Shown here: positions 1-64,000 of the stretch, one piece after another
Layout: each line of letters opens with the position of its first letter
How positions within the stretch are numbered: the first letter of the stretch is position 1
Assembly: GCA_021810145.1 (NCBI GenBank)
Contig: JAJZJL010000001.1
Location: 23,045-87,044, forward strand
Source: Planctomycetota bacterium
Lineage (GTDB): Bacteria; Planctomycetota; Phycisphaerae; WQYP01
DNA length: 64,000 bases
Direction of reading: 5' to 3'
Translations under genes and position numbers: made by a program
Notes under the pieces: generated by a model
Seen by the model: only the letters and a program-made list of their open reading frames with translations
The model's database searches: none
What the model was told of the DNA's origin: nothing

Positions 1-120
1 CTCTTTCACCAGCCCCAGCAGGATATGCTCGGTGCCGATGTATTCGTGGTTAAATCTCTGGGCCTCCTGATTAGCCAGAGCCATGACCTTACGGGCGCGA
101 TCTGTAAAACGTTCGTACAT
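1..120 (-). CDS. clpC: ATP-dependent Clp protease ATP-binding subunit ClpC, N-terminal (Clp_N) fragment; 5' partial, gene continues beyond window start
   Basis: Reverse-complement of nt 1-120 translates [40 protein letters not shown], the canonical ClpC/ClpA N-domain opening; ATG at 118-120. Confidence 0.6.
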
Positions 121-626
121 ATATACTCCTGGGGAGCCATCCGCACCAACCGCGGAAATCTGCAACCCGGTGAATTCTACGGATAGCAGACCACTATAAT
201 CAAGTAACAGGGAGCACAAAACTCAAAAAAGCAGCGATTCACAACAATTATTATCGGCAAAATGCGAAATCAACGTGAGATTTCCCTGCTCTTGGGCCGA
301 AGGTTTTGCCTGCAACCGCCCGGATGCGTGCCGCTTTTCGCGAATCACATGATAAATGCTCCACGAAAGACCGCCGCCCCGCATCCCGATTGCGCTCGCC
401 GAATGCAATTGATGCCGCCCGCTTTTTTGTCCGCAAAACCTTCCGCGCCGCGTCCCGCCAATCAGGACATTGCAGCTTTGCTTTGACACGTACCCGGCCA
501 CACTTGCATGGCACGTCAAATGGTGGGATACTACTGAATTATCGCCACCGGGGGCAGAAGGCCACCGGGTACAGGCGAAGGTTTTAGATGTACTGGTTTT
601 TTGAAGGTAATCAAAGGAGCACATAA

Positions 627-899
627 GTGGCACATTCCCTCTCGGCCAAGAAACGAATTCGCCAGAACGCCAAACGTCGTTTGCGCAACCGCGATCGCAA
701 GAAATCCGTTCGCGTGGAAATCAAGAAAGTCACCGGCGCTTTGGCGAAGAAGGATGTGACCGAAAGCCAGACTGCCGTGAAACATGCCATCAAAATTCTC
801 GACCGCATGGCCTCACGAAAAACCCTGCATCCCAACACCGTGGCCCGCCGCAAAAGCAGCATGATGCGCAAGCTCAATGCGCTGAAAACCGGTAAATGA
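627..899 (+). CDS. rpsT: 30S ribosomal protein S20
   Basis: GTG start with AAAGGAG RBS 8 nt upstream; MAHSLSAKKRIRQNAKRRLRNR... matches the S20 family; stop overlaps the next ATG (ATGA). Confidence 0.9.
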   Translation: MAHSLSAKKRIRQNAKRRLRNRDRKKSVRVEIKKVTGALAKKDVTESQTAVKHAIKILDRMASRKTLHPNTVARRKSSMMRKLNALKTGK

Positions 900-1501
900 A
901 CAATGATCTTCCAGATCGGCTCATGGTCCCCGCAGTTCCGGGCCTGGAAGAAAGTTATGTTTCTCGCGCCGGATTAAAGCTCAGTGCGGCACTGCGCACG
1001 TTTGCTCTTGACGTTTCCAACCTTATCGCCGCCGACCTCGGAAGCAATGTTGGCGGGTTTGTTGATTGTCTGCTCCGCAGGGGTGCCGCCAAGGTATATT
1101 CCATTGACACCGCCTACGGTGTTCTGGCCTGGACGCTGCGTAAAGATCCGCGCGTTGTGGTCATGGAACGCCAGAATGCTCTGCACACTGAACTACCCGA
1201 GCGTGTAGACCTTGTCACCATTGACACCGGCTGGACAAAACAGATTACCATTCTCCCGGCCGCCCGAAAACTCCTGAAACCGACAGGCCTGATTGTTACG
1301 CTTATTAAGCCTCACTACGAATCAAAAATCGCCAAAACCCAACGCGGCGTGCTGACACCAGAACAATCGCGCACAGAATTAAGCCGTGTGATCAATGAAA
1401 TTCAACACTCCGGTTGGACCATTAAAGCCATTGTCCAAAGCCCGATTGTCGGACAAAGCGGCAATATGGAATTCCTGGCACTGCTTAACGCTGAGGATTA
1501 A
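896..1501 (+). CDS. tlyA: TlyA-family FtsJ-like rRNA 2'-O-methyltransferase, without the N-terminal S4 domain
   Basis: SRAGLKL...DLGSNVGGFVDCLLRRGAAKVYSIDTAYGVLAW...RVVVMERQN is the TlyA/FtsJ SAM-binding core. Confidence 0.7.
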   Translation: MNNDLPDRLMVPAVPGLEESYVSRAGLKLSAALRTFALDVSNLIAADLGSNVGGFVDCLLRRGAAKVYSIDTAYGVLAWTLRKDPRVVVMERQNALHTELPERVDLVTIDTGWTKQITILPAARKLLKPTGLIVTLIKPHYESKIAKTQRGVLTPEQSRTELSRVINEIQHSGWTIKAIVQSPIVGQSGNMEFLALLNAED

Positions 1502-1898
1502 GCTTTTCTGACCTGTTGATGCCAATGGCGTACAAGACTTCACACGCCGGTTCCTGGGCGCGGCGACGCCATCGCGGAAAGCCGGGGAAACCCATCAACA
1601 TGCTGATTCAGAAACGCGCAAAGCCGGTATGGACTCGCGGGCGGCATAATGCAATATTTTTCCGGGCTTTGTCACGTTCGATTCCATGTTATTGCAATTC
1701 GGTCAATCAGCGCTTGGACGCGGGTGTGCCATCGGCCAGTTGTACATAACAAATCAGCCAGGGGCGAATGTTGGCAAGGAACGCCGACGATCTGCACCAC
1801 AATCATGAGTCTGACCGGAAATACCGGCGCGAAAGGATGTGCAATTATTTACAGCGAGAAAGCGGATTATCCATGTTCTGCGGCAAAAATGGTTATCG

Positions 1899-3929
1899 TT
1901 AACCCGCACGCAGGGAGGCTTGGAATCGATCCGCCAGCAGCGTAAGAATCGATGCAACCTGCTGATCGACCTGTTGTGATCGCAAGGTGGATTCGGGATC
2001 ACGAAATACCAGACTCAGTGTTACGCTCTTCTTGCCTGATCCGACTTGCGCGTTGCGGAACGTGCCGACAAATTCAACCCCTTCCAGAAATGGCAGATCA
2101 ATGCCATTGATGGCTGCGGAAATATCCGCCCAGCGAACAGCGTTGGCCACCACAATCGATAAATCCCGCTGGATCGATGGAAAGCGCGGCAAGGCCGCCG
2201 CCCGGCGAACCGGGTTGAATGCGGCGATCAGTTTTTCCAGATCCAATTCCGCCGCCGCTGCTGCATGACGAAGATCATAAAATTTCATCACCTCCGGCGC
2301 AATGCTTCCCACGCAACCAATATCCGTCGGGGTCTGATTGATCAGCATCACGCAGCGGCCGGCAATGCCGGAAGAAAAGCCGGGGGCATCTTCGGGCTTG
2401 ATGACCAGACGCGCCGCGGGATTTAAGCGTTGCACCAATTCCCGCACGGTGCCCAGCACGAGTGATAATTCGTCGGCAATCAACGCAATACGGCGTTGTT
2501 CCGTCGGCACTTCAGCGCCTGCCGCTTCCTGCCAGAATACGCTGCAATATTCAAAAAGCATGGCATTGGCGGTGCCGTTATTCTGATTTAAAGCCCGTGC
2601 GCGCAGCAGCCCGGTCAATATCGATGGACGCAGGGCATTTTCCGCTTTGCGCACCAGTTCGCTTACCTGCACCGCAACGGCACCCTGCGGCAGAAATTGC
2701 CGCGCTTCGGCTTGATCCACAAAACTGTGCGTAATGGCTTGCGAAAATCCGCAGGCGCGCAGCGTACTTTCCATGGCACCAACGGCCGCAGCCCGGTTGT
2801 CCGCCGGAGGAACCCGATGCGAAATAATACTGCGCACCGGTACGCGGCCGTAGCCCCACAGCCGCACCACTTCCTCAATTAAATCAATTTCCCGGTAAAT
2901 ATCCGACCGGAAACTCGGCACCTGACAGGCAATCGCATCACCTTTGAGTTCCGGCGAAAATCCCAGCCGGCGGAGAATATCCAGCACATCATCCAGCGGC
3001 ACCTGCACGCCAAGAATAGTCTCAATGCGCCCGGGTCGCACCGAAACCGGAACAGGATCGGCTTTGATACTGCCTGCGGAAACACAGCCCGGTGCCACTT
3101 GCCCGCCCGCGACTTCCAGAATCAGTGCCGCGGCTCGGCACGATGCATATTCCGCCATGGCCGGATCAATGCCGCGTTCAAAACGGAATGAAGAATCGCT
3201 GAACAGCGTCAGCGCCCGGGCGGTGGAACGAATGGATAACGGGTTAAATCGTGCCGATTCAAGCACAATATCCACCGTGGATGACGTCACTTCGCTGGTT
3301 TGCCCCCCCATCACACCCGCAATGGCCAACGGGCCGACCGCATCACCGATGGTCAGCATGGTATCATTGAGTTTATAGCTGCGGCCATCAATGGCGGTGA
3401 TGGTTTCGCCATCGGCCGCGGTATCCACAAGAATACGCTGATCATTGATTTTCCGGGCATCAAAAGCGTGCAGCGGCTGACCGGTTTCCATAAGCACAAA
3501 ATTGGTGACATCAACCACATTGTTAACACTGCGCAAGCCGATGGATTCCAGGGCATCGCGCAACCATTGCGGAGACGGGCCGACTTTCACGTTGCGGATC
3601 ACACGGGCGGAATAATAGGAACACAAGTCCGGCACAAGAATTTTTACCGCCAGACCCGCCGGTTCACCGGATTCAACGAGCGTCACTTCCGGCATGGTGA
3701 ACGTGAGTTTGAACAAAGCGGCCAATTCCCGCGCCAGGCCGATGTGGCTGAAGCAATCCGTGCGGTTACTGGTAACTTCCACGTCCAGCACGTCCGTGCC
3801 GTTGGATTGATAAACATTCTCAACCACAAGCCCGGCGTGAATCAGAGCTTCTTGAGCGGCGGCGGCGGAGGGAACGGAATCAAGATATCGGGAAATCCAG
3901 TTCAGGGCAATTTTCATGAGCCATTCCAA
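1899..3929 (-). CDS. pheT: phenylalanine--tRNA ligase beta subunit
   Basis: 676-aa ORF opening MKIALNWISRYL with the B3/4, B5 and catalytic-like region typical of PheT. Confidence 0.85.
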   Translation of the reverse strand: MEWLMKIALNWISRYLDSVPSAAAAQEALIHAGLVVENVYQSNGTDVLDVEVTSNRTDCFSHIGLARELAALFKLTFTMPEVTLVESGEPAGLAVKILVPDLCSYYSARVIRNVKVGPSPQWLRDALESIGLRSVNNVVDVTNFVLMETGQPLHAFDARKINDQRILVDTAADGETITAIDGRSYKLNDTMLTIGDAVGPLAIAGVMGGQTSEVTSSTVDIVLESARFNPLSIRSTARALTLFSDSSFRFERGIDPAMAEYASCRAAALILEVAGGQVAPGCVSAGSIKADPVPVSVRPGRIETILGVQVPLDDVLDILRRLGFSPELKGDAIACQVPSFRSDIYREIDLIEEVVRLWGYGRVPVRSIISHRVPPADNRAAAVGAMESTLRACGFSQAITHSFVDQAEARQFLPQGAVAVQVSELVRKAENALRPSILTGLLRARALNQNNGTANAMLFEYCSVFWQEAAGAEVPTEQRRIALIADELSLVLGTVRELVQRLNPAARLVIKPEDAPGFSSGIAGRCVMLINQTPTDIGCVGSIAPEVMKFYDLRHAAAAAELDLEKLIAAFNPVRRAAALPRFPSIQRDLSIVVANAVRWADISAAINGIDLPFLEGVEFVGTFRNAQVGSGKKSVTLSLVFRDPESTLRSQQVDQQVASILTLLADRFQASLRAG

Positions 3930-3935
3930 GCATGG

Positions 3936-4463
3936 TTATGAGGACTGACGGGAAATGACCGGATAGTTTTCGCGTTCACCCAAACCGGTAACCGGATAAT
4001 CCTTGCGCAAAGGGTGCGACGTAAAGCTGTCCCAGGTGAGAATGCGGCGCAAATCCGGATGACCGGTAAACCGGATGCCGAACATATCAAAGGCTTCCCG
4101 TTCCAGCCATTCCGCACCGGCGTAAAGCGGAACCAGCGAAGGAATAATTAACTCAATTTCTTCAACAAATACGCGTACAATCAGCCGTGGCGTGCCTTTT
4201 TCCACACTGTTAAATACGTAAACCAGGCCAAAGCGGGGTTTATCCCAACCTGGGTAATTCAGATAATCCACGCAGGTGATATCCGCAAGCATGTCATAGC
4301 GCAGGTCCGGATCATCCCGCAAAAAGGTGATGACGTCGATAAATGCATCACGCGGAACGGAAATTTGCGTTTGTCCTCGAAAACTCGCGCCTTTCAGGCC
4401 CATATTGGGGAATTTTTCTTTCAGCCGGATAGCTGCCGGATGATCTATTGCCATAATTTTCAA
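3936..4463 (-). CDS. nuoC: NADH-quinone oxidoreductase subunit C (30 kDa subunit), stand-alone
   Basis: DITCVDYLNYP...RFGLVYVFNS...EAFDMFGIRFTGHPDLRRIL are NuoC signature blocks. Confidence 0.85.
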   Translation of the reverse strand: MKIMAIDHPAAIRLKEKFPNMGLKGASFRGQTQISVPRDAFIDVITFLRDDPDLRYDMLADITCVDYLNYPGWDKPRFGLVYVFNSVEKGTPRLIVRVFVEEIELIIPSLVPLYAGAEWLEREAFDMFGIRFTGHPDLRRILTWDSFTSHPLRKDYPVTGLGERENYPVISRQSS

Positions 4464-4759
4464 CTCCGTGAATTCCTGCGAACACTCACAAACCCCCGAG
4501 TATAGCGGCGTCCGGGCCGATTATCCATCATCCATCAACGAACAACGAGCAACGAGCAACGGCGCACGCGGTCACGATCCCCGCCCGGGACGGCGGGAAG
4601 GCGTAACGGTACGACTATCACGATCCCGCGCCATCCGTCGCACGCAACTGCGGGTGGAAACCCGCGGCCGTTTTCGCGAACGGGGTCACCGATAACATTC
4701 ACCCCGTAACCGCGGCCAACGGCGATTGCAGGCCTCCCCGATCCCCACCCACATTCAAC

Positions 4760-5590
4760 TCACATTCGGTACGCTTCCGCGGCTGTGCCGCCCATGATTC
4801 GATCCTGCTGCGCTGCGGAAAGCGGAGCGATAAAATCCTTGACCGCTTTTACCCACTGCTCATACGAGCACGCCAGAAGGCAAACCGGCCAATCGGTTCC
4901 AAACATGAGCCGTTGCGGGCCAAAGGCATGAAGAACCACATCCAGATAGGGCTTAATATCGGCAGGTGTCCAATGGGCGTGGTCCGCTTCGGTCACAACA
5001 CCGGAGAGCTTGCAGTACACATTGGCTCTCTGCGCCAGTTCGGCCATGTGCTTATCCCAGGGGGCAAGAATACGGCCCTTGATCCGCGGCTTGGCGATAT
5101 GATCGACCACAAATATCTGCTCCGGATGCCGATCCACAAACGCAAGGGTCTGGGGCAGGTGCTTTTCAAAAATCAGAATGTCGTACGCCAGGTTAAAGCG
5201 CCGCAATGTTTCAATGCCACGGTTAAAATCCGCGCGCAGCATATAGTTATCATCCGGTTCATCATGCAGCACATGGCGCAGAGCCTTGAGCTTCTTATAC
5301 GCGCTAAAGCGTTCAAGCTGGGCTTGAATATCCGGTGCGGTCAACGGCAACCAGCCGACAACGCCACGCATAAATTCATGCTGTTGCGCCAATTCCAGCA
5401 GCCATCGCGTTTCCTCAACTGATTGCCGGGCCTGCACGGTAACAACCCCATCAATGCCAGCGGCGGTAATGCGGGCATGCAGATCCGCGGGCATAAAATT
5501 TCTCCGCAGAGCCTCCATGCCGGCACCGATCCAGGCATATTCTTCCGGGCGGTATTGCCAGAAGTGGTGATGAGCATCAATTTTCAGCAT
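4760..5590 (-). CDS. amidohydrolase-2 (TIM-barrel metal-dependent hydrolase, PF04909-like)
   Basis: MLKIDAHHHFWQY N-terminus and overall TIM-barrel amidohydrolase pattern. Confidence 0.6.
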   Translation of the reverse strand: MLKIDAHHHFWQYRPEEYAWIGAGMEALRRNFMPADLHARITAAGIDGVVTVQARQSVEETRWLLELAQQHEFMRGVVGWLPLTAPDIQAQLERFSAYKKLKALRHVLHDEPDDNYMLRADFNRGIETLRRFNLAYDILIFEKHLPQTLAFVDRHPEQIFVVDHIAKPRIKGRILAPWDKHMAELAQRANVYCKLSGVVTEADHAHWTPADIKPYLDVVLHAFGPQRLMFGTDWPVCLLACSYEQWVKAVKDFIAPLSAAQQDRIMGGTAAEAYRM

Positions 5591-5616
5591 AAATCTCCAC
5601 AGAAGTGTTGGGCCAT

Positions 5617-6801
5617 TCAGGATGCATGCGTGGCCGCTGGTCCCAGAAAGGGTGTAAGCGGGGAAATATCGGGATGCGGGCGGGCACCTTGTTCAATAAG
5701 ATGTTCAACGGCAATTTTCGCCAGTGTCCGGGAAATGCGGTCCCACTGCGTTTTCGGATTATTCAAAAACCGATGATAATGCTGCAGCGACGCATAAAGT
5801 GTGCGATCACGCAAAATTCCCCACGGCAAGGCCGATCCGGCATCATGCAGTAATTTGGCCACAGCAAAATCCGCATGCGGGTTTACCGGCGCGGAAGCCA
5901 GAAGCTTTTGAATTTGCGCCGGTACGCTTTTCGGCCAGCGGCGGACAAGTTCCCGGCGCACCAGCGGCTCATTCTGAATAACCAGGGCATAGAGATAAAT
6001 CGGCGTTGCGGCGGAAACATCACCCTTGATAAGCAGATGATACTGCTGATCCAGATAATCCATCATCGCTACGCTCTGGCTGGTCAGAGCGCGGGTATTG
6101 CTGATCTGTGCCATCAGCACCGGATTGCGCCGCACGGGCAGTGTTTCTTCAATCACCAGCAGACGCACGGTGCGGGCGGCGGCGGCCACCTGGGCGCAGC
6201 GCAGAAGCCGGAGTGTCAGTTGCACATCGGCCCGTTCCGCCAGGGCGGCAAAGTGTTCGCGATCCTGGGGCGGGGTTGCCCCCAGATAAGCCAGAAGCTG
6301 GCTCATGGTCCAAATCGGGCCGAGTTCGACAATATTATCCGGTGAAGCCAGCGTCATATACTGGGCCAGCGCCCGCTGGGCCACCGGTGAACCGGCACGG
6401 GAGCGGTAGGTCAGGGCGAAGGCTTTAATATCCAGCAGGCGGGCAAGACCATGATGCGGGGTTTGTCTGGCCTTATCCAATAATACATTGGCCAGCGCGA
6501 TCTTATCGGAAAGCCGATGCCGCATGGCGGAAAGAATCTGCGGGGCGTATTTCTTTTCATAACGCCGCCAGTCATTGGCGGAATAAAGCGGCGGAAAGCG
6601 CCCGGGGGCGATCGATGGCACGCTCTGGTCGAGAGTTAGATCCGGCCACAGATTTGAAACGGGAATCGCCGGAGGCAATAGCGGATTATTCGCCAGCGAA
6701 TCACCGGAAGCGGGCATTGGAGCAGCGGCCGCAGAAACGGTTCCGGCCCAGCCGAGGCAGGCCAATATCACAAAAACGCCTACGCGAAAACAATATCTCA
6801 T
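5617..6801 (-). CDS. secreted hypothetical protein with signal peptide (MRYCFRVGVFVILACLGWAGTVSAAAAP); alternative upstream start at 6831
   Basis: Long ORF with hydrophobic N-terminal signal; no recognisable catalytic motif. Confidence 0.5.
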   Translation of the reverse strand: MRYCFRVGVFVILACLGWAGTVSAAAAPMPASGDSLANNPLLPPAIPVSNLWPDLTLDQSVPSIAPGRFPPLYSANDWRRYEKKYAPQILSAMRHRLSDKIALANVLLDKARQTPHHGLARLLDIKAFALTYRSRAGSPVAQRALAQYMTLASPDNIVELGPIWTMSQLLAYLGATPPQDREHFAALAERADVQLTLRLLRCAQVAAAARTVRLLVIEETLPVRRNPVLMAQISNTRALTSQSVAMMDYLDQQYHLLIKGDVSAATPIYLYALVIQNEPLVRRELVRRWPKSVPAQIQKLLASAPVNPHADFAVAKLLHDAGSALPWGILRDRTLYASLQHYHRFLNNPKTQWDRISRTLAKIAVEHLIEQGARPHPDISPLTPFLGPAATHAS

Positions 6802-6904
6802 AAAGTCCTGATATTCGCACCAGCCGGACAATTCCCTGTTATTATGCGATTGCCGCCACGGATAGCAAGCCGCGCGGAGAACGGGATGGTCAGTAGCGTC
6901 AATA

Positions 6905-6945
6905 TATTCAGTATTAGCAGTGTTAGCAGTATTATCAGTAGAGTC
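6905..6945. repeat. four or more copies of an imperfect 9-bp tandem repeat (cagtattag / cagtgttag / cagtattat / cagtagagt)
   Basis: Read directly from the sequence; lies in the divergent intergenic region between the secreted-protein gene and the small ORF/ART pair. Confidence 0.7.
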
Positions 6946-6984
6946 AGAGGCTGGGTTGAGACATGGATGTCGAAATCCCGATGG

Positions 6985-7037
6985 TTATGGGATCACGTGA
7001 TCGGGGAATCTGGAATACGGAATCTGGAATCTGGAAT
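6985..7037. repeat. palindrome TCCCGAT-N8-GATCACGTGATC-GGGGA followed by four copies of a 7-bp tandem repeat TGGAATC (one variant TGGAATAC)
   Basis: Read directly from the sequence at 6985-7037. Confidence 0.7.
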
Positions 7038-7098
7038 CGTGGTGCGCGGGCTTGGGCGCTGTATAATTCGCTTTGGAATTGTTATTCGGGAATGAGCC

Positions 7099-7251
7099 AT
7101 GACGGTTGATGAAATTGTTAAGCAGCACGTGAAAGCGTCGCAGAAGTATCGGAAGTCCATCAAGGGCTCGCCGGAGAAAGCCCGCAAATTTCTGATTAGC
7201 GCGGGCATTCTGGATAAAAACGGCAAACGACTGGCCAGGATTTACCGCTGA
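7099..7251 (+). CDS. small 50-aa protein (MTVDEIVKQHVKASQKYRKSIKGSPEKARKFLISAGILDKNGKRLARIYR), not in the supplied ORF track; candidate antitoxin or partner of the downstream ART
   Basis: ATG at 7099 preceded by an in-frame TGA; TGA stop at 7249-7251, only 3 nt before the ATG of the PARP-like gene (translational coupling); basic lysine-rich peptide. Confidence 0.4.
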   Translation: MTVDEIVKQHVKASQKYRKSIKGSPEKARKFLISAGILDKNGKRLARIYR

Positions 7252-7254
7252 ATC

Positions 7255-7845
7255 ATGCCGCCGACACTCCCCGCATTTGTTCTCGGTTACCACGGATGTG
7301 ATAAATCAGTGGCGGACGCCCTTCTTACTGGTGCAGCCAATCATCTACATTCAAGCCGCAACGAGTATGATTGGCTGGGCCACGGGATATATTTCTGGGA
7401 AGATAGTCCCCAGCGGGCGCTGGATTACGCCCGGCAGCAAATGTCGCGCGCGGGGAGCAAGTCTAATATCCGTGATCCTGCCGTCGTAGGAGCGGTAATC
7501 GATTTAGGGAATTGCCTAAATCTACTTGACGTACAATATATCCGGATTGTCCGCGCTGGCTTTATTGATCTACAAAGCTCGGTTCAAAACGCTGGCGGGG
7601 CCATGCCCGTTAACCGAACACCGGCGGGCAGCACTGAAAAATTACTCCGGGCCTTGGATTGTGCGGTCATTAACACCATTCATGCAAGGCGGGAGGAGGA
7701 CAAGCTTCAACCATTTGATTCCGTCCGCGCGGCGTTTATTGAGGGGAATCCGATCTACGAAGGCGGCGGCTTCTATGAAAAAACGCACATCCAAGTGTGC
7801 GTGCGCGACACTCAAAAGATCAGGGGCTATTTCCGGCCAATCTAG
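7255..7845 (+). CDS. PARP-like (diphtheria-toxin-type H-Y-[E] class) ADP-ribosyltransferase domain protein, 196 aa
   Basis: LGYHGCDKSVADALL...(33 aa)...GHGIYFWEDS aligns with the PARP/tankyrase HGS...GxGIYFA NAD-binding motifs at near-identical spacing; C-terminal FYEKTHIQVCV is a candidate third-motif strand. Confidence 0.55.
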   Translation: MPPTLPAFVLGYHGCDKSVADALLTGAANHLHSSRNEYDWLGHGIYFWEDSPQRALDYARQQMSRAGSKSNIRDPAVVGAVIDLGNCLNLLDVQYIRIVRAGFIDLQSSVQNAGGAMPVNRTPAGSTEKLLRALDCAVINTIHARREEDKLQPFDSVRAAFIEGNPIYEGGGFYEKTHIQVCVRDTQKIRGYFRPI

Positions 7846-8237
7846 GGTTCTCACTACTGCGTTCGGTACAACACGGGGGTGGCAAGCCATCTGGTTTACG
7901 CTTCCGAGAAAACTCGGGACAACGTAAACAATGCGTGACCCATCTCAAGTGAATCCGATCTGGTCGAAATCGCCAGAGCGACCCGTGTGTCGGCAGCACA
8001 TTCAGCAGTGGCAGGATTCTCAATCTATCGAGCACGCCCCGCGCGCCGGGATCTTGGGCGGTGGTGCGTGGCGCGATGCGCCGGAGCGATTGCGCAGCTA
8101 AACGCGTGCTGAGAGCTGCAGGTTGCTCGGTAACGAGAGCGCCTGGCAACGCGAGCATGGGGGCGCTCCTGGCCGACCGGTTCCATGCGGGAGCACCCGG
8201 TGAAATCGGCTTTCCGCCCCACCCCGCTTGTACCTTC

Positions 8238-8960
8238 TCAACGCTTGTGCTTGGCTATCGCGTCGTTGATCTTCAGCCAGAGGCCAGGATACTGCTCCAG
8301 ATTTTTCTCCGTTACATATTGGCTCCGCGGGGCATTCACAATCGGCGCGGGTTTTCTTCCCTTGGAGCCTTTTCCCGGCAGGCTCTTTAGCTCGGGCACC
8401 AACGATTGCCATTCCTCTCTTGATCGCAAAAGCAGCACAACGCAGTTCCTTTTGATTGCCTGCTCCACCAACCAGCCCGAGTAATCTTGCGAAGCGCAAA
8501 ACTTCTGGTCTGGATGCCCAGTGGACACGGCCGAGTGATACGGATGCCATTGGATGACGCAAACCGCTCTCGCCACGGCCTCGTTGCCGTGTTTTTCAGT
8601 TAAAGTCCTCAGCCGCCGGCTCCAATATTCTCCGCCGCAGGTTTTGCTGAACCGTGGATCAAGCAAATAAAATGGATACTTCGACGGCCGGTGCAACATG
8701 CTATCCTTGCAGGCTTTGCGGAATTTGTCGCTTTTGTAGTGAAACAGGTCGGGTTTCTGGAACCCGGGATTCAGGCTCAGAAGTATGACACTTGCGGTAA
8801 GCGGGTTTCCTACATACGGCACCGGCAAAATCTCATGGCGAATCGTTGAGGATTTTGCCCCACGCCGACGTAGCTTATCATTGAGCCTTTCAACAGCGTC
8901 CCAATCCTCTTTCAGCACGTACGGTTCTCTTGGGGGCAGGCCTTTCCAGGGATTATTCAT
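8238..8960 (-). CDS. hypothetical protein with uracil-DNA-glycosylase-superfamily-like motifs (MUG/SMUG-like VILLSLNPGF and WHPYHS); start taken at MNNPWKG
   Basis: ILPVPYVGNPLTASVILLSLNPGF resembles UDG motif 1 (hhhhG[IM]NPG) and VIQWHPYHSAV resembles motif 2 (HPSP); spacing about 100 aa. Confidence 0.4.
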   Translation of the reverse strand: MNNPWKGLPPREPYVLKEDWDAVERLNDKLRRRGAKSSTIRHEILPVPYVGNPLTASVILLSLNPGFQKPDLFHYKSDKFRKACKDSMLHRPSKYPFYLLDPRFSKTCGGEYWSRRLRTLTEKHGNEAVARAVCVIQWHPYHSAVSTGHPDQKFCASQDYSGWLVEQAIKRNCVVLLLRSREEWQSLVPELKSLPGKGSKGRKPAPIVNAPRSQYVTEKNLEQYPGLWLKINDAIAKHKR

Positions 8961-9046
8961 CGTTGGACTCCACAATCGTTTACCACATGACTTAAATAAA
9001 GTAGTGCAAGTCACTCTGGCAGTCAAATGATACGCGATCAGCTCGG

Positions 9047-9874
9047 TTGCAGCATTCGGCCTCGCGCGCGATGATCCAATTCATGGCAACACGTAAACAA
9101 TGGACACACGATGACCTGCTGGTGGCGTTCCGGCTTTATTGCCGCACGCCCTTCGGGCGGCTGCACCGGCTGAACCCGGAAATCATCAAACTCTCAGAGT
9201 TGATGGGACGCACACCATCGTCGGTGGGAATGAAGGCCTGTAATTTCGCCAGCCTGGACCCGGTTCAGCAAGCCCGGCAAATCAAGGGCCTCGGAAACGT
9301 CAGCCGTGATGACCGACAACTTTGGGAAGCATTTCAAGAAAATGCGGAAGCCACAGCCGCCGAAGCGGAAGCCGCCTATGCACGGCTCGTTGGGAACCAA
9401 ACGCCGCCCGCCGAAAATGAATTAGCTGCCGACGCCGAACTCGTGCCGCCAACCGGCCCGACGGAAGAATTGCGTACGGTTCGCGCCCGGCGCGTGCAGG
9501 GATTTTTCCGCGCGGCGGTACTGGCCAGCTATAATTTTCGATGTGCGATATCCGGAATCGCCCTTCCGGAACTACTCAATGCGAGTCACATCATACCTTG
9601 GCAGAAAGACACGAAACGCCGCGCTGATCCGCGCAACGGAATTGCCCTGAACGCCCTTTACGACCGGGCATTTGATCGCGGCTTAATTACATTCGATGAA
9701 TCGTTCCGGTTGGTTCTCTCCGCGCGGCTGAGGGCTAAGGCTAAAAGCCAGAGCGTGCCGGAGCAACTAAAACACTGGTTCTACACACTGGAGGGGACGA
9801 AGATAAATCTCCCCAGACGCTTCACCCCCGATCCAGACGCATTGGCATTTCACCGCGAGACAATTTTTCGTTGA
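9047..9874 (+). CDS. HNH endonuclease (PF13391/HNH_2-like, WTxxELLxAxxLY N-domain plus C-terminal HNH)
   Basis: WTHDDLLVAFRLYCRTPFGRLHRLNPEIIKLSELMGRTPSSVGMKACNFASLDP N-domain and FRCAISGI...NASHIIPW...NGIALNALYDRAFDRGLITF C-terminal nuclease motif. Confidence 0.7.
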   Translation: MQHSASRAMIQFMATRKQWTHDDLLVAFRLYCRTPFGRLHRLNPEIIKLSELMGRTPSSVGMKACNFASLDPVQQARQIKGLGNVSRDDRQLWEAFQENAEATAAEAEAAYARLVGNQTPPAENELAADAELVPPTGPTEELRTVRARRVQGFFRAAVLASYNFRCAISGIALPELLNASHIIPWQKDTKRRADPRNGIALNALYDRAFDRGLITFDESFRLVLSARLRAKAKSQSVPEQLKHWFYTLEGTKINLPRRFTPDPDALAFHRETIFR

Positions 9875-10015
9875 TGCGGCCGGGCGAACGGCGGAGCTGC
9901 GGGAGCCGCCCGTGGCGCGCGTTCAAAGGCTCGACGCTCCAGGATTCCCCGTTGGCCAACCTACCGGCAGAAAAAGGGTTGGACGCATAAATGCTAATGT
10001 GTGCAAAACACACGC

Positions 10016-10060
10016 GTGAGGGCGAAGCAATAAATGCGGGCTGGGTACCCTCACTTTTTT
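10016..10060 (+). terminator. candidate rho-independent terminator: GTGAGGG...CCCTCAC stem followed by TTTTTT
   Basis: Stem arms at 10016-10022 and 10048-10054, T6 at 10055-10060; sits between the convergent HNH and PIN-like genes. Confidence 0.45.
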
Positions 10061-10073
10061 ATTGCGCATGATC

Positions 10074-10628
10074 CTATGGCCCATCGGTCATTCCCGCGCC
10101 GCCGAGCTTTTCCTGAAATCCTTTTTTCGTCCACTCTTCCCGGTATTGTAGCGTGAATTTGCGCTGCAGTTTCCGCCCTGACCCTATCCGCTGAAGTATT
10201 TCCTCAAGTGAAATGCCCTGCTCCGCCCGGCTAAGATTTCCCAGAACACGGAATACGATTTTATCCGCGGAACAGATTTGGCACTCATCGGATTGTCGAA
10301 GCAGGTACGCCAGAGATTCCGTCTCGCCGGGGTCAAGTTTTTCAAAATATCCGGGTGAAAATCTGGCGCGAAGGCCGCTGATATCGGTTGGTGTAAGGCT
10401 GAACACGTTAATGGCACGGGATTCGGTGAACGCGGACAGATTAATGTCGTGGCGGTTGCCCTCGGCATCTTCGAAGAATTGGGCCTCATCAATGACCGTC
10501 TGCGCAAGGTGTATATCACATGCGGCAACGATGCGATCCCACAATCCATGGCGCGATATTTCGATTATGACATTGGCATCAAACAGAAGAAACCTGAACT
10601 TCTTCACCGTTCGGAACCTCCTGTTCAA
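10074..10628 (-). CDS. DUF4411/PIN-like nuclease-domain protein, partner of the upstream HTH-ImmA regulator
   Basis: FRFLLFDANVIIE acidic PIN-like N-terminus; overlaps the upstream ImmA-family gene by about 30-50 nt (co-operonic); DUF4411 is habitually linked to COG2856 proteins. Confidence 0.5.
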   Translation of the reverse strand: MNRRFRTVKKFRFLLFDANVIIEISRHGLWDRIVAACDIHLAQTVIDEAQFFEDAEGNRHDINLSAFTESRAINVFSLTPTDISGLRARFSPGYFEKLDPGETESLAYLLRQSDECQICSADKIVFRVLGNLSRAEQGISLEEILQRIGSGRKLQRKFTLQYREEWTKKGFQEKLGGAGMTDGP

Positions 10629-11694
10629 TGAAGCGCATGGCTTGCTGCCGTGAAATATTCAGATACTCCGCGAAGCGGCCGATCGCCATTTCGCCGCGGC
10701 GCATGGCCCTGACTGCCAGCGCACGGTAGCGTGCCGGCCACGGATGAAGGGGCTTGCGGTCCTCACGATCCTCAAGCAACGGCGACAGTGTTCTGGCCCT
10801 TTCGATATCCCGTCTGGTTTGATCGGCGCCGGCGTGCCCACGGCCGTACAAAATATGCATGCGCCACAGGACAGAATCCACTGATACGTCGAACTCGCGC
10901 GCAACGTCGTGTAACGACTCAATTGTTATTTTGTCACTATGTGTGCGGGCACTGATGGCGGAGCGGAATGGATCAGCGGGAAGCAAAAGGTTGGCCGCGA
11001 AGCATGTGGCCAACTTTTCCTCCCACTCGCGGGTAATTATTTGCTCCCCAGTGGTTGGATGAAATAGCTGCCAGGTCAGCAGATGAAACAGCTCATGCGC
11101 CAGATCATGGTTACGTCGCCATCGGGTATTTTGAGAATTCAGCAGAATGGCCGCACCAAGGGAATCCGTGACGGTCGCCGCCGCGGTACCGGAAGGTTCA
11201 AAACTCAGGTGAAAAATCTTCACCCCGCAGACTTCCTCAAGCGTAGCCAACAGGGACAGGCCGGGGCGGTCGCCCAGTTGCAATTCACAGCGAACGCGCT
11301 TGGCCAATTCTTCGGCTTGTGCGTACGAATAAGTTGCGGGATCGCCGGTGGCACAGGGCAGGCTGATTGGCGCAGATTCGTCACACCATATTTCGAGGTT
11401 ATGGTATTGCTCACAGAGGCGGAGGAATTGAACCTCAATTTCCGCCGCATTCTTCTCCGGCCGTTCGCGCCACAATACTGTTGGCTGGACTTCCAATGGG
11501 CCTTCAGTAAGAAAGAAAGCGACCGAGCGTTTGCAGGCGTCGGCCAATTTGCGCAATTGGCTCAGGCTCGGCTCCCGCTTTCCATTCTCAAATTCCGAAA
11601 GCGATGATTCACCAATACCGGTCCTTTCTCTAACCTGCGCCAGCGAAAGGTTGGCTCGTTGTCGTGCGTACTTAATACGGTCGTGAATTGCCAT
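10579..11694 (-). CDS. XRE-family HTH transcriptional regulator fused to an ImmA/IrrE (COG2856) zinc metallopeptidase domain
   Basis: N-terminal IKYARQRANLSLAQVRERTGIGESSLSEFENGKREPSLSQLRKLADAC helix-turn-helix; HDLAHELFHLL contains the HExxH zinc motif; FAANLLLP is the ImmA family C-motif. Confidence 0.8.
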   Translation of the reverse strand: MAIHDRIKYARQRANLSLAQVRERTGIGESSLSEFENGKREPSLSQLRKLADACKRSVAFFLTEGPLEVQPTVLWRERPEKNAAEIEVQFLRLCEQYHNLEIWCDESAPISLPCATGDPATYSYAQAEELAKRVRCELQLGDRPGLSLLATLEEVCGVKIFHLSFEPSGTAAATVTDSLGAAILLNSQNTRWRRNHDLAHELFHLLTWQLFHPTTGEQIITREWEEKLATCFAANLLLPADPFRSAISARTHSDKITIESLHDVAREFDVSVDSVLWRMHILYGRGHAGADQTRRDIERARTLSPLLEDREDRKPLHPWPARYRALAVRAMRRGEMAIGRFAEYLNISRQQAMRFIEQEVPNGEEVQVSSV

Positions 11695-11999
11695 AACCGC
11701 TCCTGTGCCTGTCCAATCTTACTTCCATTTCACAGAATAATTATACGCTATAGTTTGTGATATGCAATCATAATATTCTATATTACAGAACATTTTCGAT
11801 ATTACAATCTTTTAATTCGCATTATGCAAATTTACGCGGCGGATCAGGTTCACCTTTCTTACTTCGCCAATGTACCCTGGGCGATGCGTTCCAGACTCAA
11901 TTGTGGCCAAAAATATCAGCAGGCTTACCGGCCAGGTACTTTGGAATCCAAATCACCGGTAACCGTTGTTGGACTTCCCCGCGGATACACGCTGCGGGG

Positions 12000-14900
12000 T
12001 CAGGTGAATTTTGCCCAGCGGGCGGCCAGGGTGGGCAGGATGATCAGGTTCAGGAGGGTGGACGTAAACAGGCCGCCGACGATGACCTGGGCTAACGGTC
12101 CTTCGATTTCCCGGCCCGGAGCACCGGAACCCAGGGCCAGCGGCAGCAGGCCCAGTGCGGCTACCAGAGCGGTCATTAAAATCGCCGGCAGGCGATCAAC
12201 CGCGCCTTCTATGGATGTTTCAATATTCCAGGTTCTGTTTTCACGCGCTACCAGGTGCTGATAATGGGACAGGAGCATAATGGAATTGCGCAGGGTAATG
12301 CCAAAGAGCGTGATAAACCCCACCAGAGCGCCCAGCGACAATACCCCCCCGCTCACGAACGCCGCCAGCACGCCGCCCACCAGTGCCAGCGGCAGGTTGA
12401 TCAACAGCAGCAGCACGTTGTTGATGTTTCTCAGCACAATAAACAGCAAAAGCAAGATGCCAACCAGCGCAATGCCGGAATGCACCAGCAGGTCGTGTTG
12501 CGCTTTGACCGCGGCCTGAGCCGAGCCGGTGAAATTGACCAGCACTCCGGCGGGAATATGAAGGCTGGCAATGGCGTGCCGGGCCGCTTTGACAAATTGC
12601 CCGGCGGTTGTACTTTTCAGATGAATGTTAATGCTCTGCGCACGCTGGCCGTTGATATGGGAAATGCGGTAAAAGCCGCGACCTTCATATATTCGCACCA
12701 CGTCGGAAAGCGGAATCCAAGTGCCGCCGGGGGTGTGGATAGGAAGTTTGCGGATCAGGGAAACACGATGGGCAAATTGCGGCGTCATGGTAACCACCAC
12801 GGGCCAGATACGTGTGCCATGATAGATATGTCCCACCGTGCGGCCGCGGATGAGCATGTGGACGCGGGCCAGCACGGCCAGCGGAGATAAACCCCAGCGC
12901 CGGAGTTGTCTGCGGCGCAACCGCAACTGAATTTCCGGCGCGTTCCACGCCGTCTGCGGGGCCACGCTGCGCGCACCGGGAAGCTTCCGCAGGCAGGCCG
13001 TAATCATGGTTGAGGCTTTTTCAATGGCGGCAAAATGATTGCCGATCACCTGCACCGCCACCGGCGCGCCGGAGCCGGAAAGCGTTTCATTGATGCGCTC
13101 GGATAAAACCGTATTGTAATACAGCAACACGCCGGGGAATTTCCTGATCAGCCGCGCCATATCCGCACGAAATTTCCGGGCCTGCCGAGAGGAAAGCGAT
13201 TTTATGCGAATAAGATATTCACTGTATTGCGGCCCGAGAACATCGCCGGCAAGATTGGATCTGCCGGAGCGCTGTTCCACTTCCTGAATATAGGGAATCC
13301 GGCGTAAATCCGCAGTAACACGATTACCAATGGCAATGGATTGACTCAGTGAAGACCCCGCCGTCAGAACCAGGTGCACCACATAATTGCGTTCATTGAG
13401 GCGCGGAAAAAATTCAGTTTTCAGGCTCGGCAGCAGTATCAATCCAGCGAGCGTAACCATTGCCACCAATGCGATAACCGCTTTTCGCCAGCGTTCCACA
13501 AAAGTCAGCAGCCGCCGATACGCGGTTTTGATATGGCTGGTCAGCCAGGCGTCGTGGCGGCTTACGGCCACCTGGGGTAATAAAGTCATACACAGCGCGG
13601 GAGTCAGTGTCAGGGCCAGAATCAGCGAGGATATGACCGCGGCAATGTAGGCCACACCCAGCGGAGCAAAGAACCGCCCCGCCAGACCGCCGAGGCCAAA
13701 AATCGGCAGAAACACCAGAATAACGGCAAAGGTGGCGAACACGACAGCGCTTCGCACTTCCAGCGATGCATGCAGGATCACAGCCAGCGCATGGCGCGGC
13801 ACTTCCGCCAGCGCGTTGATGCGCAGGCGGCGCGTAATGTTTTCCACATCAATGACCGCATCATCAACAACTTCACCAATGGCCACAGCCAATCCGCCCA
13901 TGGTCATGGTGTTAATCGTATCGCCAAGATGAATCAGAATCGCAATGGCCGCCAGCAGAGAAAGCGGAATGGCCAGGCAGGAAATAAGACTGGTGCGCCA
14001 ATCGCCAAGAAACAGCGCCAGCACCAGAATAACCAGTCCGGCACCAATCAGCAGCGAATCAATGAGATTGTGCAGGGCAACGGTGATAAAATCGGCGCTT
14101 TGCAGAATTTTTCCATGCAGAACAATGCCCTGCTGGGCCAACAGCGGTTGCAGGGAATTCAACGCTTTCGTTACGCCGGCACTTACGCGCAGCAGGTTCG
14201 AGCCATACGCCTGTCCGATCATCAGCAGCACGCCGGGCTTTTGCATGATGGAAACCGCGCCAACCTGCGGCAAGTGGCTCAAGCGGATATGGGCCACATC
14301 GGCCAGCGTGATAACCTGCGTGCCATGCACCGCCACAGTTGTTTCACCGAGTTGTTTTAACGATTGAATTTGCCCATGCGCCCGCAGGGTCATATCCTGA
14401 TTGGGTGTGGTAATAAACCCCGCTCCCATCAGGCCGGTGGCCCCGCGCGCCGCGGCAAGCACCTGTTGCACGGTTAAATGGTATTGAATCAACCGGGCCG
14501 GAATGACTTCGATGCGGTAATCTTTCTGCAGGCCGCCATAAATAGCCACCTCGGATACGCCGTGTACGGCCAGAAGTCGCGGTTGCATAACCCAATCGGC
14601 AACGGTGCGCAAGCGGCGGAGGTCATTGGTTTTGCTGGTAATGCCAACCACCGTAACCCAGCGAACGGAACTGCTCAGCGGCATAAGCACGGGCGTATCA
14701 ACCGTGGGCGGCAGGGTTCCGGCCACCTGTGCCAGGCGCTGCGAAACCGCCTGTTGATCGCGGTAAATATCTGATCCGCTGGGAAACAGCACCTTAACAA
14801 TGGATATGCCCTGCAGAGAATTGGAAAATGTTTTTTCCGCACCGACGCCACCGGCCAGCGCCTGTTCAATGGGCGTGGTAACAAGTTTTTCCACCTGACG

Positions 14901-15074
14901 CGGACTGTATCCGGGGGCAAGCGTCTTGATTTTTAATTGCGGCTGAATGAAATTCGGATAAACATCATAGCGGGCGCGGGCAATGGAATATACGCCATAG
15001 CCCATAAGAATACAGGCCAGGGCAATAATAATGCCCCGAAAATGCAGAGCAAAGTTTACAATCCGTTTAAGCAT
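12000..15074 (-). CDS. czcA: heavy-metal/cation RND efflux pump, inner-membrane permease (CzcA/CusA family)
   Basis: 1024 aa with the 12-TM RND topology and CzcA-like periplasmic loops. Confidence 0.85.
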   Translation of the reverse strand: MLKRIVNFALHFRGIIIALACILMGYGVYSIARARYDVYPNFIQPQLKIKTLAPGYSPRQVEKLVTTPIEQALAGGVGAEKTFSNSLQGISIVKVLFPSGSDIYRDQQAVSQRLAQVAGTLPPTVDTPVLMPLSSSVRWVTVVGITSKTNDLRRLRTVADWVMQPRLLAVHGVSEVAIYGGLQKDYRIEVIPARLIQYHLTVQQVLAAARGATGLMGAGFITTPNQDMTLRAHGQIQSLKQLGETTVAVHGTQVITLADVAHIRLSHLPQVGAVSIMQKPGVLLMIGQAYGSNLLRVSAGVTKALNSLQPLLAQQGIVLHGKILQSADFITVALHNLIDSLLIGAGLVILVLALFLGDWRTSLISCLAIPLSLLAAIAILIHLGDTINTMTMGGLAVAIGEVVDDAVIDVENITRRLRINALAEVPRHALAVILHASLEVRSAVVFATFAVILVFLPIFGLGGLAGRFFAPLGVAYIAAVISSLILALTLTPALCMTLLPQVAVSRHDAWLTSHIKTAYRRLLTFVERWRKAVIALVAMVTLAGLILLPSLKTEFFPRLNERNYVVHLVLTAGSSLSQSIAIGNRVTADLRRIPYIQEVEQRSGRSNLAGDVLGPQYSEYLIRIKSLSSRQARKFRADMARLIRKFPGVLLYYNTVLSERINETLSGSGAPVAVQVIGNHFAAIEKASTMITACLRKLPGARSVAPQTAWNAPEIQLRLRRRQLRRWGLSPLAVLARVHMLIRGRTVGHIYHGTRIWPVVVTMTPQFAHRVSLIRKLPIHTPGGTWIPLSDVVRIYEGRGFYRISHINGQRAQSINIHLKSTTAGQFVKAARHAIASLHIPAGVLVNFTGSAQAAVKAQHDLLVHSGIALVGILLLLFIVLRNINNVLLLLINLPLALVGGVLAAFVSGGVLSLGALVGFITLFGITLRNSIMLLSHYQHLVARENRTWNIETSIEGAVDRLPAILMTALVAALGLLPLALGSGAPGREIEGPLAQVIVGGLFTSTLLNLIILPTLAARWAKFT

Positions 15075-15105
15075 CTTACATCCATCAATGACCTCGGTTC
15101 CGGCA

Positions 15106-16287
15106 TCAGCCTGATTTTTTGAGCGTGGAACTTAATTTAATTGTCAGCAGCAGTTGGGCACCGCGGGAAACAATGCGCCTTTCCGGCAGCGATCCATTTT
15201 TTACCGCGTAGCCGGCCGGTACGCTCAGCGGATGAATCAATTCGCGCATCGTGAAAACGCCTTTACCGCGGGCCGCAAATACCCAGCGTTCCCCCTCCCA
15301 CCAGATTACCGCCGAACGCGGAACAATGGTCATGGTCACCGATTTGGCGGTTTTCGGGATCCATGCGGTAATGGCCATGCCGGGCCGCAGCGTGCCGGGA
15401 TTATCCATCACATATAACATGGTCAGCCCGCGCGTTTGCCGGTCGGCCTGCGGGCCAAGGGTAAGCGGTTGGGCTTTAAGCCAGTGCCGGTGGCCCAACG
15501 CCCGCACATGAGCAATCGTGCCGGCGGCAATGCGGCCGGAGTCGGAAGCGGGTAATGCCACCGCGGCCAGAAGCGTGTGAAAATCTTCAATTTTCAGCAG
15601 CGGTTGATCAGCGGCCACCGCTTCGCCCGGATGTGCCAGAATCGCTGTAACCATGCCGGACTGGAAAATCGGCAGCGGCAGAAAGCCACCGGTTCTGGTT
15701 TTCAATTGCCGAGATATGGCGGCAATACTTTGAAAATCAGCCTGCACGCGGGCCGCAGCGCCCGCGAAAGCCGCATGCGCCGCCTGCACACGCTGCAGGG
15801 ATACGGCCTTGTTCCGGGCGTAAAGAGATTGTTCGCGGTGATATGCGGCGGCGGCGGCTGATTGCGCCACCCGGGCCGCCAGCAGATCAGCTTTTACCTT
15901 GGTAAGCTCAAGAGCCAGTGTAATATTCAGAGTCGTGGACACCACCGGCTTTATTCCCGCCAGGCTGCTGCCGCGGACGACATGTGTCCCGATCTGCGGC
16001 CAGGCTTTGCCATGCAGGTGTACCACCACGCCCGCCAACGGCGAAGCCAGTATCCAACGCGCTCGGGGATTGGCTCGCAGTTCACCATACAGCGTTATCA
16101 TGGGACGAATGGCGGCGGCTTTGATTTCCGCGGTTTGAATATTCAGCGATTTTTCCTGCGCTCTGGTGAGATGTATATTTGCCGCAGCTCGCGGCCCCGC
16201 ACCGGCAAGCCCTGGTTGCGCCAGCAGAGCGGCCCCAACAAGGGACACCCATTGCAAAGACCTTTTTTTACGTTGTGCAGCAATCAT
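15106..16287 (-). CDS. czcB: RND efflux periplasmic adaptor (membrane fusion protein, CzcB/CusB-like)
   Basis: Signal/TM N-terminus, coiled-coil hairpin and beta-barrel regions; 4-nt overlap with czcA-side neighbour as in efflux operons. Confidence 0.75.
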   Translation of the reverse strand: MIAAQRKKRSLQWVSLVGAALLAQPGLAGAGPRAAANIHLTRAQEKSLNIQTAEIKAAAIRPMITLYGELRANPRARWILASPLAGVVVHLHGKAWPQIGTHVVRGSSLAGIKPVVSTTLNITLALELTKVKADLLAARVAQSAAAAAYHREQSLYARNKAVSLQRVQAAHAAFAGAAARVQADFQSIAAISRQLKTRTGGFLPLPIFQSGMVTAILAHPGEAVAADQPLLKIEDFHTLLAAVALPASDSGRIAAGTIAHVRALGHRHWLKAQPLTLGPQADRQTRGLTMLYVMDNPGTLRPGMAITAWIPKTAKSVTMTIVPRSAVIWWEGERWVFAARGKGVFTMRELIHPLSVPAGYAVKNGSLPERRIVSRGAQLLLTIKLSSTLKKSG

Positions 16288-17708
16288 GGTCTGGTTCCTT
16301 TCGGCATGGCCGGCGTATGACCCAGCGGCTTTTCCAGAAGCGATTCAAGATTTCCCAGCGCCAGAACCGCCGAGCGCCTGGCCCGCAGAGCCGCCTGGGC
16401 AAAGGTGTTAAGCGCCAATTGCGATTCCGATAGTGCAAGGCGGCTTTGGGCTCCGGCCTGGAAACCGCGGCGGGTGGCCCGCAACTGTGTGCGGGCCTGA
16501 ATTTCAATGGCATTGGCGGTGTGCCATTGCCGTAACGCCGACCGGTATTGCGATAACGCCGAACGAATCCGTGTGATCACGGCGGTTTGCTTGCGCATTA
16601 ATTCAGCGGCGATAATCAGGCGGTGCGCATTGGCGGCGGCGATGGCTCCCTGATTCTGATTAAAAACCGGCAGAGCCATGGTAAAGCCCAGGGTAAAGTC
16701 GTTGGCCCCCTGATTGAAACTGTAGCCAGGGCCAAGCTGAATATCGGGATATTGCCGGGCAATCTGCAATTTCAACTCTGCCTCCGCAGCCTGATATTGC
16801 GCCAGTAAAGATTGAATATCCATGCGATTCAGCAGTGCCGCACGGCTCAACCGTTTTATATTCAAGCTTTGCGCGGGCGGTGTGTGCATGAGTTGCGCAT
16901 GGGAAATGTGCACACCGGCCAAGGCCCGCAGCGGCATGGATAGCGCTGCGGCCAGCGCAATGCGGCGCTGCCGCACCTGTCCCTGCGCCGCCACCAGCGC
17001 CAGCGCCGCCTGACGGGCTTGAATTTCCGCGGCGATATAAACGGGGCGGGAAATATCACCGGCCTGAAATCGCGCTTTGATCAGGCTTTGAATCATCGAG
17101 GTGTTGCGTACCTGCTGGCGCAGCAATGCCAAACGCCTGCGGGCAAATAGATAATCAATGAGTGTGAGTCTGACGCGTTGCCGCACATTCCAGGCCGCTT
17201 CCCCAAGATCAAACCGGCCCGCCCGCGTCAGTGCCGCGGCCTGCGCCATACGGTCCTGCCGGCGCCCGGCGGTTTCAATGGGAATATTAAAGTTAAAGCC
17301 TAAAATCCATGGCGAAATGCCCGGACCGGCTTTGGCGGCATAGGTTGGGGATAAGGCAACGGTTGGATTGGGCGATTGCCCCGCGGAAATCATATTGGCG
17401 TTATCCAGCGCCAGTTGTGCCAATTGCACGCGCAAGGCGGGGCTGTAATACCACGCGGCCGCCACGAGTGTGCTTAACGTCTGCACGTGAGGAAATCCCG
17501 GTTGAAGTTTAATGGGTTGCCGGGCGATAAATGCTTTGAGTTGCGGGTTGGTCAGGGATCGTGCGTGAAAACGGCTTTGAAAGGCCGCCGGCTTTAACGG
17601 CCGGGCATGATAAGTTGCACAACCCGCCAGCGTCAGGCTGATCAGGCCTGATACCAGGAACCTACCGTGCGCCCGCCGCCGTTGTGAAATTAGCCGCCTT
17701 TTTATCAC
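16284..17708 (-). CDS. czcC: outer-membrane efflux protein (TolC/CzcC family) with lipoprotein signal (LTLAGC)
   Basis: LAGC lipobox and duplicated OEP helical repeats. Confidence 0.75.
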   Translation of the reverse strand: MIKRRLISQRRRAHGRFLVSGLISLTLAGCATYHARPLKPAAFQSRFHARSLTNPQLKAFIARQPIKLQPGFPHVQTLSTLVAAAWYYSPALRVQLAQLALDNANMISAGQSPNPTVALSPTYAAKAGPGISPWILGFNFNIPIETAGRRQDRMAQAAALTRAGRFDLGEAAWNVRQRVRLTLIDYLFARRRLALLRQQVRNTSMIQSLIKARFQAGDISRPVYIAAEIQARQAALALVAAQGQVRQRRIALAAALSMPLRALAGVHISHAQLMHTPPAQSLNIKRLSRAALLNRMDIQSLLAQYQAAEAELKLQIARQYPDIQLGPGYSFNQGANDFTLGFTMALPVFNQNQGAIAAANAHRLIIAAELMRKQTAVITRIRSALSQYRSALRQWHTANAIEIQARTQLRATRRGFQAGAQSRLALSESQLALNTFAQAALRARRSAVLALGNLESLLEKPLGHTPAMPKGTRP

Positions 17709-17862
17709 AAACCAAATCTAGTGACTTGTTCATGGCAAGTCAACTGCGGCGGGTCGGACAGTAGCCGTGTGGCCGTGGATGGTATTGCGATAAGGTTTTT
17801 TGTTGTGGCTGTCGGTATGGAAAGCCTGGCATCGATGATGCGCAACGGTGCAGTAACCGCCA

Positions 17863-17906
17863 TTGACAGATACCAAACAAAATGCTAACATACAGGTGGT
17901 ATGGAA
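17863..17906 (+). promoter_or_regulatory. sigma70-like promoter TTGACA-17 nt-TAACAT with overlapping palindrome CATACaggtgGTATG (17889-17903); candidate repressor (possibly SOS) operator of imuA
   Basis: -35 at 17863-17868, -10 at 17886-17891, perfect 5+5 inverted repeat spanning the -10 and +1 position, AGGAA RBS before the ATG at 17926. Confidence 0.45.
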
Positions 17907-17925
17907 ATCAGGAATAGACAACACC

Positions 17926-18702
17926 ATGGCCGCCAAACTGACTTTTGCCGATTTGGTGCAGGATTCCGCCCGCATTATCCAGAAGCTTGAACCGCAGGCG
18001 CCGATACCTTGTGCCGCACCGCCAACCATGCCGCAAGGTGATGATACTTTCACAGAGTTGCCGGAATTATGCATTGGCATTCATGAATGGTTTTATGGCG
18101 AAACCCCGGATACAAGCCCCGGCACGCCCCATTACCACGTACCGCCGAGGTCCGGGGATCGTCCATGGTGGCCGGCGGCCCTTACACTGATGGCATGGAT
18201 GGCGGGCCGGATAATGCGGCAATCGGAACACAAATATCTTTTCTGGATCGGCGGTGCGCAATTTCTGCCAACCATTCAACTGTTGGCGGCCATTTTGCCG
18301 GGCCACCGCCTGATCGAACGCTGCATTTTTATTGATCCCCCCAACCAGTCTGACCGCATCTGGACCATTGATCAGACACTGCGGTCCGGTGCGGCGGCTG
18401 CGGTTATCGCAAATGGCGCCGGAGCGGATATGGCCGCCAGCCGCAGGTGGCAACTGGCGGCAACGGCCGGTGGTGTGTGCGGCCTGCTGGCCCGTCCGCC
18501 ATGGGAAATGCACGCCCCCTGCCTGTCTGTCACCCGCTGGCACGTTCAACCCGCCCCCACCCACACCAGCAATCCGCACTGGCATGTGCGATTGCTGCGC
18601 TGCAAGCCACCGATGGCGGCCATGGCCGCGGATCGACAATGGATTGTGCAATGGTCTTATGATCCGGACAATGGACAGGGAGAAATCAAGCCCGGCACCT
18701 GA
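17926..18702 (+). CDS. imuA: ImuA (SulA/RecA-fold SOS-mutasome accessory protein)
   Basis: IHEWFYG, KYLFWIGG, RCIFIDPPNQSDRIWTIDQTLRSGAAAAVIANGAGADMAASRRWQLAATAGGVCGLLARPPWE and VTRWHV...PHWHVRLLRCK each match a conserved ImuA block (LHEV; VLWC; RVIYAE...GLRHPGLAGVVGEV..MTASRRLQLAAE.SGVTALAVRRWP; ATRWRV...PRWRVELMRAR). Confidence 0.7.
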   Translation: MAAKLTFADLVQDSARIIQKLEPQAPIPCAAPPTMPQGDDTFTELPELCIGIHEWFYGETPDTSPGTPHYHVPPRSGDRPWWPAALTLMAWMAGRIMRQSEHKYLFWIGGAQFLPTIQLLAAILPGHRLIERCIFIDPPNQSDRIWTIDQTLRSGAAAAVIANGAGADMAASRRWQLAATAGGVCGLLARPPWEMHAPCLSVTRWHVQPAPTHTSNPHWHVRLLRCKPPMAAMAADRQWIVQWSYDPDNGQGEIKPGT

Positions 18703-18848
18703 ATTGCACCGGAGCAAATCCGCCGGCTGCACCCCCCAAAAAGCCACCACATGGCCTTCCCGCATTATTTCTTTAGGCATTTCCAGACCAGCCATGCGAA
18801 GGGCAATCGAGCTATCCGAAAATCTCAGGCGCTGCTATACTCACCCTT

Positions 18849-19322
18849 ATGAGACGCAAACCGAGCTACGTCCGTGACGCAGTTAGCTTCCAACCCGGAG
18901 TCGTTGCCCCCTGGCCCGCCGGCCACGACCCAGCCGATAAAGTGGCGCAGGATGTCCACTACCGGCCCAGTGGAGAGCACAAGAGCCACCCGTCACCAAA
19001 TAACCTTTGGACGTTCGGCCCGCGTAAAGGCAAGGCGTTATGCGATCCATTTAATGAAGCCCAGTGGCCCCAACGGCTGGAGGCACTGCGGCAGGCCATC
19101 CGTGCCTCCTGTGTGAGCCGCGAGTTTCGCGGCCGATTTCCCTCCCGTGTATGGGTATACATTCAGCGTAACGATGAGACCCGCAAACTCCACGAAGCAA
19201 GGCTCTCCAACAGTGGACAGGGCTGGTACCATGGCTTTCCATTGCAATATGAAGATCAGTATCCCGCGGATCCACAAGGCCTTTTAAGGAACGCTCCCTG
19301 TGTTAAGATCACTGACCATTGA
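18849..19322 (+). CDS. hypothetical protein (157 aa), uncertain gene
   Basis: ORF between imuA and the 440-aa gene on the same strand; TATACT -10-like element 12 nt upstream; no recognisable domain; overlaps the next ORF by 23 nt. Confidence 0.3.
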   Translation: MRRKPSYVRDAVSFQPGVVAPWPAGHDPADKVAQDVHYRPSGEHKSHPSPNNLWTFGPRKGKALCDPFNEAQWPQRLEALRQAIRASCVSREFRGRFPSRVWVYIQRNDETRKLHEARLSNSGQGWYHGFPLQYEDQYPADPQGLLRNAPCVKITDH

Positions 19323-20622
19323 ATGTGAACGCGTCGCGGAAGCGTCGGCGGTGGACCCGCTTGATCAACGAACGTGGGCCGCCACGCGCATCTTTGCGGG
19401 AGGTAAATGTGTCACCGCATTGTTGGACCGGGCAACCGGTAAGGAAACAAGCACCCTTTATATCCCGCTTTTCTCGCTGGCCCAATGGGTTGTAATGAAC
19501 TGGTGGATGTTGCTTAACGAAACATGCCGATGGGAAAGGCCGCCGGTTCCCGGAAAGCTCTGGTCTTCGGAAGAGGAAGCTTGGGTTCAGCGGCACTCTA
19601 TCAGAGCCGCAGATTCAGGCGTGTTGCTTCCACGATTAACCCTTTATGCGGACGGCCGCCACATTTGTGCGGATTGGCTGCGGGACGAGGACGACGCTTA
19701 CCCGAACATGCCAGGGCAGTTTCTGTATTCGTCTCGCGAATTGCTGGATCGGGCCGGTGTGGAATCGGCCTTCAGCGAGTTAATCACCAAAGTCCTGACT
19801 TGGAGCGGGCAGAGCAATGAAGATCTCCGCGTTGATGCACTGCGGAGAAACTGGGAAGCAATTTCCAATGCAGGTCCCGCCGAAAAGGAATTTTGCAACG
19901 CCGCCGGGCGCCTGGGTGTCGATCCGTATTCAACGCTTGAAGCCGGTCTTCTTGAATTTTTGGAACGCGCGGGAGAAGATCGCTCGCAACAATCGCTGTT
20001 TAACGACGTGCTCGATGCCGGTTCACCGGACTCTGCGGCTGAACTTTGGCAATGGGCATCAGAAATCCATCTGAACCGCGCTCCATCAATCGATGTGCCC
20101 GCGCTACCGCTGTCACTGCTCGCGGCGAAAGCCGGGTATCAGGTAGCCCGGCAATGGCGCAATGCGATGGGACTGGCACCCCATACACCTATTGCCGATT
20201 TATCTCAAACGAGCAGGCAAATGGGAATCCCCAATCTGAAATTTGAGGAAAAAAATCACATCCCTTCCCGCAGGGTCCGGGCCGCTGTGGGCTGGCGTGG
20301 TGACCGGGAAATTGTATTGACAGGCCCGAATCCGGAGCGCCAGGAAAGCATTCGCTTCTTGACGGCTCGCGGGCTGTTTCACGCAGCATACGCATGTTCA
20401 GATGGTGCAAGACTCGTAACCGACGTGCGAAATTGGGACCAGCAGTGCTCTCGGGCCTTCGCGGCAGAATTGCTGATTCCGCAGGAAGTTGTTCTCAATG
20501 AAATGAATTCGGAATCAGACTCGGACGCGTTTGAGCGCCAGGCCGAGAAACTTGCGACAACCTTTAAAGTCAGCACCCGCGCGGTTTATTGGCAGTTTCA
20601 GAATGGATCCAGAGCGAATTGA
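19300..20622 (+). CDS. hypothetical 440-aa protein with a degenerate ImmA/IrrE-like (COG2856/DUF955) C-terminal region lacking the HExxH motif
   Basis: C-terminal RFLTARGLFHAAYA...(30 aa)...SRAFAAELLIPQEVV resembles the ImmA core, but HExxH is replaced by ARGLFH; the N-terminal 300 aa is unrecognisable. Confidence 0.5.
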   Translation: MLRSLTIECERVAEASAVDPLDQRTWAATRIFAGGKCVTALLDRATGKETSTLYIPLFSLAQWVVMNWWMLLNETCRWERPPVPGKLWSSEEEAWVQRHSIRAADSGVLLPRLTLYADGRHICADWLRDEDDAYPNMPGQFLYSSRELLDRAGVESAFSELITKVLTWSGQSNEDLRVDALRRNWEAISNAGPAEKEFCNAAGRLGVDPYSTLEAGLLEFLERAGEDRSQQSLFNDVLDAGSPDSAAELWQWASEIHLNRAPSIDVPALPLSLLAAKAGYQVARQWRNAMGLAPHTPIADLSQTSRQMGIPNLKFEEKNHIPSRRVRAAVGWRGDREIVLTGPNPERQESIRFLTARGLFHAAYACSDGARLVTDVRNWDQQCSRAFAAELLIPQEVVLNEMNSESDSDAFERQAEKLATTFKVSTRAVYWQFQNGSRAN

Positions 20623-20631
20623 TTAACGATC

Positions 20632-21165
20632 ATGCCGAATCATACCGAACATCTTATTGCGCTGATTCTTGCACCGGTGGTGCTTATTTCCGCCTGCGGG
20701 CTGTTGTGTTTGACGTTTTATAACCGCATGGCGGTTTTAACAGCGCGAATCCGCAGCTTTAATGCCGAGCGTTTTGAGTTACTGGAAAAAATTAATCAGG
20801 AACCGCCGCCGCAGCCCACGCCAACCAGGGCGCTGCATCCACTGCGGGAGCGTCTGCGCGGACTTGAAGCGCAGACCGAAGCCATTTTATATCGCGCCCG
20901 GTTGATTCGACGCACGCTGGTGTGTCTGGTGTCATGTATTATCGGGATGCTGCTGTGCTCATTGACGCTGGGCATGGGACTGATTATTCCCCATCTGGAT
21001 TATGCCGCACTGACATTTTTCACACTCGGTATGATCGCCATGCTGTTGGCAATGATTACCGCGCTGATGGAACTGCAACTGAGCCTGAAACCAGTGTCGC
21101 TGGAGCAGGATTTCTTTGATCGTGTAACGCCGCTGTCGGAAAATCCGATCCACGAACACGCCTGA
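20632..21165 (+). CDS. DUF2721-like membrane protein (TM - coiled-coil - 2TM)
   Basis: Hydrophobic LIALILAPVVLISACGLLCL, charged helical middle, then two hydrophobic segments; 9-nt gap from the upstream gene. Confidence 0.5.
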   Translation: MPNHTEHLIALILAPVVLISACGLLCLTFYNRMAVLTARIRSFNAERFELLEKINQEPPPQPTPTRALHPLRERLRGLEAQTEAILYRARLIRRTLVCLVSCIIGMLLCSLTLGMGLIIPHLDYAALTFFTLGMIAMLLAMITALMELQLSLKPVSLEQDFFDRVTPLSENPIHEHA

Positions 21166-21208
21166 TGAGCCAGAATTTTTTCGGAAAATACCGGACTTCA
21201 CGACAAAC

Positions 21209-21281
21209 TTGACGATCCGTCGGTTGCCATTAGAATCAACAGGTGAATCAGTACTCCAAACAATGACATCAGTCATTGTTT
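21209..21281 (+). promoter_or_regulatory. promoter TTGACG-16 nt-TAGAAT followed by perfect palindrome AAACAATGAC-atca-GTCATTGTTT (21258-21281) immediately upstream of the Lon-like gene
   Basis: Read directly from the sequence; the palindrome lies about 20 nt downstream of the -10, an operator-like position; its AT-rich stem argues against a terminator. Confidence 0.45.
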
Positions 21282-21312
21282 TCTGCGCACCGCACTTCAG
21301 CGGCACTGGTAA

Positions 21313-22593
21313 TTGGAGAAGCATTATATGATCAGGGTGAGGAAAAGCTGCGGAATCAAAACATTGAAACGTATCTGTTTCTGCGTGATGATTCTGGCTT
21401 GCGGCGCAACGGCGGTGCCGTTCACCTGTGCGGCCGCGGGCGATGGCGTTTTTGCGCCAGGTGCCAGCCGATACAGCGCCATCGTCAATCCCGCATATCT
21501 GCATCGTGAGAAGTTCTATGGACGGATGGAAAATTCCATCCGCGGATTGCTGGTGTATCAATTCAGCAATGGCCGGCTGGCTGGCAACAGCGAAGAGATC
21601 ATTGCGACGGTCAATCCAGAACAGAAAACTCCGCCGATTAAATTTGTCAATAAAGTCGGACCGGACGTGATGGTTGCGGCCAAAATCGCCTTGCGAGCGG
21701 TCCGATTGCGCTATCCGGAAATTCAACCCGGATGTATACGGTTGAGTTTTTCGGATCAATATACCGCAGTGGACGGAAACTCAGCGGGCTGTGCCTTTGC
21801 CGTGCTTATGCTATCGCTGCTGGAAAATACACGCCTGGACCGCAGCATGGCTGTCACTGGAGCAGTTACCGCCGATTGGCGAATTCGAGCGATCGGCGGT
21901 CTGGCGGCCAAAATCCCCGGAGCCATCTCCGACCATCTCACCGGCGTGGTTGTACCGCAGAGCAACAGCCGTAATGTCTGCGATGTCATGCTGCTAAATG
22001 GGCCGCAGACAGCCTGGCAGATCCAGATATTCGCCGCACGAACGCTGCAACAGGCTATGGCTCTGATGCGGCGAAACAAACCACGTGCAATCAGTTATGC
22101 GATGCTGTTGTTTTCCACACTACAGCCCACCTTCGCAAAAGAAGGTAAATCGGCATTGCGAGATCCGGCGGTGATACAAAGACTCAAGCAAATTGTGGCG
22201 CTGGCACCCGATGATCTATCAGCTCAGTATCTGTTGGAATTGGCCAAAGGGACCGAGCCGACAAAATTATCCATCGGTGCATCAATGTACGAAGCATTTG
22301 CCGCAATACATTTTTACAACGACTATCTGTGGAAGACCACACTACCCAAGACCCCGCCGTTTCCCATTCGAGACTCGCTACGGCGGCTTAATCGGCTCCG
22401 CAGCATTGCATCAGTCCGATGCCTGCCCCTGATCGAGGCCTTGGCACGATTTGTCCGGGCTTGCGGCACATGGGGTGGCACCGCGAACGGCGCCGCACAT
22501 ATTGTCCAGCGAGCGCAGGGCGTTGATCGTGTTCTGGACCGGATGCACAGCAACAAGCAAACGATATACCGTATGATGAACAGCGGATTTTGA
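21313..22593 (+). CDS. secreted or membrane-anchored Lon-type (S16) serine protease domain protein with an unrecognised 170-aa C-terminal extension
   Basis: N-terminal signal/TM (ICFCVMILACGATAVPFTCAAA); DGNSAGCAFAVLMLSLL...MAVTGAVTADWRIRAIGGLAAKI matches the Lon catalytic Ser (DGPSAG) and Lys (GGLKEK) blocks. Confidence 0.6.
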   Translation: MEKHYMIRVRKSCGIKTLKRICFCVMILACGATAVPFTCAAAGDGVFAPGASRYSAIVNPAYLHREKFYGRMENSIRGLLVYQFSNGRLAGNSEEIIATVNPEQKTPPIKFVNKVGPDVMVAAKIALRAVRLRYPEIQPGCIRLSFSDQYTAVDGNSAGCAFAVLMLSLLENTRLDRSMAVTGAVTADWRIRAIGGLAAKIPGAISDHLTGVVVPQSNSRNVCDVMLLNGPQTAWQIQIFAARTLQQAMALMRRNKPRAISYAMLLFSTLQPTFAKEGKSALRDPAVIQRLKQIVALAPDDLSAQYLLELAKGTEPTKLSIGASMYEAFAAIHFYNDYLWKTTLPKTPPFPIRDSLRRLNRLRSIASVRCLPLIEALARFVRACGTWGGTANGAAHIVQRAQGVDRVLDRMHSNKQTIYRMMNSGF

Positions 22594-22752
22594 CCAAAGG
22601 GATGGGCTTTGCACATGCACCATTTGTTCAACGCAACCGGGGATCATCGCGACATCGGGGCACCATGGCGTGCCTTTTTATTTCCCCATGCCTGCAACGG
22701 ATTATCAGAAATACACCTTTGCGGGGCAGCAGCCGTTCAGAAATGAATTCAG

Positions 22753-24411
22753 GTGACACCTATGCGAGCACGTCATATTGTCGGCAAATGGATAACAGGT
22801 CTGATGTGCTGCGCCGCATGGATCATCCAGGTGCCACCTGCGCACTGTAGCATAACCCGGGCGCGGGTGTGGTTCTCCACGGATGTGCTTGTGGCGACGG
22901 ATGGCAAATTGGCCGGCGTATACGTAAACGGCAACCGGCTGGCAAAAAGGAAAATTGTTCCGGTCCTTTCAAGCGGCGGCGTGAGCTGCGTTGACTTATG
23001 GATTCATACCCACCCTGGCGACTGGCTGGTACTTCATGTCGTGTGCCCCAAAGGCCTGATGCAGCGGAGAGGCGTTGCGGTTGCAGGAAGACGGCGGGGC
23101 AACGGTGTATTTCTTTCGGAAGCACATACCCGGCAATGGTGCGCCATTTCCAATGCCGCTCAAGCTTCCAAATTTATCGATCTTCGCGATTTTGGCCGCC
23201 AATCTCCGGCTGTTATCCCGCAGCACCCGTCGAACCATTGTTTTACCATGGTGGCCAAACATACCAATTTCGACGATGGCGAGGTAATCTGGGCATCTGG
23301 AAATCCGCGGGAGGTATGGATTAAATGCCTGATTCCCCGCCAAGCGACGCCGGCAACCGGAATACCAGACAACACCGGACACCCCGCGCAACCTGCCGCG
23401 GAGCGCAAACGCTCAGCAGTCCAACCCATTGCCAGTGGCCTTTACACCCTGGCCAACCAGTATAGCCACCTGATGCTCAACGATCCGGGGCATTCTGATC
23501 AATCGGGTACGGCCATTGATCAGGCAGATGCGGATGGAGGCAAGCATCAGAATTGGAAATTTACCTATCAGGGTCACGGCCTTTATACCATTGAGAACGC
23601 ATTCAGCAAGTTGTATCTTTCCGGCCCGGGATCCAATCCGCATCCGGGCGATTTATTGCGCCAGGAGTCTGAGAATCAGAAGGCCAATCAGCAATGGAAA
23701 TTGCAACGCCAGGGTGATGGATTTCTTTGCATCAACGCGCTTAGTGGCCTTGCCATGGACGATGACGGACATATGACAAAACCTGGAACGGCCGTGGTTT
23801 TATGGTCCGTTCATCACGTTCACGTCATTGGGAATCAGGCATGGATATTCCAGAAAGCCCAGGGCGTGCAGGTCGGCACCAAACCGCAAGGCATAGCCGC
23901 ACCTGCGGTTCACCGCGCCGAGCCAATGCCTTCATTCACGGACGTTCTGGCAGAGAAGGCCATCAAAACGTATCAAACACAAATACGCATTGCACACGCG
24001 AATTATCGCAAGGCCCTTGCGAAAGCGGCCGGCACATGCGTGACCGCACTGCATGCCGCGTTGGTGACCGCGATGACCACAAACCGTCCGGGCGAAACGC
24101 GAAAACTCACGGTGATTATCACAGCGATGAAGCACTCCCTGTACCATCCCGTAATCGCAACGACATTCACGATTCCGTCCGCGCAGTATGCGTGGCGGAG
24201 ATATATGGTGAATCGGGCGCAGGTGCGCGCAAATTATCTCATTGTGCGGGACAGGCTATGGCGGCAGCTTGCCTCAACGTTGGGAGGTAAAGCACTGATG
24301 GAGGCCATCGACTCCGGAAATGTTGCCGATGCCCTGCTGATTCACCAGATCGTTCGGCGGCTCGATCGCGAAAACAGAAATCCTCTGGCATTTCCCGGCA
24401 ACAAGCCGTAG
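22753..24411 (+). CDS. ricin-B (beta-trefoil, QxW repeat) lectin domain protein with unknown N- and C-terminal regions
   Basis: QNWKFTYQGHGLYTIEN, QQWKLQRQGDGFLCIN and NQAWIFQ are QxW repeats; hydrophobic N-terminus. Confidence 0.55.
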   Translation: MTPMRARHIVGKWITGLMCCAAWIIQVPPAHCSITRARVWFSTDVLVATDGKLAGVYVNGNRLAKRKIVPVLSSGGVSCVDLWIHTHPGDWLVLHVVCPKGLMQRRGVAVAGRRRGNGVFLSEAHTRQWCAISNAAQASKFIDLRDFGRQSPAVIPQHPSNHCFTMVAKHTNFDDGEVIWASGNPREVWIKCLIPRQATPATGIPDNTGHPAQPAAERKRSAVQPIASGLYTLANQYSHLMLNDPGHSDQSGTAIDQADADGGKHQNWKFTYQGHGLYTIENAFSKLYLSGPGSNPHPGDLLRQESENQKANQQWKLQRQGDGFLCINALSGLAMDDDGHMTKPGTAVVLWSVHHVHVIGNQAWIFQKAQGVQVGTKPQGIAAPAVHRAEPMPSFTDVLAEKAIKTYQTQIRIAHANYRKALAKAAGTCVTALHAALVTAMTTNRPGETRKLTVIITAMKHSLYHPVIATTFTIPSAQYAWRRYMVNRAQVRANYLIVRDRLWRQLASTLGGKALMEAIDSGNVADALLIHQIVRRLDRENRNPLAFPGNKP

Positions 24412-24439
24412 CACTGATCTGAGCCTTTCAGCGGTGTGA

Positions 24440-25452
24440 TCACTTTTTCATATAGGCTGCAATAGCGCGCGGGACGAAATCGGCGATGTCTGTGGCCAGA
24501 ATACCGGCTGGGCCGATCGCCTTGGCGGCCAGATCACCGGCGGAGCCGTGTAAATGTACCGCCAATCGCGCCGCCTGTGCACAGGGAATCCCTTGACCAA
24601 TCAGGGAGGCAATGATCCCGGTCAGCACATCGCCGCTGCCCGCTGTTGCCATGGCGGGATTGCCGGTTTTATTTATGCCAATGCGTCCACCATCGGCAAT
24701 GACGGTGTTATGCCCTTTCAGTACCACGACGCAGCCCGTTGCCCGGCTCAACAGTTCCGCCAATGCCGTGCGATCGGGTCCGCCACTGACCGCCGGTTCG
24801 ACCGGGGATTGCACCGCGGTTGCCGCGGCCGGTTCATCCTGCATTTCCAGAGCCACGCCATCGGCCGTGGAAGGTAAGTCATCATCATCATCATCGGCCA
24901 GACTGCGCGGAGCACTGGCCGTGACGGGGGCTTTTTCCGCCGCCATACCGATGTTGCCTCCGCGCTTGGCAACGGCCGCCATCAGCCTCATGAATTCACC
25001 CATGTGCGGCGTCAGAACCACATTGGACCAATCGCGGCGTGTCGGCCACTCGCTGGCTTCCAGCAGCGACAGGGTATTAAGCGCATCGGCGTCAAGCACC
25101 AATGGGCCGCGATGGCGTTCCAGAAATTCCAGTACAATTTTTTTGGTGCTTGTGCCGGTGCCCATTCCCGGTCCAATTGCGACGGCATCATGGAGTTCCG
25201 CAAACTCCACCAGCGATTTCATATCGCGTGGATTGATCACAAAGCCGGTTGCCACCGGGCAGATTGTTAAAACCTGCGGGAGAATATCCTTGAATGTTGC
25301 GATTCGGCAAAGACCGGTTCCGGTGCGCATGGCACCCGTTGCCACCATTGCCGGGGCACCGATCATGCAGTCCGATCCGGCTATTACCAGCACTTTTCCA
25401 AAATCGCCTTTATGGGCCTCTGCTCGCCTGGGCGTCATACCGGGTAATTCGA
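24440..25452 (-). CDS. nnr: ADP-dependent (S)-NAD(P)H-hydrate dehydratase (YjeF C-terminal/Nnr2 family) with an acidic poly-Asp insertion
   Basis: HKGDFGKVLVIAGS...LDADAL...TPHMGE...GSGDVLTGIIASL blocks; start taken at METIELPG (25452), not the long upstream ORF extension. Confidence 0.75.
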
Positions 25453-25897
25453 TTGTTTCCATAAGAAATAGCCTATGAGAATTTCTCATGATCGGCAAGT
25501 GCGCATACAAAAAACATCTCAACGGAGGTGCGTGACGCGTTAGGCGGGGCGAAAGCAGCCGCGAACGTGGCGGCGGAGGTCGCCCAGACCCCGTTCGCGA
25601 AAACGGCCGTGGGTTCCCACCCACGGCTGCATGAGCGGGGCGTTGTTGCCAAGGAATGTTAGTATCATCGCAGACCCACGTTCCGGCACGCCCGATCACG
25701 TTGATGAGCATTATGATAGATGGGGAATAGTCACGCAGCCACGCAGTCCCGATTGGGATCGGGAGGAGCAATCCCATGGCCGTTGGAATCGCGTGCGACG
25801 GACGGTGCAGGATGGCAGAGGCGATTATTTTATCTGACAATGCTGCGGCAAATATCGTTTTCGGTTGTGCGTTGGATGCCGCCGATGACAGCCGGCT

Positions 25898-27343
25898 TTA
25901 TTGATCAAAAAAGTGATAATACTTCCCTTTTTTCAGGTTCTGCAGCAGCAGCGCGAGTTCCACCGCGTGATAATCCCCCCACAGACTGCTTTCACCGCAC
26001 GGAATTTTACGCCCCGGCGGGATATAATCCCAGCCATTGGGCCGGTGATAAATCGAATGCAGAATCAATCCCTGATGGTCCGGTGAAGTACTTAAGTATG
26101 GCTCGGAAAAAAGCGTTTTTGCAATGCGCATGCCACATGTCAGGTAATCCGATCCCGCACCAGGTTTACGGGAATCCAGAAATCGGCCAAGGCGGATAAA
26201 ACCCTGCCCGGCGATGGCCGCGGCGCTTGAATCAATGGGTTCATGGTCGTTGTATGGATCGGAAGCTGTGCTGCTGTATTGCACAGGCCGGGGTAGATGC
26301 GGCGCGCCGGAGTCCCAGTAAACCATTGCGTCCGTGAAACTGTTCTGACGATACCATTGCGCGGTTACCAGTGCTGCGTTCAAGTAGGTATCTATAACCG
26401 TTTTTTTCAGATCAGACTGCAAAGGGTCCGCAAAGTGAGGGGCCAGACTCACCCAGTGCGCATCGGTGAGCGTGGCGAGAAATTCCAACTGCTCGGCGAA
26501 TCCCAGCAGTATCCAGGCCAGCCCGCGGGTCCAGGTGGAAAACGGGCTGAACCCCTGCTGACTGCTCGGACAGCGAAATCGTCCGTCATTGATATTGAAT
26601 ATGGACTCATGCACCACGCGCCCCGGCTGGGTATCATAAAAGTCTCTGCCGGTACCGTAGAACACATTGTATTTTGCGGTGGTTAATCCGTGGTGAATAC
26701 TGCGTGCCAGCAGGTTGATGGGCCGATCATTTTCGCCATACAGTTCATGCTTGAGATTCCACGCCATCACCAAAGCCCGCAGGGAGCGGATTGTATCGCT
26801 GAACAGAGAATGTGGCCCGTTAAATGAATAAATATAGCCGGTATCACGCCGGGCGGGATTCTTTTCCGGTTCGGAAGCAATGGCCGTCCAACGAGCGGCC
26901 TGCACCGCCCCACTGGCTTTCAGCGCCATTTCAAGAAAGTTCAGATAATGTGCGTCATAAGGGATTTTTTTTATCAGCATCAGCCGGCGCAGATTTCCAT
27001 ACGTTGAAATATTGTTAAATCCGTGGTCATGCACGCCGATGTTGGATACATGCCGGGCCATATGGCTGAGGATATGCTTCTCGGCAAGAATCGGGAGTTC
27101 ATCATTACCGTTGCCGTCAAAAATCAGCAACGGAATGCCCAACAGGAAGCCCTCGGTCCAGAGGGTCCAGTTACGGGCCTGATATTTTCCTTGAATGGTA
27201 AAAACCGGTGCGCCATTTTCCGGCTTCCACGCCGCCAGTGTTGCCGCCGATTTTTGTGCGGCCAGTGCAAAGACTTTATCCAAATCAGCGGAATCGAGCG
27301 TTACCGGCCCGGAGGTTGTCATATTCATCGGCGTCCCGTGCAA
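25898..27343 (-). CDS. six-hairpin glycoside-hydrolase-like protein (GH88/GH105-like unsaturated glycuronyl hydrolase candidate)
   Basis: WTEGFLLGIPLL, GVHDHGFNNI, TWTRGLAWILLGF and SLWGDYH resemble the (alpha/alpha)6 unsaturated glucuronyl hydrolase family; the assignment is tentative. Confidence 0.45.
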   Translation of the reverse strand: MHGTPMNMTTSGPVTLDSADLDKVFALAAQKSAATLAAWKPENGAPVFTIQGKYQARNWTLWTEGFLLGIPLLIFDGNGNDELPILAEKHILSHMARHVSNIGVHDHGFNNISTYGNLRRLMLIKKIPYDAHYLNFLEMALKASGAVQAARWTAIASEPEKNPARRDTGYIYSFNGPHSLFSDTIRSLRALVMAWNLKHELYGENDRPINLLARSIHHGLTTAKYNVFYGTGRDFYDTQPGRVVHESIFNINDGRFRCPSSQQGFSPFSTWTRGLAWILLGFAEQLEFLATLTDAHWVSLAPHFADPLQSDLKKTVIDTYLNAALVTAQWYRQNSFTDAMVYWDSGAPHLPRPVQYSSTASDPYNDHEPIDSSAAAIAGQGFIRLGRFLDSRKPGAGSDYLTCGMRIAKTLFSEPYLSTSPDHQGLILHSIYHRPNGWDYIPPGRKIPCGESSLWGDYHAVELALLLQNLKKGKYYHFFDQ

Positions 27344-27345
27344 TT

Positions 27346-28332
27346 TCAGCCTTGAAAATAAATGGCTTTCTTGATGGCATCGGCCACGCGATCCACCCCC
27401 GGCACCACATGCTGCAACAAGGGCTTGCTGTAAGGCATGGGGACATCCAGCGAGGCAACACGAACAACTGAATTATCGAGATAGTCGAAACAGTTTTCCT
27501 GCAACTGCGCGGCAATTTCCGACCCCACACCGCACTGCGGATAACCTTCCTCCACCGTCACGCAATAGCCGGTCTTCTTAACCGAGGCCATAATGGCGGG
27601 CATATCCAGCGGCCGCAGCGTGCGCGGATCAACCACTTCCACTTCAATGCCGTGTTCCTTGTGCAACTTTTCCGCGGCGGCCAGGGCCGTCAGGCAGCCA
27701 TGCCCCCATGCCACAACCGTACAATCGGTACCTTCGCGCTTAATATCGGCTTGACCAAAAGGCAACAGATATTCTTCTTCCGGAACTTCTCCGCGCAGGC
27801 CATACATGGATTCATTTTCCAGGAAGATCACCGGATCATCATCGCGAATCGCCGTTTTCAAAAGCCCCTTGGCGTCATACGAAGTTGTCGGACAGACCAC
27901 TTTCAGGCCCGGAATGTGTGTGTAAAGCGCATCAACGGTCCAGGAATGCGTGGCACCAAGCTGCTGTCCCGGTCCGGATATGCCGCGGAAAACAATCGGC
28001 ACTTTCAGTTGTCCGCCGGACATGTGCCGAACCTTCGGCGCATTGTTAACCACCTGGTCAAATGCGACAAGCGAAAAGGAAAAGGTCATAAATTCGATAA
28101 TCGGCCGCATGCCCACCATTGCCGCGCCCACACCAAGTCCGGCGAAGCCGCACTCGGAAATCGGCGCGTCCACAACGCGCATCGGGCCGAATTTAGCCAG
28201 CATTCCCTGCGATACTTTATAAGCACCGTCGTATTCGGCTACTTCTTCCCCAATTAAAAACACATCCGGATCGCGCTGCATTTCTTCGCACATGGCCTGA
28301 TTGAGCGCTTCACGCATTTGAATTTCGGGCAT
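27346..28332 (-). CDS. pdhB: pyruvate dehydrogenase E1 component beta subunit
   Basis: MPEIQMREALNQAMCEEMQRDPDVFLIGEEVAEYDGAYKVSQGMLAKFGP... is a typical E1-beta; start at the ATG at 28332. Confidence 0.85.
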   Translation of the reverse strand: MPEIQMREALNQAMCEEMQRDPDVFLIGEEVAEYDGAYKVSQGMLAKFGPMRVVDAPISECGFAGLGVGAAMVGMRPIIEFMTFSFSLVAFDQVVNNAPKVRHMSGGQLKVPIVFRGISGPGQQLGATHSWTVDALYTHIPGLKVVCPTTSYDAKGLLKTAIRDDDPVIFLENESMYGLRGEVPEEEYLLPFGQADIKREGTDCTVVAWGHGCLTALAAAEKLHKEHGIEVEVVDPRTLRPLDMPAIMASVKKTGYCVTVEEGYPQCGVGSEIAAQLQENCFDYLDNSVVRVASLDVPMPYSKPLLQHVVPGVDRVADAIKKAIYFQG

Positions 28333-28427
28333 AACTGTTATTCCTTCGTGTTGTTGAGTTTCAACTTCAATTAACCCACGCAGGTACGGCACACACACTT
28401 GGCACTACCGTACGCGTTCGCCAACGC

Positions 28428-29444
28428 TCAGACCTGGTATGCCCCATAGGGGTTGGCGTAAATATCCGACCACACCTCCGTGTTATCCGGATATGGATCC
28501 GCGTCGGCCTTCTCATGGGCCGCTTCCACCTGGGCATGGATTTCATCACTGATCTGGGTTACTTTTTTATCGTCGAGAACGTGTGCGTCTTTGAGTTGTT
28601 TTTCGAGCCGACCGATGGGGTCGTGTTCCTGATATTGTGCCACTTCTTCTTTGGTTCGGTATTTCTGGGGGTCGGACATGCTGTGGCCGCGATAGCGATA
28701 GGTTTTGACATCCAGGAAAATGGATCCGTTACCCTTCCGGCAATATTCCGCCGCCGCCACCATCATCCGATACATTGCCACACAATCCATGCCGTCAACA
28801 TCTTTGCCGGGAATACCGTAGGCATCACCTGTACGCAACTTCAGATCGGTAACGGCCGAGGCCCGGTGCAGGTGCGTACCCATACCGTAGCCATTGTTTT
28901 CCACCATGAAAATAATCGGCAGTTTAAAAAGTCCCGCCAGGTTCAGAGCCTCATGGAATGAACCTTGATTAATGGCTCCATCACCGAAATAGCACAGCAC
29001 CACCCGGTCTTCCTTGCGGTACTTGGCCGCCCAACCCAGGCCCGTCGCCAGAGGAATGTGTGCCCCGACAATCGCATGGCCGCCGAAGAAATTCTTCTCG
29101 GTATCAAAAAAGTGCATTGACCCGCCCTTGCCGTGGGAGCAACCGGTCTTTTTCCCGTAGAGTTCGGCAAACAGCGGATGAATATCCATCCCGCGGGCAA
29201 TGGCGTGGCCATGATCCCGATAGGCGGTAATAACGTAATCCGAGGGACGAACCGCCGCGATGCTGCCCACCGCAACCGCTTCCTGTCCGACGTACAAATG
29301 GCAGAAACCGCCGATTTTTTGCTGTTGGTACGATTGGGCACAGCGCATTTCAAACGCCCGGATCAGCACCATCTGACGGTACCAATCCATCATTTGCGAG
29401 GGAGAGGGATCAATTTTCTGCTGCGGCTCAACCAAAGTTGTCAC
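28428..29444 (-). CDS. pdhA: pyruvate dehydrogenase E1 component alpha subunit (probable GTG start)
   Basis: YRQMVLIRAFE...GFCHLYVGQEAVAVG...TPP-binding GDGAINQG motif; an AAAAGG RBS precedes the GTG at 29444. Confidence 0.8.
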   Translation of the reverse strand: MTTLVEPQQKIDPSPSQMMDWYRQMVLIRAFEMRCAQSYQQQKIGGFCHLYVGQEAVAVGSIAAVRPSDYVITAYRDHGHAIARGMDIHPLFAELYGKKTGCSHGKGGSMHFFDTEKNFFGGHAIVGAHIPLATGLGWAAKYRKEDRVVLCYFGDGAINQGSFHEALNLAGLFKLPIIFMVENNGYGMGTHLHRASAVTDLKLRTGDAYGIPGKDVDGMDCVAMYRMMVAAAEYCRKGNGSIFLDVKTYRYRGHSMSDPQKYRTKEEVAQYQEHDPIGRLEKQLKDAHVLDDKKVTQISDEIHAQVEAAHEKADADPYPDNTEVWSDIYANPYGAYQV

Positions 29445-29641
29445 TGACACACCTTTTCCATTCAAAGCCAAAATAAGCCCTCCACACGAAAAGCCCCGAA
29501 AACCGGCGCCTACGTGGAAAAGTAACGCCTCAAAATAACCTCGCATCCGCGTTGGAGTTGCCATTGCCTGAGGCACAAAGGCACTCCAAGCGGTTTATTT
29601 TAGTGAATCGCAGGGATTCCGCCAAGCGATTTATTCCCATA

Positions 29642-30037
29642 TCATGATTTTTCTTTTCCACGATAAATACATCGACTGGTACAGGTTTCGTGAACCGTAA
29701 TTTGCGCCATTTGCGGCAGCCGGTCTTTCAAGCGTATCCATATCCAGCGAGCGAGGTTCTCACTGGTGGGATTTTCCAGACCCGGAATGTCGTTAAGATA
29801 GCGGTGATCCAACTGATCCATCAACGGGGCAAAGGCCTGCTGCACGTCCGCAAAATCCATTAACCACCCCAATTCGGGATTTACCGGACCCGCAACATGC
29901 ACTTCAATGCGAAAGGAGTGCCCATGCAAACGGGCACACTTATGATCAGCCGGTACGCGCGGCAGCCGATGAGCGGCCTCAAAACGGAACTCCTTCACCA
30001 GATCAATTTCAAAACTTTGGGACTTCTTCTTTTCCAT
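29642..30037 (-). CDS. queD: 6-carboxy-5,6,7,8-tetrahydropterin synthase (QueD/PTPS family)
   Basis: FRFEAAHRLP...CARLHGHSF zinc-binding motifs. Confidence 0.8.
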   Translation of the reverse strand: MEKKKSQSFEIDLVKEFRFEAAHRLPRVPADHKCARLHGHSFRIEVHVAGPVNPELGWLMDFADVQQAFAPLMDQLDHRYLNDIPGLENPTSENLARWIWIRLKDRLPQMAQITVHETCTSRCIYRGKEKS

Positions 30038-30300
30038 AATCAGAGTTTACCGGAAAATGTCCGCAGGCCAAGCGCTGGAGTCTGTGAACCCTGCAGACCG
30101 GCGGACGCAGCCTCATGGCGTACCCGCACGCCCGCTTTTGCATGTGCACGGCGGGCGTCATACCGCCGTGGCGGACATCGGTTGCCCGAAATCCTCCAGA
30201 AAAAGGAAAATCGACAGGGTTGAATTTTCTCTCTAATCATGGTAGAGCCTGTAAATGGAGAACCGGCAAAGATGTAATATTGCCAATATGAAGGTTTTAG

Positions 30301-31566
30301 ATGGGAAAAAAAATGCCGCAGCTTCCAGTACATTTAAAAGTTCCGACTACCACTGTTGCGCCAGCAACCGCGCCGGCCAAGCATCATTCGCTGGGGAGCC
30401 TGCTGACCCATCTGACCAGTCAAATTCGGCTTGGAGATTTAATCAGTCAGAATCATTATTACAATTGGATTATTCTTCTGGCGTGCATTTTTATCGGAGT
30501 TGCCGCCGGACGCCTTGCGGCGTTCGCGTTACAGCGCGCCGGCAAGTCACTGGAATCACGTCGTTGGCATTTCCAGTCGCTGCTGATCGCGGGTGCGGCA
30601 GGGCCGGGCAATCTCTTCCTGTTCACCGTATTTCTCCTGACGGGACTGGGCCAACTGCACATGGCCCCGACGCTGCGGGAAATATGTGGAAGAGCCATTT
30701 TACTATTGTCGGCGGTGGTGTTTTTCTGGTACCTGTTTAATATTGTCAGCACGGTTGAATTAACGCTTAAGAAATTCATCGCCAAGCATGATACGCCGCT
30801 GACCGAGCAGATTGTTCCAATTGTGCGTAAAACACTGCGCTTATTTGTGGCCATCATCGGCTTTCTGTTTATTATGCAGGACGTGTTCGGCCGCGACATC
30901 GGTTCATGGTTGGCCGGACTGGGCATAGCAGGCTTGGCGGTATCCCTGGCCGCGCAGGACTCATTGAAGAACTTCTTCGGCTCCATTACCCTGCTGCTGG
31001 ATCGGCCATACGTCGTCGGCCAATGGATTACGTATCAGGGTTTTAGCGGCACGGTGGAGGCAATCGGATTTCGCTCCACACGGTTACGGATGTTCGACGG
31101 AACGCTGGTAACCGTCCCCAATTCGGATATTGTCAACGGCAGTGTGCAAAATTATTCTCTGCGGCCTTATATCCGCCGGCAACTGAATATCACCCTGACG
31201 TATGACACCTCGCCAACCAAAATGCGCGAGGCGGTAAAGATAATCAAGGATCTGCTGAATTCACCGGAGTTTCGCGATAATGTACATGATGCGGTGAATC
31301 CCGAGGTATTTCCTCCGCGTGTGCACTTCAGCGACTTCAACGCCGATTCACTGAATATCCAGGTATTTTACTACTACCGTCCCGCCACTGATTACTGGGG
31401 ATATATGGCTTACACGGAACGCTTTAACCTCGCCTTGATGCAGGCGTATGAACAGGCGGGAATTGAATTTGCATACCCCACGCGGACGCTGTACCTCGCA
31501 GGGGATCCAAAGCGAAAGTTACCGCTTTTCTTGAATAATGAGGCGACACCCGAACATGATTCATGA
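30301..31566 (+). CDS. mechanosensitive ion channel (MscS family)
   Basis: Multi-TM N-terminus followed by the MscS beta-domain (ITYQGFSGTVEAIGFRSTRLRMFDGTLVTVPNSDIVNGSVQNYS). Confidence 0.8.
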   Translation: MGKKMPQLPVHLKVPTTTVAPATAPAKHHSLGSLLTHLTSQIRLGDLISQNHYYNWIILLACIFIGVAAGRLAAFALQRAGKSLESRRWHFQSLLIAGAAGPGNLFLFTVFLLTGLGQLHMAPTLREICGRAILLLSAVVFFWYLFNIVSTVELTLKKFIAKHDTPLTEQIVPIVRKTLRLFVAIIGFLFIMQDVFGRDIGSWLAGLGIAGLAVSLAAQDSLKNFFGSITLLLDRPYVVGQWITYQGFSGTVEAIGFRSTRLRMFDGTLVTVPNSDIVNGSVQNYSLRPYIRRQLNITLTYDTSPTKMREAVKIIKDLLNSPEFRDNVHDAVNPEVFPPRVHFSDFNADSLNIQVFYYYRPATDYWGYMAYTERFNLALMQAYEQAGIEFAYPTRTLYLAGDPKRKLPLFLNNEATPEHDS

Positions 31567-32458
31567 CCGCAGTCATATTGACACCGAGAAATTCAATCCT
31601 GATTCAGCGCAGCTTGATGCCCTGCCCGTGCTGGATGCCGTGCGACTGATGAATCAGGAAGATCAGCGGGCGGTTGCCGCGGTGGGCCAACAGGCGGATA
31701 CTATCGCCCGGGCGGTTGAACTGGTGGCCAGCGCGTTTTGCTCCGGCGGCCGGCTCATTTATGTCGGGGCGGGCACCAGTGGTCGTTTGGGCATATTGGA
31801 TGCGGCGGAATGTCCGCCAACATTCTCCACCGATCCGGGGATGGTGATCGGCATTATCGCCGGCGGTTCAGCCGCCATACAGCGTTCCATTGAAAATGTC
31901 GAAGATGATTCAGAAGCCGGAGCGCGGGCTTTGCGCGATATTCACATCGGCAATCACGATGTGGTCGTGGGAATCGCCGCCGGCGGCACCACACCCTTTG
32001 TTCACGGCGCGATTGCCGAAGCCCGCACATGTGGGGCAAAGACGATTTTTCTCGCCTGTACCCGACGCGAACACATCACCACGGATGCCGATATGTTTAT
32101 CTGTATCGAAACCGGCCCGGAAATTCTCACCGGTTCAACCCGCCTGAAAGCCGGCACCGCCACCAAACTGGTTCTTAATACCATCAGCACTCTGGCGATG
32201 ACGCGCATCGGAAAAGTCTATGGTAATATTATGGTGGACGTGGACTGCCTGAAAAACAGTAAGCTTATTGATCGTGCGGTACGCATTATCATGCGTATTA
32301 CCGGTATCAATCGCACCGACGCCACTGAATTACTGCAGCAGTCCCGGGGGAACGTGAAGCGTGCTGTCGTCATGCGCGTGCGGCACTGCGACGCGGCAAC
32401 CGCCGATCAATTGTTGACCGCATCAGAAGGCCAACTCCGCCAGATTATCGGGACATGA
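31556..32458 (+). CDS. murQ: N-acetylmuramic acid 6-phosphate etherase
   Basis: SIS domain; RLIYVGAGTSGRLGILDAAECPPTF is a MurQ hallmark; start at MIHDRSHID. Confidence 0.8.
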   Translation: MIHDRSHIDTEKFNPDSAQLDALPVLDAVRLMNQEDQRAVAAVGQQADTIARAVELVASAFCSGGRLIYVGAGTSGRLGILDAAECPPTFSTDPGMVIGIIAGGSAAIQRSIENVEDDSEAGARALRDIHIGNHDVVVGIAAGGTTPFVHGAIAEARTCGAKTIFLACTRREHITTDADMFICIETGPEILTGSTRLKAGTATKLVLNTISTLAMTRIGKVYGNIMVDVDCLKNSKLIDRAVRIIMRITGINRTDATELLQQSRGNVKRAVVMRVRHCDAATADQLLTASEGQLRQIIGT

Positions 32459-32587
32459 TCCCACATCTGATCAACGCCCCGCACGCTTCGCATCGCAATT
32501 ATCCGAAAAAAAAAATTCTTTTTTTTCCTGTCCATGGGGTTGACATGCGTCGGTAATTTTATTAAAAGCGGTTTAAGGACAACCATG

Positions 32588-32633
32588 CGACGAAGATTCG
32601 TCGTGGTGAATCGCGAAATATATATTTCGCGAT
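32588..32633. promoter_or_regulatory. two palindromes upstream of ectA: CGACGAA-ga-TTCGTCG (32588-32603) and a perfect 24-bp ATCGCGAAATAT|ATATTTCGCGAT (32610-32633); candidate operator(s) of the ect promoter
   Basis: Read directly from the sequence; located about 175-220 nt upstream of the ectA ATG in a 350-nt leader. Confidence 0.45.
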
Positions 32634-32807
32634 TGCTGCGCAGGCGGTGTGGCGAATAGCACCGACTTTCCGGTTGTCCCCAAAAAATAAGAAAAGGCAG
32701 GATCCTCGGTACGGGATCATGTTATTGTTGCGGCGATTCGCATTTTGCCATCGCTGTATCGTTATTGCGTTTTTTCGAGTTGCTGCTGTGGAGGCGATTT
32801 GAACATC

Positions 32808-33377
32808 ATGGAATTAGTTCCCCCCGCAACCAATGCTCAACTGCGCCATGGCGCGGCGGTCGTACGCCGGCCGCTGCTGACCGACGCCGCCGCCATTCAC
32901 GGGCTTGTTGAGGACTCCGAAACGCTGGATATGAACTCCCGATATTTGTATCTGCTGTTATGCCGTGATTTTGCGCTGACAAGTCGCGTAGCGGAAATAA
33001 ATGGCGAGGTAATCGGATTTGTCACGGCGTATATTCCACCGGATCAGCCGAATGTGCTGTTTATCTGGCAGATCGCCGTTGCTCCAAGCCATCGCGGATG
33101 CGGCGTAGCAATGCGGATGCTGACGGATTTGCTGGCTGGCCTGCCGGAATCGCAGTCATTTACAATTGAGGCAACCATCACACCATCCAATATCGCGTCG
33201 CAGAATGTTTTTAAATCTCTGGCCCGCAGACTGGGCTGTGAGATACGGTCCGGTGACGGCTTTAATGAAGCATTATTCGCACCGGAGGCGCATGAAGCGG
33301 AACGCATGTTTTACATCGGACCGCTGGTAATCGGACCGGATAAATTGGGTGTACAAAAGAAGGAAGTAAAACCATGA
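32808..33377 (+). CDS. ectA: L-2,4-diaminobutyrate acetyltransferase
   Basis: GNAT fold with EctA-like blocks; first gene of the ectABCD cluster; start at MELVPPATN. Confidence 0.8.
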   Translation: MELVPPATNAQLRHGAAVVRRPLLTDAAAIHGLVEDSETLDMNSRYLYLLLCRDFALTSRVAEINGEVIGFVTAYIPPDQPNVLFIWQIAVAPSHRGCGVAMRMLTDLLAGLPESQSFTIEATITPSNIASQNVFKSLARRLGCEIRSGDGFNEALFAPEAHEAERMFYIGPLVIGPDKLGVQKKEVKP

Positions 33378-34690
33378 CAACTATTTTTGATTCACATGAG
33401 TCCAAGGTTCGCAGCTATTGCCGTGCGTTTCCCGCCGTTTTTAAAAACGCCGTTGGCGCAGAACTCTTTGATGAGTCCGGCCGGCGTTACATTGACTTTT
33501 TCGCCGGTGCCGGAACGCTCAATTATGGACACAACAATCCGTTGATCAAGCGACGAATACTGGATTACATCCAACAAGACGGCATCATTCACGGCCTGGA
33601 TCTGCATACAACCGCCAAGCGGGCATTTCTGGAAACGTTTGAAAATATTATTCTTCGTCCGCGCCATCTGAATTATAAAATTCAGTTTCCCGGCCCCACC
33701 GGCACCAACGCCGTGGAAGCCGCGATGAAATTAGCCCGTAAAGTGACCGGGCGCAATGGAATTGTCGCCTTTACCAATGGCTATCACGGCATGACGGCCG
33801 GCGCGCTGGCCGCAACCGGTAACACCTATCATCGGCAAGTCAGTGGCAGCCTGCTCAATGGCGTGACATTCGCTCCCTACGACGGATACTTTGGTCCCGA
33901 TGTTGATACGATCCAGTATCTGCGCAAACTCATCGAAGATGACAGCAGCGGCCTTGATAAGCCGGCCGCGGTCTTATTGGAAACGGTTCAGGGTGAAGGC
34001 GGCGTGAATGTTGCATCGTTCAAATGGCTGCAGCAGATTGAATCGCTGTGCCGGGAACATGACATTCTGCTGATTGTTGATGACATTCAGGCCGGCTGCG
34101 GCCGCACCGGCACTTTCTTCAGCTTCAAGCCAGCCGGCATCACACCTGATATTGTTACATTATCCAAGTCCATCGGCGCTTATGGTCTGCCGATGTCTCT
34201 GGTGCTGATGAAACCGGAGTTGGATTGCTGGGAGCCTGGCGAGCACAACGGCACGTTTCGAGGCAATAATCTGGCATTTGTTGCCGCTACTGAAGCCATC
34301 CGCATCTATTGGACGGATAACACGCTGAGTCTGGCCATTCAACATAAAGCCCATTTGTTGCGGCGACGGCTTCGGAAACTCTGCGATGAATTTCCCGCCC
34401 ATGGCTTGACGGTGCGCGGTAGAGGATTGTTTGTCGGCATGGCCTTTGAACAATTTCCGCAGCTCGCCCGGCAGGTTTCGGCGGAAGCATTCCAACGTGG
34501 CGTGATTCTTGAAACCTGCGGTGCCCGCGATCAGGTTATTAAATTCCTGCCGCCACTGATCATTGAAGAAACCATGCTCGATGAAGGCCTGGAGGTTATC
34601 TCAGATTCACTGCGCACGGTTATGCAACAGGCAAATAACAACCCCGCCGGCGGGTTGCCGGATTCCATAGCACAGGAGGTTCATCCATGA
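33374..34690 (+). CDS. ectB: diaminobutyrate--2-oxoglutarate transaminase
   Basis: Class-III aminotransferase; 4-nt overlap with ectA. Confidence 0.85.
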   Translation: MTTIFDSHESKVRSYCRAFPAVFKNAVGAELFDESGRRYIDFFAGAGTLNYGHNNPLIKRRILDYIQQDGIIHGLDLHTTAKRAFLETFENIILRPRHLNYKIQFPGPTGTNAVEAAMKLARKVTGRNGIVAFTNGYHGMTAGALAATGNTYHRQVSGSLLNGVTFAPYDGYFGPDVDTIQYLRKLIEDDSSGLDKPAAVLLETVQGEGGVNVASFKWLQQIESLCREHDILLIVDDIQAGCGRTGTFFSFKPAGITPDIVTLSKSIGAYGLPMSLVLMKPELDCWEPGEHNGTFRGNNLAFVAATEAIRIYWTDNTLSLAIQHKAHLLRRRLRKLCDEFPAHGLTVRGRGLFVGMAFEQFPQLARQVSAEAFQRGVILETCGARDQVIKFLPPLIIEETMLDEGLEVISDSLRTVMQQANNNPAGGLPDSIAQEVHP

Positions 34691-35082
34691 TTGTTCGCAC
34701 CTTAGAGGAAATTATCGACAGCCCCCGTGATACCAAGGCTCCGACATGGTGCAGCCGCCGGTTGCTGCTGAAATCGGATGGTGTCGGCTTTTCCCTGCAC
34801 GACACGCTGATTTACGCCGGAACCGAAACACTTATCTGGTACCGGAACCACATTGAAGCGGTCTATTGCATTGAAGGCACCGGAGAGGTTGAAGTGACCG
34901 ACACTGGAACGATCTATCCGATCCGCGCCGGCACACTCTATACGCTCAACGGCCATGAGCGCCATCTGCTTCGGGCAAAAACCCAGATGCGCATGATCTG
35001 CGTATTTAATCCGCCGCTGACCGGCAATGAAGTCCATGATAAGCAGGGTGTATATCCACTGGAAACCGTGGACGCATCGTAG
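34687..35082 (+). CDS. ectC: L-ectoine synthase
   Basis: MIVRTLEEI...cupin EctC family; 4-nt overlap with ectB. Confidence 0.85.
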   Translation: MIVRTLEEIIDSPRDTKAPTWCSRRLLLKSDGVGFSLHDTLIYAGTETLIWYRNHIEAVYCIEGTGEVEVTDTGTIYPIRAGTLYTLNGHERHLLRAKTQMRMICVFNPPLTGNEVHDKQGVYPLETVDAS

Positions 35083-35134
35083 CGTCCGGGATCGGCGGAG
35101 ACTTCATCACACACTTTTTTCAGGAGACACCAGC

Positions 35135-36052
35135 ATGCAAGTACTTGAAGATATCTATCCTTCCCGCGTTTATGACCAGCCACGTATTACCTTGCGGCGC
35201 GATCCGGTTGTCTGGGCTGAAAGCAGCCGCGCGACAGCCGGCCCGCTGAGCGATCAGCAGATTGCGGAGTTCGTGGAGCGCGGCCACCTGTTTTTACCCG
35301 AGTTGTTCGATGCCGCGGAGGTCAAGCTCCTGCTGGATGACATCACGGCGCTCGGAAAGGACCGGGAAATTCAGCAAAGCCCGGCCTGCATTTACGAACC
35401 CTCACATGGCATTGTTCGCTCTCTGTTTAATATTCACAGCGTCAGCGATCTTTTTAACCGTCTGGTTGCCGACCGGCGGATAGCCACGGCGGCAATGCAG
35501 ATTTTGGGATCCGGTGTTTACATTCATCAATCACGTGTAAATCTGAAGCCCGGATTTCATGGAGAACAGTTTTACTGGCATTCTGATTTTGAAACCTGGC
35601 ACGTTGAGGACGGCATGCCACGCATGCGGGCGATCAGTTGTTCCATCCTTCTGACCGACAACAACCCATTTAACGGCCCGTTAATGATTGTTCCCGGTTC
35701 ACACACCAAGTTTGTCAGTTGCGTTGGAAAAACGCCGGAGGAACACTATAAGCAGTCGCTGCGCAAGCAGGAGTACGGGGTGCCGGATACCGACAGTCTG
35801 ACACAATTGGTCAAAGACGGGGGAATTGTGGCTCCAGTCGGAAAGGCCGGATCGGTGCTGTTTTTTGACTGCAATGTCATGCACGGCTCGTCCGGTAACA
35901 TCAGCCCATGGCCGCGGAGCAATATGTTTTGTGTTTATAACAGCGTGGAAAACACTCTGGTGGAACCCTATGGCGGCACCGCCCCACGGCCGGAGTTTAT
36001 CGCGGCGCGGCGGATTAAACCCGTGGTGCCGGTGGATTGTTTTCATTCCTGA
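35135..36052 (+). CDS. ectD: ectoine hydroxylase
   Basis: Contains the EctD consensus signature FYWHSDFETWHVEDGMP plus the 2-His-1-carboxylate dioxygenase motif; CAGGAG RBS before the ATG at 35135. Confidence 0.85.
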   Translation: MQVLEDIYPSRVYDQPRITLRRDPVVWAESSRATAGPLSDQQIAEFVERGHLFLPELFDAAEVKLLLDDITALGKDREIQQSPACIYEPSHGIVRSLFNIHSVSDLFNRLVADRRIATAAMQILGSGVYIHQSRVNLKPGFHGEQFYWHSDFETWHVEDGMPRMRAISCSILLTDNNPFNGPLMIVPGSHTKFVSCVGKTPEEHYKQSLRKQEYGVPDTDSLTQLVKDGGIVAPVGKAGSVLFFDCNVMHGSSGNISPWPRSNMFCVYNSVENTLVEPYGGTAPRPEFIAARRIKPVVPVDCFHS

Positions 36053-36087
36053 TGTAATCGCGATTGGCTGCGGGAAGGAAGTAATGC

Positions 36088-36990
36088 ATGACACGCCAGC
36101 AAAAGCTTAATGCGGTAATAGCCGTTTTCGGCATTGTCGCAACCATTGTGATCGTGCAGATTCTGCACCACGGTGTCAATCGTGCTCGCGCGGGAAGTCT
36201 GCTGGCACAATTGAGGAAACAGGGCTATGTCCGGGTGGGTTTTGCGGATGAAGCGCCGTATGCTTATATCGATTCCAACACCGGAAAACTCACCGGGGAA
36301 TCCCCGACGGATCTGCGTTATGTGATGAAAAAGCTGGGTGTCCCACATCTGAAGGGTGTGTTGACAAATTTTGGATCGCTGATTCCAGGATTGGAAGCGC
36401 ATCGATTTGATATTATTGCCGCCGGCATGTATATCACCGCTCCACGGGCACAACAGGTATTGTTCTCGAACCCGACTTTTGCAATGGGCGACGGTTTTGC
36501 GGTGAAAAGGAACAACCCGCTGAAATTGCATAGTTTTGCGGATGTTGCCAAAAATCATCATACCCGCCTGGGCGTGGTATCAGGAGCGCAGGAATATCAA
36601 TACGCCATTGAATCCGGCGTAACACCCGCTCAGATACGCGTATTTCCATCCGCCCCCACCGCATTGGCAGCCCTGCAGGCCGGAAGAATCGACGCGTACG
36701 CCGGAACGGCATTAACGGTTCGCCGTCTGGTCAAGCTGGCCAACGATCCAAATATCACGGTCGCCCGACCATTCACCAATCCGATCGTCAACGGGCACAT
36801 TGTCCAGGGGTATGGGGCCTTTGCTTTGCGTAAACGTGATACCACCCTGTGCCGGGATGTGGACAAAGTTCTTAAACAATTTGTTAACTCATCGCAACAT
36901 CTGAAATTAATTCAGCGATTCGGCTTTACCAGATCCAATTTACCTGGAGGCGTCACAGAACAGGACATCGTCCAGGGCCGGGTGAAATAA
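36088..36990 (+). CDS. ehuB: amino-acid ABC transporter substrate-binding protein, probably ectoine/hydroxyectoine-binding EhuB
   Basis: Family-3 SBP fold; immediately downstream of ectD. Confidence 0.6.
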   Translation: MTRQQKLNAVIAVFGIVATIVIVQILHHGVNRARAGSLLAQLRKQGYVRVGFADEAPYAYIDSNTGKLTGESPTDLRYVMKKLGVPHLKGVLTNFGSLIPGLEAHRFDIIAAGMYITAPRAQQVLFSNPTFAMGDGFAVKRNNPLKLHSFADVAKNHHTRLGVVSGAQEYQYAIESGVTPAQIRVFPSAPTALAALQAGRIDAYAGTALTVRRLVKLANDPNITVARPFTNPIVNGHIVQGYGAFALRKRDTTLCRDVDKVLKQFVNSSQHLKLIQRFGFTRSNLPGGVTEQDIVQGRVK

Positions 36991-37014
36991 CGTCGATATC
37001 ACGAGGCGAAATGC

Positions 37015-37665
37015 ATGCTGCACATCCTGCCCACATTGCTCCGCGGTGCTGTGGTTACCGGGGAAGTTACCCTCGGTGCGATAGTCGTGGCCAGCGTGTC
37101 GTCATCCTGTGCCGTCGCCATGCGACTCAGCGGCCTGTCGGCCCTGGATTGGCCGGCCCGTGTGTATATTGAAGTATTTCGCGGCACCTCCGCATTGATT
37201 CAGCTTTTCTGGGCATTTTACGCGCTGCCCCTGGTCTTACCGTTTCGACCGACGCCCATGACGGCAGCCATTGCGGTGCTTGGGCTTAATGGCGGAGCCT
37301 ATGGGGCCGAGATTCTGCGCGGAGCCATACTTGCTGTGCCCAAAGGGCAACAGGATGCCGCCATCGCCCTGAATTTTTCTCCGGCCACCCGGATGTTCCG
37401 CATCATACTGCCGCAGGCGTTGCCGTTGATTATTCCGCCATTGGCCAATTTATTCATTGACATGTTGAAAAACAGCGCGCTGGCCGGACTCGTTCAAGTA
37501 ACGGATATTACATTTCAATCACAAATTCTCCAGGAATCAACGCTGCGAAATGCCGAGGTATACGGTCTGGCACTGATTATCTATTTTGCCATGGCTCTGA
37601 TCCTGGCGGGCGTTATGCGATTTCTGGAACGCTGCTTCAAATTCCCGCTTGGAGCGCGCGTATGA
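37015..37665 (+). CDS. ehuC: ABC transporter permease (EhuC-like)
   Basis: Polar amino-acid ABC permease with EAA loop. Confidence 0.6.
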   Translation: MLHILPTLLRGAVVTGEVTLGAIVVASVSSSCAVAMRLSGLSALDWPARVYIEVFRGTSALIQLFWAFYALPLVLPFRPTPMTAAIAVLGLNGGAYGAEILRGAILAVPKGQQDAAIALNFSPATRMFRIILPQALPLIIPPLANLFIDMLKNSALAGLVQVTDITFQSQILQESTLRNAEVYGLALIIYFAMALILAGVMRFLERCFKFPLGARV

Positions 37666-38318
37666 CATGGAACTGGACGCTCGTCTGGCATATTCTGCCC
37701 ATGATCCTGCGAGGCACGGTCATCACTGTTGAAGCCACCGTATTGGGTATGCTGCTGGCACTGCTGCTTGGACTGATCTGGGCAGGACTGCTGTTTTTGC
37801 CCAATCGCTTCATTTTCTGGCTGGTGCGATTGATCATAGAGTTTATTCGCGACACCCCACTGCTGATTCAATTATTCTTCTGCTATTACGTGCTGCCGGA
37901 AATCGGTGTCACAATACCGGCGCTTGTTACTGGAATCACCGTGCTCGGAATTAACTACAGCGCCTATACCGCGGAAGTTTATCGCGCAGGATTGCAAAAT
38001 ATTCCCGTCGGTCAGTGGAATGCAGCCAAGGCCCTTAATTTCACGCCATGGCAAACGTTTATACGGATTATCGTGCCGCAAGCCCTGCCCCCCATTGTTC
38101 CCGCCATGGGTAACAACCTCATTGCAATGTTTAAAGACACCCCGCTGCTTTCCACCATCACCGTCATGGAAATGCTCAATAGGGCCATGATTATCGGGGA
38201 TAAGTCGTTCCATTACCTTGAGCCATTAACCTTGGTCGGGGTCTTATTTCTGCTTATGAGCCTGCTGGCGTCCGGGTTGATTGGTATTACGCAGCGGAAA
38301 CTTCTGGTGCGGCGTTAA
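37662..38318 (+). CDS. ehuD: ABC transporter permease (EhuD-like)
   Basis: Second permease; 4-nt overlap with ehuC. Confidence 0.6.
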   Translation: MTWNWTLVWHILPMILRGTVITVEATVLGMLLALLLGLIWAGLLFLPNRFIFWLVRLIIEFIRDTPLLIQLFFCYYVLPEIGVTIPALVTGITVLGINYSAYTAEVYRAGLQNIPVGQWNAAKALNFTPWQTFIRIIVPQALPPIVPAMGNNLIAMFKDTPLLSTITVMEMLNRAMIIGDKSFHYLEPLTLVGVLFLLMSLLASGLIGITQRKLLVRR

Positions 38319-38352
38319 CGGCATAATCGAATCGAATCAGGAAAACGGCAAT

Positions 38353-39132
38353 ATGAACAATGACCCGAGCATCGAATTTATTAATATCCGCAAGTCATAC
38401 GGCACAAACACCGTTCTCGACGGACTGAATATGACCGTTTCCGCCAGAGAGCACGTGGTAATCATCGGCCCGAGCGGATCGGGAAAATCGACTATTCTCA
38501 AACTGTTAATGACATTGGAAAAACCGGACAGCGGCGAGATAATCATTGACGGCGAAAACCTGTGGCACCCCGCACGTGGGGGTCAAAACAGCGAAGCCGA
38601 TCCGGCCCACCTTCGACATATGAGAAGCAAAGTGGGGATGGTATTTCAGCATTTCAATCTATTTCCTCATTTGCGCGTGCTGCAGAACATCACTGAAGCG
38701 CCGGTTCGGGTTCTGGCCGTGCCGCGTGCGGAAGCGAACCAGCACGCCAGGGAATTGCTGGATCGCGTTGGTCTGGCGGATAAATATAACGCGTGGCCCG
38801 CGGAACTTTCCGGAGGGCAAAAACAGCGCGTCGCAATTGCCCGCGCGCTGGCGTTGCAGCCCCGCATCATGCTGTTTGATGAGATTACCTCGGCTCTGGA
38901 TCCGGAAATTGCCAGTCAGGTTCTGCAACTGGTATTGGATCTTGCCAGGCAAACGGATATGACCATGTTGTTTGTCACGCATCAGATGCACTTCGCCCGA
39001 CAGGTTGCCGACCGCGTTGTATTTTTTGATCAAGGAAAAATTGTGGAACAGGGCACCGCCAACCAGGTGCTGGAAAATCCAGCCCAGGCGCGCACCCGTG
39101 AATTTCTCAGCAACATTCTCATGGCGTCGTAA
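38353..39132 (+). CDS. ehuA: ABC transporter ATP-binding protein (EhuA-like)
   Basis: Walker A GPSGSGKST, signature LSGGQKQRVAIARAL, Walker B LLFDEITSALD; start at MNNDPSIE. Confidence 0.65.
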   Translation: MNNDPSIEFINIRKSYGTNTVLDGLNMTVSAREHVVIIGPSGSGKSTILKLLMTLEKPDSGEIIIDGENLWHPARGGQNSEADPAHLRHMRSKVGMVFQHFNLFPHLRVLQNITEAPVRVLAVPRAEANQHARELLDRVGLADKYNAWPAELSGGQKQRVAIARALALQPRIMLFDEITSALDPEIASQVLQLVLDLARQTDMTMLFVTHQMHFARQVADRVVFFDQGKIVEQGTANQVLENPAQARTREFLSNILMAS

Positions 39133-39375
39133 TAATCAATTCCCACATCTCGTTCTGATGAAGCCAGATTACGTCGGCATTCTGACGGATGAATTCGTCA
39201 TGGACGGCGTGATTTTCGACTGATGAACGCCTGATCCGCCTCTTTCTCTTTGCTGACGGATTCGGCCGATTGGCATCGTTACCGCTTTTTACCGATGAGC
39301 TGTTCCGCGGACGCACGCTTTGATTGGCCATGATAATCCTCCATGACGAGATACGGGCAACCCCGCATGACAAAC

Positions 39376-40503
39376 TTACTGCGGTGCGGGCAGCGTGCGT
39401 ATGAATTCCACCAGATCAGCCAGCGATGGACTCTGTGCGCTGCGGACATAAAATCCGCTGGTGGCGGTTCCCATGCACAGTGCTTCCGCCAGATCGAGGC
39501 CCAAGAGCCGCCCGGCGACAAAGCCCGCATTGAAGTGGTCGCCGGCACCGGTGCTGATTTTGGGATGTTTGACGAACGGTCCGGCGAACGAGGCGGAACC
39601 GTTGGCATCGGCCGCCGCACCGCCGGAGCGCGGGTGAATCACGACAGTTCCGATATCCATTTTCTTTCGGATGGCAATGGCCAGCGATTCAATTTCCTTT
39701 TCAGGATCCGCGGAAACGGGAATATCCAGCGCGGTGGCCACCTGTGTGGCTTCTTTGAGATTTAAACCGAGAATAACGTGCATGAATGGTTTAAATACCT
39801 CAAGCACAGCCAAACCGGTTCGCAAATCTTCGCTCGTACGTTTTTCCGGATCAGCAAGATCAACAAACAAAATCCGGTCAGCGGGAGGTACTTCCGGAAG
39901 CACGTCCGCCGCCAGACGCCGCCAGATGTCATTCATATAGGGCAACATGGTCCAGTTGACGGTCCCCAGCAGCCGTGATGAAGCAACCAGGCTTACCATT
40001 TCATCAATGCCAATGCGTGAAACAAGGTTATCCCAGGTAATTTCGGCGGTGGGAGTGAGTTTCCCGAGCATTATTTTGCCGTCATCAAATTCCAGTGCAT
40101 CGGTATGGCAGGCTTGGGCGATACTGAGAATTCTGGCCCGCTTTGCCAATTCATGGAAAACCGGATGAATATCCGGAAAGCCCAGACTTCCAATACACGT
40201 GACTCCCAGGCCAATGGCGGCCAGAGCATTGGCCATAATGGGGCCGTTACCGCCGAGTTTCTGTAATTTGACGACCACTTCGATATTGGCGCTTTGACCT
40301 CTGGCTTCTCGAATGCGGCCCGCAAACTGTTCAATGGTGGCAATGCGATCAAATTCACCGGCGCTGGCGCGTTTATCCACAACCTGCGCTATTTCATCAA
40401 CAAAGCCGTCCAAGCCGATGACCGCCGCGATGGACGCCACATCCGCCTTGGCAAGTTTTCCCGACACCGCCAGACAGGTTGCCGCACGTGTTTGATCCGC
40501 CAT
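39376..40503 (-). CDS. PfkB-family carbohydrate kinase
   Basis: Ribokinase-like fold with C-terminal ISTGAGDHFNAGF anion-hole motif. Confidence 0.7.
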   Translation of the reverse strand: MADQTRAATCLAVSGKLAKADVASIAAVIGLDGFVDEIAQVVDKRASAGEFDRIATIEQFAGRIREARGQSANIEVVVKLQKLGGNGPIMANALAAIGLGVTCIGSLGFPDIHPVFHELAKRARILSIAQACHTDALEFDDGKIMLGKLTPTAEITWDNLVSRIGIDEMVSLVASSRLLGTVNWTMLPYMNDIWRRLAADVLPEVPPADRILFVDLADPEKRTSEDLRTGLAVLEVFKPFMHVILGLNLKEATQVATALDIPVSADPEKEIESLAIAIRKKMDIGTVVIHPRSGGAAADANGSASFAGPFVKHPKISTGAGDHFNAGFVAGRLLGLDLAEALCMGTATSGFYVRSAQSPSLADLVEFIRTLPAPQ

Positions 40504-40524
40504 ACTTTCTCCGTCGATTGGATA

Positions 40525-42159
40525 TCACAATTCCGTAAACTGCATCAATTCAATTGTCTCATGATGTTCCGGCAATGCCACAGCGTCATATTCCGCCAAC
40601 CCCGCTTCAGACATCATATGCCGCACCGCCGCGGCATCATACGTTCCCGCAAGGTCCATTAGATCCCAGAAAATGCTGCCCGTCGAACGCGTATTGTCCA
40701 GCGGCGCAATGGCCTGCTTGAAGGCCTGAATCAGCCCGGCATGATTTTCAAAAACGCCTGACTTTTCCGCCCAGGTGCACACCGGTAAAGCCAGTGTCGC
40801 CTGAGATACCAGACCATCCGGCCGGGTGCTCAATACCAGCAGCGTTTCCAGGCCGACAAGAGCCGTCTCAAGTTCCTGATCGGCGTGACCCAATGGATCA
40901 GCCAGCACCAGAGCAGAACGAACCTGTCCCGCCCTGATTTTTCCAGGGACATCCACCAGTTTGCAGACATTGCCACCGAGTTTTGCCAGCACCTTTTCCG
41001 CACCTCGCCGGTTCGGGGCCTTTTCCGCATAGATGATATGGGTGACCGCTCCACTGGCGGGGTTCTTGAAAATCTGATCCTGACCGTCAATTTTCGGCTC
41101 GGTGACAACCAGCCAGGCTTGCGGGTCAATGCGGCGCATCCATTGCGCGGCGAGAAACATTTCCTCGGTTGAATCAAACGCATTGAGAATCAGCATGGTG
41201 GAGCCGGCGTTTCCGGCAGCCGCCTTTTTGACGGCTTGATCAAGTTGCCCGATGCCCTGTGCAGCCGACAATTCCTGCGGTACGCCTTTCGCCACGGGGG
41301 TCTGGAGTCGGTTGTTATGGACAAAATCCCAACCGTAGCGGATGTCATCGGAAATCCACCATTTGTTGACGTTCGCGTTAAAGCGGGGCTTAATGCGGTA
41401 TACGCGTCCCTGATTATGTTCGATGAAAATATTTTCTCCGCCGCTGGAGAATGGTGAGATACTCGGCACCTTTTTCAAAAACCAGACCCGCTGGGTAAAA
41501 AGAAAATCTTTATCCAATAGCGCCCCGACCGGACAAATATCAATGACATTGCCGGAAAGCGGATTATCAAGCGACTTACCCTGAAAAACATCAATTTCCT
41601 CACGGTGTCCGCGGCCGAATACCGCCAGTTCACCGGTGCCGGAAATTTCGCGTGTAAAACGCACACAGCGCGTACACATAATGCAGCGGTCACTGTATAA
41701 GACCACATGTTTGCCGATGTCTTTCTTTGGCTTTTTTGCCTTGTCTTCTTCAAAACGGCTTTCCGACCGGCCATATTGATAGCTGTAATCCTGCAGATGG
41801 CATTCGCCGGCCTGATCACACACGGGGCAATCCAGCGGATGGTTCAGCAGCAGGAATTCCATAACCGCTTTTTGATTGGCAATTGATTTTGGTGAAATAC
41901 TGTGAACTTTCATGCCATCAACGGCGGGAGTCTGACAGCTTGGCACAAGCTTGGGGACCTTAACGAGCTTGGCCGGATCTTTCGGATCGGGAGATTCAAT
42001 TTCGACCAGGCATATCCGGCAACTGGCGACAATTGACAGGCCTTGGTGATAGCAATAGTGCGGGATTTCCATACCGGCATCAAGGCAGGCCTGAAGAATC
42101 ATCTTTTTGCCTTCCCAGGCAATTTTCTTTCCGTCAACATCCATTGTGGGCATAAACAT
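40525..42159 (-). CDS. nuoG: NADH-quinone oxidoreductase subunit G (short form, Fe-S clusters)
   Basis: 2Fe-2S/4Fe-4S cysteine patterns (CRICLVE, CPVCDQAGEC, CIMCTRCVRF) and a molybdopterin-like domain. Confidence 0.8.
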   Translation of the reverse strand: MFMPTMDVDGKKIAWEGKKMILQACLDAGMEIPHYCYHQGLSIVASCRICLVEIESPDPKDPAKLVKVPKLVPSCQTPAVDGMKVHSISPKSIANQKAVMEFLLLNHPLDCPVCDQAGECHLQDYSYQYGRSESRFEEDKAKKPKKDIGKHVVLYSDRCIMCTRCVRFTREISGTGELAVFGRGHREEIDVFQGKSLDNPLSGNVIDICPVGALLDKDFLFTQRVWFLKKVPSISPFSSGGENIFIEHNQGRVYRIKPRFNANVNKWWISDDIRYGWDFVHNNRLQTPVAKGVPQELSAAQGIGQLDQAVKKAAAGNAGSTMLILNAFDSTEEMFLAAQWMRRIDPQAWLVVTEPKIDGQDQIFKNPASGAVTHIIYAEKAPNRRGAEKVLAKLGGNVCKLVDVPGKIRAGQVRSALVLADPLGHADQELETALVGLETLLVLSTRPDGLVSQATLALPVCTWAEKSGVFENHAGLIQAFKQAIAPLDNTRSTGSIFWDLMDLAGTYDAAAVRHMMSEAGLAEYDAVALPEHHETIELMQFTEL

Positions 42160-42222
42160 TACACCTTATAGCATTGCGACCGGATTCACTCACGGACGCG
42201 TTTCCCGCTTTCCGCGGCTTTG

Positions 42223-43539
42223 TTACACGGCCGCTGCCGCCTGTGCGTCCAGCGTTACACCCTGTACCTGATCCGATTTCAGGCGGGCCTTGAAATCTTC
42301 CGGAAACTTCTGCAGAAATGTCCGAACGGCCCAATTGGCACCGTCGGCCAGACCGCAAATGGTGGTTCCCGGCATGGACCCCATGCTTAATCCAACTTCC
42401 ATCAGCAGGTCAAAATCATGCGGCTTGCCGTATCCGGCGACGATACGATTGAGCATTTTGTGCATCCATGCGGTACCCTCCCGGCACGGCGTACATTGCC
42501 CGCAACTCTCGTGGGCGAAGAAACGGACAATATTCCGCAGCATGACAACCAGATCCGTTTTATCCGTCATGACAATCACACCGGCTGTGCCGAGCCCCAG
42601 CACGTTGTATTTTCTGCCAATATCAAAATCCAGTTCCGCATCATACTGATCGGTTCCCAGCACGCCCATCGATACGCCGCCCGGAATCGCCGCACGGTAT
42701 TTGCCGCCTTTAATTCCACCGGCATATTTCTCGATGAGTGTGGACATTTTAATGCCCAGTTCCTCTTCATAAACGCCCGGCTTGTTCACCAGACCGCTGA
42801 CGCCAAAAAGTTTAGGCCCGGCGGAAGAAGCCGTCCCCATGGCCTTGAACCAGTCCGCACCATGCTCAATGATATATGGCAGACAGGCCAGGGTTTCCAC
42901 ATTGTTGATAATCGTTGGCTTGGCAAAGGCGCCGGCGATGGCGGGAAACGGCGGCTTGATGCGCGGCCAGCCGCGCTTGCCTTCCAGCGATTCCAGCAGA
43001 CCGGTCTCTTCGCCGCAGATATAGGCTCCGGCTCCGCGATGCACATAGCAGTTATGCGCAATGTCGGTACCCGGAATCTTCTGGCCGAAAATCCCCCTGG
43101 CATAGGCTTCTTCCAGAGCCTTTTCCAGAATCCTGGCCTGCCGGTGGTATTCACCACGTATATAGATATAACTGACCGCGATACGGTTGGTATACGCCGC
43201 AATGGCAATACCTTCGAGCAACACATGCGGATCATAATCGGTCAGATATCGGTCTTTGAATGTACCCGGCTCGGATTCATCAAAATTTACGGCCAGATAA
43301 CGCGGGTGAATATCCTTGGGCAAAAATTTCCATTTGGAACCACACGGAAAACCCGCTCCACCGCGCCCGCGCAAATTGGAATCAATGACCAGTTGGATGA
43401 TCTGATCGGGCGTCATGCTTTGCGCTTTACGGAGAGATTCATACCCTCCGGTGGCAATATATTCTTCTATGTTAATGAGTTTGCGCTTCGCGGGATCATC
43501 CGGAATACGCTTAAGCAGAACTGGTCCGGCAAACGCCAT
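42223..43539 (-). CDS. nuoF: NADH-quinone oxidoreductase subunit F
   Basis: GRGGAGFP FMN/NADH motifs and the C-terminal ESCGQCTPCREG 4Fe-4S motif. Confidence 0.9.
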   Translation of the reverse strand: MAFAGPVLLKRIPDDPAKRKLINIEEYIATGGYESLRKAQSMTPDQIIQLVIDSNLRGRGGAGFPCGSKWKFLPKDIHPRYLAVNFDESEPGTFKDRYLTDYDPHVLLEGIAIAAYTNRIAVSYIYIRGEYHRQARILEKALEEAYARGIFGQKIPGTDIAHNCYVHRGAGAYICGEETGLLESLEGKRGWPRIKPPFPAIAGAFAKPTIINNVETLACLPYIIEHGADWFKAMGTASSAGPKLFGVSGLVNKPGVYEEELGIKMSTLIEKYAGGIKGGKYRAAIPGGVSMGVLGTDQYDAELDFDIGRKYNVLGLGTAGVIVMTDKTDLVVMLRNIVRFFAHESCGQCTPCREGTAWMHKMLNRIVAGYGKPHDFDLLMEVGLSMGSMPGTTICGLADGANWAVRTFLQKFPEDFKARLKSDQVQGVTLDAQAAAAV

Positions 43540-43644
43540 AATTTAACCTTTCCTTTAACCGTTCACGCACGGAAGTCTTACCCTGTTTACCCAAAGACAA
43601 CCGCGGGTTTTTATCCGCGGCGGTGTATGCAATTCACCGCCTGA

Positions 43645-44190
43645 TCAGTGCCCCGCGGCAGGATGATCGGGCAGGGCCTGCAAATGCGAGGCAAACGCGT
43701 CGGGCTTGATACAACCGTGCAGGTCTTCATTCACCAATGCGCATGGAGCCTGCTCACAGGCTCCGAGACATTCAACTTCAAAAACGGTGAATTTATTGTC
43801 TTCCGTGGTTTCACCGGGTTCAATCCCAAATACGTCCCGAATCTTATTCAGAACCGCCTGATGACCGCAGAGTTCGCATGAAATAGACCGACATACATTG
43901 ACAACATATCGGCCCGATGGCTGCAGGCGGAATTCTTCGTAAAAGGTTACCGCGTCCTGAACCTGCGCACGACTGATGCCCAGAAACTCGGCTGCTTCAT
44001 CAATGGCCTGCGGCGCGATATAGCCGTAGGTGTGCATGATGGTGTGAAACAGCGGCAGCAGTGCCGCCTGCTTACGCGGATAGCGCGGAAAATATTTCTG
44101 TTCAATGTGTGATTTAATCTCAGCGGTGAGGTAAGGCTCACTGCGCGTGGGTTGGTACTGCTTCAGGCGGTCTTCAACAATCCAGGCCAT
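43645..44190 (-). CDS. nuoE: NADH-quinone oxidoreductase subunit E
   Basis: Thioredoxin-like 2Fe-2S with the CxxxxC...CLGACxxAP pattern. Confidence 0.85.
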   Translation of the reverse strand: MAWIVEDRLKQYQPTRSEPYLTAEIKSHIEQKYFPRYPRKQAALLPLFHTIMHTYGYIAPQAIDEAAEFLGISRAQVQDAVTFYEEFRLQPSGRYVVNVCRSISCELCGHQAVLNKIRDVFGIEPGETTEDNKFTVFEVECLGACEQAPCALVNEDLHGCIKPDAFASHLQALPDHPAAGH

Positions 44191-44204
44191 AACTTTCCTT
44201 GCGT

Positions 44205-45566
44205 TTAACGATCCAATTCCGCGGCGATAATATTCAATGAACCTAAAACGGCCACCACATCTGATATGGTGTGTCCTTCCATCATTTTAGGTAATACGCT
44301 CAAGTGAATGAACGATGGCGGCCGGCACCGCGCCCGCCACGGATTTTTTCCGCCCTCGCTGACAATATAAAATCCCTGCTCACCGTTGGCGGTTTCGCTG
44401 CAACCATAAACCTCACCGACCGGCGGCTTGAACCCACGGTTGGTCATTACCAGTTCAAAGTGTTGAATCAACCCTTCGATGGAACCATACACGTCCGACT
44501 TTGGCGGCAATATATCTTTACCTTCCGGGCTGACGTTCATCGAACCGCCGGGAATATCATCGATGAGCTGCCGGATGATTTCGATGGATTGTTTCATTTC
44601 TTCAAGACGCACGAGATATCGCGCCAGCACATCACCGGTTTTCATGATGGGCACTTTAAATTTCACCGCCGGCGCGCCTTTGCCGTCCCAGTTATCCTGA
44701 AAGCAGAAATAAGGATCATCTTTCCGCACGTCCCGCATGACCCCACTGGCTCTGGCCACGGGACCGCTGAGGCTCCAATTGACCGCCTCTTCACGGGAAA
44801 TAATGCCGATGCCCTGCGTACGGTCGATGAATATGCGCAGACGATTGAGCAGTTTCTCAACATCATCAATGGCCCGAGGCAGGGATTCATTGATAAATGC
44901 CTTAACCAGCGGACGAAACACATTGTCATCGGCGTCCTTCATCGTACCGCCGACGCGGTTCCAACTGGTATGAAATCGCGATCCGGTCACATATTCCATG
45001 ATGTCGTAAACACGTTCGCGTTCATTAAATCCAAAGAGGAACGCCGTGAATCCGCCGAGGTCCAACGCCGCGGCACCAACGCAAAGCAGGTGACTTTGAA
45101 TGCGAGCCAGTTCGCCGAGGATGGTGCGATAAACTTTGCACCGGGGTGTCGGATCCACGCCAAAAAGCATTTCCACGGCCCGAATCCATGCCATTTCATT
45201 GCCCATGGGAGCCAGATAATCCATTCGATTAACGATGGTCATGTACTGATTGAAGTCCAGTACTTCGGCGTTTTTTTCAAATCCACTGTGCAGATAACCG
45301 ATAATCGGAACAACTTTGACCACCCGCTCGCCATCGATTTCCATCACCAGACGAATGACCGTATGCGTAGCCGGGTGCTGCGGACCAAAATTAAGCGTCC
45401 AAAGATTGGAATTGTCCGAAAGTTGAGGGGTTGTCATGGGGTCATCCATCAACATGGAGACTCCCTTTTCCATTGTGTATGGCATGTCCAGAACTCCAGC
45501 ACAGCATTGGTCCCGCGAGCACCCGCGACTCGGCAAGGACCGGGTGGCCTGCAACAGGCACTTCAC
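44205..45566 (-). CDS. nuoD: NADH-quinone oxidoreductase subunit D (49 kDa); true start probably internal, near MTTPQLSD
   Basis: LNFGPQHPATHTVIRLV and the C-terminal NuoD blocks. Confidence 0.85.
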   Translation of the reverse strand: MKCLLQATRSLPSRGCSRDQCCAGVLDMPYTMEKGVSMLMDDPMTTPQLSDNSNLWTLNFGPQHPATHTVIRLVMEIDGERVVKVVPIIGYLHSGFEKNAEVLDFNQYMTIVNRMDYLAPMGNEMAWIRAVEMLFGVDPTPRCKVYRTILGELARIQSHLLCVGAAALDLGGFTAFLFGFNERERVYDIMEYVTGSRFHTSWNRVGGTMKDADDNVFRPLVKAFINESLPRAIDDVEKLLNRLRIFIDRTQGIGIISREEAVNWSLSGPVARASGVMRDVRKDDPYFCFQDNWDGKGAPAVKFKVPIMKTGDVLARYLVRLEEMKQSIEIIRQLIDDIPGGSMNVSPEGKDILPPKSDVYGSIEGLIQHFELVMTNRGFKPPVGEVYGCSETANGEQGFYIVSEGGKNPWRARCRPPSFIHLSVLPKMMEGHTISDVVAVLGSLNIIAAELDR

Positions 45567-45974
45567 CCCTGACTTACTACCTTGTGATGTTATTCACAAA
45601 CCCCGCCTTGAGCAAGCGAAGCAGGGTAAAACAGCGATTTTTTTTACCATTGATGCGCTTCACTTCGGCTTCCGGTGCCGAGCCGTTCCAGAAATCCGTT
45701 CCCTCCCGTACGAAGCATGCGGAAGGTAGGGTCTTTACGGATAAAACGGGCATGAAATTTAACGCTGTGCACGGAAATAGCACCGGTAACGTAAAGCCGC
45801 GGCAGGCGCCAAATGAAGAAATCATTGCAAGAATGATCTCGCGGCATCGTGGAGGCGTCAAAACCCGATCCACTATCCACCTGCCGCAGCCAGAGAGCGT
45901 TATACAAATGTTTGCTCGAACTTATCCGATACCGGAATAGCTCTGAAACCCGACATATACGTTTACCGGTTGGG

Positions 45975-47333
<1,359 letters not shown>

Positions 47334-47439
47334 TTAGCATACTTTCAGAGTTTTAGCCAAGGTTGGATCAGAACAATTAAAAAAATGCGGTTCACGGCAT
47401 ACATCTGGCAACCGTAATTGAATTTCTATTCTTTGGAAT

Positions 47440-48297
47440 TCACCGGCGGGAGGAGAGCACGATTACGACCTGTCTAATCTGCTGCACATCCGTGCGCGGC
47501 GTAATTTCCAGGCTCCAACGCAGACTCGTACGCGAGGATTGATGCACAGATTTAACAACACCGATAACCGCCCCGGCAACCGCCTGTGGCCATTCGTTGT
47601 CATTAAGCTGTACCAGATCGCCCGGCTTGGGGGCCATGGCATGAATGGATTGATCCAATTCACAACGCATGCGGCCCGGGCCGGCACCTTCAATAAGGGC
47701 CTGCGGAGCGATGCTGATCAAACCGGCGCGCACCGGACGGCTGATGGCGGCAATTTCTTTCATCATGGGATCGGTCAGCAAACGCACCGTACAGGTTTCC
47801 GGTCCAACATGGGACACACGCCCAATAACCGCTCGATTGGCCAACACTGCATCCCCAATGCGAATTTCCTTGTCATCGCGCCAACCCTGATCCAGTGTGC
47901 ACTGATCACCGCTTCCCGTGGAAAATCCGTCGATACTGGCCGCTCTTAACCGCTGGACGGAAAGGCCCGGAAAATTCTGATGAATCACACGCGTTTCGCG
48001 CAGAAGCTTTTGCAGGTCACTGATGCGTGTGACCAGCATGGCGATTTCATTTTGATAACGAACACGCAGGGCGTTTACCCGGCTGCTGGAATTTTGATGC
48101 GGATGCAGAAACCGATTAACGCCGGTTTGCAGGCCGGTAAAAATGGATGAAAACGGGGCGACGAAAGTTCTAACGGCGTCAGACGCGATTCCACGCGGAC
48201 GATTAACCACTTGCGGGTGCCGGGCCCCAACGACTACCGTAGCCAAAGCTGCGAAGTTAAGTATCCAGAACCACTTTCGCGGAGTCATTTTCATCAT
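47440..48297 (-). CDS. mreC: rod shape-determining protein MreC
   Basis: N-terminal TM, coiled-coil and beta-rich C-terminus; sits directly downstream of mreB. Confidence 0.75.
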   Translation of the reverse strand: MMKMTPRKWFWILNFAALATVVVGARHPQVVNRPRGIASDAVRTFVAPFSSIFTGLQTGVNRFLHPHQNSSSRVNALRVRYQNEIAMLVTRISDLQKLLRETRVIHQNFPGLSVQRLRAASIDGFSTGSGDQCTLDQGWRDDKEIRIGDAVLANRAVIGRVSHVGPETCTVRLLTDPMMKEIAAISRPVRAGLISIAPQALIEGAGPGRMRCELDQSIHAMAPKPGDLVQLNDNEWPQAVAGAVIGVVKSVHQSSRTSLRWSLEITPRTDVQQIRQVVIVLSSRR

Positions 48298-48388
48298 GCC
48301 TTCCTCCGGAAAGCATACGGGAACGGTCGGCTGTTTAACACGTCAGACAGCCTGGCGGGCTGCCGCTGGGCGCGGCACAGGGGACTGA

Positions 48389-49426
48389 TCACATTTCGTC
48401 GGTGTCTGATTCCAAGGCTTCCTTGAGATCTTCCAGATTTTCCAGCAGTACGTTGGTTCCGCGTGCCACGCAGGTCAACGGATCTTCCGCCAGGCGCACC
48501 GGCAGGCCGGTGGCCTGCGAAATAACCTTGTCAATTCCCCGCAGCAGGCTGCCGCCACCGGCCATGGTGATGCCGGTTTCCACCAGATCGGCTGCCAACT
48601 CCGGTTCCGCCCGTTCGAGCGTATGGGTAACCGCATCAATGATTTTACCGATCGGCTCAAGCAGCGCCTCGCGGATTTCCTCGCTGGTGATGATGCATTT
48701 GCGCGGTAAGCCGCTGATCATATCCCGCCCGCGGACTTCCATGGTCGTTTCCGGGCCAACGGTGCTCGCGGAGCCGAGTTCGATTTTTATGCGCTCCGAA
48801 AACTGCTCACCAATCATCAGGTTATATGTCTTTTTCATGTGGTTGATGATGGCTTCATCAAAATTATCACCGGCGGTACGAATGGATTCGGACACCGCCA
48901 TATCGCCCAGACTGATAATGGCAACTTCCGTCGTGCCGCCGCCGATATCAACGATCATGCTGGCGGTCGGCTCACGAATCGGCAGGCCCGCACCGATGGC
49001 GGATGCCATCGGTTCGCTGACGAGATAAACACGACGCGCTTCAGCCTGCAGGGCGGAATGAAATACCGCCTGCTTTTCAACGGCGGTTATGCCCGATGGG
49101 ATGGCAATGACAACGCGCGGTCGCACAAACCGGCGCCGACCATGCACGCGGCGAATAAAGTACGTGAGCATGGCTTCAGTGATTTCAAAATCGCTGATTA
49201 CGCCATCTTTAAGCGGTCGAACGGCGGTAATATTTCCCGGCGTTTTGCCGAGCATTTCCTTGGCAACTAGACCAACGGCATTGCCGTTGTGCAAAACAAT
49301 ATTTGTCCCTTTTTTAACTGCAACCACCGAAGGTTCGTTGAGAACAATACCCTGCCCGCGCACACACACCAACGTGTTGCACGTTCCAAGGTCTATGCCC
49401 ATATCGAGGGAAAACCAACCCAGCAT
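48389..49426 (-). CDS. mreB: rod shape-determining protein MreB
   Basis: MLGWFSLDMGIDLGTCNTLV... actin-like ATPase; start taken at the internal Met of the longer ORF. Confidence 0.9.
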   Translation of the reverse strand: MLGWFSLDMGIDLGTCNTLVCVRGQGIVLNEPSVVAVKKGTNIVLHNGNAVGLVAKEMLGKTPGNITAVRPLKDGVISDFEITEAMLTYFIRRVHGRRRFVRPRVVIAIPSGITAVEKQAVFHSALQAEARRVYLVSEPMASAIGAGLPIREPTASMIVDIGGGTTEVAIISLGDMAVSESIRTAGDNFDEAIINHMKKTYNLMIGEQFSERIKIELGSASTVGPETTMEVRGRDMISGLPRKCIITSEEIREALLEPIGKIIDAVTHTLERAEPELAADLVETGITMAGGGSLLRGIDKVISQATGLPVRLAEDPLTCVARGTNVLLENLEDLKEALESDTDEM

Positions 49427-49686
49427 CGAATCAAAAAACACGCCAAAGCGCTCCGCGACAGAACCTTGAACAGGCCGGTTACGGCAAACACTGCATCCTT
49501 GTGCGTCGCCGAACTCGGCCCTCCCTGCTCCCTTCCGGCCTGACAATAACATACCATATTATCGGAATTAGCGATATTGGCGAAAGTGGATCGCCCAATG
49601 TCTTCGCCACCTTATCCATGCTAATGCCGTACTCCGGTTGGCTGGCGCTGCGACTTTCCGGAATATATCTATGGCGGCCATTTTAC

Positions 49687-49830
49687 TTAGAAGCCAATCA
49701 TCGTTTTATATTCAATGGCGATGTAAATTAAGGATCCCAAGGTCGCTAAGAAGCCGATAATTGCCAACGCTGTATACACATTGGGCTGCGGCCGTACGGT
49801 AATTCGGGCGGGTGGGTTTACTCGTGACAT
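49687..49830 (-). CDS. candidate small membrane protein (47 aa: MSRVNPPARITVRPQPNVYTALAIIGFLATLGSLIYIAIEYKTMIGF), not in the ORF track
   Basis: ATG at 49830, TAA at 49687-49689, a single hydrophobic helix; located in the 560-bp gap upstream of mreB. Confidence 0.3.
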   Translation of the reverse strand: MSRVNPPARITVRPQPNVYTALAIIGFLATLGSLIYIAIEYKTMIGF

Positions 49831-49990
49831 GACGACTCCCGACAAATCAAAAAATCAATTCTTAACCGCACGGCTTCCAGGTACTACCCCAGAAGCAACT
49901 CGCTGCGGTATCCGCAGCACACACTGGCGTGCGGAACAACAACCAACCGCATATTAAGCCGAATCCATTTTCGGCTTAAATTCCGGATCA

Positions 49991-50863
49991 TCAGACGCCC
50001 GGGCCGCTCATGACCATTTCGTTTGGTGCAATGGTCGTGCCCGGAGCCTGCAGCGATACCACGCCGACAGATTCAGTGGCATCAGCCTTTTGTACTACCA
50101 CATCGCCGATGTAGCGGCCATTGGAATAAATGGTCAGGCGGGTACCTTTACCCACCCCGTCACGCGTACCCAATGAAGCACTGACATAGGTATGGCCATT
50201 ATAGCTGGCGACTTTCAACACCGTTCCGTTGACCTGTACGGATGTTGGCACACCCGCCACCGCAGTGGACAAAGTGGTGGATGTCGGGCTGGAGGTTTTA
50301 GCAGCCACTTCCATTTTCGACATCTGCCGATGCAGCGACGCCACGCTCTCCTGGAGAACCTGGATGGTCTGTCGGGCGATGTTGCGCTCGTTGGTCAGTT
50401 CGGTAATACGGCGACCCAGTTCGGCATTTTGATTCACATACGTCAAGAGCTTCGGCCGCATCGCGTCAAGAACGGTATTCTGCCCGGCAACCTGCTTGTT
50501 GAGAGAACTGACCGTACTGGTCAAATCTGTGATGCTGGTCTGCAACTGGCTTTTTGCCACCCGCAACTGCGCGATGGTTGTCTGGTCATCAGCAAGCTTG
50601 GATTGCAGATCAAGGATCGTATTGTTCAAACGGCCGGCCTTTTCCGCACCCTTCTGAAGCGCTGCGGTAAGTTGTGTCTGCAGATTGGTGTTGGCCTGCT
50701 GGAGTTGGGTCGTCATGGCCTGCGCCGCAATCTGCGCTTTTTGCGAACTCGCCACCTGACTGCGATAGTTCTGTTGCTTATCGGCAAACAAAATAACCAG
50801 AACGGACAGGACCAGTGCCAGCACAAGCTGCAAGAGCACAAACGTTTTTGTTAGAGTATTCAA
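49991..50863 (-). CDS. membrane-anchored Q/T-rich coiled-coil protein with beta-rich C-terminal domain; function unknown
   Basis: N-terminal TM helix, long low-complexity coiled coil, C-terminal VLKVASYNGHTYVSASLGTRDGVGKGTRLTIYSNGRYIGDVVV. Confidence 0.5.
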   Translation of the reverse strand: MNTLTKTFVLLQLVLALVLSVLVILFADKQQNYRSQVASSQKAQIAAQAMTTQLQQANTNLQTQLTAALQKGAEKAGRLNNTILDLQSKLADDQTTIAQLRVAKSQLQTSITDLTSTVSSLNKQVAGQNTVLDAMRPKLLTYVNQNAELGRRITELTNERNIARQTIQVLQESVASLHRQMSKMEVAAKTSSPTSTTLSTAVAGVPTSVQVNGTVLKVASYNGHTYVSASLGTRDGVGKGTRLTIYSNGRYIGDVVVQKADATESVGVVSLQAPGTTIAPNEMVMSGPGV

Positions 50864-51185
50864 GAGGGCCTCCTGTGGGTAAACAAATCCAAATCAGACC
50901 ACGTCAACTTCATGCCAAAGCAAAGACTTTACTCTGACTTTCTCCCGCCATAATTCCAGAAGTTTAATAGCCGGCGGCAACCTGTCAAGGAAAAAATGAA
51001 CAATCGGACAATTCACGGCTCTTTTTTCGCACCCACAAAACTGTTGTTTAACTGAAAACCGCTTTCGCAATCATTCATTTCCCTCTTCAACCGTGCGGCT
51101 TTCATTGCTCTGATCGGATTCTCTCATCATCGGCACCGGCGTTTGATTCAGAACCAGGAAGTTCAAGCACAAAACATAAAAAATT

Positions 51186-52088
51186 TCAGCGGCCGAAGAA
51201 ATCAACGCTCCGCGCCAAGGCCGATCGCAATTCGCTGCGCGGCACGATGCGATCGATAAATCCCTTGCTTAACAGGAATTCGGCGCGTTGGAACCCTTCC
51301 GGCAATTCCATGCGAATGGTGTTGGCTATTGTCCGTGGTCCGGCAAAGCCGATCATTGCTTTTGGCTCGGCAAAAATCAGGTCGCCAAGCATTGCAAAAC
51401 TCGCCGTTACACCGCCCGTCGTGGGATCCGCCAGCACACTGACGAATAAACCGCCATGACGATGATGCCGCGCCAGCGCCGCCGAGGTTTTCGCCATCTG
51501 CATAAGACTGATGGTACTTTCCTGCATACGCGCCCCGCCGGAACATGAAATGATCACAACCGGCAGATGCTCAGCCGTGGCACGTTCCACCGCACGCGTG
51601 ATTTTTTCCCCCACCACCGCCCCCATGGAGCCGGCCAGAAAGGTAAAATCCATGGCGGCCAGAATGATCGGACGGCCCTTGACGAAGGCTCGACCTGTTA
51701 ACAAGCCATCTTTGGAACCGGTAATTTTTTGTGCTTCCGCCAGTTGTTGACGATAGGCTTTTTTAGCTGAAAAGCGGAGTTGATCTGTGGGAGCAAGCTG
51801 AGAATCCATTTCTTCAAAGGATCCGTCATCGGCCAGCATGGCGATGCGCTGGCGCGCTGAAACACGAAAATGGTGCTTACAGCCGGGACATGTGTGAAAG
51901 TTTTCTTCCATTTCCTTGCGAAAGATCATCTGGCTGCATCCGGGGCACGCCAGCCAAAGCCCCTCTGGCACATTCACGTGCTTGCGGGCTGGAGCCAGAT
52001 TAAGAGAGTTATTGACCGGTGTTGATGTCTGTTGCGCCATAGTCATCTGTGTCATCTTGTTTTCCTTATGCCATCCATTGCCATTCAA
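51186..52088 (-). CDS. accD: acetyl-CoA carboxylase carboxyltransferase subunit beta
   Basis: N-terminal zinc ribbon CPGCSQMIF...CPGCKHHF and the carboxyltransferase domain. Confidence 0.85.
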   Translation of the reverse strand: MNGNGWHKENKMTQMTMAQQTSTPVNNSLNLAPARKHVNVPEGLWLACPGCSQMIFRKEMEENFHTCPGCKHHFRVSARQRIAMLADDGSFEEMDSQLAPTDQLRFSAKKAYRQQLAEAQKITGSKDGLLTGRAFVKGRPIILAAMDFTFLAGSMGAVVGEKITRAVERATAEHLPVVIISCSGGARMQESTISLMQMAKTSAALARHHRHGGLFVSVLADPTTGGVTASFAMLGDLIFAEPKAMIGFAGPRTIANTIRMELPEGFQRAEFLLSKGFIDRIVPRSELRSALARSVDFFGR

Positions 52089-52416
52089 GTATTGCCCATC
52101 CTGCGATTATTATAAATCGCCGACAATGCCCGATAACCACACACCCCGCTTCGGTGGCTTTGGTTAAGGTGCTATGATAAGACTCTCAAGGCTGCAAGGC
52201 AATACTTTTTTTTCATTCCATTAACATTGACCATGAACAGGATGCCGTATTTTTCGCTTTTTAACATATTTTTCCAGCCCAAGGCAAAAAAATCGGCTAG
52301 TTTTTTCTTTTTACGAATATTTCGATTTTATTTATCGGATGTTAGAATATCATTGAAATTTTGGCGGTTGAGCGTTGGCTTTCCTGCAATTTGAAAATTA
52401 ACGTATCCTTATACAC

Positions 52417-53895
52417 ATGACCAGTACCATTTTATCTCGGTATCGTCTCTGGATTTTCGGCACCGCGCTGATCGTGGTATTCATGCTCACTGGCCTTGGG
52501 ACCGGCATGTGGTTACTGTTCACCGGATGGGAAAACGGCAGAATTGCCCAGGCGTCGCTGCGCTCAGAACTTCTGGCCCAGTCGCTGCTGGCTCGCACGG
52601 CGCCGGCCAGAAACCGGTTTAAGGGATATTTGCTCTGGGCACGCCCCACCCTGGCTCTTATTTCCGAACATCTGAATTCATACCGGCATGTCGCCTATGT
52701 TCTGGTATGGAAGAGTAATGGAACGGTGGTGTTTCTTGCCACCAGGAATGCAGGACATTGGCAGATTGATTCCTCCTTTCTCGGCCATACACTTGACCCC
52801 ACGCACTGGCCGAGTCCGGTCAGTACCGGCCTGACCCTGCGAACCATTGACCAGGCACCGTGGCAAACGTATGCACGTAGTTACATTGATACACAAATGC
52901 CGTTGAACTGGCCCGGAACACAGGCCATTTTGAGTGTCGGCTATCGTGCCGCAACATTTAATGCCGGTTTCTTTCATGATCTGCATCATGCTATTTTCAT
53001 CCTGGCGCTGGGAAACCTGCTGACCGGGCTGACGCTGGCTATTCTGGCACTGTGGATCAAACAGCGATTTGATAAAAGCCGTGAACAATATGCCAGAACA
53101 CTTCTGGCCCGCACCAGTCTGCTTAGCGAACGCGGCATGCTGGCTTCGGTGCTGGCCCATGAAGTGCGATCTCCGCTGACGGCGTTGCGATTTAATCTTC
53201 ACTTCATGCACAGTTTATTGGATTGTCCGAACAGCGATCCCGCACGCCATGCGGAACTTCTTCATTCGTGCGAACGCGAAGTGCGCAGGCTGGATCTCAT
53301 GCTGGATGACTTTCTTACCCGTACGCAGATTGTCGGTCAGTCGCGCGAAAGTTCACTCAACACCGTCGTGACCGAAGCACTGGACTTCCTGAAGCCCGCG
53401 CTGGCCAATCAGGATATTCGTGTTATTACACACCTGGACCCCACGGATCCGCATGTATCAATCAGCTCTGATGAATTGCGACAGGTGCTGCTGAACTTGT
53501 GTACCAACGCCCAGGAAGCCATGCCAAGATCAGGTTCGCTGGTCATTTCGACTCTTGCCGAACCGGAAAATGCCGTATTGCTCGTGCGTGACAGCGGCAA
53601 AGGCATCGCACCGGATGTTCAGGAACGGTTATTCGATCCCTTTTTCACCACGAAACCGCGCGGAAGCGGATTGGGGCTGGCTCTGGTGCGGCGCGTGGTG
53701 ACAGGAGCCGGGGGCGGTGTGTTCTTTGAAAGTCAGTTGCAACACGGAACAACTTTTCGCATTGTTCTGCCCCGCGCCATGGCTACAACGGCTCAGGCCG
53801 GCAGCGGTACGGATAACTTCAGTGAAATGACAGCCTTGCACGCCACGCTCAACGCGCCAGTGCTGGAATCACCACATTCAGATAAGGGGTCTTAA
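52417..53895 (+). CDS. two-component sensor histidine kinase (2 TM, HisKA, HATPase_c)
   Basis: H-box LAHEVRSPLTAL; N, G1 and G2 boxes near the C-terminus. Confidence 0.8.
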   Translation: MTSTILSRYRLWIFGTALIVVFMLTGLGTGMWLLFTGWENGRIAQASLRSELLAQSLLARTAPARNRFKGYLLWARPTLALISEHLNSYRHVAYVLVWKSNGTVVFLATRNAGHWQIDSSFLGHTLDPTHWPSPVSTGLTLRTIDQAPWQTYARSYIDTQMPLNWPGTQAILSVGYRAATFNAGFFHDLHHAIFILALGNLLTGLTLAILALWIKQRFDKSREQYARTLLARTSLLSERGMLASVLAHEVRSPLTALRFNLHFMHSLLDCPNSDPARHAELLHSCEREVRRLDLMLDDFLTRTQIVGQSRESSLNTVVTEALDFLKPALANQDIRVITHLDPTDPHVSISSDELRQVLLNLCTNAQEAMPRSGSLVISTLAEPENAVLLVRDSGKGIAPDVQERLFDPFFTTKPRGSGLGLALVRRVVTGAGGGVFFESQLQHGTTFRIVLPRAMATTAQAGSGTDNFSEMTALHATLNAPVLESPHSDKGS

Positions 53896-53896
53896 G

Positions 53897-55249
53897 ATGA
53901 TGGAAAACCCTCCCCGTCAACGGGGCAGGATATTACTGGCGGAGGATGATCAAAGTGTATTGGACGCTTTGACCATGGTGCTCAAGCACGCCGGTTATGA
54001 AGTGCTCCCGGCCCGCACGGGCCGGGAGGCTCTGCGCATGTTAGGCGCAGATATTCAGCTGTTAATATCTGATTTATGGATGCCGCAGATGGATGGCCTG
54101 GCTCTGCTGGACGAAGCCCGCCGCACCGTACCGGCCTTGCAGACAGTCATCATTACCGGCAATGCCACCGTACCCAGCGCCGTGCGGGCCATGAAACTTG
54201 GGGCCTTTGATTATCTCACCAAGCCTTTTACCCCGCCGGACCTGCTTGACGTGGTGGAGCGGGCCATGGAACAGGGACGGCTGAACAAAGACTTAAACGC
54301 ACTGGCGGCGGAAATCAGTGATACGCAAATCGAAACCCTCATCGGACGTTCTCCAGCCATGCTGGACGTTGCGCAGTGCATACGCCGTGTTGCCCCCTTT
54401 AAAAGCACCGTGCTGGTGGAAGGCGAAAGCGGCACCGGCAAGGAACTCGTTGTGCGCGCCATTCACCGGCTAAGCACGCGAAAAGATAAGCCTTTCATCG
54501 CTTTCAACTGTGCCGCCGTGCCGGCCAATCTGGTTGAAAGCGAGCTGTTTGGCCATGAACGTGGTGCTTTTACCGGAGCCGATGCGAGAACGGCCGGGTA
54601 TTTTGAAGCGGCCAACGGTGGAACGCTTTTTATTGATGAAGTCGGCGAACTTGAGCTTTCCATTCAAGCCAAGCTCCTGCGAGCCTTGGAATCCGGTTAT
54701 GTCATGCCGGTAGGATCCACGCGGGAAAAGGCGGTGGATGTGCGCGTGCTGGCCGCGACAAACAGCAATCTGGCCAAAGCGGTTGAGGAAAAGCGGTTTC
54801 GCGCAGATTTATTTTATCGCCTGAATGTGGTCCGCATTGAATTACCTCCGTTGCGAAAACGCCCGGAAGATATCGCATTGCTTACCACCTCCCTGGTACA
54901 CCGCCTGGCCCATGAACATCACCTGCCGGAGCCAACCGTTACGCCATCAATGATTGCAACCATGCAGCGTTACGACTGGCCCGGCAATGTACGTGAACTG
55001 CGCAACGCTCTGGAAAGTATTCTTGTATTGCAACAGAAACATATATTGACCGAAGCCGATTTGCCGCAGCATATCCGTAATCCCAATGCTCAGAACCGCA
55101 ACACCGGTCTGGATCTGGATCGCGCCGAACGTGACGCCATTGAAACGGCATTGCGCCAGCATCACAATGATCGTACGGCTACAGCAAACGCCCTTCGCAT
55201 CAGCGTGCGCACGCTGTACCGGAAGATGTCACGTTACGGTTTAACCTGA
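53897..55249 (+). CDS. sigma-54-dependent response regulator (NtrC family: REC-AAA+-HTH)
   Basis: REC domain with phospho-Asp; GESGTGKE Walker A; GAFTGA sigma-54 contact motif; C-terminal Fis-type HTH. Confidence 0.85.
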
Positions 55250-55328
55250 TACGATATTCATATATCCGACATAATCGTTATGATAAGTGTGCCGGAAAGT
55301 TGATGAATTACCTTTAAAAAGGAAAATC

Positions 55329-55913
55329 ATGAGTCGAGACAAAGCATCCAAACGCCATAAGCGCCGGGCAACCGCCGCTGCCAGTCCGGTTGCCGCGCCG
55401 CGTCCCGATCCAGAATCACTGGAAATTGTGCTTTGGCCGGATCCGGTTTTAACGCGTCGGGCGGGGGATGTGGAAAAAATTGATTCGTGGCTGCTGCAGG
55501 TTATCGAACGCATGAAACAACTCATGGAAAGCCACGAAGGCGTGGGGTTGGCGGCACCGCAGGTTGGTTTGCCCCTGAGGCTTTTCGTCATGGCGGAAAA
55601 AGCCAAGGCGGATCAAGCCATCGCGGTCATTAATCCCGTTCTGGAATTGGGATCCGAAACGCTGGAAGCTGAAGAGGGATGCCTGTCCCTGCCGGGCATA
55701 CGCGGGCAGGTCATACGGGCTAAAAGCGTCACCCTGACTGGTTACGATGTAAAAGGCGGTCCGGTTTCCATGCCCCTGGAAGATTTTCCGGCGCGCATCG
55801 CACAGCATGAAAATGACCATCTGGATGGCGTATTAATTATTGCGCGAATGTCTCCCTCCGCCCGAATCGCACTTGGCAAAAAGCTGCGCGACCTGGAGGC
55901 CCGGGCCGGGTGA
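55329..55913 (+). CDS. def: peptide deformylase with a basic N-terminal extension
   Basis: GVGLAAPQVG, EGCLS and QHENDHLDG are the three Def motifs; start at MSRDKAS. Confidence 0.8.
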   Translation: MSRDKASKRHKRRATAAASPVAAPRPDPESLEIVLWPDPVLTRRAGDVEKIDSWLLQVIERMKQLMESHEGVGLAAPQVGLPLRLFVMAEKAKADQAIAVINPVLELGSETLEAEEGCLSLPGIRGQVIRAKSVTLTGYDVKGGPVSMPLEDFPARIAQHENDHLDGVLIIARMSPSARIALGKKLRDLEARAG

Positions 55914-55997
55914 ACAATCGGTCATATCCAGTCTGGTAAATTTGCTTGCACCAAAAACAACGCCTGCGGCACACCGGATTCCGCTTCTGATACAAAT

Positions 55998-58900
55998 TTA
56001 ATGCGGCGCGTGAACACCGCGAATCATCGTCTGCAATTCCCGATAATCAATTTTACCGGTGCCTAAAACCGGCAATTTTTCCATTCGCAAAATGCTGCGG
56101 ATATGGTGCAACCCGGAAAGGCCCGCATTCCGAATGGCCGCATTGACTTCGGAGCGATCCAGATTGTGTGTGGTTACCAGCAGGAGTTCAGGCGTGTCCG
56201 TTTCCATTGCCGCAATGACAGCCAACGCCGGGCCGGTGTCCGCCGACGATGGAAATTGTCGCTCCAGAACTTCTTCAATTGCCGGAAGAGAAATCATTTC
56301 TCCACCCAATTTAATAAAGCGCTTCAGCCGTCCAACAAAGGTCAGCACACCGTCCGCATCGGCCTTGACCAGATCGCCGGTACGATACCAGGTTTCACCG
56401 GACCATTGCACGAATGGTGAGGTGGTCTGATCACCCAGATAGCCCTTAAAAATACTCGCTCCGCGCACCAGCAGCATCCCCGGTTGGCCCGGGACGCAGC
56501 GTTGCTGTGATTCTTCGTCAATAATGGCCCAGTGAATGGAAGGCAACGGCGTACCAATGCTGCCGGGACGAATCGCGTCTTCCCTCGCCACGGACACAAA
56601 GGGAGAACATTCCGTAATTCCATAACCTTCCAGAATGGACGCCCGCGGACATGCCTTTTTGAGAGAATCGTACACACTCTGCGGACACTTTTCCGCACCC
56701 GTTACGCAAATCCGCACGGATGCCAGAGAATCCTTACCGCTGGCCCGGACAATATTGGAAAGAAATGTCGGCGTGCCCAGTAGAATCGAAGCACGATAAT
56801 TTTCAATCGTGCGCACCAATGCCGTGACCTCATTGGGATTTGGGTAATGAACCACTTTGGCACCCGATAGAATCGGCAGGAGCATCGCCGCGTTCAACCC
56901 AAAGGAATGAAATGGCGGCAACATTCCCAGAAAGCGATCATCCTGCCGAATGTGAAAACTCGCCAGGGCGTCCCGCATGTTGGTTAACAGATTTTCGTGG
57001 CTAAGCGGAACCGCCTTGGGCAGTGATTCCGATCCGCTGGTAAATAAAATCACGGCGGCTTCGCCGGATACCACCTGATCCAATGAACGCCAATACAGTC
57101 GTCCTTTGAGCGCCGCAACAACTTTCGTCCATTTTCCTATTGCGCCGGCCAGTTTTTCCAGCGGCACCATTCGATCGTTTAACGCTGAGAGATCAATACC
57201 CTGCACCTCCAGACGGCTTAAAAGGGCCTGCGCCGTCAGCACCCTGCTGACGGCGGTCATTTCCAGACCATGCTGAATGTTGCGAAGCCCCGTGGTCCAA
57301 TTCACCATCACAGGCGTTTTGCCGGAAAACAGCACCGCCAGAAATACGGTGTCCGCCGCCACCGAAGCCGGCAGCATGATGCCCACGCGTTCGTCCGGGA
57401 TTTTCTTTATTTCCTCGCGCAAGGCGAAGATCGAGGTAATCAATTCACGATAACTCCGGCTGCCCCGCTGAGTATCAGCCACCACAACCTGATCCGGATG
57501 CAATCGAGCCTGCTTCAGAAATACTTCCTGAATGGTGTTGCCTTCCGCCAATTGCACGCGTGCCGATCCAGTGTTGGCCAGCCAACGCCGTTCAGGCGGA
57601 GGTACGCGCGGATCTTTCGTTCCGGCGGCAAGCTTACCACACGCCGCCAGCATCACATCACCAACTGTTTCCAGCGATTCCACCGCCCCCACCGTTACGC
57701 CAAATTCCCTCTCCAGCCACGCAATTAAATCCATAATCGCCAGACTGTCCAATCCTAAATCCCGAGCCAGTTGTTGATCCGCGGTGATCGGGTTAATGCC
57801 CGTCAATGCACCCAGATACCGGCAGACAATTTGTTCGGTCGCCGGAGCAATGGCTTCCGAATGCGAGCGCACCATTTTGGGCGATGCGGGAATATCCCGC
57901 TCCCCGGAGCGGTCCCAAACGCTATAGGGAACATATCGTGCCGCCGGCGCTTCCTGATTATAAAAGCATTCCATATACCGGTTCATTTCCGCCCGGTCTC
58001 CGCTGCGCGGAAAATCTTTTGGCTCGGTCAACGTAATATTAACCTGTCTCCTGGGAGCAAAAAATATCCCACTGGCCAGTAAATCCGGCAAATGGGCTTT
58101 AAATGCCCGGCCCAGCCGGGGGGCCATACCCGCGCCCCATCCAAAACTGCTGCCCCATAAACCTGTTGTCCGCACCAATACCACGCGTACTTCCGGCAAC
58201 CGGGCTAAAATGCGTTTCACCGCACTGGCACTGCCCAAATCAGTCGTCTGCTCCCGCATTAATCGCCCGGCAGGATACAGCAGTACATTATCGCCCTGCC
58301 GCAAGGCCTCTACGCAACGATCAATGGCGCGCTGCACACGATCCGTCTTTCCCGCTTCGATACCGGACATTTCCGGTATTGGCAGAACGCCAACGGTGCC
58401 GGCCAATGTTCTGACCAGCGGATGGCGAATCTGATCTTCCGCGGTTAACGGGCGTACCGCAAAGCTTTCGTGCAGATGGGCCACCATAATGACCGGATCA
58501 ATCAATGCCGGATGATTCGGCAGAAAAAGAATCCCAACCCGGCCTTTTTCTTTAATCTCCGCCGCACCATTCACAGTCACACGATATCGCAGGCGCAGCA
58601 CCAACCGTGCAACGCGGCACAATAGCCGTCCCACCCATTTTGTTGACCCGCCGGAATTTCCGCCGGCCGTTCGCGCAAAGGCAATCGCGGTCATCGCCGT
58701 CGCGACAATTGTCAGCACCCCGCAGGCAAGAAACACTTGCGTTGGTATCAGCAGTTTTTGCAACGGTATATACAACATACTTCCCATGAGAATACCAGCA
58801 AACGAAGCAAACCACGCCGCGGCGATCACCCGCCCCCGAACCTCCGCTGTGGGTCGCACCTGGAACAAACTCTCCAGCGGCACCATGATAAACCCACCAG

Positions 58901-59951
58901 CGATACCTGATCCACCCAACATAAGCAATACATAAAAAAGCTTCACTCCATGCGGTAATAGCGGCGAGCCTCCGATGAAACAGAGAAATAGAGCCAACGC
59001 CCCCATGGCCGGCGCGACCGCCCGATGGCCGTTATCTTTGGAGATAAATTTTCCAGCCGCCAGACTTCCGATCACAATTCCCAGCAACTCCGCCAGCGCC
59101 AGATAACTCGTGCTCGCATCGTTCAGCCCGAACTGCACCAATCCCATCTTATTAATGACCAGAATCTGTAACGCCGCGACAAACCAGAAATACGTATTGG
59201 CCCCTATCGCTGTTATGAATAAACCATCCTGCCGCAAATGCCATAAATCTCTGATGGAGTTCATCGGGCCTCCCCATGGAAATCTGGCTGAGGGATTAGC
59301 CGCCGGGCGACTCGGTACCGCGAAGCTGATCAGCAAACCAAGCACAGACACGCCCACCAGGGATGCGGCCACCAGCACGCGCCCGAAGGCGAAATCCGCC
59401 AGGTGCCCGCGCTGCGTCAAGGCGACGCCGGCCAACACCACGCCCAGCAGAATCGCCGCGGTGGTGGCGGATTTCAATCGCGCGTTAGCCTTGATGACAT
59501 ACCAGTCCGGATACACATCCGGAATCGATCCAACCAACGCCGGACCAAATATGGTGGCCTGAAGAGCCATGAGAAAAATAACCGCCATGATCACTGACCA
59601 GTTCAATGTCAGCACGCCAAGTGCCGCGGCGGTCAGCAGCACCAATTCCAGCATTTTGGATCCGATGACCACATGCTTGCGGGAAAAGCGATCGGCCATC
59701 CAACCGGCCGGTGCGGAGAATAACAGGAAGGGTATTGTGAAAAATGTGGCAATCCAGCCCTGCAAATGCGCCAGGCCATGTGAAACAGCCAGCAGGCTTA
59801 CCGCCTGCTTCATGAAATTGTCGTTGAAGTTGCCCAGAGAATACGCAGTGGCCATGGCAATGAAACGTGATCGCCCTTTACGAATCTGCCGCCTGTCGCC
59901 ATCGGTTACAGGTAATAACCCGGTACATTCCGCATCCGCAAGTGTCATCAT
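55998..59951 (-). CDS. aas: four-domain fusion: MFS lysophospholipid transporter (LplT-like) - PlsC-type acyltransferase - embedded acyl-carrier-protein-like domain - AMP-dependent acyl-ACP synthetase (Aas-like)
   Basis: 12-TM MFS N-terminus; NHPALID acyltransferase HX4D motif; LGLDSLAIMDLIAWLEREFG phosphopantetheine-site-like; FTSGSESLPKAV AMP-binding P-loop. Confidence 0.7.
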   Translation of the reverse strand: MMTLADAECTGLLPVTDGDRRQIRKGRSRFIAMATAYSLGNFNDNFMKQAVSLLAVSHGLAHLQGWIATFFTIPFLLFSAPAGWMADRFSRKHVVIGSKMLELVLLTAAALGVLTLNWSVIMAVIFLMALQATIFGPALVGSIPDVYPDWYVIKANARLKSATTAAILLGVVLAGVALTQRGHLADFAFGRVLVAASLVGVSVLGLLISFAVPSRPAANPSARFPWGGPMNSIRDLWHLRQDGLFITAIGANTYFWFVAALQILVINKMGLVQFGLNDASTSYLALAELLGIVIGSLAAGKFISKDNGHRAVAPAMGALALFLCFIGGSPLLPHGVKLFYVLLMLGGSGIAGGFIMVPLESLFQVRPTAEVRGRVIAAAWFASFAGILMGSMLYIPLQKLLIPTQVFLACGVLTIVATAMTAIAFARTAGGNSGGSTKWVGRLLCRVARLVLRLRYRVTVNGAAEIKEKGRVGILFLPNHPALIDPVIMVAHLHESFAVRPLTAEDQIRHPLVRTLAGTVGVLPIPEMSGIEAGKTDRVQRAIDRCVEALRQGDNVLLYPAGRLMREQTTDLGSASAVKRILARLPEVRVVLVRTTGLWGSSFGWGAGMAPRLGRAFKAHLPDLLASGIFFAPRRQVNITLTEPKDFPRSGDRAEMNRYMECFYNQEAPAARYVPYSVWDRSGERDIPASPKMVRSHSEAIAPATEQIVCRYLGALTGINPITADQQLARDLGLDSLAIMDLIAWLEREFGVTVGAVESLETVGDVMLAACGKLAAGTKDPRVPPPERRWLANTGSARVQLAEGNTIQEVFLKQARLHPDQVVVADTQRGSRSYRELITSIFALREEIKKIPDERVGIMLPASVAADTVFLAVLFSGKTPVMVNWTTGLRNIQHGLEMTAVSRVLTAQALLSRLEVQGIDLSALNDRMVPLEKLAGAIGKWTKVVAALKGRLYWRSLDQVVSGEAAVILFTSGSESLPKAVPLSHENLLTNMRDALASFHIRQDDRFLGMLPPFHSFGLNAAMLLPILSGAKVVHYPNPNEVTALVRTIENYRASILLGTPTFLSNIVRASGKDSLASVRICVTGAEKCPQSVYDSLKKACPRASILEGYGITECSPFVSVAREDAIRPGSIGTPLPSIHWAIIDEESQQRCVPGQPGMLLVRGASIFKGYLGDQTTSPFVQWSGETWYRTGDLVKADADGVLTFVGRLKRFIKLGGEMISLPAIEEVLERQFPSSADTGPALAVIAAMETDTPELLLVTTHNLDRSEVNAAIRNAGLSGLHHIRSILRMEKLPVLGTGKIDYRELQTMIRGVHAPH

Positions 59952-60298
59952 CGAACCTCGACATACCGCAGGCCACTATCAGCCCGCAATATACGGAGTC
60001 TCACAAACGGCATGCCACCTTGGTGAATCTCTCTAACCAATTGAAAGATAAGTAGTTAGAATTTATTCTCCATAAGGCCGTTGAATCTGAACATACAATT
60101 TATGTGCGCATGATGTACATTTAATGATCTCCGGATACATTTCATCCCTGCTCGGATTCTTGCCTTTCGGCCAGACTGCTTAGCGAATTCCGAATATGTC
60201 CGATGCCAGTTACATTGACCTCTTGTGCGGCTATGGCAGTTGTGACGATCTAAAAGCAGTTGTATGAAACCACTGAACGTGTACAGCATATTGAAAGA

Positions 60299-60662
60299 CT
60301 AAGAGGCAATAACCTTTTGAGCACGTCCCAGTGAGCCGATATTAAACACGCTGGTGTATCCCATCTGTTTAAGGACTCTGCATGCCACGGCACTTCGCGC
60401 CCCGCTTTGACAATGCAGCAGCAAAACCCTTCTTTTGTCCGGTAAATAGCTTGGAGCACTGCTATGCAGGACATCCAGCGGGATATTCATCGCCCTTGGA
60501 AGATGATGGGCCTTGAATTCCGCCGTGCTGCGTACATCCACCAGCAAAGCCCCGCTTTGCAGATGCGCTCTGGCCTTTTGCAGGGAAATAAGCCCGATGC
60601 GCTTAAGCACCAGCAACACCACGACAACCGCGATAACCGATAAAATCAATTGCCAGTTCATG
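60299..60662 (-). CDS. membrane-anchored rhodanese-domain protein (sulfurtransferase-like); start ambiguous (60662 or 60686)
   Basis: N-terminal TM helix, then ALLVDVRSTAEFKAHHLPRAMNIPL...LHCQSGARS with the active-site Cys loop. Confidence 0.6.
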
Positions 60663-60724
60663 CCACTATTGTCATCAGGAACCATCCAATTGCAAATCCC
60701 CGCCCGCCGCGCGGAAATCGGCCG

Positions 60725-60952
60725 CCGGGGTGGAGGCCGCCACCCTGATCCCGTGACGTTGACGCACAATCCTCCGAAACCTCTGCATATCGGTTTGGCC
60801 GCAAAAAAAACAATTTTTCTCACTCTGCATTGTCAAGCCGGATTCCATGCAGCAGCTTTGTAAAATCCGGTGCGGCAATTGCCTGAGATGCCCCGCAAGG
60901 ACGCGAACAGGCAATTGCCGGAAGATGCCGATTTCCCGAATTGCGGGGATTT
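60725..60952. repeat. copy A of an approximately 220-bp imperfect direct repeat (about 90% identity with indels) flanking the AbiE islet; carries an extra 22-nt insert relative to copy B
   Basis: Direct comparison with 63195-63407: shared GGGGTGGAGGCCGCCACCCTGATCCCGTGACGTTGACGCACAATCCTCCGAAACCTCTGCATATCGGTTTGGCCGCAAAAAAA...TGTCAAGCCGGATTCCATGCAGCAGCTTTGTAAAATCCGGTGCGGCAA...GCCGGAAGATGC...AATTGCGGGGATTTGC. Confidence 0.8.
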
Positions 60953-61211
60953 GCACTTACATTCATTTTCATGCGTATCTGGATACACCATGGACAAGAA
61001 CGGCATAAACCCCGAAAATCCGCGAAATTTGGCATTCTCGAAATCACCCGATTCCGCAGCGGTTGAGTTGGAGGCAAACTGGCCTTGGTCGCCGAGTTTT
61101 GGCCCCGCACTTCCGGAGTATATGACATTGGCAGTCGTGACGATGGCCAAAGGCGGCAGAAAGTGTAAGTATTTTTGTTACTGTTTCGCTTAAAGCTTGG
61201 TCCGGGTCTGT

Positions 61212-61257
61212 GACGATAACATTTGAAATGCACGATAACATTTGCTATGTTATCGTG
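61212..61257 (+). promoter_or_regulatory. direct repeat (G/C)ACGATAACATTTG x2 plus 11-bp-arm palindrome CACGATAACAT-ttgct-ATGTTATCGTG; candidate autoregulatory operator of the AbiEi-like gene
   Basis: Read directly from the sequence; overlaps the 5' end of the longest ORF, so the true start is probably downstream (ATG at 61247 or GTG at 61280). Confidence 0.45.
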
Positions 61258-62266
61258 CGTATCTAATGATGCGGAGCCAGAAGTGCCCAAAGAACTCCAC
61301 CAACTTGAACGCTACCTGCATGACACGCTTGGTGTGGCCGTGACCACCACGCCATGGCGGGGCGGGGAACGCCTGCCGCATTTCCTCAAGGAACTGTACC
61401 GCTTTGCTGAAATCGATTTGCTGGGAATGCACGGCCTGCTCGCAGTCGATAGCAACCCCTCCGAACAATCCCCCGCCGTCGTGAGGGCGCACATGTATCT
61501 GCTGCGGACGAAGCAGGACGCGGAGGTAATCTATGTTCGCGCCCAGGTAACGGCCTACAACCGCAAGCGGCTGATTGAGCACAAAGTGCCCTTCATCGTG
61601 CCGGGCAATCAGATGTACCTGCCCATGCTGGCGATTGATTTGCGCGAACATTACCGCAGGCTCCGGTCGGAACCGCTGACGTTCAGTCCCGCGACGCAGG
61701 CCGTGGTTATTCACGCGCTGCTCCGGGGAGGCGAGCAAATCCTCATACCGATGGAGACTGCGCAACGGCTGGCATACTCGGCGATGACGATGACCCGCGC
61801 CTTTGACGAGTTGGAGGATGCCGGTCTGGGTGAAGTTGCGACCCGCGGCCGGAAGCGTTGTTTACATTTCCCTGGAAGCAAACAAGACATCTGGACCAGG
61901 GCGCAGCCGTTCCTGCGCAGCCCCGTGAACACGCGATTGTTCATCCGGCACGCCGAAGCCGGTACTGACGGCATCCGCGCCGGACTCACGGCGTTAGCCG
62001 AATACTCCATGCTTGCCCCGCCGGTATACGGTACCTACGCCTTGAGCCGTGAGGATTGGAAATCGCTGCGTCAGCGCCTTAAGCCCATTGAAGTGCCACC
62101 ACAAGATCCGGATGCCCACGAGATCGAGGTGTGGTGCTATCCACCAACCCTCTTCGCCGAGCGTGGCATCGTTGATCCGTTGTCGCTGTACCTTTCACTG
62201 AAAGCTGACACCGACGAACGCACGCAGGCGGCTTTGGAAGAAATGATGAGGAAACTCGGTTGGTAA
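61247..62266 (+). CDS. AbiEi-like transcriptional regulator/antitoxin candidate (two winged-helix-like segments), partner of the downstream nucleotidyltransferase
   Basis: FSPATQAVVIHALLRG...TMTRAFDELEDAGLGEVATRGRKRCLHF looks like a wHTH; stop overlaps the TTG start of the next gene; start codon uncertain. Confidence 0.4.
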   Translation: MLSCVSNDAEPEVPKELHQLERYLHDTLGVAVTTTPWRGGERLPHFLKELYRFAEIDLLGMHGLLAVDSNPSEQSPAVVRAHMYLLRTKQDAEVIYVRAQVTAYNRKRLIEHKVPFIVPGNQMYLPMLAIDLREHYRRLRSEPLTFSPATQAVVIHALLRGGEQILIPMETAQRLAYSAMTMTRAFDELEDAGLGEVATRGRKRCLHFPGSKQDIWTRAQPFLRSPVNTRLFIRHAEAGTDGIRAGLTALAEYSMLAPPVYGTYALSREDWKSLRQRLKPIEVPPQDPDAHEIEVWCYPPTLFAERGIVDPLSLYLSLKADTDERTQAALEEMMRKLGW

Positions 62267-63018
62267 AAGGTCTGGACATCTTCCGCGTACATTTTCAGAA
62301 TTTCGCCGACCGCTACGTGCTGATCGGCGGCACCGCGTGCGACATTGCGATGGCCAGCGTCGGGCTTCCCTTCCGGGCCACCAAAGACCTCGACATCGTG
62401 CTGTGCGCAGAAGCGCTGGACGCTGCGTTTGTCCAGGCGTTTTGGGCATTCGTGCGGGCAGGGAATTACCAGGCCCAGGAGAAATCGACCGGCCAGAAGC
62501 TGTTCTATCGCTTCCACAAACCCACCAGCGAAAATTACCCATTCATGCTGGAGTTGTTTTCGCGACAGCCGGACATGTTGCAAATAGCCGAAGGCAGCCA
62601 TCTGACCCCACTTCCGATGGAACAGGACGTGTCGAGTCTGTCGGCGATCTTGATGGATATCGACTACTACAGTTTCGTCAAAGCTGGGCGGCAGGAAGTC
62701 AACGGACTTTCGGCGGTGGGCGCAATGCACCTTGTGCCCTTGAAGGCGCGGGCCTGGCTGGACCTGACCCGGCGTCAGAGCAACGGCGAACGGATCGACA
62801 GCAAGGCGATCAAGAAGCACAAGAACGATATCTTCCGATTGTTCCAGATTCTCGATCCCGCAATTGCCCCTGCCGCCCCCGATGCCGTCAAGAAAGACCT
62901 TCGCGACTTCATTACGCGTATGCGCGGCGAGGAAGTTGACCTCAAAGCTCTGGGGTTTCGTGGTGGTACGCGCGACAGCGTGCTGGCGGAACTCGCCGCG
63001 ATGTTCCGTCTTGGCTGA
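62260..63018 (+). CDS. AbiEii/AbiGii-family (DUF1814) nucleotidyltransferase toxin candidate
   Basis: YVLIGGTACDIAMASVGLPFRATKDLDIVL has the GGTA...DxD polymerase-beta-like NTase motif in the AbiEii arrangement; TTG start; 252 aa. Confidence 0.6.
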   Translation: MVKGLDIFRVHFQNFADRYVLIGGTACDIAMASVGLPFRATKDLDIVLCAEALDAAFVQAFWAFVRAGNYQAQEKSTGQKLFYRFHKPTSENYPFMLELFSRQPDMLQIAEGSHLTPLPMEQDVSSLSAILMDIDYYSFVKAGRQEVNGLSAVGAMHLVPLKARAWLDLTRRQSNGERIDSKAIKKHKNDIFRLFQILDPAIAPAAPDAVKKDLRDFITRMRGEEVDLKALGFRGGTRDSVLAELAAMFRLG

Positions 63019-63194
63019 GACCCGGATGTTTGAATCGGTGTCAGGCGATGCGAGCCGCACACATTGGCCCGGACGAATTTCAGCGCGGTCACAACAGAGT
63101 CGCAATTCTTACTGATGCCGAGACCCACAAGCTTCCCCCGCGGCTGTCTCAAAACAACGCCCCATAGAGACTGGCTCCTGCACCCCTTAAATGA

Positions 63195-63407
63195 CGCCGG
63201 GGTGGAGGCCGCCACCCTGATCCCGTGACGTTGACGCACAATCCTCCGAAACCTCTGCATATCGGTTTGGCCGCAAAAAAACAATTTTTCTCACTCCGCA
63301 TTGTCAAGCCGGATTCCATGCAGCAGCTTTGTAAAATCCGGTGCGGCAAAGAAACGAATAGGCAATCGCCGGAAGATGCAAATACCGCCAATTGCGGGGA
63401 TTTGCTA
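63195..63407. repeat. copy B of the approximately 220-bp imperfect direct repeat, ending about 30 nt from the 3' end of tRNA-Leu
   Basis: See copy A; alignment done by eye. Confidence 0.8.
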
Positions 63408-63436
63408 TCATATTCACGTAAATACATGTCTCAAGA

Positions 63437-63518
63437 TGCTCGGGACAGGAATCGAACCTGCACTCCTTTCGGAACCGGAACCTAAATCCGGCGCGTCTGC
63501 CAATTCCGCCACCCGAGC
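63437..63518 (-). tRNA. tRNA-Leu (anticodon TAG), class II with long variable arm; CCA not encoded
   Basis: Reverse-complement of 63437-63518 gives GCTCGGGTGGCGGAATTGGCAGACGCGCCGGATTTAGGTTCCGG...GGTTCGATTCCTGTCCCGAGCA: 7-bp acceptor stem GCTCGGG/CCCGAGC, anticodon stem CCGGA/TCCGG with loop TTTAGGT, T-loop GGTTCGATTCC. Confidence 0.8.
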
Positions 63519-63708
63519 GGGCAATGAGCCTATTTTAACACAGTTGATATTTCTTGACACACCTGCAATCACAAATGCCAATTGCGGAAAGCATGCGCCG
63601 GGCGCACGTTCAGCTCATCGACAGGTTGCGACGATTATCGCCGCTTGATTTGACACCACATGCATCGGCATGGTATACCTAACACGTACCTAACTTATGG
63701 AATGTTAT

Positions 63709-64000
63709 ATGAGTCTGTTTTTATGTATGTATCTGCCGGACTGGGATATTCAGGCGATGCGGCTGAAACAGCAACGGGCCAATACATTCAGATCCGGCAT
63801 GGCACATGGACCCTTGTTATTATTTTTGTCGCAGAAGCGACAGGAGGTGGTGGGACGATGTTGCGAAACATGCCGGCGACGCGGAATTTTTCCGGGCATG
63901 GCGGTTGCAGAAGCGCGGGCTTTGTTGCCGCGGGTCATGATGATGCCATTGGATTCTACGGCCAGCCGACGGCTGCTGGAGAAGCTGGCGCGATGGGCGT
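63709..64000 (+). CDS. imuB: ImuB (catalytically inactive Y-family polymerase of the SOS mutasome), 5' partial, continues past the window end
   Basis: MSLFLCMYLPDWDIQAM...PLLLF...RQEVVGRCCETCRRRGIFPGMAVAEARALLPRVMMMPLDSTASRRLLEKLARWA parallels the ImuB N-terminus (LWLALLLPQLPLDV...PLVVA...AARLGLSPGLTLADARARVPELVVVDADPEAD..LLERLADW). Confidence 0.6.
   Translation, partial: MSLFLCMYLPDWDIQAMRLKQQRANTFRSGMAHGPLLLFLSQKRQEVVGRCCETCRRRGIFPGMAVAEARALLPRVMMMPLDSTASRRLLEKLARWA

Follow-up and report, generated by a model that had tools for sequence, protein, structure and literature searches.

CmdTAC (PD-T4-9) is a toxin-antitoxin-chaperone defence system whose toxin is an mRNA ADP-ribosyltransferase. 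In other described systems, the antiviral protein is a DNA glycosylase: Brig1, Brig2 and Brig3 have been shown by experiment to be antiviral glycosylases of the UDG fold (PMC11078745; 10.1101/2025.10.29.685425; 10.64898/2026.02.25.707755). Antitoxins of the ImmA type, for their part, are paired with varied toxins, PIN-like ones included (PMC10440598). In this study, we have compared these systems, and also RosmerTA and restriction-type HNH nucleases, with a block of 5.1 kb (6870-11999) in a planctomycete stretch of 64,000 nucleotides, referred to as the window. Four defence-like modules fill this block, between a conserved secreted-protein gene and czcA (Table 1). Based on our results, we consider it likely that the block is a lineage-specific insertion in a Phycisphaerales-type planctomycete (a MAG), and that its four conflict modules, each of them autonomous, form a mosaic and not a single system. 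It is an ordinary small mosaic defence/conflict island of an already known type, with genes that are mostly uncharacterised. For these genes, the data show folds, domain memberships and conserved pairings, and for the locus, variability; we infer both the biochemical activities and the role in defence.

Gene calls reproduced the gene content and order of the original prediction, which had been made by reading the sequence, and the operons that it had placed on either side were found as described, with nuoC, amidohydrolase and pheT genes on one flank and czcA (ACR_tran) of the czc efflux operon on the other (Pfam, gene calls). Its view of the units as typical of defence islands or mobile-element cargo agrees with the PADLOC matches to HNH (1e-88), RmrA (4e-28) and, weakly, PD-T4-9_A (CmdT), and with a Brig1-related match in NCBIfam. 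No complete formal defence system was found in the islet, where the RmrT models have no match and CmdA, a SecB-like partner and a methyltransferase are all absent.

Table 1. Features of the islet, in window coordinates.
Feature	Position	Strand	Basis
Left islet junction, with the sequence that precedes the ART operon	6870..7098	+	end of L103 homology, L008 contig break
50-aa basic partner of the ART, putative antitoxin/regulator (module 1)	7099..7251	+	pairing across loci
196-aa ADP-ribosyltransferase-fold protein (H-Y-E type), putative toxin/effector (module 1)	7255..7845	+	fold, invariant residues
Spacer between the convergent ART and UDG-like genes, 392 bp, 61.7% GC	7846..8237	.	gene calls
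240-aa UDG-superfamily protein, putative DNA glycosylase (module 2)	8238..8960	-	fold, Brig1 profile
267-aa HNH_2 restriction-type endonuclease (module 3)	9071..9874	+	PF13391; divergent from the UDG-like gene
177-aa partner of the HTH-M78 protein, putative toxin/effector (module 4)	10074..10607	-	conserved overlapping pair
371-aa XRE-type HTH and M78 (ImmA/IrrE) metallopeptidase fusion, RmrA-like, putative repressor-antitoxin (module 4)	10579..11694	-	Pfam, PADLOC
AT-rich promoter/operator-like region at the right islet end, 43.6% GC	11695..11999	-	direct repeats

The ADP-ribosyltransferase pair

The 196-aa protein has the ADP-ribosyltransferase (ART) core fold of the PARP/diphtheria-toxin clade. 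Four residues, H13 (in HGCD), Y46 (in GIYFWE), E163 and Q180, are invariant in 29 ART sequences and lie in predicted strands; E163 and Q180 are both candidates for the catalytic acidic/Gln position in strand 5. The protein is roughly as large as CmdT and, like it, has an H-Y-[EDQ] ART fold; its gene, as in CmdTAC, belongs to a small TA-like operon. The PADLOC model of CmdT (PD-T4-9_A) matches it partially and weakly (6.8e-6, 23.8 bits), over residues 9-66 only, a segment that covers the H and Y motifs, and the same model matches 29/29 members of the ART family (best E 3.5e-8). These matches point to a distant relative of CmdT. The two operons are nevertheless built differently. In CmdTAC, the antitoxin CmdA is encoded downstream and followed by a SecB-like chaperone, whereas here the partner is a basic protein of 50 aa encoded upstream, the ART gene is followed by a stretch without a called gene, and a search for chaperone families among the islet proteins (Pfam, NCBIfam, PADLOC) gave no match. 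In this spacer, no gene was called in six same-species contigs either, and no Rfam family matched at E <= 1; its folding z-scores are -1.4 and -1.1, and it resembles another locus, L095, only for ~45 nt just past the UDG stop codon. It may be decayed sequence.

The 50-aa partner has no Pfam match and carries a conserved motif at its C-terminus (A..FL..AGI....G.L...Y). A small homologous gene abuts the ART gene in L090, L091 and L095 and on plasmid pRL8. More broadly, in 60 of 68 ART loci a small ORF directly adjoins the ART gene on its upstream side, and the profile of the 50-aa protein matches 44 of these ORFs (E <= 1e-3). The gap between the two genes is 3 nt here, and on pRL8 they overlap by 4 nt. 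The pair therefore has the layout of a type II TA module: small, co-oriented, tightly spaced and kept together across unrelated contexts. One possible mechanism would be that the 50-aa protein, translationally coupled to the ART, neutralises or regulates it, and that the ART, once released, would ADP-ribosylate its target, be it nucleic acid or protein, at the expense of NAD+ and so halt growth or phage replication.

The pair could also be read as a plasmid or phage addiction module, or as a counter-defence effector, for example an AcrIF11-like ART that is regulated by the small protein and modifies an immune protein of the host. The distribution of the family (~3,500 proteins, none annotated) speaks for this: it is present on 70 plasmids, half of them conjugative (the pRL8 copy is beside tra genes), and on 64 IMG/VR viral contigs, and it matches phrog_14664 over its full length. 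Homologues of the pair are found in housekeeping neighbourhoods too, as ordinary TA modules are. We nevertheless judge an addiction or counter-defence role unlikely, since the pair is found, in this window as in L095, within a chromosomal islet alongside other defence-type genes, since the sequence link points to CmdT, which is a defence toxin, and since the small gene is upstream and tightly coupled in the manner of type II TA modules.

The UDG-like protein and the HNH nuclease

The 240-aa protein has the UDG alpha/beta fold. Of 38 UDG-like sequences, all have P65 and Y141, and at least 90% have N64, G66, P140 and S143, within the motifs LNPG and PYHS. Judged by position and pattern, these would be the UDG catalytic motifs A (xNPG, MUG/SMUG type) and B. 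The Pfam UDG model (PF03167) had no match in the window protein and matched 1 of the 38 members at 0.051, and no sequence relative was found in the PDB. The NCBIfam equivalog model of Brig1 (NF047634) matched residues 55-171 of the 262-aa ORF with 39.5 bits (E 4e-10), the curated cut-off being 230 bits; it also matched all 38 family members, weakly (best E 8.5e-16). The family, which is separate from Brig1, much larger and unnamed (3005 cluster representatives), would thus appear distantly related to it.

The comparison with the described glycosylases can be taken further. Like Brig1, Brig2 and Brig3, the 240-aa protein combines the UDG fold with an intact N-P-G type motif and is a single-gene unit among defence-type genes. 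Unlike Brig1 itself, it matches the profile over ~120 residues only and far under the cut-off, and unlike all three, its gene has a bidirectional promoter region in common with that of an HNH nuclease. Elsewhere, an SLFN-type helicase and an SDH protease are encoded next to homologues of the UDG-like gene; one distant member of the family shares an operon with REase-ARP and NOV_C nuclease-domain genes.

The call of an HNH nuclease was borne out by Pfam: PF13391 (HNH_2) is found in the 267-aa protein at 1.2e-13, with 51.2 bits against a cut-off of 21. The PADLOC HNH model PDLC04132 matches the protein over its full length (1.2e-88), and a REBASE-type HNH model does so at 4e-33. Its HNH part resembles VcaM4I (6yex, 4e-13), and both 6yex and NF045808 align to this part only. 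The protein thus has the HNH_2 catalytic domain of the VcaM4I/ScoMcrA-type Type IV enzymes and of the AlwI/HphI group. Unlike the VcaM4I/ScoMcrA-type enzymes, it has no detected SRA, EVE or SBD reader, a domain that would be expected fused to the HNH in a Type IV enzyme: Pfam and NCBIfam gave no match in its N-terminal ~125 residues. The adjacent methyltransferase of a type II R-M system is likewise missing, with no such domain detected among the proteins of the islet.

Taken together with the intergenic region, the divergent UDG-HNH cassette has 74% DNA identity to L095, the only other locus in which the pairing was seen and one in which the HNH gene is broken. In the islet, the two genes would be expressed from the shared bidirectional promoter region. 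The UDG-fold glycosylase may excise a modified pyrimidine from invading DNA and so create abasic sites, and the solitary HNH_2 endonuclease may cleave in a modification-dependent or otherwise non-self-directed way.

The HTH-M78 operon

An XRE-HTH/ImmA peptidase had been predicted at the right end of the islet, and both of its parts were recovered by Pfam in the 371-aa protein (HTH_3, 3e-15; Peptidase_M78, 1e-10). Sixteen PADLOC RmrA models match this protein (best 4.3e-28), as is required of the RmrA component of RosmerTA. The capP and capH models match too, and unlike CapH and CapP, which are separate proteins, the HTH and the peptidase are joined here in one polypeptide. The NCBIfam repressor/antitoxin model spr1629 matched at 1e-18, under its cut-off. 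As in RosmerTA, a small co-transcribed partner is encoded behind the HTH-M78 protein: the 177-aa gene overlaps the HTH-M78 gene upstream of it by 29 nt, and the pair recurs with an identical overlap in L098 and L100 and, distantly, in L109. It also resembles RosmerTA and ImmA-type systems in being found in mobile as well as defence contexts, with one distant pair sitting between MmeI and DISARM drmA.

The partner differs from that of RosmerTA, as it matches neither the RmrT models (no PADLOC match at E <= 1 for the protein and 27 relatives) nor any Pfam family; none of its 447 homologues has a Pfam domain. The family keeps D10 (in the strand motif LLLDANVVIE), E95 and E97 without exception, and at least 90% of sequences share E41 and D115. 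The original prediction had described the partner as a DUF4411 PIN-like protein, a label that has to be given up: none of 28 family members matched Pfam DUF4411 (PF14367) or PIN, even at E <= 10. When the family was compared with the PIN partners of distant M78 homologues, hhalign aligned 23 N-terminal residues only (probability 56%) and hmmsearch gave nothing significant. A PIN-like fold is possible, and it is the motifs alone that suggest it.

The repeated motifs that had been noticed in front of the HTH regulator are present. There are 20-nt direct repeats at 11723-11742 and 11776-11795 and 15-nt direct repeats at 11773-11787 and 11792-11806; inside the latter, ATATTACA occurs twice, 19 nt apart (11780-11787 and 11799-11806). 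In the whole window, ATATTACA was observed 5 times, with 0.94 expected. The - strand carries a promoter-like site at 11799-11770. In a RosmerTA-like mechanism, the HTH-M78 repressor/antitoxin would bind the direct repeats in its own AT-rich promoter and would restrain the 177-aa, possibly PIN-like, effector until the M78 peptidase is activated, for example by infection or DNA damage.

Variable presence of the block at a conserved site

The original prediction had left it to synteny to show whether the block is variable, and in the two relatives' loci on which our comparison rests, it is, an outcome in favour of that prediction. In the relative L103, ~180 bp separate the czcA stop codon from the start codon side of the secreted-protein gene, with none of the islet genes between, and in a closer relative (L102/L104), glycosyltransferase, ribosomal-protein and tRNA-synthetase genes occupy the site. 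Homology to the empty site of L103 stops at window position 6869, and the same-species contig L008 breaks off exactly at 6870; the right boundary can be placed no more finely than the czcA stop codon. Two tandem arrays lie to the left of the ART operon, at 6909-6940 (9 nt x 3.6 copies) and 7005-7038 (GGAATCT x 4.9 copies). A 69-aa ORF at 6886-7095 was considered as a gene; it overlies these repeats and has a homologue in none of the fetched loci, and is probably spurious.

Variable presence at a conserved site is thus the mark of a genomic island that the block displays; deviant composition and integrase, tRNA or repeat borders were not found. The GC content of the window is 54.4%, in place of the roughly 58% given earlier for the genome, and the islet, with 54.2%, ranks at the 49th percentile among segments of 5.1 kb and does not stand out from the window in its tetranucleotide usage. 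The flanking intergenic regions are indeed AT-rich, as had been stated (49.4% and 43.6% GC), and the contrast that this implied for the islet itself did not hold. Promoter regions are usually AT-richer. The absence of an integrase, a tRNA and delimiting direct repeats, already remarked upon, was repeated in Pfam, tRNA and repeat searches: the islet proteins carry no integrase-type domain, the block and its surroundings hold no tRNA, and direct repeats do not flank it. The suggestion of an old, fixed acquisition stands in one half. "Fixed" fits because six complete contigs of the same species, obtained from different samples, carry the block at 99.7-100% identity; "old" falls away, as age cannot be judged from composition.

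One could also see in the block what decay has left of the cargo or immunity end of a once-integrated mobile element (a prophage, satellite or ICE), in which the HTH-M78 protein would be the element's repressor and the TA-like pair its addiction module, the integration machinery having since been lost. In L098/L099, the homologous HTH-M78 and partner pair is indeed found where the repressor of an element classically sits, with a phage-type integrase on one side and a divergent DUF1580/primase-polymerase operon on the other; among the PHROGs, the M78 protein matches transcriptional regulators of phages (phrog_2439, 6e-34), and conjugative plasmids and viral contigs commonly carry the ART pair. 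Against this, an integrase, att-like repeats, a tRNA target and structural or replication genes are all absent in or beside the block, and the four modules are found apart from one another elsewhere, on plasmids, on viral contigs and in other islands. A decayed element seems improbable to us, and it would in any case be compatible with a defence function of the cargo. That the UDG-like and HNH proteins serve housekeeping DNA repair, with ordinary regulators clustered beside them incidentally, would suit a fold that is above all a repair fold, a composition equal to the rest of the genome and a block fixed in the sampled population, but we give it hardly any credence, as two related lineages lack the block at this site, close homologues of the UDG-like protein are very rare (6 in a word-indexed search), the contexts of the family are islands with nucleases and helicases, and the HNH protein matches restriction-type models.

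An inserted mosaic of autonomous conflict modules is thus the reading that we favour. It is doubtful that the UDG/HNH_2 cassette and the 50-aa/ART pair are also uncharacterised defence systems in their own right. If this were true, the UDG-like protein and the HNH_2 nuclease would form a base-excision restriction cassette, in which the glycosylase would take out a hypermodified phage base and the nuclease would then cut the DNA at the resulting lesions or close to them, and the 50-aa protein and its ART would be a new relative of CmdTAC that has no chaperone and whose substrate for ADP-ribosylation is nucleic acid.

A variable block between a secreted-protein gene and czcA

The genes at window ~6870-11999 (the islet) form a block that is variable at its site, and synteny, unlike composition, settles that this block is an island. 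A metagenome scan with the neighbouring secreted protein gave two relatives, and the synteny comparison proposed in the original prediction could be made against both. In one of them (L103, 73-85% amino-acid identity) the site is empty: ~180 bp separate the stop codon of czcA from the start of the secreted-protein gene, no islet gene is present, and homology to the window resumes at 6869. In the other (L102/L104, 89% identity) the site holds other genes, the upstream neighbours being a glycosyltransferase-methyltransferase, rplM/rpsI and a class I tRNA synthetase. Six complete contigs of the window's own species carry the block with 99.7-100% identity. Another contig of this species, 4.9 kb long and from a different sample (L008, SRR13188939), starts exactly at the left boundary of the islet, its position 1 being window 6870; this break hints that the assembly graph branches at 6870, and variants with and without the islet could exist. 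On the czcA side, the intergenic alignment to L103 was no better than shuffled sequence, so the stop codon of czcA was kept as the right boundary. A scan of genome contigs with the amidohydrolase was uninformative, as the contig of the sole syntenic relative stops inside the secreted-protein gene. The window is planctomycete DNA, and the species collection lists its closest relatives as Phycisphaerales or Phycisphaerae. A search of the islet borders for flanking repeats, direct or inverted, gave short chance-level matches only. L103 is also without the amidohydrolase between the secreted-protein gene and nuoC (window 4760-5590; L103 3026-3291), which is a second insertion/deletion difference directly beside the islet.

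The observation behind the original prediction was largely right and its interpretation mostly holds; the exceptions are the base composition and one protein label (DUF4411, discussed with the 177-aa protein). The flanking operons are as described, with the amidohydrolase (PF04909), nuoC (Complex1_30kDa) and pheT on one side and the RND efflux (czc) operon on the other. The quoted GC content of about 58% was wrong, the window having 54.4%, and the implied compositional contrast fails, with an islet GC of 54.2% and a tetranucleotide usage that is ordinary for the window.

Features of the islet and its immediate neighbours; islet gene calls were read from same-species MAG contigs with exact amidohydrolase copies (GCA_027428715.1 and others)
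Feature	Window position	Strand	Remark
394/404-aa secreted-type protein	5617-6831	-	left neighbour of the islet
Doubtful 69-aa ORF	6886-7095	+	called in some assemblies
50-aa protein (p50)	7099-7251	+	gene call
196-aa protein (ART)	7255-7845	+	gene call
392-bp geneless stretch	7846-8237	.	61.7% GC
240-aa protein (UDG-like)	8238-8960	-	gene call
267-aa protein (HNH)	9071-9874	+	gene call
177-aa protein	10074-10607	-	gene call
371-aa protein (HTH-M78)	10579-11694	-	gene call
czcA	12000-15074	-	right neighbour of the islet

Two short tandem arrays lie 5' of the p50 gene, at 6909-6940 (CAGTATTAG, 3.6 copies) and 7005-7038 (GGAATCT, 4.9 copies). The 69-aa ORF was judged probably spurious, as it spans these arrays and has no homologue in any fetched locus. 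A structured RNA in the geneless spacer between the convergent ART and UDG-like genes was considered and dropped: the spacer has no Rfam match at E <= 1, and the folding z-scores of its two strands, -1.4 and -1.1, are not significant. The sole match of an Rfam gathering scan of the whole window was a distant tRNA-Leu. This spacer may be decayed coding sequence. One same-species contig (L007) stops within it, at about 8140.

The ADP-ribosyltransferase-fold protein and its small upstream partner

The ART protein matched no Pfam or NCBIfam family, and none of its 3,547 homologues is named. An alignment of 29 sequences showed the invariant motifs HGCD, GIYFWE, LDCA, FxEG and HxQ, and the family matches phrog_14664 over the full length. 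PDB sequence searches, whether with a single sequence or a profile, gave nothing useful for this protein, for the UDG-like protein or for the 177-aa protein. The PADLOC model PD-T4-9_A matches residues 9-66 of ART (6.8e-6) and also all 29 relatives. PD-T4-9 is CmdTAC, whose first gene encodes the ART toxin CmdT, which ADP-ribosylates mRNA (10.1101/2022.05.12.491691; PMC11618068). In CmdTAC, the antitoxin is encoded downstream and is accompanied by a SecB-like chaperone; because both are absent from the islet, the ART pair found here is not CmdTAC. Also unlike CmdTAC, the islet ART has a basic partner of ~50 aa (p50) encoded immediately upstream.

The p50-ART gene order recurs in unrelated genomic contexts and also on the conjugative plasmid pRL8, there with a 4-nt overlap and beside tra genes. 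ART homologues were surveyed at 68 loci, of which 64 are IMG/VR contigs; a small ORF abuts the ART start in 60 of the 68, and 44 of these 60 ORFs match the p50 profile (E <= 1e-3) through the motif A..FL..AGI....G.L...Y. From these sequence patterns, we read p50 and ART as a conserved two-gene, TA-like module, in which ART would be toxic and p50 would neutralise it.

A UDG-fold protein and its HNH neighbour

The UDG-like protein belongs to a family with no Pfam model, of which a word-indexed search recovered only 6 relatives; an exhaustive profile search gave 3,005 cluster representatives (50% identity), 740 of them at E <= 1e-30. A narrow alignment of the family, used to scan viral sequences, returned one locus. 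The NCBIfam Brig1 model matches the islet protein at 4e-10 (39.5 bits against a cut-off of 230, ~120 residues covered) and matches 38 of the 38 family members examined. Pattern mapping located a conserved LNPG, which resembles the MUG/TDG/SMUG-type catalytic motif, and a PYHS standing where motif B would be. The UDG-fold proteins Brig1, Brig2 and Brig3 protect against phages by excising modified bases (PMC11078745; 10.1101/2025.10.29.685425; 10.64898/2026.02.25.707755). A Foldseek search against the PDB found no Brig3 entry. As judged from these profile matches, the islet protein is not a Brig1 equivalog but a member of a separate, larger, uncharacterised family. In another locus (L182, 929-4200), the gene of a distant member comes last in a co-oriented cluster that also contains genes with REase-ARP and NOV_C nuclease domains, and it overlaps a 333-aa gene of no assigned function.

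Besides PF13391, the HNH protein is matched by a PADLOC HNH model along its whole length (1.2e-88) and by a REBASE-type HNH model (4e-33). In its HNH part, it is similar to the Type IV enzyme VcaM4I; no methyltransferase lies near the gene, and the N-terminal part showed no known reader domain.

The divergent UDG-HNH cassette is shared with a related mosaic island (L095, 1-7700), where its DNA, the intergenic part included, is 74% identical. The HNH homologue of that island is in pieces: a 143-aa ORF next to the UDG gene holds the N-terminal part, and C-terminal remnants lie at 2709-2906 and 1107-1271, with an SLFN-type helicase gene, an SDH-protease gene and others inserted in between. The same island carries a p50/ART pair at 237-980 (74% and 68% identity). 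As its modules turn up separately elsewhere, the islet itself is a mosaic.

The HTH-M78 pair and the significance of the islet

The 371-aa protein joins an XRE HTH and an M78 peptidase in one chain, and its PADLOC matches include 16 RmrA models, capP and capH; the gene of the 177-aa partner overlaps the 3' end of its gene by 29 nt. The overlapping pair (55-58% identity) was found in three further settings, one of them distant. In L098 (4299-7870), it has a phage-type integrase on one side and a divergent DUF1580/primase-polymerase operon on the other, which is where the repressor of an integrated mobile element would sit, and in L100 it has a different chromosomal context. The distant pair, on an Acidibrevibacterium plasmid (L109, NZ_CP029177.1 59249-60884), lies between a Type IIL MmeI and the DISARM gene drmA, whose start is overlapped by the stop codon of the partner; by analogy with CapH/CapP, this pair may regulate the adjacent defence system. 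The repeats that had been noticed in front of the HTH gene are indeed there: the AT-rich region 5' of it (43.6% GC) carries direct repeats, which are plausible candidate operators.

The DUF4411 label had to be withdrawn, since the 177-aa protein and 27 relatives showed no DUF4411 or PIN match in Pfam at E <= 10; RmrT (PADLOC) matched none of them either. Attempts to link the family to PIN/DUF4411 through Pfam (28 members), PADLOC, hhalign and local hmmsearch failed, the only match in the series being the distant homologue of the Acidibrevibacterium plasmid. A PIN-like fold is nevertheless possible on three grounds. At the N-terminus, the LLLDANVVIE motif can be aligned to the PIN partners of distant M78 homologues. 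D10, E95 and E97 do not vary within the family, and at least 90% of its members keep E41 and D115. Finally, PIN-like toxins are among the known partners of ImmA-type antitoxins (PMC10440598).

In conclusion, the islet is small, specific to its lineage and free of mobility genes; its modules are of the defence or conflict type, with predicted functions, and none belongs fully to a characterised system. Since small islands of defence genes are widespread, there is nothing remarkable in the islet as such; the locus offers a tidy pair of occupied and empty sites, with a boundary known to a few bases. The islet is of value because it points to two large families without a name or Pfam model: a CmdT-related ART with an apparently obligate ~50-aa partner, whose roughly 3,500 proteins are encoded on plasmids and chromosomes and in phages, and a Brig1-related UDG-fold family of about 3,000 clusters (50% identity). 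Both families, together with the possible glycosylase-nuclease cassette, are the leads of most interest. To our knowledge, almost nothing has been tested in Planctomycetota; if either family is antiviral, base-excision and ADP-ribosylation immunity would reach past the few characterised cases and into this group.

Follow-up and report, generated by a model that had tools for sequence, protein, structure and literature searches.

A mobile two-gene cassette of a PARP-like ADP-ribosyltransferase-fold protein and a 50-residue partner, a candidate toxin–antitoxin pair

The locus and its genes

The window, a 64,000-nucleotide stretch of contig JAJZJL010000001.1 from a Planctomycetota bacterium, carries a cassette of two adjacent genes on the plus strand: a small ORF and a gene for a protein of the ADP-ribosyltransferase (ART) fold. 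The features of the locus are as follows.

5617–6831, minus strand: 404-aa ORF diverging from the cassette, no family match
6909–6940, plus strand: intergenic tandem repeat of the 9-bp unit CAGTATTAG, 3.6 copies (TRF)
7005–7038, plus strand: tandem repeat GGAATCT, 4.9 copies, just upstream of TATAAT (TRF)
7062–7067, plus strand: perfect TATAAT hexamer, 31 nt 5' of the small ORF ATG (read directly)
7099–7251, plus strand: small partner gene, 50 aa, ATG start, TGA stop at 7249–7251, proposed antitoxin/neutraliser
7249–7257, plus strand: stop–start junction TGA-atc-ATG, both ORFs in the same frame
7255–7845, plus strand: ART-fold protein, 196 aa, single domain, proposed toxin
8238–9026, minus strand: 262-aa protein, no Pfam match; NCBIfam antiviral_Brig1 below threshold (E 4.1e-10, 39.5 bits against a cut-off of 230)
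10074–10628, minus strand: 184-aa protein, no family match, overlapping the end of the 370-aa gene
10579–11694, minus strand: HTH_3 and Peptidase_M78 (ImmA/IrrE) fusion, 370 aa

The product of the small ORF is MTVDEIVKQHVKASQKYRKSIKGSPEKARKFLISAGILDKNGKRLARIYR, with a net charge of +10. As the preliminary description of this DNA had stated, the ORF ends three nucleotides (atc) before the ATG of the 196-aa ORF; the peptide quoted there and the two motifs of the larger protein, HGC (residues 13–15) and GHGIYFWE (residues 42–49), were also given correctly. The TGA-atc-ATG junction, as read from the sequence, is consistent with translational coupling.

The pair was also said to lie downstream of a tandem-repeat-rich promoter. 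The repeats are real, but a consensus scan called no two-hexamer sigma-70-type promoter on the plus strand there, and the TATAAT at 7062–7067 is a possible −10 element with no matching −35. Direct and inverted repeats upstream of the module showed no enrichment over shuffles in 80 loci, so that upstream tandem repeats were rejected as an operator-like feature of the family; the repeat at 7005–7038 is idiosyncratic to the lineage of the window, and the repeats lie outside the conserved module. An Rfam scan of positions 6500–8400 gave only a sub-threshold isrB (E 0.28) and no type III-like RNA antitoxin.

To the left of the cassette lie housekeeping genes, encoding PheT, NuoC and an amidohydrolase, and to the right follow, in order, the Brig1-like 262-aa protein, an HNH protein (PADLOC HNH, E 1e-88), the 184-aa protein, the HTH-ImmA/IrrE fusion and an RND efflux operon. 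Brig1 is an anti-phage DNA glycosylase. The genes of the 184-aa protein and of the HTH_3/Peptidase_M78 fusion may form another two-gene accessory module. A near-identical Planctomycetota MAG contig (L001) matches the window from 5409 to 8329 at 96.9% and then diverges completely; the segment L001:2915-7786, opposite window position 8329 onward, encodes a C5 cytosine DNA methylase and a HATPase_c_3 protein. The divergent 404-aa ORF, with its hydrophobic signal-like N-terminus, lies within the shared part and is 99.5% identical in L001. Since the match ends at 8329, the cassette is taken to border on a strain-variable hotspot of defence type, which begins about 480 nt after the ART gene, in keeping with the accessory patch proposed earlier.

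The 8.5-kb mobilisable Acinetobacter pittii plasmid NZ_CP077241.1 also carries the cassette, flanked there (3309–6694) by genes of HNH endonuclease, HTH and ImmA/IrrE type, and neighbours of all three kinds also occur in the window between 7099 and 11694. The HNH protein of the window is 33% identical over 129 aa to that of the plasmid and 41% identical to the product of an ORF in an Opitutaceae MAG (L034:9583-10371), located 3 kb from the ART gene. This association, seen in 3 of about 90 loci, may be a coincidence or a loose island association.

The ART protein and its NAD site

Searches of Pfam and NCBIfam with the 196-aa protein returned no family at E ≤ 1, and a search of the PDB by sequence gave nothing meaningful either for the single protein or for the family profile. 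In PHROG it matches phrog_14664, of unknown function, over its full length (E 5.5e-24). The AlphaFold2 model, built from 27 relatives, is confident, with a pLDDT of 89.4 and a pTM of 0.83. When this model was compared with the PDB by Foldseek, the catalytic domains of PARP1 and PARP2 ranked first (E ~1e-3); the search of BFVD returned ART-PolyVal-like viral domains. DarT scores only 4.0–4.5 in structure comparison, and the sequence identity is 6–12% to RES structures versus 18–21% to PARPs.

The residues of the NAD site are H13 (HGC) and Y46 (GIYFW). In an hhalign alignment of the family with the PARP1 ART domain, H13 corresponds to H862 and Y46 to Y896, and the next ART strand, GAVIDLGNCLNL, pairs with GEVALGNMYEL. 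The preliminary description had put 33 residues between the two motifs, at the spacing of PARP; the gap between C15 and G42 is in fact 26 residues, whereas it is H13 and Y46 that stand 33 positions apart, against 34 for H862 and Y896 in PARP1. H13, G14 and Y46 are invariant in family members down to 28% identity, W40, D135, R158, F161 and H178 are likewise invariant down to 28–30% identity, and E163 and Q180 are near-invariant. The glutamate of GIYFWE, E49, does not occupy the catalytic Glu position. The candidates for the third catalytic residue are E163, the better-conserved acid, and H178/Q180, located on the strand that, by strand order, matches the one bearing E988 of PARP1 and E148 of diphtheria toxin. 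Altogether, there is good support both for the ART fold and for the integrity of the NAD site.

The protein differs from PARP1, PARP2, PARP4 and tankyrase, and from diphtheria toxin and exotoxin A, in lacking helical regulatory, WGR, macro and receptor-binding domains. It has no match to Pfam PARP (PF00644), carries a helical insert at residues 94–148, and does not align by sequence with the PARP and diphtheria toxin enzymes in its C-terminal half.

Several family members carry about 100 extra aa of helical structure, inserted after the D135 helix and before the R158 strand, and unusual architectures are found in P0289 (692 aa), P0203 and P0318. One protein of the family consists of an N-terminal ART followed by YD/RHS-type repeats and a C-terminal region containing WHHH; this architecture may represent a polymorphic-toxin context or a mis-assembly.

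The ART homologues of two different Bacteroidota, a Chitinophagaceae MAG (L019:2794-3390, in which HGY replaces HGC) and Sphingobacteriales 44-61 (L049:6001-6600), are both interrupted in frame by TAG at codon 22 (VVN*LINGL, the stop being followed by CTA or CTG). The two genes are 72% identical in DNA sequence, and over the 177 codons 3' of the TAG dN/dS is 0.12, with dS of 1.8, which means that these codons are still under purifying selection. This pattern points to programmed readthrough or to split expression, more than to a dead gene.

The small ORF as a conserved partner gene

The AlphaFold2 model of the partner (pLDDT 86) consists of two helices, at residues 3–21 and 25–34, followed by a short hairpin and a tail that bear the conserved motif A[RK]xFLxxAGIxxKxGxLxxxY[RK]. 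The upstream ORFs of the 80 genome loci encode 46–70 aa with this motif; G36 and G42 are invariant, L32, L45 and Y49 occur in at least 90% of copies, and the conservation spans phyla. From 24 of these ORFs an HMM was made and run on all six frames of all loci. It matched directly upstream of the ART gene in 74 of the 80 genome loci, from many phyla, and nowhere else in the loci; in five others the upstream ORF is visibly related but more divergent, and in the last one (L078) a frameshift joins the partner to the ART. Among the IMG/VR loci with enough upstream sequence an upstream match was found in 52 of 58, and in the other viral loci the partner copies are divergent or stand in reversed gene order. 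The distance from the partner stop to the ART start, determined in 73 loci, has a median of 2 nt and lies between −4 and +10 nt in 51 of them, the genes overlapping in 28.

Databases hold 73 homologues of the partner, of 48–88 aa, every one of them "hypothetical" or unnamed and none a domain inside a larger protein. Among three whose context was inspected, two adjoin a protein of about 200 aa without Pfam family and one, a weak match, is an orphan. The 24 partner sequences have no match in Pfam, no HTH or Xre-type domain was detected in them, and none of the PADLOC models matches them even at E ≤ 10. Most copies of the partner are strongly basic (median net charge +7.5), and across the family the net charge ranges from −10 to +12; the rhizobial copies have acidic tails and end in ...EEAAAA.

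In four IMG/VR contigs of a divergent clade (L137:1475-2234; L138; L139:3980-4732; L140:3983-4756) the ART gene comes first and is directly followed by the partner gene. Inverted gene order is known to happen in toxin–antitoxin families. Two apparent fusions were considered and rejected. In a Verrucomicrobiae MAG (L078:5704-6594) the single ORF arises only through a frameshift inside the C-terminal motif of the partner (NGFI|RAIIRSG, compared with NGFITRDNKVGKHYR in a relative), and an indel error of long-read sequencing is its probable cause, not a true fusion; the N-terminal extension of P0278 is an unrelated read-through.

These data bear on the simplest alternative, namely that the small ORF is a leader peptide, a regulatory uORF or a chance ORF, and that the enzyme is a stand-alone, non-toxic housekeeping protein or an inactive pseudo-ART. 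Such a view could appeal to the length of only 50 aa, below the usual cut-offs of gene calling, and to the frequent position of the enzyme among housekeeping genes. It is nonetheless very improbable in the face of the amino-acid conservation across phyla, HMM matches found solely beside the ART gene, the predicted fold of the product, the strong constraint on the NAD-site residues, and a patchy distribution on plasmids and proviruses that is ill-suited to a housekeeping role. The small gene also persists when it is downstream of the ART gene, and since the pairing survives the inversion of gene order a mere leader peptide is ruled out; the pairing kept in both orders argues for a protein–protein partnership. 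The small ORF is a genuine, tightly coupled and conserved partner gene.

No third conserved gene accompanies the pair. When the 80 loci, with flanks of up to 6 kb, were examined by all-vs-all clustering of ORFs within ±3.5 kb, no chaperone, macrodomain, NADAR or regulator gene recurred.

Distribution and mobility

An exhaustive HMMER search assigned 3,583 clusters at 50% identity to the ART family at E ≤ 1e-3, of which 2,372 at E ≤ 1e-10. A word-indexed search yielded 3,547 proteins of the family, all of them unnamed and free of Pfam domains. Members of the family occur in no fewer than 586 species-representative genomes, distributed over many phyla, and the 80 loci studied come from, among others, Planctomycetota, Verrucomicrobiota, Bacteroidota, Bacillota, Pseudomonadota, Spirochaetota and Acidobacteriota.

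Seventy plasmids carry the family, 35 of them conjugative. In plasmids of the Pseudomonas syringae group, among them one of P. amygdali, the pair has the partition/resolvase genes on one side and the gene of the replication initiator on the other; other carriers are plasmids of Rhizobium, Sinorhizobium and Agrobacterium, and a 13-kb plasmid of Synechococcus. The ART gene was found in 60 IMG/VR contigs and, as one partial match in 50,697 records, in sequenced phages. The 139 nearest neighbours of the cassette fall into 130 different Pfam families, mostly housekeeping, with five integrases and scattered defence genes among the cassette neighbours.

The pairing of the two genes is obligatory and coupled, independent of their order, and mobile. 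Two general features of type II toxin–antitoxin systems are therefore present, namely a small, co-oriented, closely spaced or overlapping gene pair conserved independently of its neighbourhood, and a patchy, horizontally transferred distribution that includes plasmids and prophages. The pair behaves as a mobile two-gene cassette, as supported by its range of carriers and neighbours. RefSeq annotates both genes as "hypothetical protein", and a literature search by accession and keyword found no description of the family.

Relation to known ADP-ribosyltransferase systems

The only named family with a sequence-level link to the enzyme is CmdT. The PADLOC profile PD-T4-9_A matches the ART protein of the window with E 6.8e-6, residues 9–66 aligning with profile positions 6–61 of 191. 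It is matched by all 27 of the ART relatives tested (best E 3.5e-8) and also by the enzymes of the reversed-order clade, in which the longest match extends to profile position 101. PD-T4-9_A is taken to be CmdT, since cmdT is the first gene of the cmdTAC operon (PMC9519451) and the match lies in the ART region; CmdTAC is a toxin–antitoxin–chaperone system of phage defence in E. coli (PMC11618068; bioRxiv 10.1101/2024.02.24.581848). The alignment sets Y46 near Y41, the catalytic residue of CmdT (PMC11618068).

The two enzymes share further traits. Both are single-domain ARTs of about 190 aa from the H-Y-[E/D/Q] clade of diphtheria toxin and PARP, both are encoded in an operon with a small helical partner, in some clades of the present family the partner ends in Ala-Ala like CmdA, and the gene order of the reversed clade, ART then partner, is that of cmdT-cmdA. 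However, the similarity to CmdT is limited to the first 55–100 residues. CmdA is encoded downstream and has a C-terminal ChAD extension, whereas the partner described here is 50 aa long in the window, is usually encoded upstream and lacks such an extension; moreover, no gene of a SecB-like chaperone corresponding to CmdC recurs within ±3.5 kb in the 80 loci, and the taxonomic range is far broader than that of CmdTAC. The earlier statement that the pair is not CmdTAC is thus right as to architecture, although it passed over the one family to which the enzyme can be linked. Judged from sequence, this link is a distant homology of the NAD-binding half, not membership.

The separation from DarTG and from RES-Xre (ParST), also made in the preliminary description, stands, although in its general workings the pair most resembles a toxin–antitoxin system with an ART toxin. 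Like DarTG, the pair joins an ART, here the proposed toxin, to a second gene in a two-gene toxin–antitoxin or phage-defence type of module with variable neighbourhoods; unlike DarTG, it contains neither a DarT (DUF4433) nor the macrodomain antitoxin DarG. The ART family of Legionella Lmac_3114 has the motifs Hxx/FFW/xxE and is linked to adenylosuccinate synthetase (PMC12522546); it was rejected as a relative because no such linkage is present near the cassette.

Among RES-Xre systems (ParST, MbcTA, NatRT and the RES-Xre of P. putida) the antitoxin is an Xre-type HTH/DUF2384 protein, unlike the present partner of two predicted helices and a tail, which belongs to no Pfam family. MbcT and NatT are RES toxins that degrade NAD+, as an NADase or an NAD+ phosphorylase. 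The enzyme of the cassette could by analogy be an NAD+ degrader that arrests growth by NAD+ depletion, with the two-gene toxin–antitoxin logic kept. Fold scores are in favour of this idea, but the protein has no match to Pfam RES (PF08808) even at E ≤ 1 and has, in place of the R-E-S signature of these toxins, the H...Y motif of the transferases PARP, diphtheria toxin and CmdT. Its sole sequence-level relative, CmdT, is an RNA ADP-ribosyltransferase, and its lower identity to RES structures than to PARPs, given above, points the same way. We regard an NAD+ degrader as distinctly unlikely.

Proposed function of the cassette

We consider it probable that the two genes constitute an autonomous, horizontally mobile toxin–antitoxin-type (type II-like) cassette of an ART toxin and a mini-antitoxin. 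The candidate toxin–antitoxin or defence pair of the preliminary description has thus become a conserved, coupled and mobile cassette, while we infer toxicity, neutralisation and a role in defence from its anatomy and distribution.

According to this proposal, the ART protein would be a minimal NAD+-binding enzyme that belongs to the H-Y clade, is distantly related to CmdT, and holds NAD+ by means of H13 and Y46. It would transfer ADP-ribose to an essential macromolecule or else consume NAD+; taking CmdT and DarT as models, one would guess first at a single-stranded nucleic acid as its target. The co-translated 50-aa partner would bind the enzyme and keep it inactive, its C-terminal segment G36...Y49 probably making the contact. 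Upon loss of the partner through proteolysis, plasmid loss or infection, the enzyme would be freed and would cause growth arrest, with plasmid addiction and/or abortive phage defence as the outcome.

In CmdTAC the terminal Ala-Ala of CmdA marks it for ClpXP (bioRxiv 10.1101/2024.02.24.581848), and by analogy the ...EEAAAA ends of the rhizobial partners can be counted as a hint in favour of a labile antitoxin. Several observations count against the toxin–antitoxin reading: the partner is basic, unlike acidic antitoxins that mimic nucleic acids, and has no known antitoxin fold or family; most chromosomal neighbours of the cassette are housekeeping rather than defence genes; and, as noted, the similarity to CmdT spans only the N-terminal part of the enzyme. 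CmdT modifies the N6 of adenine in GA of single-stranded RNA, is not toxic without CmdA, and needs CmdA for its folding (PMC11618068), which shows that a small partner of such an enzyme can be a helper and not an inhibitor.

The small protein could accordingly be a subunit that the enzyme requires for its folding, activation or targeting, such as a basic adaptor that binds nucleic acids. The two would then form an effector of defence, or of anti-defence on plasmids and phages, that is regulated in some other way. The basic charge would suit such a role, and the folding function of CmdA or HPF1 in the case of PARP1 would be its precedents. The lack of charge conservation, with values from −10 to +12 and acidic tails in the rhizobial copies, nevertheless argues against an essential binding of nucleic acids; no conserved gene of a sensor or regulator lies nearby, the family is rare in sequenced phages, and tight coupling with the small gene in first place is the classic type II layout. 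We therefore hold an obligatory subunit to be unlikely and prefer the toxin–antitoxin cassette.

Significance

With each of the ART toxins DarT, ParT and CmdT, a cellular target not seen before and a new mechanism of defence came to light. The pair in the window might, although we put this forward tentatively and with less confidence than the toxin–antitoxin assignment itself, be the founding example of a large undescribed toxin–antitoxin or defence family of about 3,600 clusters at 50% identity, spread over most bacterial phyla, plasmids and proviruses, in which a CmdT/PARP-like ART is controlled by a new two-helix antitoxin of 50 residues, with no chaperone and whichever of the two genes comes first. 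The third catalytic residue may in that case be His or Gln in place of Glu, the target may be new for ARTs, and in a Bacteroidota sub-clade the dosage of the enzyme may be set by readthrough of the in-frame TAG.

The family is far more widespread than the total lack of annotation in Pfam, NCBIfam and the functional part of PHROG suggests, and its partner gene is systematically hidden by gene callers and by 60-aa ORF cut-offs. Its carriers include plasmids of agricultural and clinical relevance from P. syringae, Rhizobium, Agrobacterium, Acinetobacter and Ralstonia. If the two genes are a toxin–antitoxin pair, they would supply a relative of CmdTA that works independently of a chaperone, establish a new fold of mini-antitoxin, and represent a compact NAD-dependent modifier whose target may be RNA, DNA, protein or NAD+.

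Follow-up and report, generated by a model that had tools for sequence, protein, structure and literature searches.

Here we identify a 240-aa protein, encoded in the window (the whole 64,000-nucleotide stretch of DNA that was analysed), that by sequence comparison is a homologue of the anti-phage glycosylase Brig1 within a much larger unnamed sister family and is no Brig1 equivalog. Its homology to Brig1 and its UDG fold are close to certain. We consider it likely that the protein is catalytically active and reasonably probable that it serves in defence. For the function as a whole we lean slightly towards a stand-alone, monofunctional Brig-type glycosylase that would excise a modified pyrimidine from invading DNA. 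A possible modified-base glycosylase used in defence had been proposed in an earlier note made from the DNA sequence, and the proposal is plausible in that the sole family-library match is the anti-phage Brig1.

The glycosylase gene occupies positions 8238..8960 of the minus strand (240 aa, stop codon included), with the ATG at 8960 and the stop at 8238-8240 as read from the ORF and its translation. A Shine-Dalgarno GGAG, read from the sequence, lies at 8968..8971 on the minus strand, 7 nt 5' of the ATG. The region of the ribosome binding site and start, GGAGTCCAACGATG, is identical in L013, the orthologous locus of the closest relative. We placed the start at 8960 because homologues of the protein also begin MNNPW and because this region matches L013. 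The same two observations ruled out a TTG start at 9026, which belongs to a longer mechanical ORF. The ORF at 8238-8960 is a genuine gene. No sigma-70-like promoter was found.

A large sister family of Brig1

The sole NCBIfam match of the protein was the model for anti-phage glycosylase Brig1 (NF047634; E 3.3e-10, 39.8 bits, residues 33-149), with no repair-UDG model or any other NCBIfam model matched. A match at this E value does away with the earlier description of the protein as unrecognisable outside its two motifs, and the score of 39.8 bits is far below the NF047634 equivalog cut-off of 230 bits. Pfam gave no family at E up to 0.1, including the UDG model, and nothing was matched in PHROGs or in PADLOC 2023, which is without a model for the protein. 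Sequence searches of the PDB with the single protein, a 6-sequence profile and a 122-sequence profile returned nothing or spurious hits.

The Brig1 sequence was taken from the supplement of PMC11078745, and 52 Brig1 homologues were collected, 37 of them aligned. BLASTP against Brig1 recovered short segments only (17/53 residues identical, E 0.007). Profile comparison by hhalign reached 88.9% probability against Brig1 alone and 97.5% against the Brig1 family alignment (E 6e-12, 111 columns), pairing residues 35-150 with Brig1 39-158. This aligned region takes in the LNPG and E-x-Y-P-W-H-S active-site segments of the Brig1 family; the C-terminal third showed no alignment to Brig1 in the profile-profile comparison.

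A word-indexed search found six relatives only. An exhaustive search with a profile recovered 3,005 clusters (50% identity) at E <= 1e-3, with 740 at E <= 1e-30, and most clusters are stand-alone proteins of ~220 aa. The family profile and all conservation counts below derive from 122 representative sequences, 117 of which match the Brig1 model NF047634 (best E 8.5e-16). With ~3,005 clusters versus ~50, the sister family is approximately fifty times larger than that of Brig1 (42 homologues in the Brig1 paper, 52 collected here). Neither Pfam nor PADLOC has a name for it, and its members are called 'hypothetical protein' in RefSeq. Two annotated plasmid homologues, from Streptomyces rochei and Rhizobium phaseoli, fall outside the 42 Brig1 homologues of Hossain et al.

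Predicted structure

An AlphaFold2 model built from the 122-sequence alignment had a pLDDT of 96.3 and a pTM of 0.92, and superseded a first model from 6 sequences (pLDDT 79.9). In the model, beta-1 spans residues 58-62, beta-2 133-137 and beta-3 174-177, with short strands at ~194-207, and ~70 residues of helices are inserted between beta-1 and beta-2. The earlier note had suggested a UDG-superfamily-like protein and named structure prediction with Foldseek as the check. Run against the PDB, Foldseek placed UDG superfamily members in all of the top 43 positions (TDG, family-4 UDG, UdgX, BdiUNG), the best being TDG 5cys_A (probability 0.99, E 3.3e-3), though the statistics are weak, with no E < 1e-3 and TM-scores of 0.3-0.45. 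Phage UDGs also rank top in a library of viral structures. The comparison thus returned neither an unrelated fold nor a model lacking the motif-1 loop, and together with the NCBIfam Brig1 match and the 97.5% profile-profile probability it upholds the suggestion. Judging by the model, the fold class is well supported, in a highly diverged branch with weak match scores.

Active-site motifs

VILLSLNPGF (residues 58-67; 8760..8789, minus strand) comprises the beta-1 strand and the LNPG loop, at the UDG motif-A position. It pairs with Brig1 LGLNPGI in the hhalign alignment. In the model, LNPGF comes directly after beta-1, where MUG, TDG and SMUG have G(I/M)NPG, in agreement with its earlier reading as a motif 1. 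The loop is highly conserved, with N64 in 118/122 sequences, P65 in 122/122, G66 in 115/122 and position 67 aromatic in 110/122. N64, aligned with Brig1 N72, is predicted to act as the catalytic Asn or to position the water.

The second motif fared differently. WHPYHS (residues 138-143; 8532-8549, minus strand) had been likened to the HPSP of motif 2. It lies within VCVIQWHPYHS (residues 133-143; 8532..8564, minus strand), which holds the beta-2 strand and the base-recognition segment and pairs with Brig1 ILNFELYPWHS. Because it comes after beta-2, is aligned with Brig1 E147-L-Y-P-W-H-S and does not form the loop after beta-4, we assign WHPYHS to base recognition, by alignment the counterpart of UNG N204. 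PYHS, equivalent to Brig1 PWHS, is the family signature (P140 in 105/122, Y141 in 121/122, H142 in 100/122, S143 in 116/122). From their conservation, both motifs are hallmarks of a large unnamed family and no chance strings. The stacking aromatic of Brig1, Y121 with W122, is matched by Y112-W113 (8622..8627, minus strand), the predicted base-stacking pair; position 112 is W, Y or F in 120/122 sequences and W113 is found in 116/122.

The loop VNAPRSQYVTEKN (residues 208-220; 8301..8339, minus strand) follows the last core strand and holds R212 and N220. Its family consensus is L-[NKR]-[SN]-P-[QR]-N, and N220 is present in 121/122 sequences. From the order of secondary structure elements in the model, we infer that this loop takes the topological place of UDG motif B, with no clear sequence match to an HPSP or NPSGLS-type motif B. 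Just upstream of it in the protein is a Gly/Lys-rich insertion, PGKGSKGRKPAP (residues 195-206; 8343..8378, minus strand), which the model predicts with the least confidence (block pLDDT 75). All 12 of its columns are filled in 1/122 aligned sequences, and it is absent from the relatives P0002 and P0003. By this alignment the insertion is complete only in the lineage of the window protein.

Position 137 and substrate specificity

Of the 122 sequences, 107 have E at position 137, 13 have Q, and one each has D and N. The essential acid of Brig1, E147, is replaced in the window protein by Q137. In published mutagenesis of Brig1, immunity is lost or impaired by E147A and E147Q, Y121A impairs the enzyme, and N145, which aligns with V135 here, is dispensable. 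The Brig1 authors equate the segment around E147 with N82 of S. tokodaii UDG. In the related enzyme Brig3, N50A abolishes defence and W100A and D127A/N lose activity, while D127N traps a flipped 5hmC and therefore still binds and flips the base (bioRxiv 10.64898/2026.02.25.707755). The flipped base is contacted by W122 in Brig1 and W100 in Brig3.

Among the Q137-type sequences, which are mutually 31-44% identical, R212 is found in 12/13, versus 25/109 of the E137-type (Fisher p 1.5e-6, a test that ignores phylogeny). This covariation suggests a remodelled pocket with another substrate rather than decay. The target base of the window protein is therefore probably not the alpha-glucosyl-5hmC of Brig1, as the pocket has Q137 and R212 instead of the family-typical E137 and Q212. 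Uracil-reading UDGs have an amide at the base-reading position, as in UNG N204. Because an amide at that position is used by UDGs that read uracil or thymine, our leading guess for the target, by analogy, is a 5-substituted uracil or thymine-type base.

Catalysis may instead have been lost in Q137-type proteins. Since E147Q impairs Brig1 and D127N inactivates Brig3, the window protein could lack activity on cytosine-type bases. Taken to its end, this gives a catalytically dead, base-flipping sensor, which would only bind modified bases and would block replication sterically or recruit an effector. The Brig3 D127N protein, inactive yet able to bind and flip its base, resembles such a sensor, the END nucleases offer a precedent for an inactivated glycosylase domain in this role, and an HNH nuclease adjoins the gene. 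However, the other active-site elements are kept (N64, Y112/W113 and PYHS), and Q137 occurs in 13/122 divergent members together with the R212 covariation, which resembles a remodelled pocket. Q137 is also kept in P0002, beside a truncated HNH. We regard a dead sensor as very improbable, and an active glycosylase with an altered pocket as the better reading of Q137.

A broader and rather doubtful proposal is that the Q137/R212 members form a distinct branch, with a pocket re-tuned from cytosine-type bases to hypermodified thymine or uracil, or to a negatively charged adduct. The family would then consist of modular modified-base readers, and in a radical version of the proposal the Q-type members would be non-catalytic sensors. 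If true, the family would supply modified-base readers for many phage DNA chemistries that are without a known host counter-measure. Residues 137 and 212 give a testable handle on substrate specificity.

Genomic context and the adjacent HNH nuclease

An accessory stretch of ~6.4 kb contains the gene, bordered on one side by an amidohydrolase/nuoC/pheT block and on the other by an RND efflux operon. The stretch encodes a 404-aa protein, an operon of 69-, 50- and 196-aa proteins, the glycosylase, a divergent HNH_2 nuclease, and a pair made up of an HTH-M78 gene and a 177-aa partner. A match to PHROG 14664 and a weak one to PD-T4-9_A were obtained for the 196-aa protein; neither it nor the 177-aa protein had a match in PDB searches. 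Neither a tRNA nor flanking repeats were found at the 6.4 kb stretch, and its GC content is like that of its surroundings. The earlier placement of the gene in a defence context stands, with the HNH_2 gene, the HTH-M78 pair and the PHROG/PD-T4-9_A-like gene all in this stretch. The 24 contigs read with an identical glycosylase represent one lineage with identical surroundings.

The HNH_2 endonuclease (267 aa; 9071..9874, plus strand) was identified by Pfam HNH_2 (1.2e-13) and PADLOC HNH PDLC04132 (1.2e-88). It matches an NCBIfam PT-DNA restriction endonuclease in its C-terminal part only and PDB 6yex in the HNH domain only. Its own N-terminal domain of ~140 aa resembles the arrangement in self-sufficient type IV enzymes. 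It is probably an independent modification-dependent restriction-type gene.

A natural partnership between the two genes had been supposed in the earlier note. In such a two-gene module, the glycosylase would make abasic sites and the HNH protein would cut at or near them. The divergent genes are 110 bp apart, and the junction is also found in L013, the locus of a 62%-identical relative. Nucleases adjoin other family members as well, with HNH in L020 and L035, PD-(D/E)XK in L019, one Mrr_cat among 76 neighbours, and DUF4268 fusions. In L013, however, the HNH is cut to residues 1-77 within a 143-aa ORF devoid of Pfam or nuclease domains, next to an intact glycosylase; fragments resembling the HNH C-terminus lie 3.6 kb off, past a Schlafen-like helicase gene. 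In L014, from a 52%-identical relative, the HNH is absent.

A wider set of loci gave the same picture. A narrow alignment yielded 4 genome loci and a motif-homogeneous subset yielded 80 metagenome loci, and 76 immediate neighbours from ~70 of the latter were compared to Pfam. No family occurred more than twice. ADP-ribosylglycohydrolase, ASCH and inositol monophosphatase were each found 2 times, and Mrr, HNH, DNA methylase, PIN and resolvase 1 time each, along with ordinary metabolic genes. An HNH gene was present in 2 of ~90 other contexts overall, and no single Pfam family covers the HNH proteins encountered. Conserved co-occurrence with one nuclease family was thus not found in L013, L014 or among the 76 neighbours, and the association with nucleases is loose, as in defence islands, with no obligate pairing.

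The truncation in L013, the absence in L014 and the single HNH among 76 neighbours rule out the HNH as an obligate partner. The N-terminal domain of the window HNH also speaks against a module, as does Brig1, which works without a nuclease and without host AP endonucleases. We consider the two-gene module quite unlikely, and a glycosylase that acts without this nuclease remains our preferred reading.

Proposed mechanism

As a stand-alone glycosylase, the enzyme would scan DNA and flip a modified pyrimidine of phage DNA into its pocket. Y112 and W113 would stack on the flipped base, and residue 137 would read its Watson-Crick edge. N64 of the LNPG loop would position the attacking water, similar to N18 of MUG, N140 of TDG and N50 of Brig3, while the loop at 208-220, with R212 and N220, would occupy the space that the flipped base vacates in the helix. 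Abasic sites left by hydrolysis of the N-glycosidic bond would block phage replication, and a dedicated nuclease would be unneeded, as shown for Brig1.

Comparison with known glycosylases

The window protein resembles Brig1 in its homology over ~111 columns (97.5%), in size (240 versus 261 aa) and in being a single gene. Shared elements are PEPF/PDPW-xG, LNPG, Y/W-W and E/Q-x-[YFH]-P-[YW]-H-S, and DUF4268 fusions occur in both families. It differs from Brig1 in its score of 39.8 versus 230 bits, in the unalignable C-terminal third, and in having Q137 for E147.

Brig3 is a 5hmC DNA glycosylase that acts with BapA and is described, with crystal structures, as a Brig1 homologue in the UDG superfamily (bioRxiv 10.64898/2026.02.25.707755). 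As described there, its catalytic N50 in an N-P-x loop, W100, D127 and inserting N225 could correspond to the candidates N64, W113, Q137 and N220 here. Brig3 has NPS and H-x-D, whereas the window protein's family has NPG and [CV]-x-E/Q, and no BapA-like gene adjoins the glycosylase in the window. Brig3 is flanked by ASCH-like and ADP-ribosyl glycohydrolase genes, some members of the window protein's family adjoin an ASCH or an ADP-ribosylglycohydrolase gene, and an ADP-ribosyl glycohydrolase gene also neighbours Brig1. Brig2 is a UDG-like defence glycosylase against phages with hypermodified thymidine; it is at most 20% identical to Brig1 and has hundreds of homologues (bioRxiv 10.1101/2025.10.29.685425). 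By its description, it shares the UDG fold and the single-gene organization, and thymidine-type targets would suit an amide at position 137. The window protein's family may coincide with that of Brig2 or Brig3, or stand apart from both.

MUG, TDG and SMUG1 are likewise monofunctional, with an x-x-N-P-G loop and its catalytic Asn right after beta-1, and the best structural match (5cys_A, 0.99) is of this type. An hhalign comparison to MUG paired VILLSLNPGF with VVFCGINPGLS at 2.5% over 20 columns, which is not significant. MUG and TDG lack the PYHS and PFYLLDP signatures, the window protein has the ~70-residue helical insertion between beta-1 and beta-2, and the N-P-S-G-L-S/HPSP motif B of MUG, TDG and SMUG1 is not recognisably conserved in it. 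Family-4 UDG, UdgX and BdiUNG provided fold matches (1l9g, 1ui0, 4zby, 6l5a and 5gn2) at E 7e-3 or worse, and their Fe-S cysteines in the usual pattern, GE(A/G)PG and HPS motifs are absent here.

Distribution of the family

Relatives were found in MAGs of Chloroflexia, Pirellulales, Thermoanaerobaculia and Armatimonadota, in soil and sediment metagenomes, and on plasmids of Streptomyces, Rhizobium and Variovorax, where they are annotated as hypothetical. Many members have ordinary surroundings, such as genes for aspartate carbamoyltransferase, inositol monophosphatase, an epimerase or transporters. The glycosylase gene is accessory and patchily distributed.

This distribution bears on whether the protein could be a housekeeping base-excision-repair glycosylase from a novel UDG family, one that would clear host DNA of uracil or of mismatched or damaged pyrimidines and would sit in the island by accident. 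The many relatives among ordinary metabolic genes and the size of the family (~3,005 clusters) are consistent with this, as are the UDG fold with its MUG/TDG-like NPG loop, the Q137 amide shared with uracil-reading UDGs, and the weak uracil excision of Brig1 at high concentration. However, the only relatives detectable by sequence are Brig defence enzymes, and the Pfam UDG model and NCBIfam repair-glycosylase models are unmatched. The genes are patchy, plasmid-borne and without synteny, and linkage to repair genes is not recurrent. A repair role is thus unlikely in our view, and a Brig-type defence glycosylase remains the reading that we prefer.

Base-excision defence was first described in 2024 with Brig1, and to our knowledge the characterised enzymes are few, with one substrate each. 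If members of the sister family prove active, more phage DNA modifications would be known to be open to bacterial attack, defence islands could be annotated better, and new reagents for mapping modified bases would become available.

Relatives are also carried by two unannotated 'Bacteriophage sp.' contigs.

Genes around the glycosylase

Beside the Brig1-like glycosylase, the HNH_2 endonuclease gene (window 9071-9874, + strand) encodes a ~140-aa N-terminal domain of unknown type followed by an HNH domain, which resembles that of PDB 6yex, the modification-dependent EVE-HNH enzyme VcaM4I. At L013, the locus of the closest relative (62% identical glycosylase), a remnant HNH gene adjoins the glycosylase (L013 6399-6830, - strand) with only the first 77 HNH residues left, and fragments resembling the HNH C-terminus lie 3.6 kb away, past a Schlafen-group-3-like helicase gene. 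The splitting of these pieces suggests an insertion or rearrangement within the L013 HNH gene.

Convergent with the glycosylase gene is a three-gene mini-operon on the + strand, encoding proteins of 69 aa (window 6886-7095), 50 aa (7099-7251), and 196 aa (7255-7845). The 196-aa protein matches PHROG 14664, a family of unknown function (E 5.5e-24), and weakly PADLOC PD-T4-9_A, with no match in Pfam or the PDB. L013 retains the 196-aa and 50-aa pair (68% and 74% identity, respectively), approximately 6 kb from its glycosylase. At the edge of the accessory island, a 404-aa protein (window 5617-6831, - strand) gave no significant family match; its hydrophobic N-terminus has, by eye, the look of a signal peptide or membrane anchor.

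Also in the window is a gene for an HTH protein with an ImmA/IrrE-like Peptidase_M78 domain (10579-11694, - strand), which matches PADLOC RmrA models (4e-28) as well as the NCBIfam spr1629 repressor/antitoxin model. This gene overlaps by 29 nt with a downstream 177-aa gene (10074-10607, - strand), the product of which matched nothing in the family libraries searched or among PDB sequences. In layout, the two genes resemble a toxin-antitoxin or regulator-effector pair.

Apparent partners and fusions across the family

Some members of the glycosylase family appear to be one half of two-gene units. At L056 (3572-3949, + strand), and likewise at L051, the family member is preceded at a distance of 58 bp by a gene with an ASCH domain, and a PD-(D/E)XK nuclease is found 19 bp upstream at L019 (3-1109, + strand). 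At L035 (4781-5791, + strand) and L020 (1218-2120, + strand), an HNH nuclease is separated from the family member by 61-64 bp, with both genes on the same strand. The ASCH and ADP-ribosylglycohydrolase neighbours of some members mirror the Brig3-BapA-ORF3 operon of the 5hmC DNA glycosylase Brig3.

Like the glycosylase family (P0108, 419 aa), the Brig1 family has members fused to DUF4268 (PF14088; P0187, 435 aa), and another member, P0019, carries an N-terminal DUF6508. In a Chloroflexia MAG (L009), a single open reading frame spans a RadC-like JAB domain and then a glycosylase homologue (7212-8588, + strand), which may be either a fusion or two separate genes, with an RNase H gene next (8764-9405, + strand).

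Sequence features of the glycosylase

In A2, the 122-sequence family alignment, the columns of window residues 137 and 212 co-vary, with E137 mostly accompanied by Q212, and R212 present in 12 of the 13 Q137 sequences (Fisher p 1.5e-6, not corrected for phylogeny). The Q137-type sequences are just 31-44% identical to one another. Directly preceding the last core strand of the window glycosylase is a Gly/Lys-rich 12-residue insertion, PGKGSKGRKPAP (residues 195-206; window 8343-8378, - strand), which in its complete form is restricted to the lineage of this protein and could add DNA contacts.

Follow-up and report, generated by a model that had tools for sequence, protein, structure and literature searches.

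The host of the roughly 2.5-kb insert described here is an uncultured bacterium of the Phycisphaerae (Planctomycetota), and the insert lies beside a tRNA gene in a 64-kb stretch of genomic DNA that was analysed as a whole and is called the window throughout. The tRNA-Leu(TAG) gene occupies positions 63437-63518 on the minus strand (called by ARAGORN; 55.8 bits with the Rfam tRNA model), with its 3' end facing the insert. Beyond the insertion site as seen from the tRNA, a native minus-strand gene (CDS 60299-60661) encodes a rhodanese-domain protein of 120 aa with an N-terminal transmembrane helix (Pfam Rhodanese, E 3.4e-12, residues 81-162 of the extended ORF). Its ortholog in L017, the nearest GTDB relative, is 86% identical as protein and 88% as DNA, and the DNA homology ends at 60673, i.e., 12 nt upstream of the start codon at M55, after which the domain begins. 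Between these two native genes, a two-gene operon is bracketed by direct repeats, as the initial annotation had proposed: copy A (60723-60965, 243 nt, consisting of a core at 60723-60877 and a diverged tail) is followed by a 246-nt spacer (60966-61211), the operon with its operator, a 173-nt spacer (63022-63194), and copy B (63195-63416, 222 nt). The GC content of this islet is 58-62% vs 54% in its surroundings. Among the called genes within 10 kb on each side, Pfam revealed neither an integrase nor a transposase, in agreement with the earlier view of an islet devoid of an integrase, and the same search in all reading frames of the 246-nt and 173-nt spacers found no coding remnants.

Aligned to each other, the two repeat copies show 209 matches over 243 columns, which corresponds to 86% identity with a 21-column gap or ca. 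94% without it. This identity is a mosaic in which the first ca. 155 nt agree at 98.7-99% and the remainder at only ca. 71-80%. Compared to B copies that retain a 20-nt segment missing from the window strain, the core of copy A reaches to ca. 60932, and the near-identical block thus measures 155-210 nt, while repeat homology in the population begins at 60704. The 20-nt difference had previously been read as a 22-nt insert in copy A, but its polarity is the reverse, a 20-nt deletion in copy B, because the empty-site allele described below as well as the B copies of L007/L192 and L190 carry the segment. The duplicated palindrome reported for copy A does exist in the window, though its second GGCAATTGCC is strain-specific and other strains have GGCAAGCGCC instead. 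Similarly, the peptide FFAAKPICRGF...PPPRR is indeed found in both minus-strand ORFs, but it is non-coding read-through outside the rhodanese CDS and an artefact of ORF extension. Since the tRNA gene spans 63437-63518, copy B ends 20 nt from it and not about 30 nt as first stated.

Both repeats are made of local target DNA, namely the native spacer that separates tRNA-Leu(TAG) from the rhodanese gene. A 16-nt inverted repeat has its left arm (AATTGCAAATCCCCGC) at 60688-60703, while its partner GCGGGGATTTGC is found in the tails of both repeat copies (60943-60958 and 63394-63408; pairings 94% complementary for I4 and 93% for I7) and is the sole perfectly conserved block within these diverged tails. 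The tail of copy B additionally contains a promoter-like site on the minus strand (63434-63407) facing the rhodanese gene. A fold of the whole spacer was no better than that of shuffled sequences (z -0.70), and a search for a structured RNA or riboswitch in the repeat returned the tRNA alone from Rfam at E<=1. No third repeat copy is present in the 64-kb window, and neither JGI metagenomes nor IMG/VR contain an exact match to a 27-mer of the repeat core; the repeat is therefore local and not a dispersed repeat, MITE, or integron attC site. A MITE or integron cassette is also ruled out by the single-copy nature of the native spacer and by the flanking inverted-repeat arm, which is not duplicated. 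Local alignments extending the repeats into the rhodanese or tRNA genes did not exceed shuffled controls; the similarity of 60986-61000 to the 3' end of tRNA-Leu is not significant, and the likeness of GGACAAGAA to GGACAGGAA is likewise not above shuffles.

The empty site that had been suggested as a check was found in contig L099 of the same species, in which the order is rhodanese, single repeat, tRNA-Leu, and imuB. This contig is identical to the filled strain L096 over 5.5 kb to the left and 2.2 kb to the right and is 2451 nt shorter, which establishes the islet as a discrete insertion/deletion polymorphism. The filled allele is seen in more than 30 other contig views from around a dozen different samples or MAGs. 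The single repeat of L099 has three private SNPs in its core and shares tail variants with copy B of a divergent strain, which marks it as a genuine allele of its own, moved by recombination. This B-type tail would suit a locus emptied by excision or homologous recombination no less than one that had never been filled. In total, there are at least five structural alleles at the locus, and the A and B copies share polymorphisms across strains (TT/GC, A7/A8, and T/C), which shows gene conversion between them. An intermediate with two repeat copies but without cargo was not present in any contig read. Separately, we looked for an empty site by synteny among GTDB species representatives using the Aas-like neighbour as query, but there is none at the distance of L017, which has kept Aas and rhodanese with another gene upstream of the latter and no tRNA.

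It appears very improbable that the empty-site contig or the repeats are an artefact of assembling a repeat that exceeds the k-mer in length, even though the contigs come from MEGAHIT k141 metagenome assemblies and the identical core of 155-210 nt is longer than this k of 141. The recurrence of the filled structure in independent assemblies shows that it is not such an artefact, and the private SNPs of L099 lie within 141 nt of both the A-specific left flank and the B-type tail, from which the k-mer length implies overlapping k-mers derived from one molecule.

The operon itself is preceded by an operator/promoter region at 61212-61257 (plus strand) with two direct copies of ACGATAACA at 61213 and 61232 and one inverted copy at 61248-61256, which overlap a sigma-70-like promoter (-35 TTGAAA at 61223 and -10 TATGTT at 61246-61251). 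The earlier proposal of a dedicated direct-plus-inverted operator thus holds, and the operator is kept at the same place in homologous loci, while distant homologs display the same layout of two direct and one inverted copies with another sequence (TTCTAACAT). The first gene, at 61283-62266 on the plus strand with gene calls in more than 30 contigs, encodes a putative antitoxin and autorepressor of 327 aa (A327). The second gene (62260-63018, plus strand) overlaps its end by 7 nt and encodes a putative toxin, a pol-beta-type nucleotidyltransferase of 252 aa (T252). Homologs of A327 lie immediately upstream of T252 homologs in 85 of 85 loci, and for the most distant ones the identity is 41-47% for T252 vs 25-30% for A327. 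The pair hence shows what is generally expected of a toxin-antitoxin (TA) module, i.e., an obligate operon, a conserved operator, a more slowly evolving toxin, and many unrelated contexts.

The initial annotation had called this pair AbiEi/AbiEii-like, of which the toxin half can be upheld to some extent. Judged by its sequence, T252 sits at the fringe of Pfam AbiEii: it scores 17.7 bits against PF08843, below the cut-off of 22.5 and over residues 12-78 only, though 19 of 43 relatives match this family at E<0.01 (best 2.3e-5) and about half of the close homologs have a precomputed PF08843 match. In AbiEii proteins, motifs I and II read hG[GS]-x15-DhD with an Arg at the fourth position ahead of the leading Asp, motif III contains a Lys that is conserved within a hydrophobic helix (in the COG4849 branch, KLxAaxxR), and motif IV has the consensus +DxxD (PMC3985639). 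Three blocks of T252 are invariant or nearly so, namely I22-G23-G24 ... R39-x3-D43-x-D45, K162-A-R-A165-W166, and H187-K-N-D190. The first resembles motifs I and II, with I22-G23-G24, R39, D43, and D45 invariant in 43 diverse homologs, but its spacing is 18 instead of 15. The second is a K-x-x-A-aromatic motif reminiscent of KLxAa in COG4849-type motif III, whereas +DxxD is absent and replaced by the third, with H187, N189, and D190 invariant. No solved MenT or AbiEii structure was matched by T252 in searches with its sequence, the family profile, or Foldseek.

The antitoxin half of the name does not apply, since neither A327 nor any of 39 relatives matches an AbiEi family of Pfam but only HTH families of the MarR type (MarR_2 below threshold for A327 itself and in 16 of the 39 relatives). 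The predicted structure of A327 combines a confident N-terminal alpha/beta domain with a poorly modelled C-terminal part (AF2 pLDDT 68.5; Foldseek), and a MarR/ArsR-like winged helix is found at about residues 120-200, i.e., centrally, as opposed to the N-terminal winged helix of AbiEi (COG5340). A PDB profile search with A327 retrieved MarR/ArsR repressors at E 1e-3, though as generic winged helices only. Nevertheless, the module is akin to AbiE type IV TA (abortive-infection) systems and to the mycobacterial MenAT systems with their DUF1814 nucleotidyltransferase toxins (PMC3985639, PMC7450476, PMC11375011) in its bicistronic order of a winged-helix regulator followed by a nucleotidyltransferase, in its overlapping frames, in its borderline PF08843 matches, and in promoter repeats that suggest autorepression, and it likewise occurs on plasmids, on viral contigs, and in defence islands. 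Apart from the motif spacing and the replaced motif IV, it differs in a partner that is not COG5340/AbiEi and has an extra N-terminal alpha/beta domain. By analogy, A327 may resemble a COG4861-type partner: a partner larger than the toxin fits the COG4861-COG4849 pair and MenA2-MenT2 (PMC3985639, PMC7450476), though this size pattern and the resemblance in motif III are the only points of agreement with that branch (PMC3985639, PMC7450476, bioRxiv 10.64898/2026.01.19.700257). MenT2, a DUF1814 toxin of M. tuberculosis encoded downstream of a COG4861-type gene, was non-toxic in assays (PMC7450476).

The module is widespread, with 3349 cluster representatives at 50% identity in contexts including defence islands, plasmids, and 24 IMG/VR contigs, and the TA pair is not recognised by the PADLOC (2.0) models. 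At one locus (L105), a true AbiEi_4 gene adjoins the module as a separate gene, and at another (L147), the module lies 87 nt from the 3' end of a tRNA-Ser, and the available 297 nt upstream of it showed no repeat. Across loci, conservation at the DNA level is limited to the module, beginning at the operator and ending at the stop codon. Imperfect repeats of local DNA likewise flank other members of the family (L187, L186, L143, and L179), those of L187 being 223 nt long and including the 5' end of a recQ-like gene, and flanking repeats of at least 40 nt were found at 6 of 35 real modules vs 0 of 53 control segments. Such repeats could mean that no integrase was ever involved and that a circular or linear DNA of a related strain, bearing the TA module and a homeologous copy of the spacer downstream of tRNA-Leu, came in through one RecA-dependent crossover of the Campbell type or through homology-facilitated illegitimate recombination. 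Either route would duplicate the homologous stretch, and the unit could loop out again through the same repeats. The near-identical block of copies A and B next to a tail of ca. 75% identity is what a homeologous crossover would be expected to leave, and the population data attest to frequent homologous exchange at the locus. However, four of the six repeat-bracketed modules represent one gut element with repeated terminator units, and this route also leaves open where the first homeologous copy came from. Taking these points together with those from the related elements discussed below, we regard integrase-free entry as possible but doubtful. The 66-nt repeats around a gut-metagenome module had also been considered as target duplications and were rejected as repeated terminator-like units of one element.

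The right junction of the islet has a history of its own. In strains L188 and L190, the left edge of copy B includes 132 additional nt, composed of a 113-nt stub and 19 more nt of the repeat. In the window allele, these 132 nt are deleted between CGCC microhomologies, so that copy B now starts at a secondary edge (63195) and not at its original one. The stub comprises a putative left end of an insertion sequence (IS) and 29 codons of an IS3-family orfA, which align at E-values of 0.3 or higher with the N-terminal ends of transposases annotated as IS3 family. Given that Pfam did not match the stub, its assignment to IS3 relies on these weak E-values plus positional consistency, and word matches to a full-length copy of the underlying IS were not found. 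The 173-nt spacer between the stop codon of T252 and copy B is not common to any other context of the module. With one repeat edge created by a secondary deletion and the other fading gradually, these edges are not att-like crossover edges.

At the left end, the islet is homologous to a larger element. The window is 87% identical to L224 and L225 over 61050-63019, and this includes about 160 nt of spacer upstream of the operator (from 61050, possibly ca. 61000, to 61211), which correspond to the end of the related element. There, L224 and L225 bear a decayed core resembling a tRNA 3' end at the position equivalent to the window spacer, and their flanks diverge exactly at the end of this pseudo-tRNA. 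L224 is a 2.4-kb islet whose 93-nt flanking repeats take in a T-loop/acceptor 3' end of tRNA-like sequence (GGTTCGAATCCGGTTGGGGGTA), although the contig stops within the tRNA and ARAGORN did not call it. Sharing 95% identity with L224, L225-L228 continue into a gene of 118 aa followed by SSB and DUF932 genes, which conjugative or integrative elements often carry. None of the related contigs revealed an integrase, though contigs of the L225 type end after 7 kb and are too short to be conclusive, so the status of this parent as an integrative element rests on the tRNA-end geometry and the SSB and DUF932 neighbours. Entry by homologous recombination alone does not account for the location of both the window islet and L224 on the 3' side of different tRNA genes, for the same element end facing a tRNA-3'-end-like core, or for this end running into SSB and DUF932 genes in L225.

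The same data bear on an old in-situ duplication of the spacer, either in tandem or as a very long target-site duplication, with the TA module landing between the copies independently and the bracket being coincidental. The strictly local, two-copy nature of the repeat would agree with this scenario, as would the ca. 25% divergence of the tails if it reflects old age. Moreover, the sharp limits of the conserved module at operator and stop codon, together with a 99.15% identical module copy in a different context (L107), indicate that the module moves or converts independently of the repeats. Yet the second copy and the whole insert are missing jointly from the empty allele, with no two-copy, cargo-free contig among those read, and copy B is directly adjoined by foreign DNA, namely the IS-like stub and the 173-nt spacer. 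The spacer shared with L224/L225 upstream of the operator further implies that more than the module arrived together. We therefore consider a coincidental bracket to be quite improbable.

On balance, we slightly favour the view that the islet represents what remains of a larger tRNA-integrating element, namely its distal end with the TA pair, and is now moved by homologous recombination. The proposal of an addiction remnant after the loss of mobility genes, made in the initial annotation, gains real support from the homology of its left end to the SSB/DUF932-bearing element and is also backed by the IS3-like stub and the 132-nt deletion at the right junction. An ancestor of the present population of Phycisphaerae would have acquired, 3' of tRNA-Leu(TAG), a larger element with a homeologous tRNA-downstream spacer, which it carried or had captured from an earlier host by aberrant excision, so that integration would have left long imperfect direct repeats (at least 262 nt) on both sides. 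An IS3-family insertion followed by successive deletions may then have removed the interior with the presumed integration and transfer genes, leaving the att-side spacer, the TA operon, and a short unrelated tail. The TA pair would owe its retention to being self-stabilising and probably defensive: A327 is predicted to repress its own promoter via the triple ACGATAACA operator, and T252, as a DUF1814-like nucleotidyltransferase, would arrest growth when unchecked. The present islet would be without mobility of its own, and RecA-type homologous recombination in its flanks and between the repeats would gain, lose, and reshuffle it among strains, which would explain both why an empty allele occurs, if rarely, and why A and B show gene conversion.

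Degraded tRNA-associated islands resemble the islet in their position on the 3' side of a tRNA gene, direct repeats of target DNA, presence or absence within a species, IS debris, nested deletions, a TA system as the only cargo, slightly raised GC content, and a related copy that runs on into SSB and DUF932 genes. The founding event is nevertheless inferred for the islet, whose relatives have no integrase in the contigs examined. Whereas att sites are usually short, exact, and located within the 3' end of the tRNA gene, the islet repeats are mosaic and lie almost wholly downstream of the tRNA; at ca. 240-260 nt, they are also far longer than usual att identities, an observation that counts against an integrase origin. 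Aberrant excision as known from lambda gal/bio, combined with Campbell-type re-integration, joins an element end to captured att-adjacent host DNA. By analogy to such specialised transduction, long imperfect repeats of captured vs new-host DNA would be expected as seen at the islet, though no circular form, excisionase or integrase, or donor locus was observed for it.

An unlikely variant is that the TA operon and ca. 200 nt of upstream spacer form a minimal, integrase-less hitchhiker that carries tRNA-downstream DNA captured from its last host and enters and leaves homologous sites in Campbell fashion via host RecA. If so, the TA function would stabilise each new insertion, and the repeats around L187, L186, L143, L179, and L224 would be the signature of a general, previously undescribed mode of mobility for defence and TA cassettes.

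As the probable remnant of a larger element, the islet represents an ordinary kind of genomic-island decay that requires no new biology. It offers a clean natural example of a mobile element eroding to a TA pair in an uncultured Phycisphaerae lineage, with the intermediates, i.e., the IS stub, nested deletions, gene conversion, and a rare empty allele, still segregating in one population. In addition, our analysis flags a large family comprising thousands of clusters of DUF1814-like nucleotidyltransferase operons whose partner is not AbiEi and which PADLOC 2.0 misses, and the recurrence of long local-DNA repeats around this module merits a systematic look.

The islet lying between the rhodanese gene (60299-60661, minus strand) and tRNA-Leu(TAG) (63437-63518, minus strand) is bracketed by two direct repeats, copy A at 60723-60965 and copy B at 63195-63416 of the window, the latter ending 20 nt short of the tRNA's 3' end; no third copy occurs within the 64-kb window. 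The first ca. 155 nt of the two copies (the core) are 98.7-99% identical, and the remainder (the tail) about 71-80% identical with a gap of 20-21 nt in copy B. A peptide common to both copies, which the initial annotation had noted on the ORF track, proved to be an artefact of ORF extension, as neither the Pfam domain nor the homology with the L017 ortholog begins before an internal methionine. With the longer ORF set aside, the repeats are two copies of the native, non-coding spacer between tRNA and rhodanese gene. The public gene calls for 30 or more contigs of the window species leave out the rhodanese gene and instead list an antisense ORF of 59 aa within it (60464-60643, plus strand), so that the MAG annotations probably lack rhodanese. 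CAATTG-centred motifs (CCAATTGCGG..., GGCAATTGCC) are found around the tRNA and within the repeats (60686-60703, 60876-60885, 60913-60922, 60940-60958, 63388-63408, and 63578-63590 of the window). The whole spacer unit is bracketed by a 16-nt inverted repeat whose right arm is the sole perfectly conserved block of the diverged tails, which suggests a candidate protein-binding or pairing site.

The initial annotation had read this arrangement as a discrete insertion that should have an unoccupied counterpart among relatives, and alignment reveals such an empty site on one contig, L099 (ERZ27237206 k141_54142, 47.9 kb), found through a look-up of the small ORF overlapping the rhodanese gene. There, the order is rhodanese, left flank of copy A, a single core, a 20-nt segment, B-type tail, and tRNA-Leu, with imuB coming 2451 nt earlier, and the flanks of the contig (5.5 kb left, 2.2 kb right) match those of the filled strain L096/L194 without a single difference. 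Its single repeat carries three private core changes as well as tail variants common with copy B of the divergent strain L190. Since the private changes fall within one 141-mer of both A-specific flank and B-type tail, we infer that the contig is not a path through a collapsed repeat; that the arrangement is an artefact of assembly is likewise unlikely. The empty allele is thus real but rare (1 of the 24 contigs read), and homologous recombination brought it into, or out of, an L096-like background. SNPs between L099 and L096 are confined to dense clusters (4 in 41 nt at L099 5499-5539, 9 in 60 nt at 8676-8735), a pattern typical of short recombination patches that points to frequent homologous exchange in the population.

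The exact protein of the putative toxin gene, T252, is encoded by dozens of contigs in ENA samples ERZ272369xx-375xx and by TPA MAGs (GCA_0274287xx), all with the gene order of the window and 99.5-99.98% identity to it. On the called genes up to 10 kb either side of the islet, no integrase or transposase families were detected. From 190 nt past tRNA-Leu (63709-64000, plus strand, continuing in L001 11450-16340), an imuB-like Y-family polymerase gene (PF00817) is followed by a dnaE2-type polymerase gene; no imuA-like gene was called upstream of it. On the other side, window positions 55998-59951 (minus strand) encode a 1317-aa Aas-like fusion of MFS transporter, acyltransferase, PP-binding, and AMP-binding domains that is kept at 41-84% identity in Planctomycetota, Acidobacteriota, and other phyla, with many relatives aligning from about residue 440 onward only. 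Judged by this protein, Planctomycetota/Phycisphaerae MAGs are the nearest GTDB species (79-84%).

The edges of the repeats in the window are not the original ones, and the locus has at least five segregating structural alleles. Strains L188 and L190 have 132 extra nt separating the 173-nt spacer behind T252 from copy B; 113 of these are foreign, start with TGTGC, and encode MKRIGSHIKNKRFSEEQMLSILRDADTGD, and with the remaining 19 (CCGCCGCGCGGAAATCGGC) the homology with copy A reaches back as far as 60704. The window allele equals that of L188 less the stretch between two CGCC tetranucleotides. For the encoded stub peptide, Pfam and word-based protein searches gave nothing, and the best tblastn matches on plasmids are individually weak (E >= 0.3); all annotated ones lie on features of IS3 family or other transposase/mobile-element proteins, and the two inspected are exactly N-terminal and keep RFSEEQ..LR.A..G. 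The polarity of the indel between the repeats also had to be reversed. What had been described as an insert in copy A is a 20-nt deletion in most B copies, because the segment is kept by the empty allele and by the B copies of L007/L192 and L190. Across strains, copies A and B have polymorphisms in common (TT/GC, A7/A8, T/C), and this indicates gene conversion between them.

The cargo of the islet is an operon of A327 (61283-62266, plus strand), a putative antitoxin and autorepressor, and T252 (62260-63018, plus strand); gene callers and ORF list agree on both, and the two frames have 7 nt in common. Close matches of T252, at 70-82% identity, number more than 7500 across Planctomycetota and Acidobacteriota, and a profile search of its family returned 3349 cluster representatives (50% identity). 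An A327 homolog lies immediately 5' of the T252 homolog in all 85 loci with upstream DNA, and the partner diverges faster (25-30% identity for A vs 41-47% for T at the far end). DNA conservation between contexts runs exactly from the operator start at 61212 to the stop codon. The operator noted earlier was borne out, with two direct and one inverted ACGATAACA on top of a -35/-10-like pair. Distant relatives keep this layout with a different sequence, as in L153 (3975-4027), L158 (3977-4046), and L143 (ca. 500-560) with the half-site TTCTAACAT / ATGTTAGAA, which suggests that operator and winged helix of the A protein co-vary. Elsewhere, the module sits with IS66 plus PIN genes, in a RepA_C/ParA replicon beside DUF1156/SNF2 genes, or with an MmeI-type RM system, a PLD-helicase, and a separate AbiEi_4 gene, and it is also present on 24 IMG/VR contigs.

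The label "AbiEi/AbiEii-like" holds in outline only. T252 scores 17.7 bits against PF08843 (AbiEii), below the threshold of 22.5, though 19 of 43 relatives match it at E<0.01. Its invariant G23-G24 and R39-x3-D43-x-D45 match motifs I and II of AbiEii with longer spacing, and K162..A165-W166 resembles motif III of the COG4849 type (KLxAaxxR) [PMC3985639]; in place of the AbiEii motif IV, +DxxD, T252 has H-K-N-D. Neither the family profile nor Foldseek with the T252 AF2 model (pLDDT 77) retrieved MenT/AbiEii structures, the structural matches being generic pol-beta NTases only (E >= 0.046), and PADLOC and NCBIfam do not recognize T252. A327 has a central MarR/ArsR-like winged helix and a confident N-terminal alpha/beta domain, but no AbiEi domain was found in it. 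The putative TA pair would therefore work in outline as AbiE/MenAT systems do without being a canonical AbiEi/AbiEii member, and may be part of the COG4861-COG4849 branch that PMC3985639, PMC7450476, and bioRxiv 10.64898/2026.01.19.700257 refer to. It is a poorly annotated and very common TA/defense module.

Relatives of the module point to where the islet may have come from. The module of L107 has 99.15% DNA identity to the window, with unrelated DNA from the first base past the stop codon. The module has therefore changed context very recently, for which gene conversion among resident copies is the simplest route. L224 has the same downstream context as L107 and 87% identity to window 61113-63019; it is itself an islet, 2.4 kb long, with imperfect direct repeats of 93 nt at either end, of which the right one reaches GGTTCGAATCCGGTTGGGGGTA (T-loop and acceptor 3' end) at the contig end and the left one carries a decayed version, GTTCTACCCCGGTTGGGGTA. 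L225-L228, from GCA_021801965.1 (a Planctomycetota MAG) and samples of the window's ENA series, match L224 at 95% and window 61050-63019 at 87% identity, and continue past the T gene with a 118-aa gene followed by SSB and DUF932 genes. L224 and L225 agree over the element end as far as the pseudo-tRNA 3' end, past which their sequences part, as expected of a site-specific junction. The equivalent position in the window (about 60986-61000, just inside the copy-A tail) bears only a weak resemblance to the tRNA-Leu 3' end. In L225, 166 nt (3027-3192) break into the 3' end of the T gene, giving a 251-aa product with altered C-terminus (P0045) and leaving the original last ca. 130 nt as a downstream remnant. 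In L147 (2039-2353), whose contig begins 297 nt before the operon, another family member stops 87 nt short of the 3' end of tRNA-Ser(GCT), which is convergent and is followed by tRNA-Ser(TGA).

Taken together, these comparisons suggest that att-side spacer plus TA are the terminal part of a tRNA-side family of elements, of which the window islet and L224 would be independent reduced versions. The islet is best explained as the reduced remnant of such an element integrated at tRNA-Leu. The incoming element would have borne a homeologous version of the spacer downstream of the tRNA, either picked up in a previous host or kept as a long attP arm, which would account for the long repeats; that the spacer was instead duplicated in situ is unlikely. 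IS insertion and deletions would then have removed the interior, and the putative autoregulated TA pair would have persisted in an islet that is now passive and exchanged or lost through homologous recombination.

The main rival is acquisition by purely RecA/Campbell-type or homology-facilitated recombination in which an integrase was never involved. It fits the mosaic identity of the repeats and the imperfect repeats of local DNA that also bracket L187, L186, L143, and L179, and flanking local-DNA repeats occur in 6 of 35 real modules but in none of 53 control segments. However, four of these six come from a single gut element whose terminator units are repeated, and this explanation accounts neither for the tRNA-end geometry, seen twice, nor for the SSB/DUF932 continuation. 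In L187, a distant module, the 223-nt repeats (3728-3950 and 5935-6157, 82.5% identical) comprise the upstream region of a recQ-like helicase gene together with its first ca. 60 codons; the left copy is truncated, the resident recQ-like gene appears frameshifted, and a VapBC-like pair lies just upstream. The gut element, exemplified by L150 from human-gut metagenomes (likewise L151, L152, L159, L167, L169, and L172), has a 66-nt unit at 489-552, 3153-3216, and 3937-4003 that ends in a terminator-like hairpin plus T-run and recurs after successive operons including the TA module, giving the look of a cassette array.

The feature recognized in the initial annotation is real and its general nature was read correctly, with family label, polarity of the indel, and interpretation of the repeat edges each revised. 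The locus is a well-documented case of a known process, and the only potentially new part is that this module is found repeatedly beside long repeats of local DNA.
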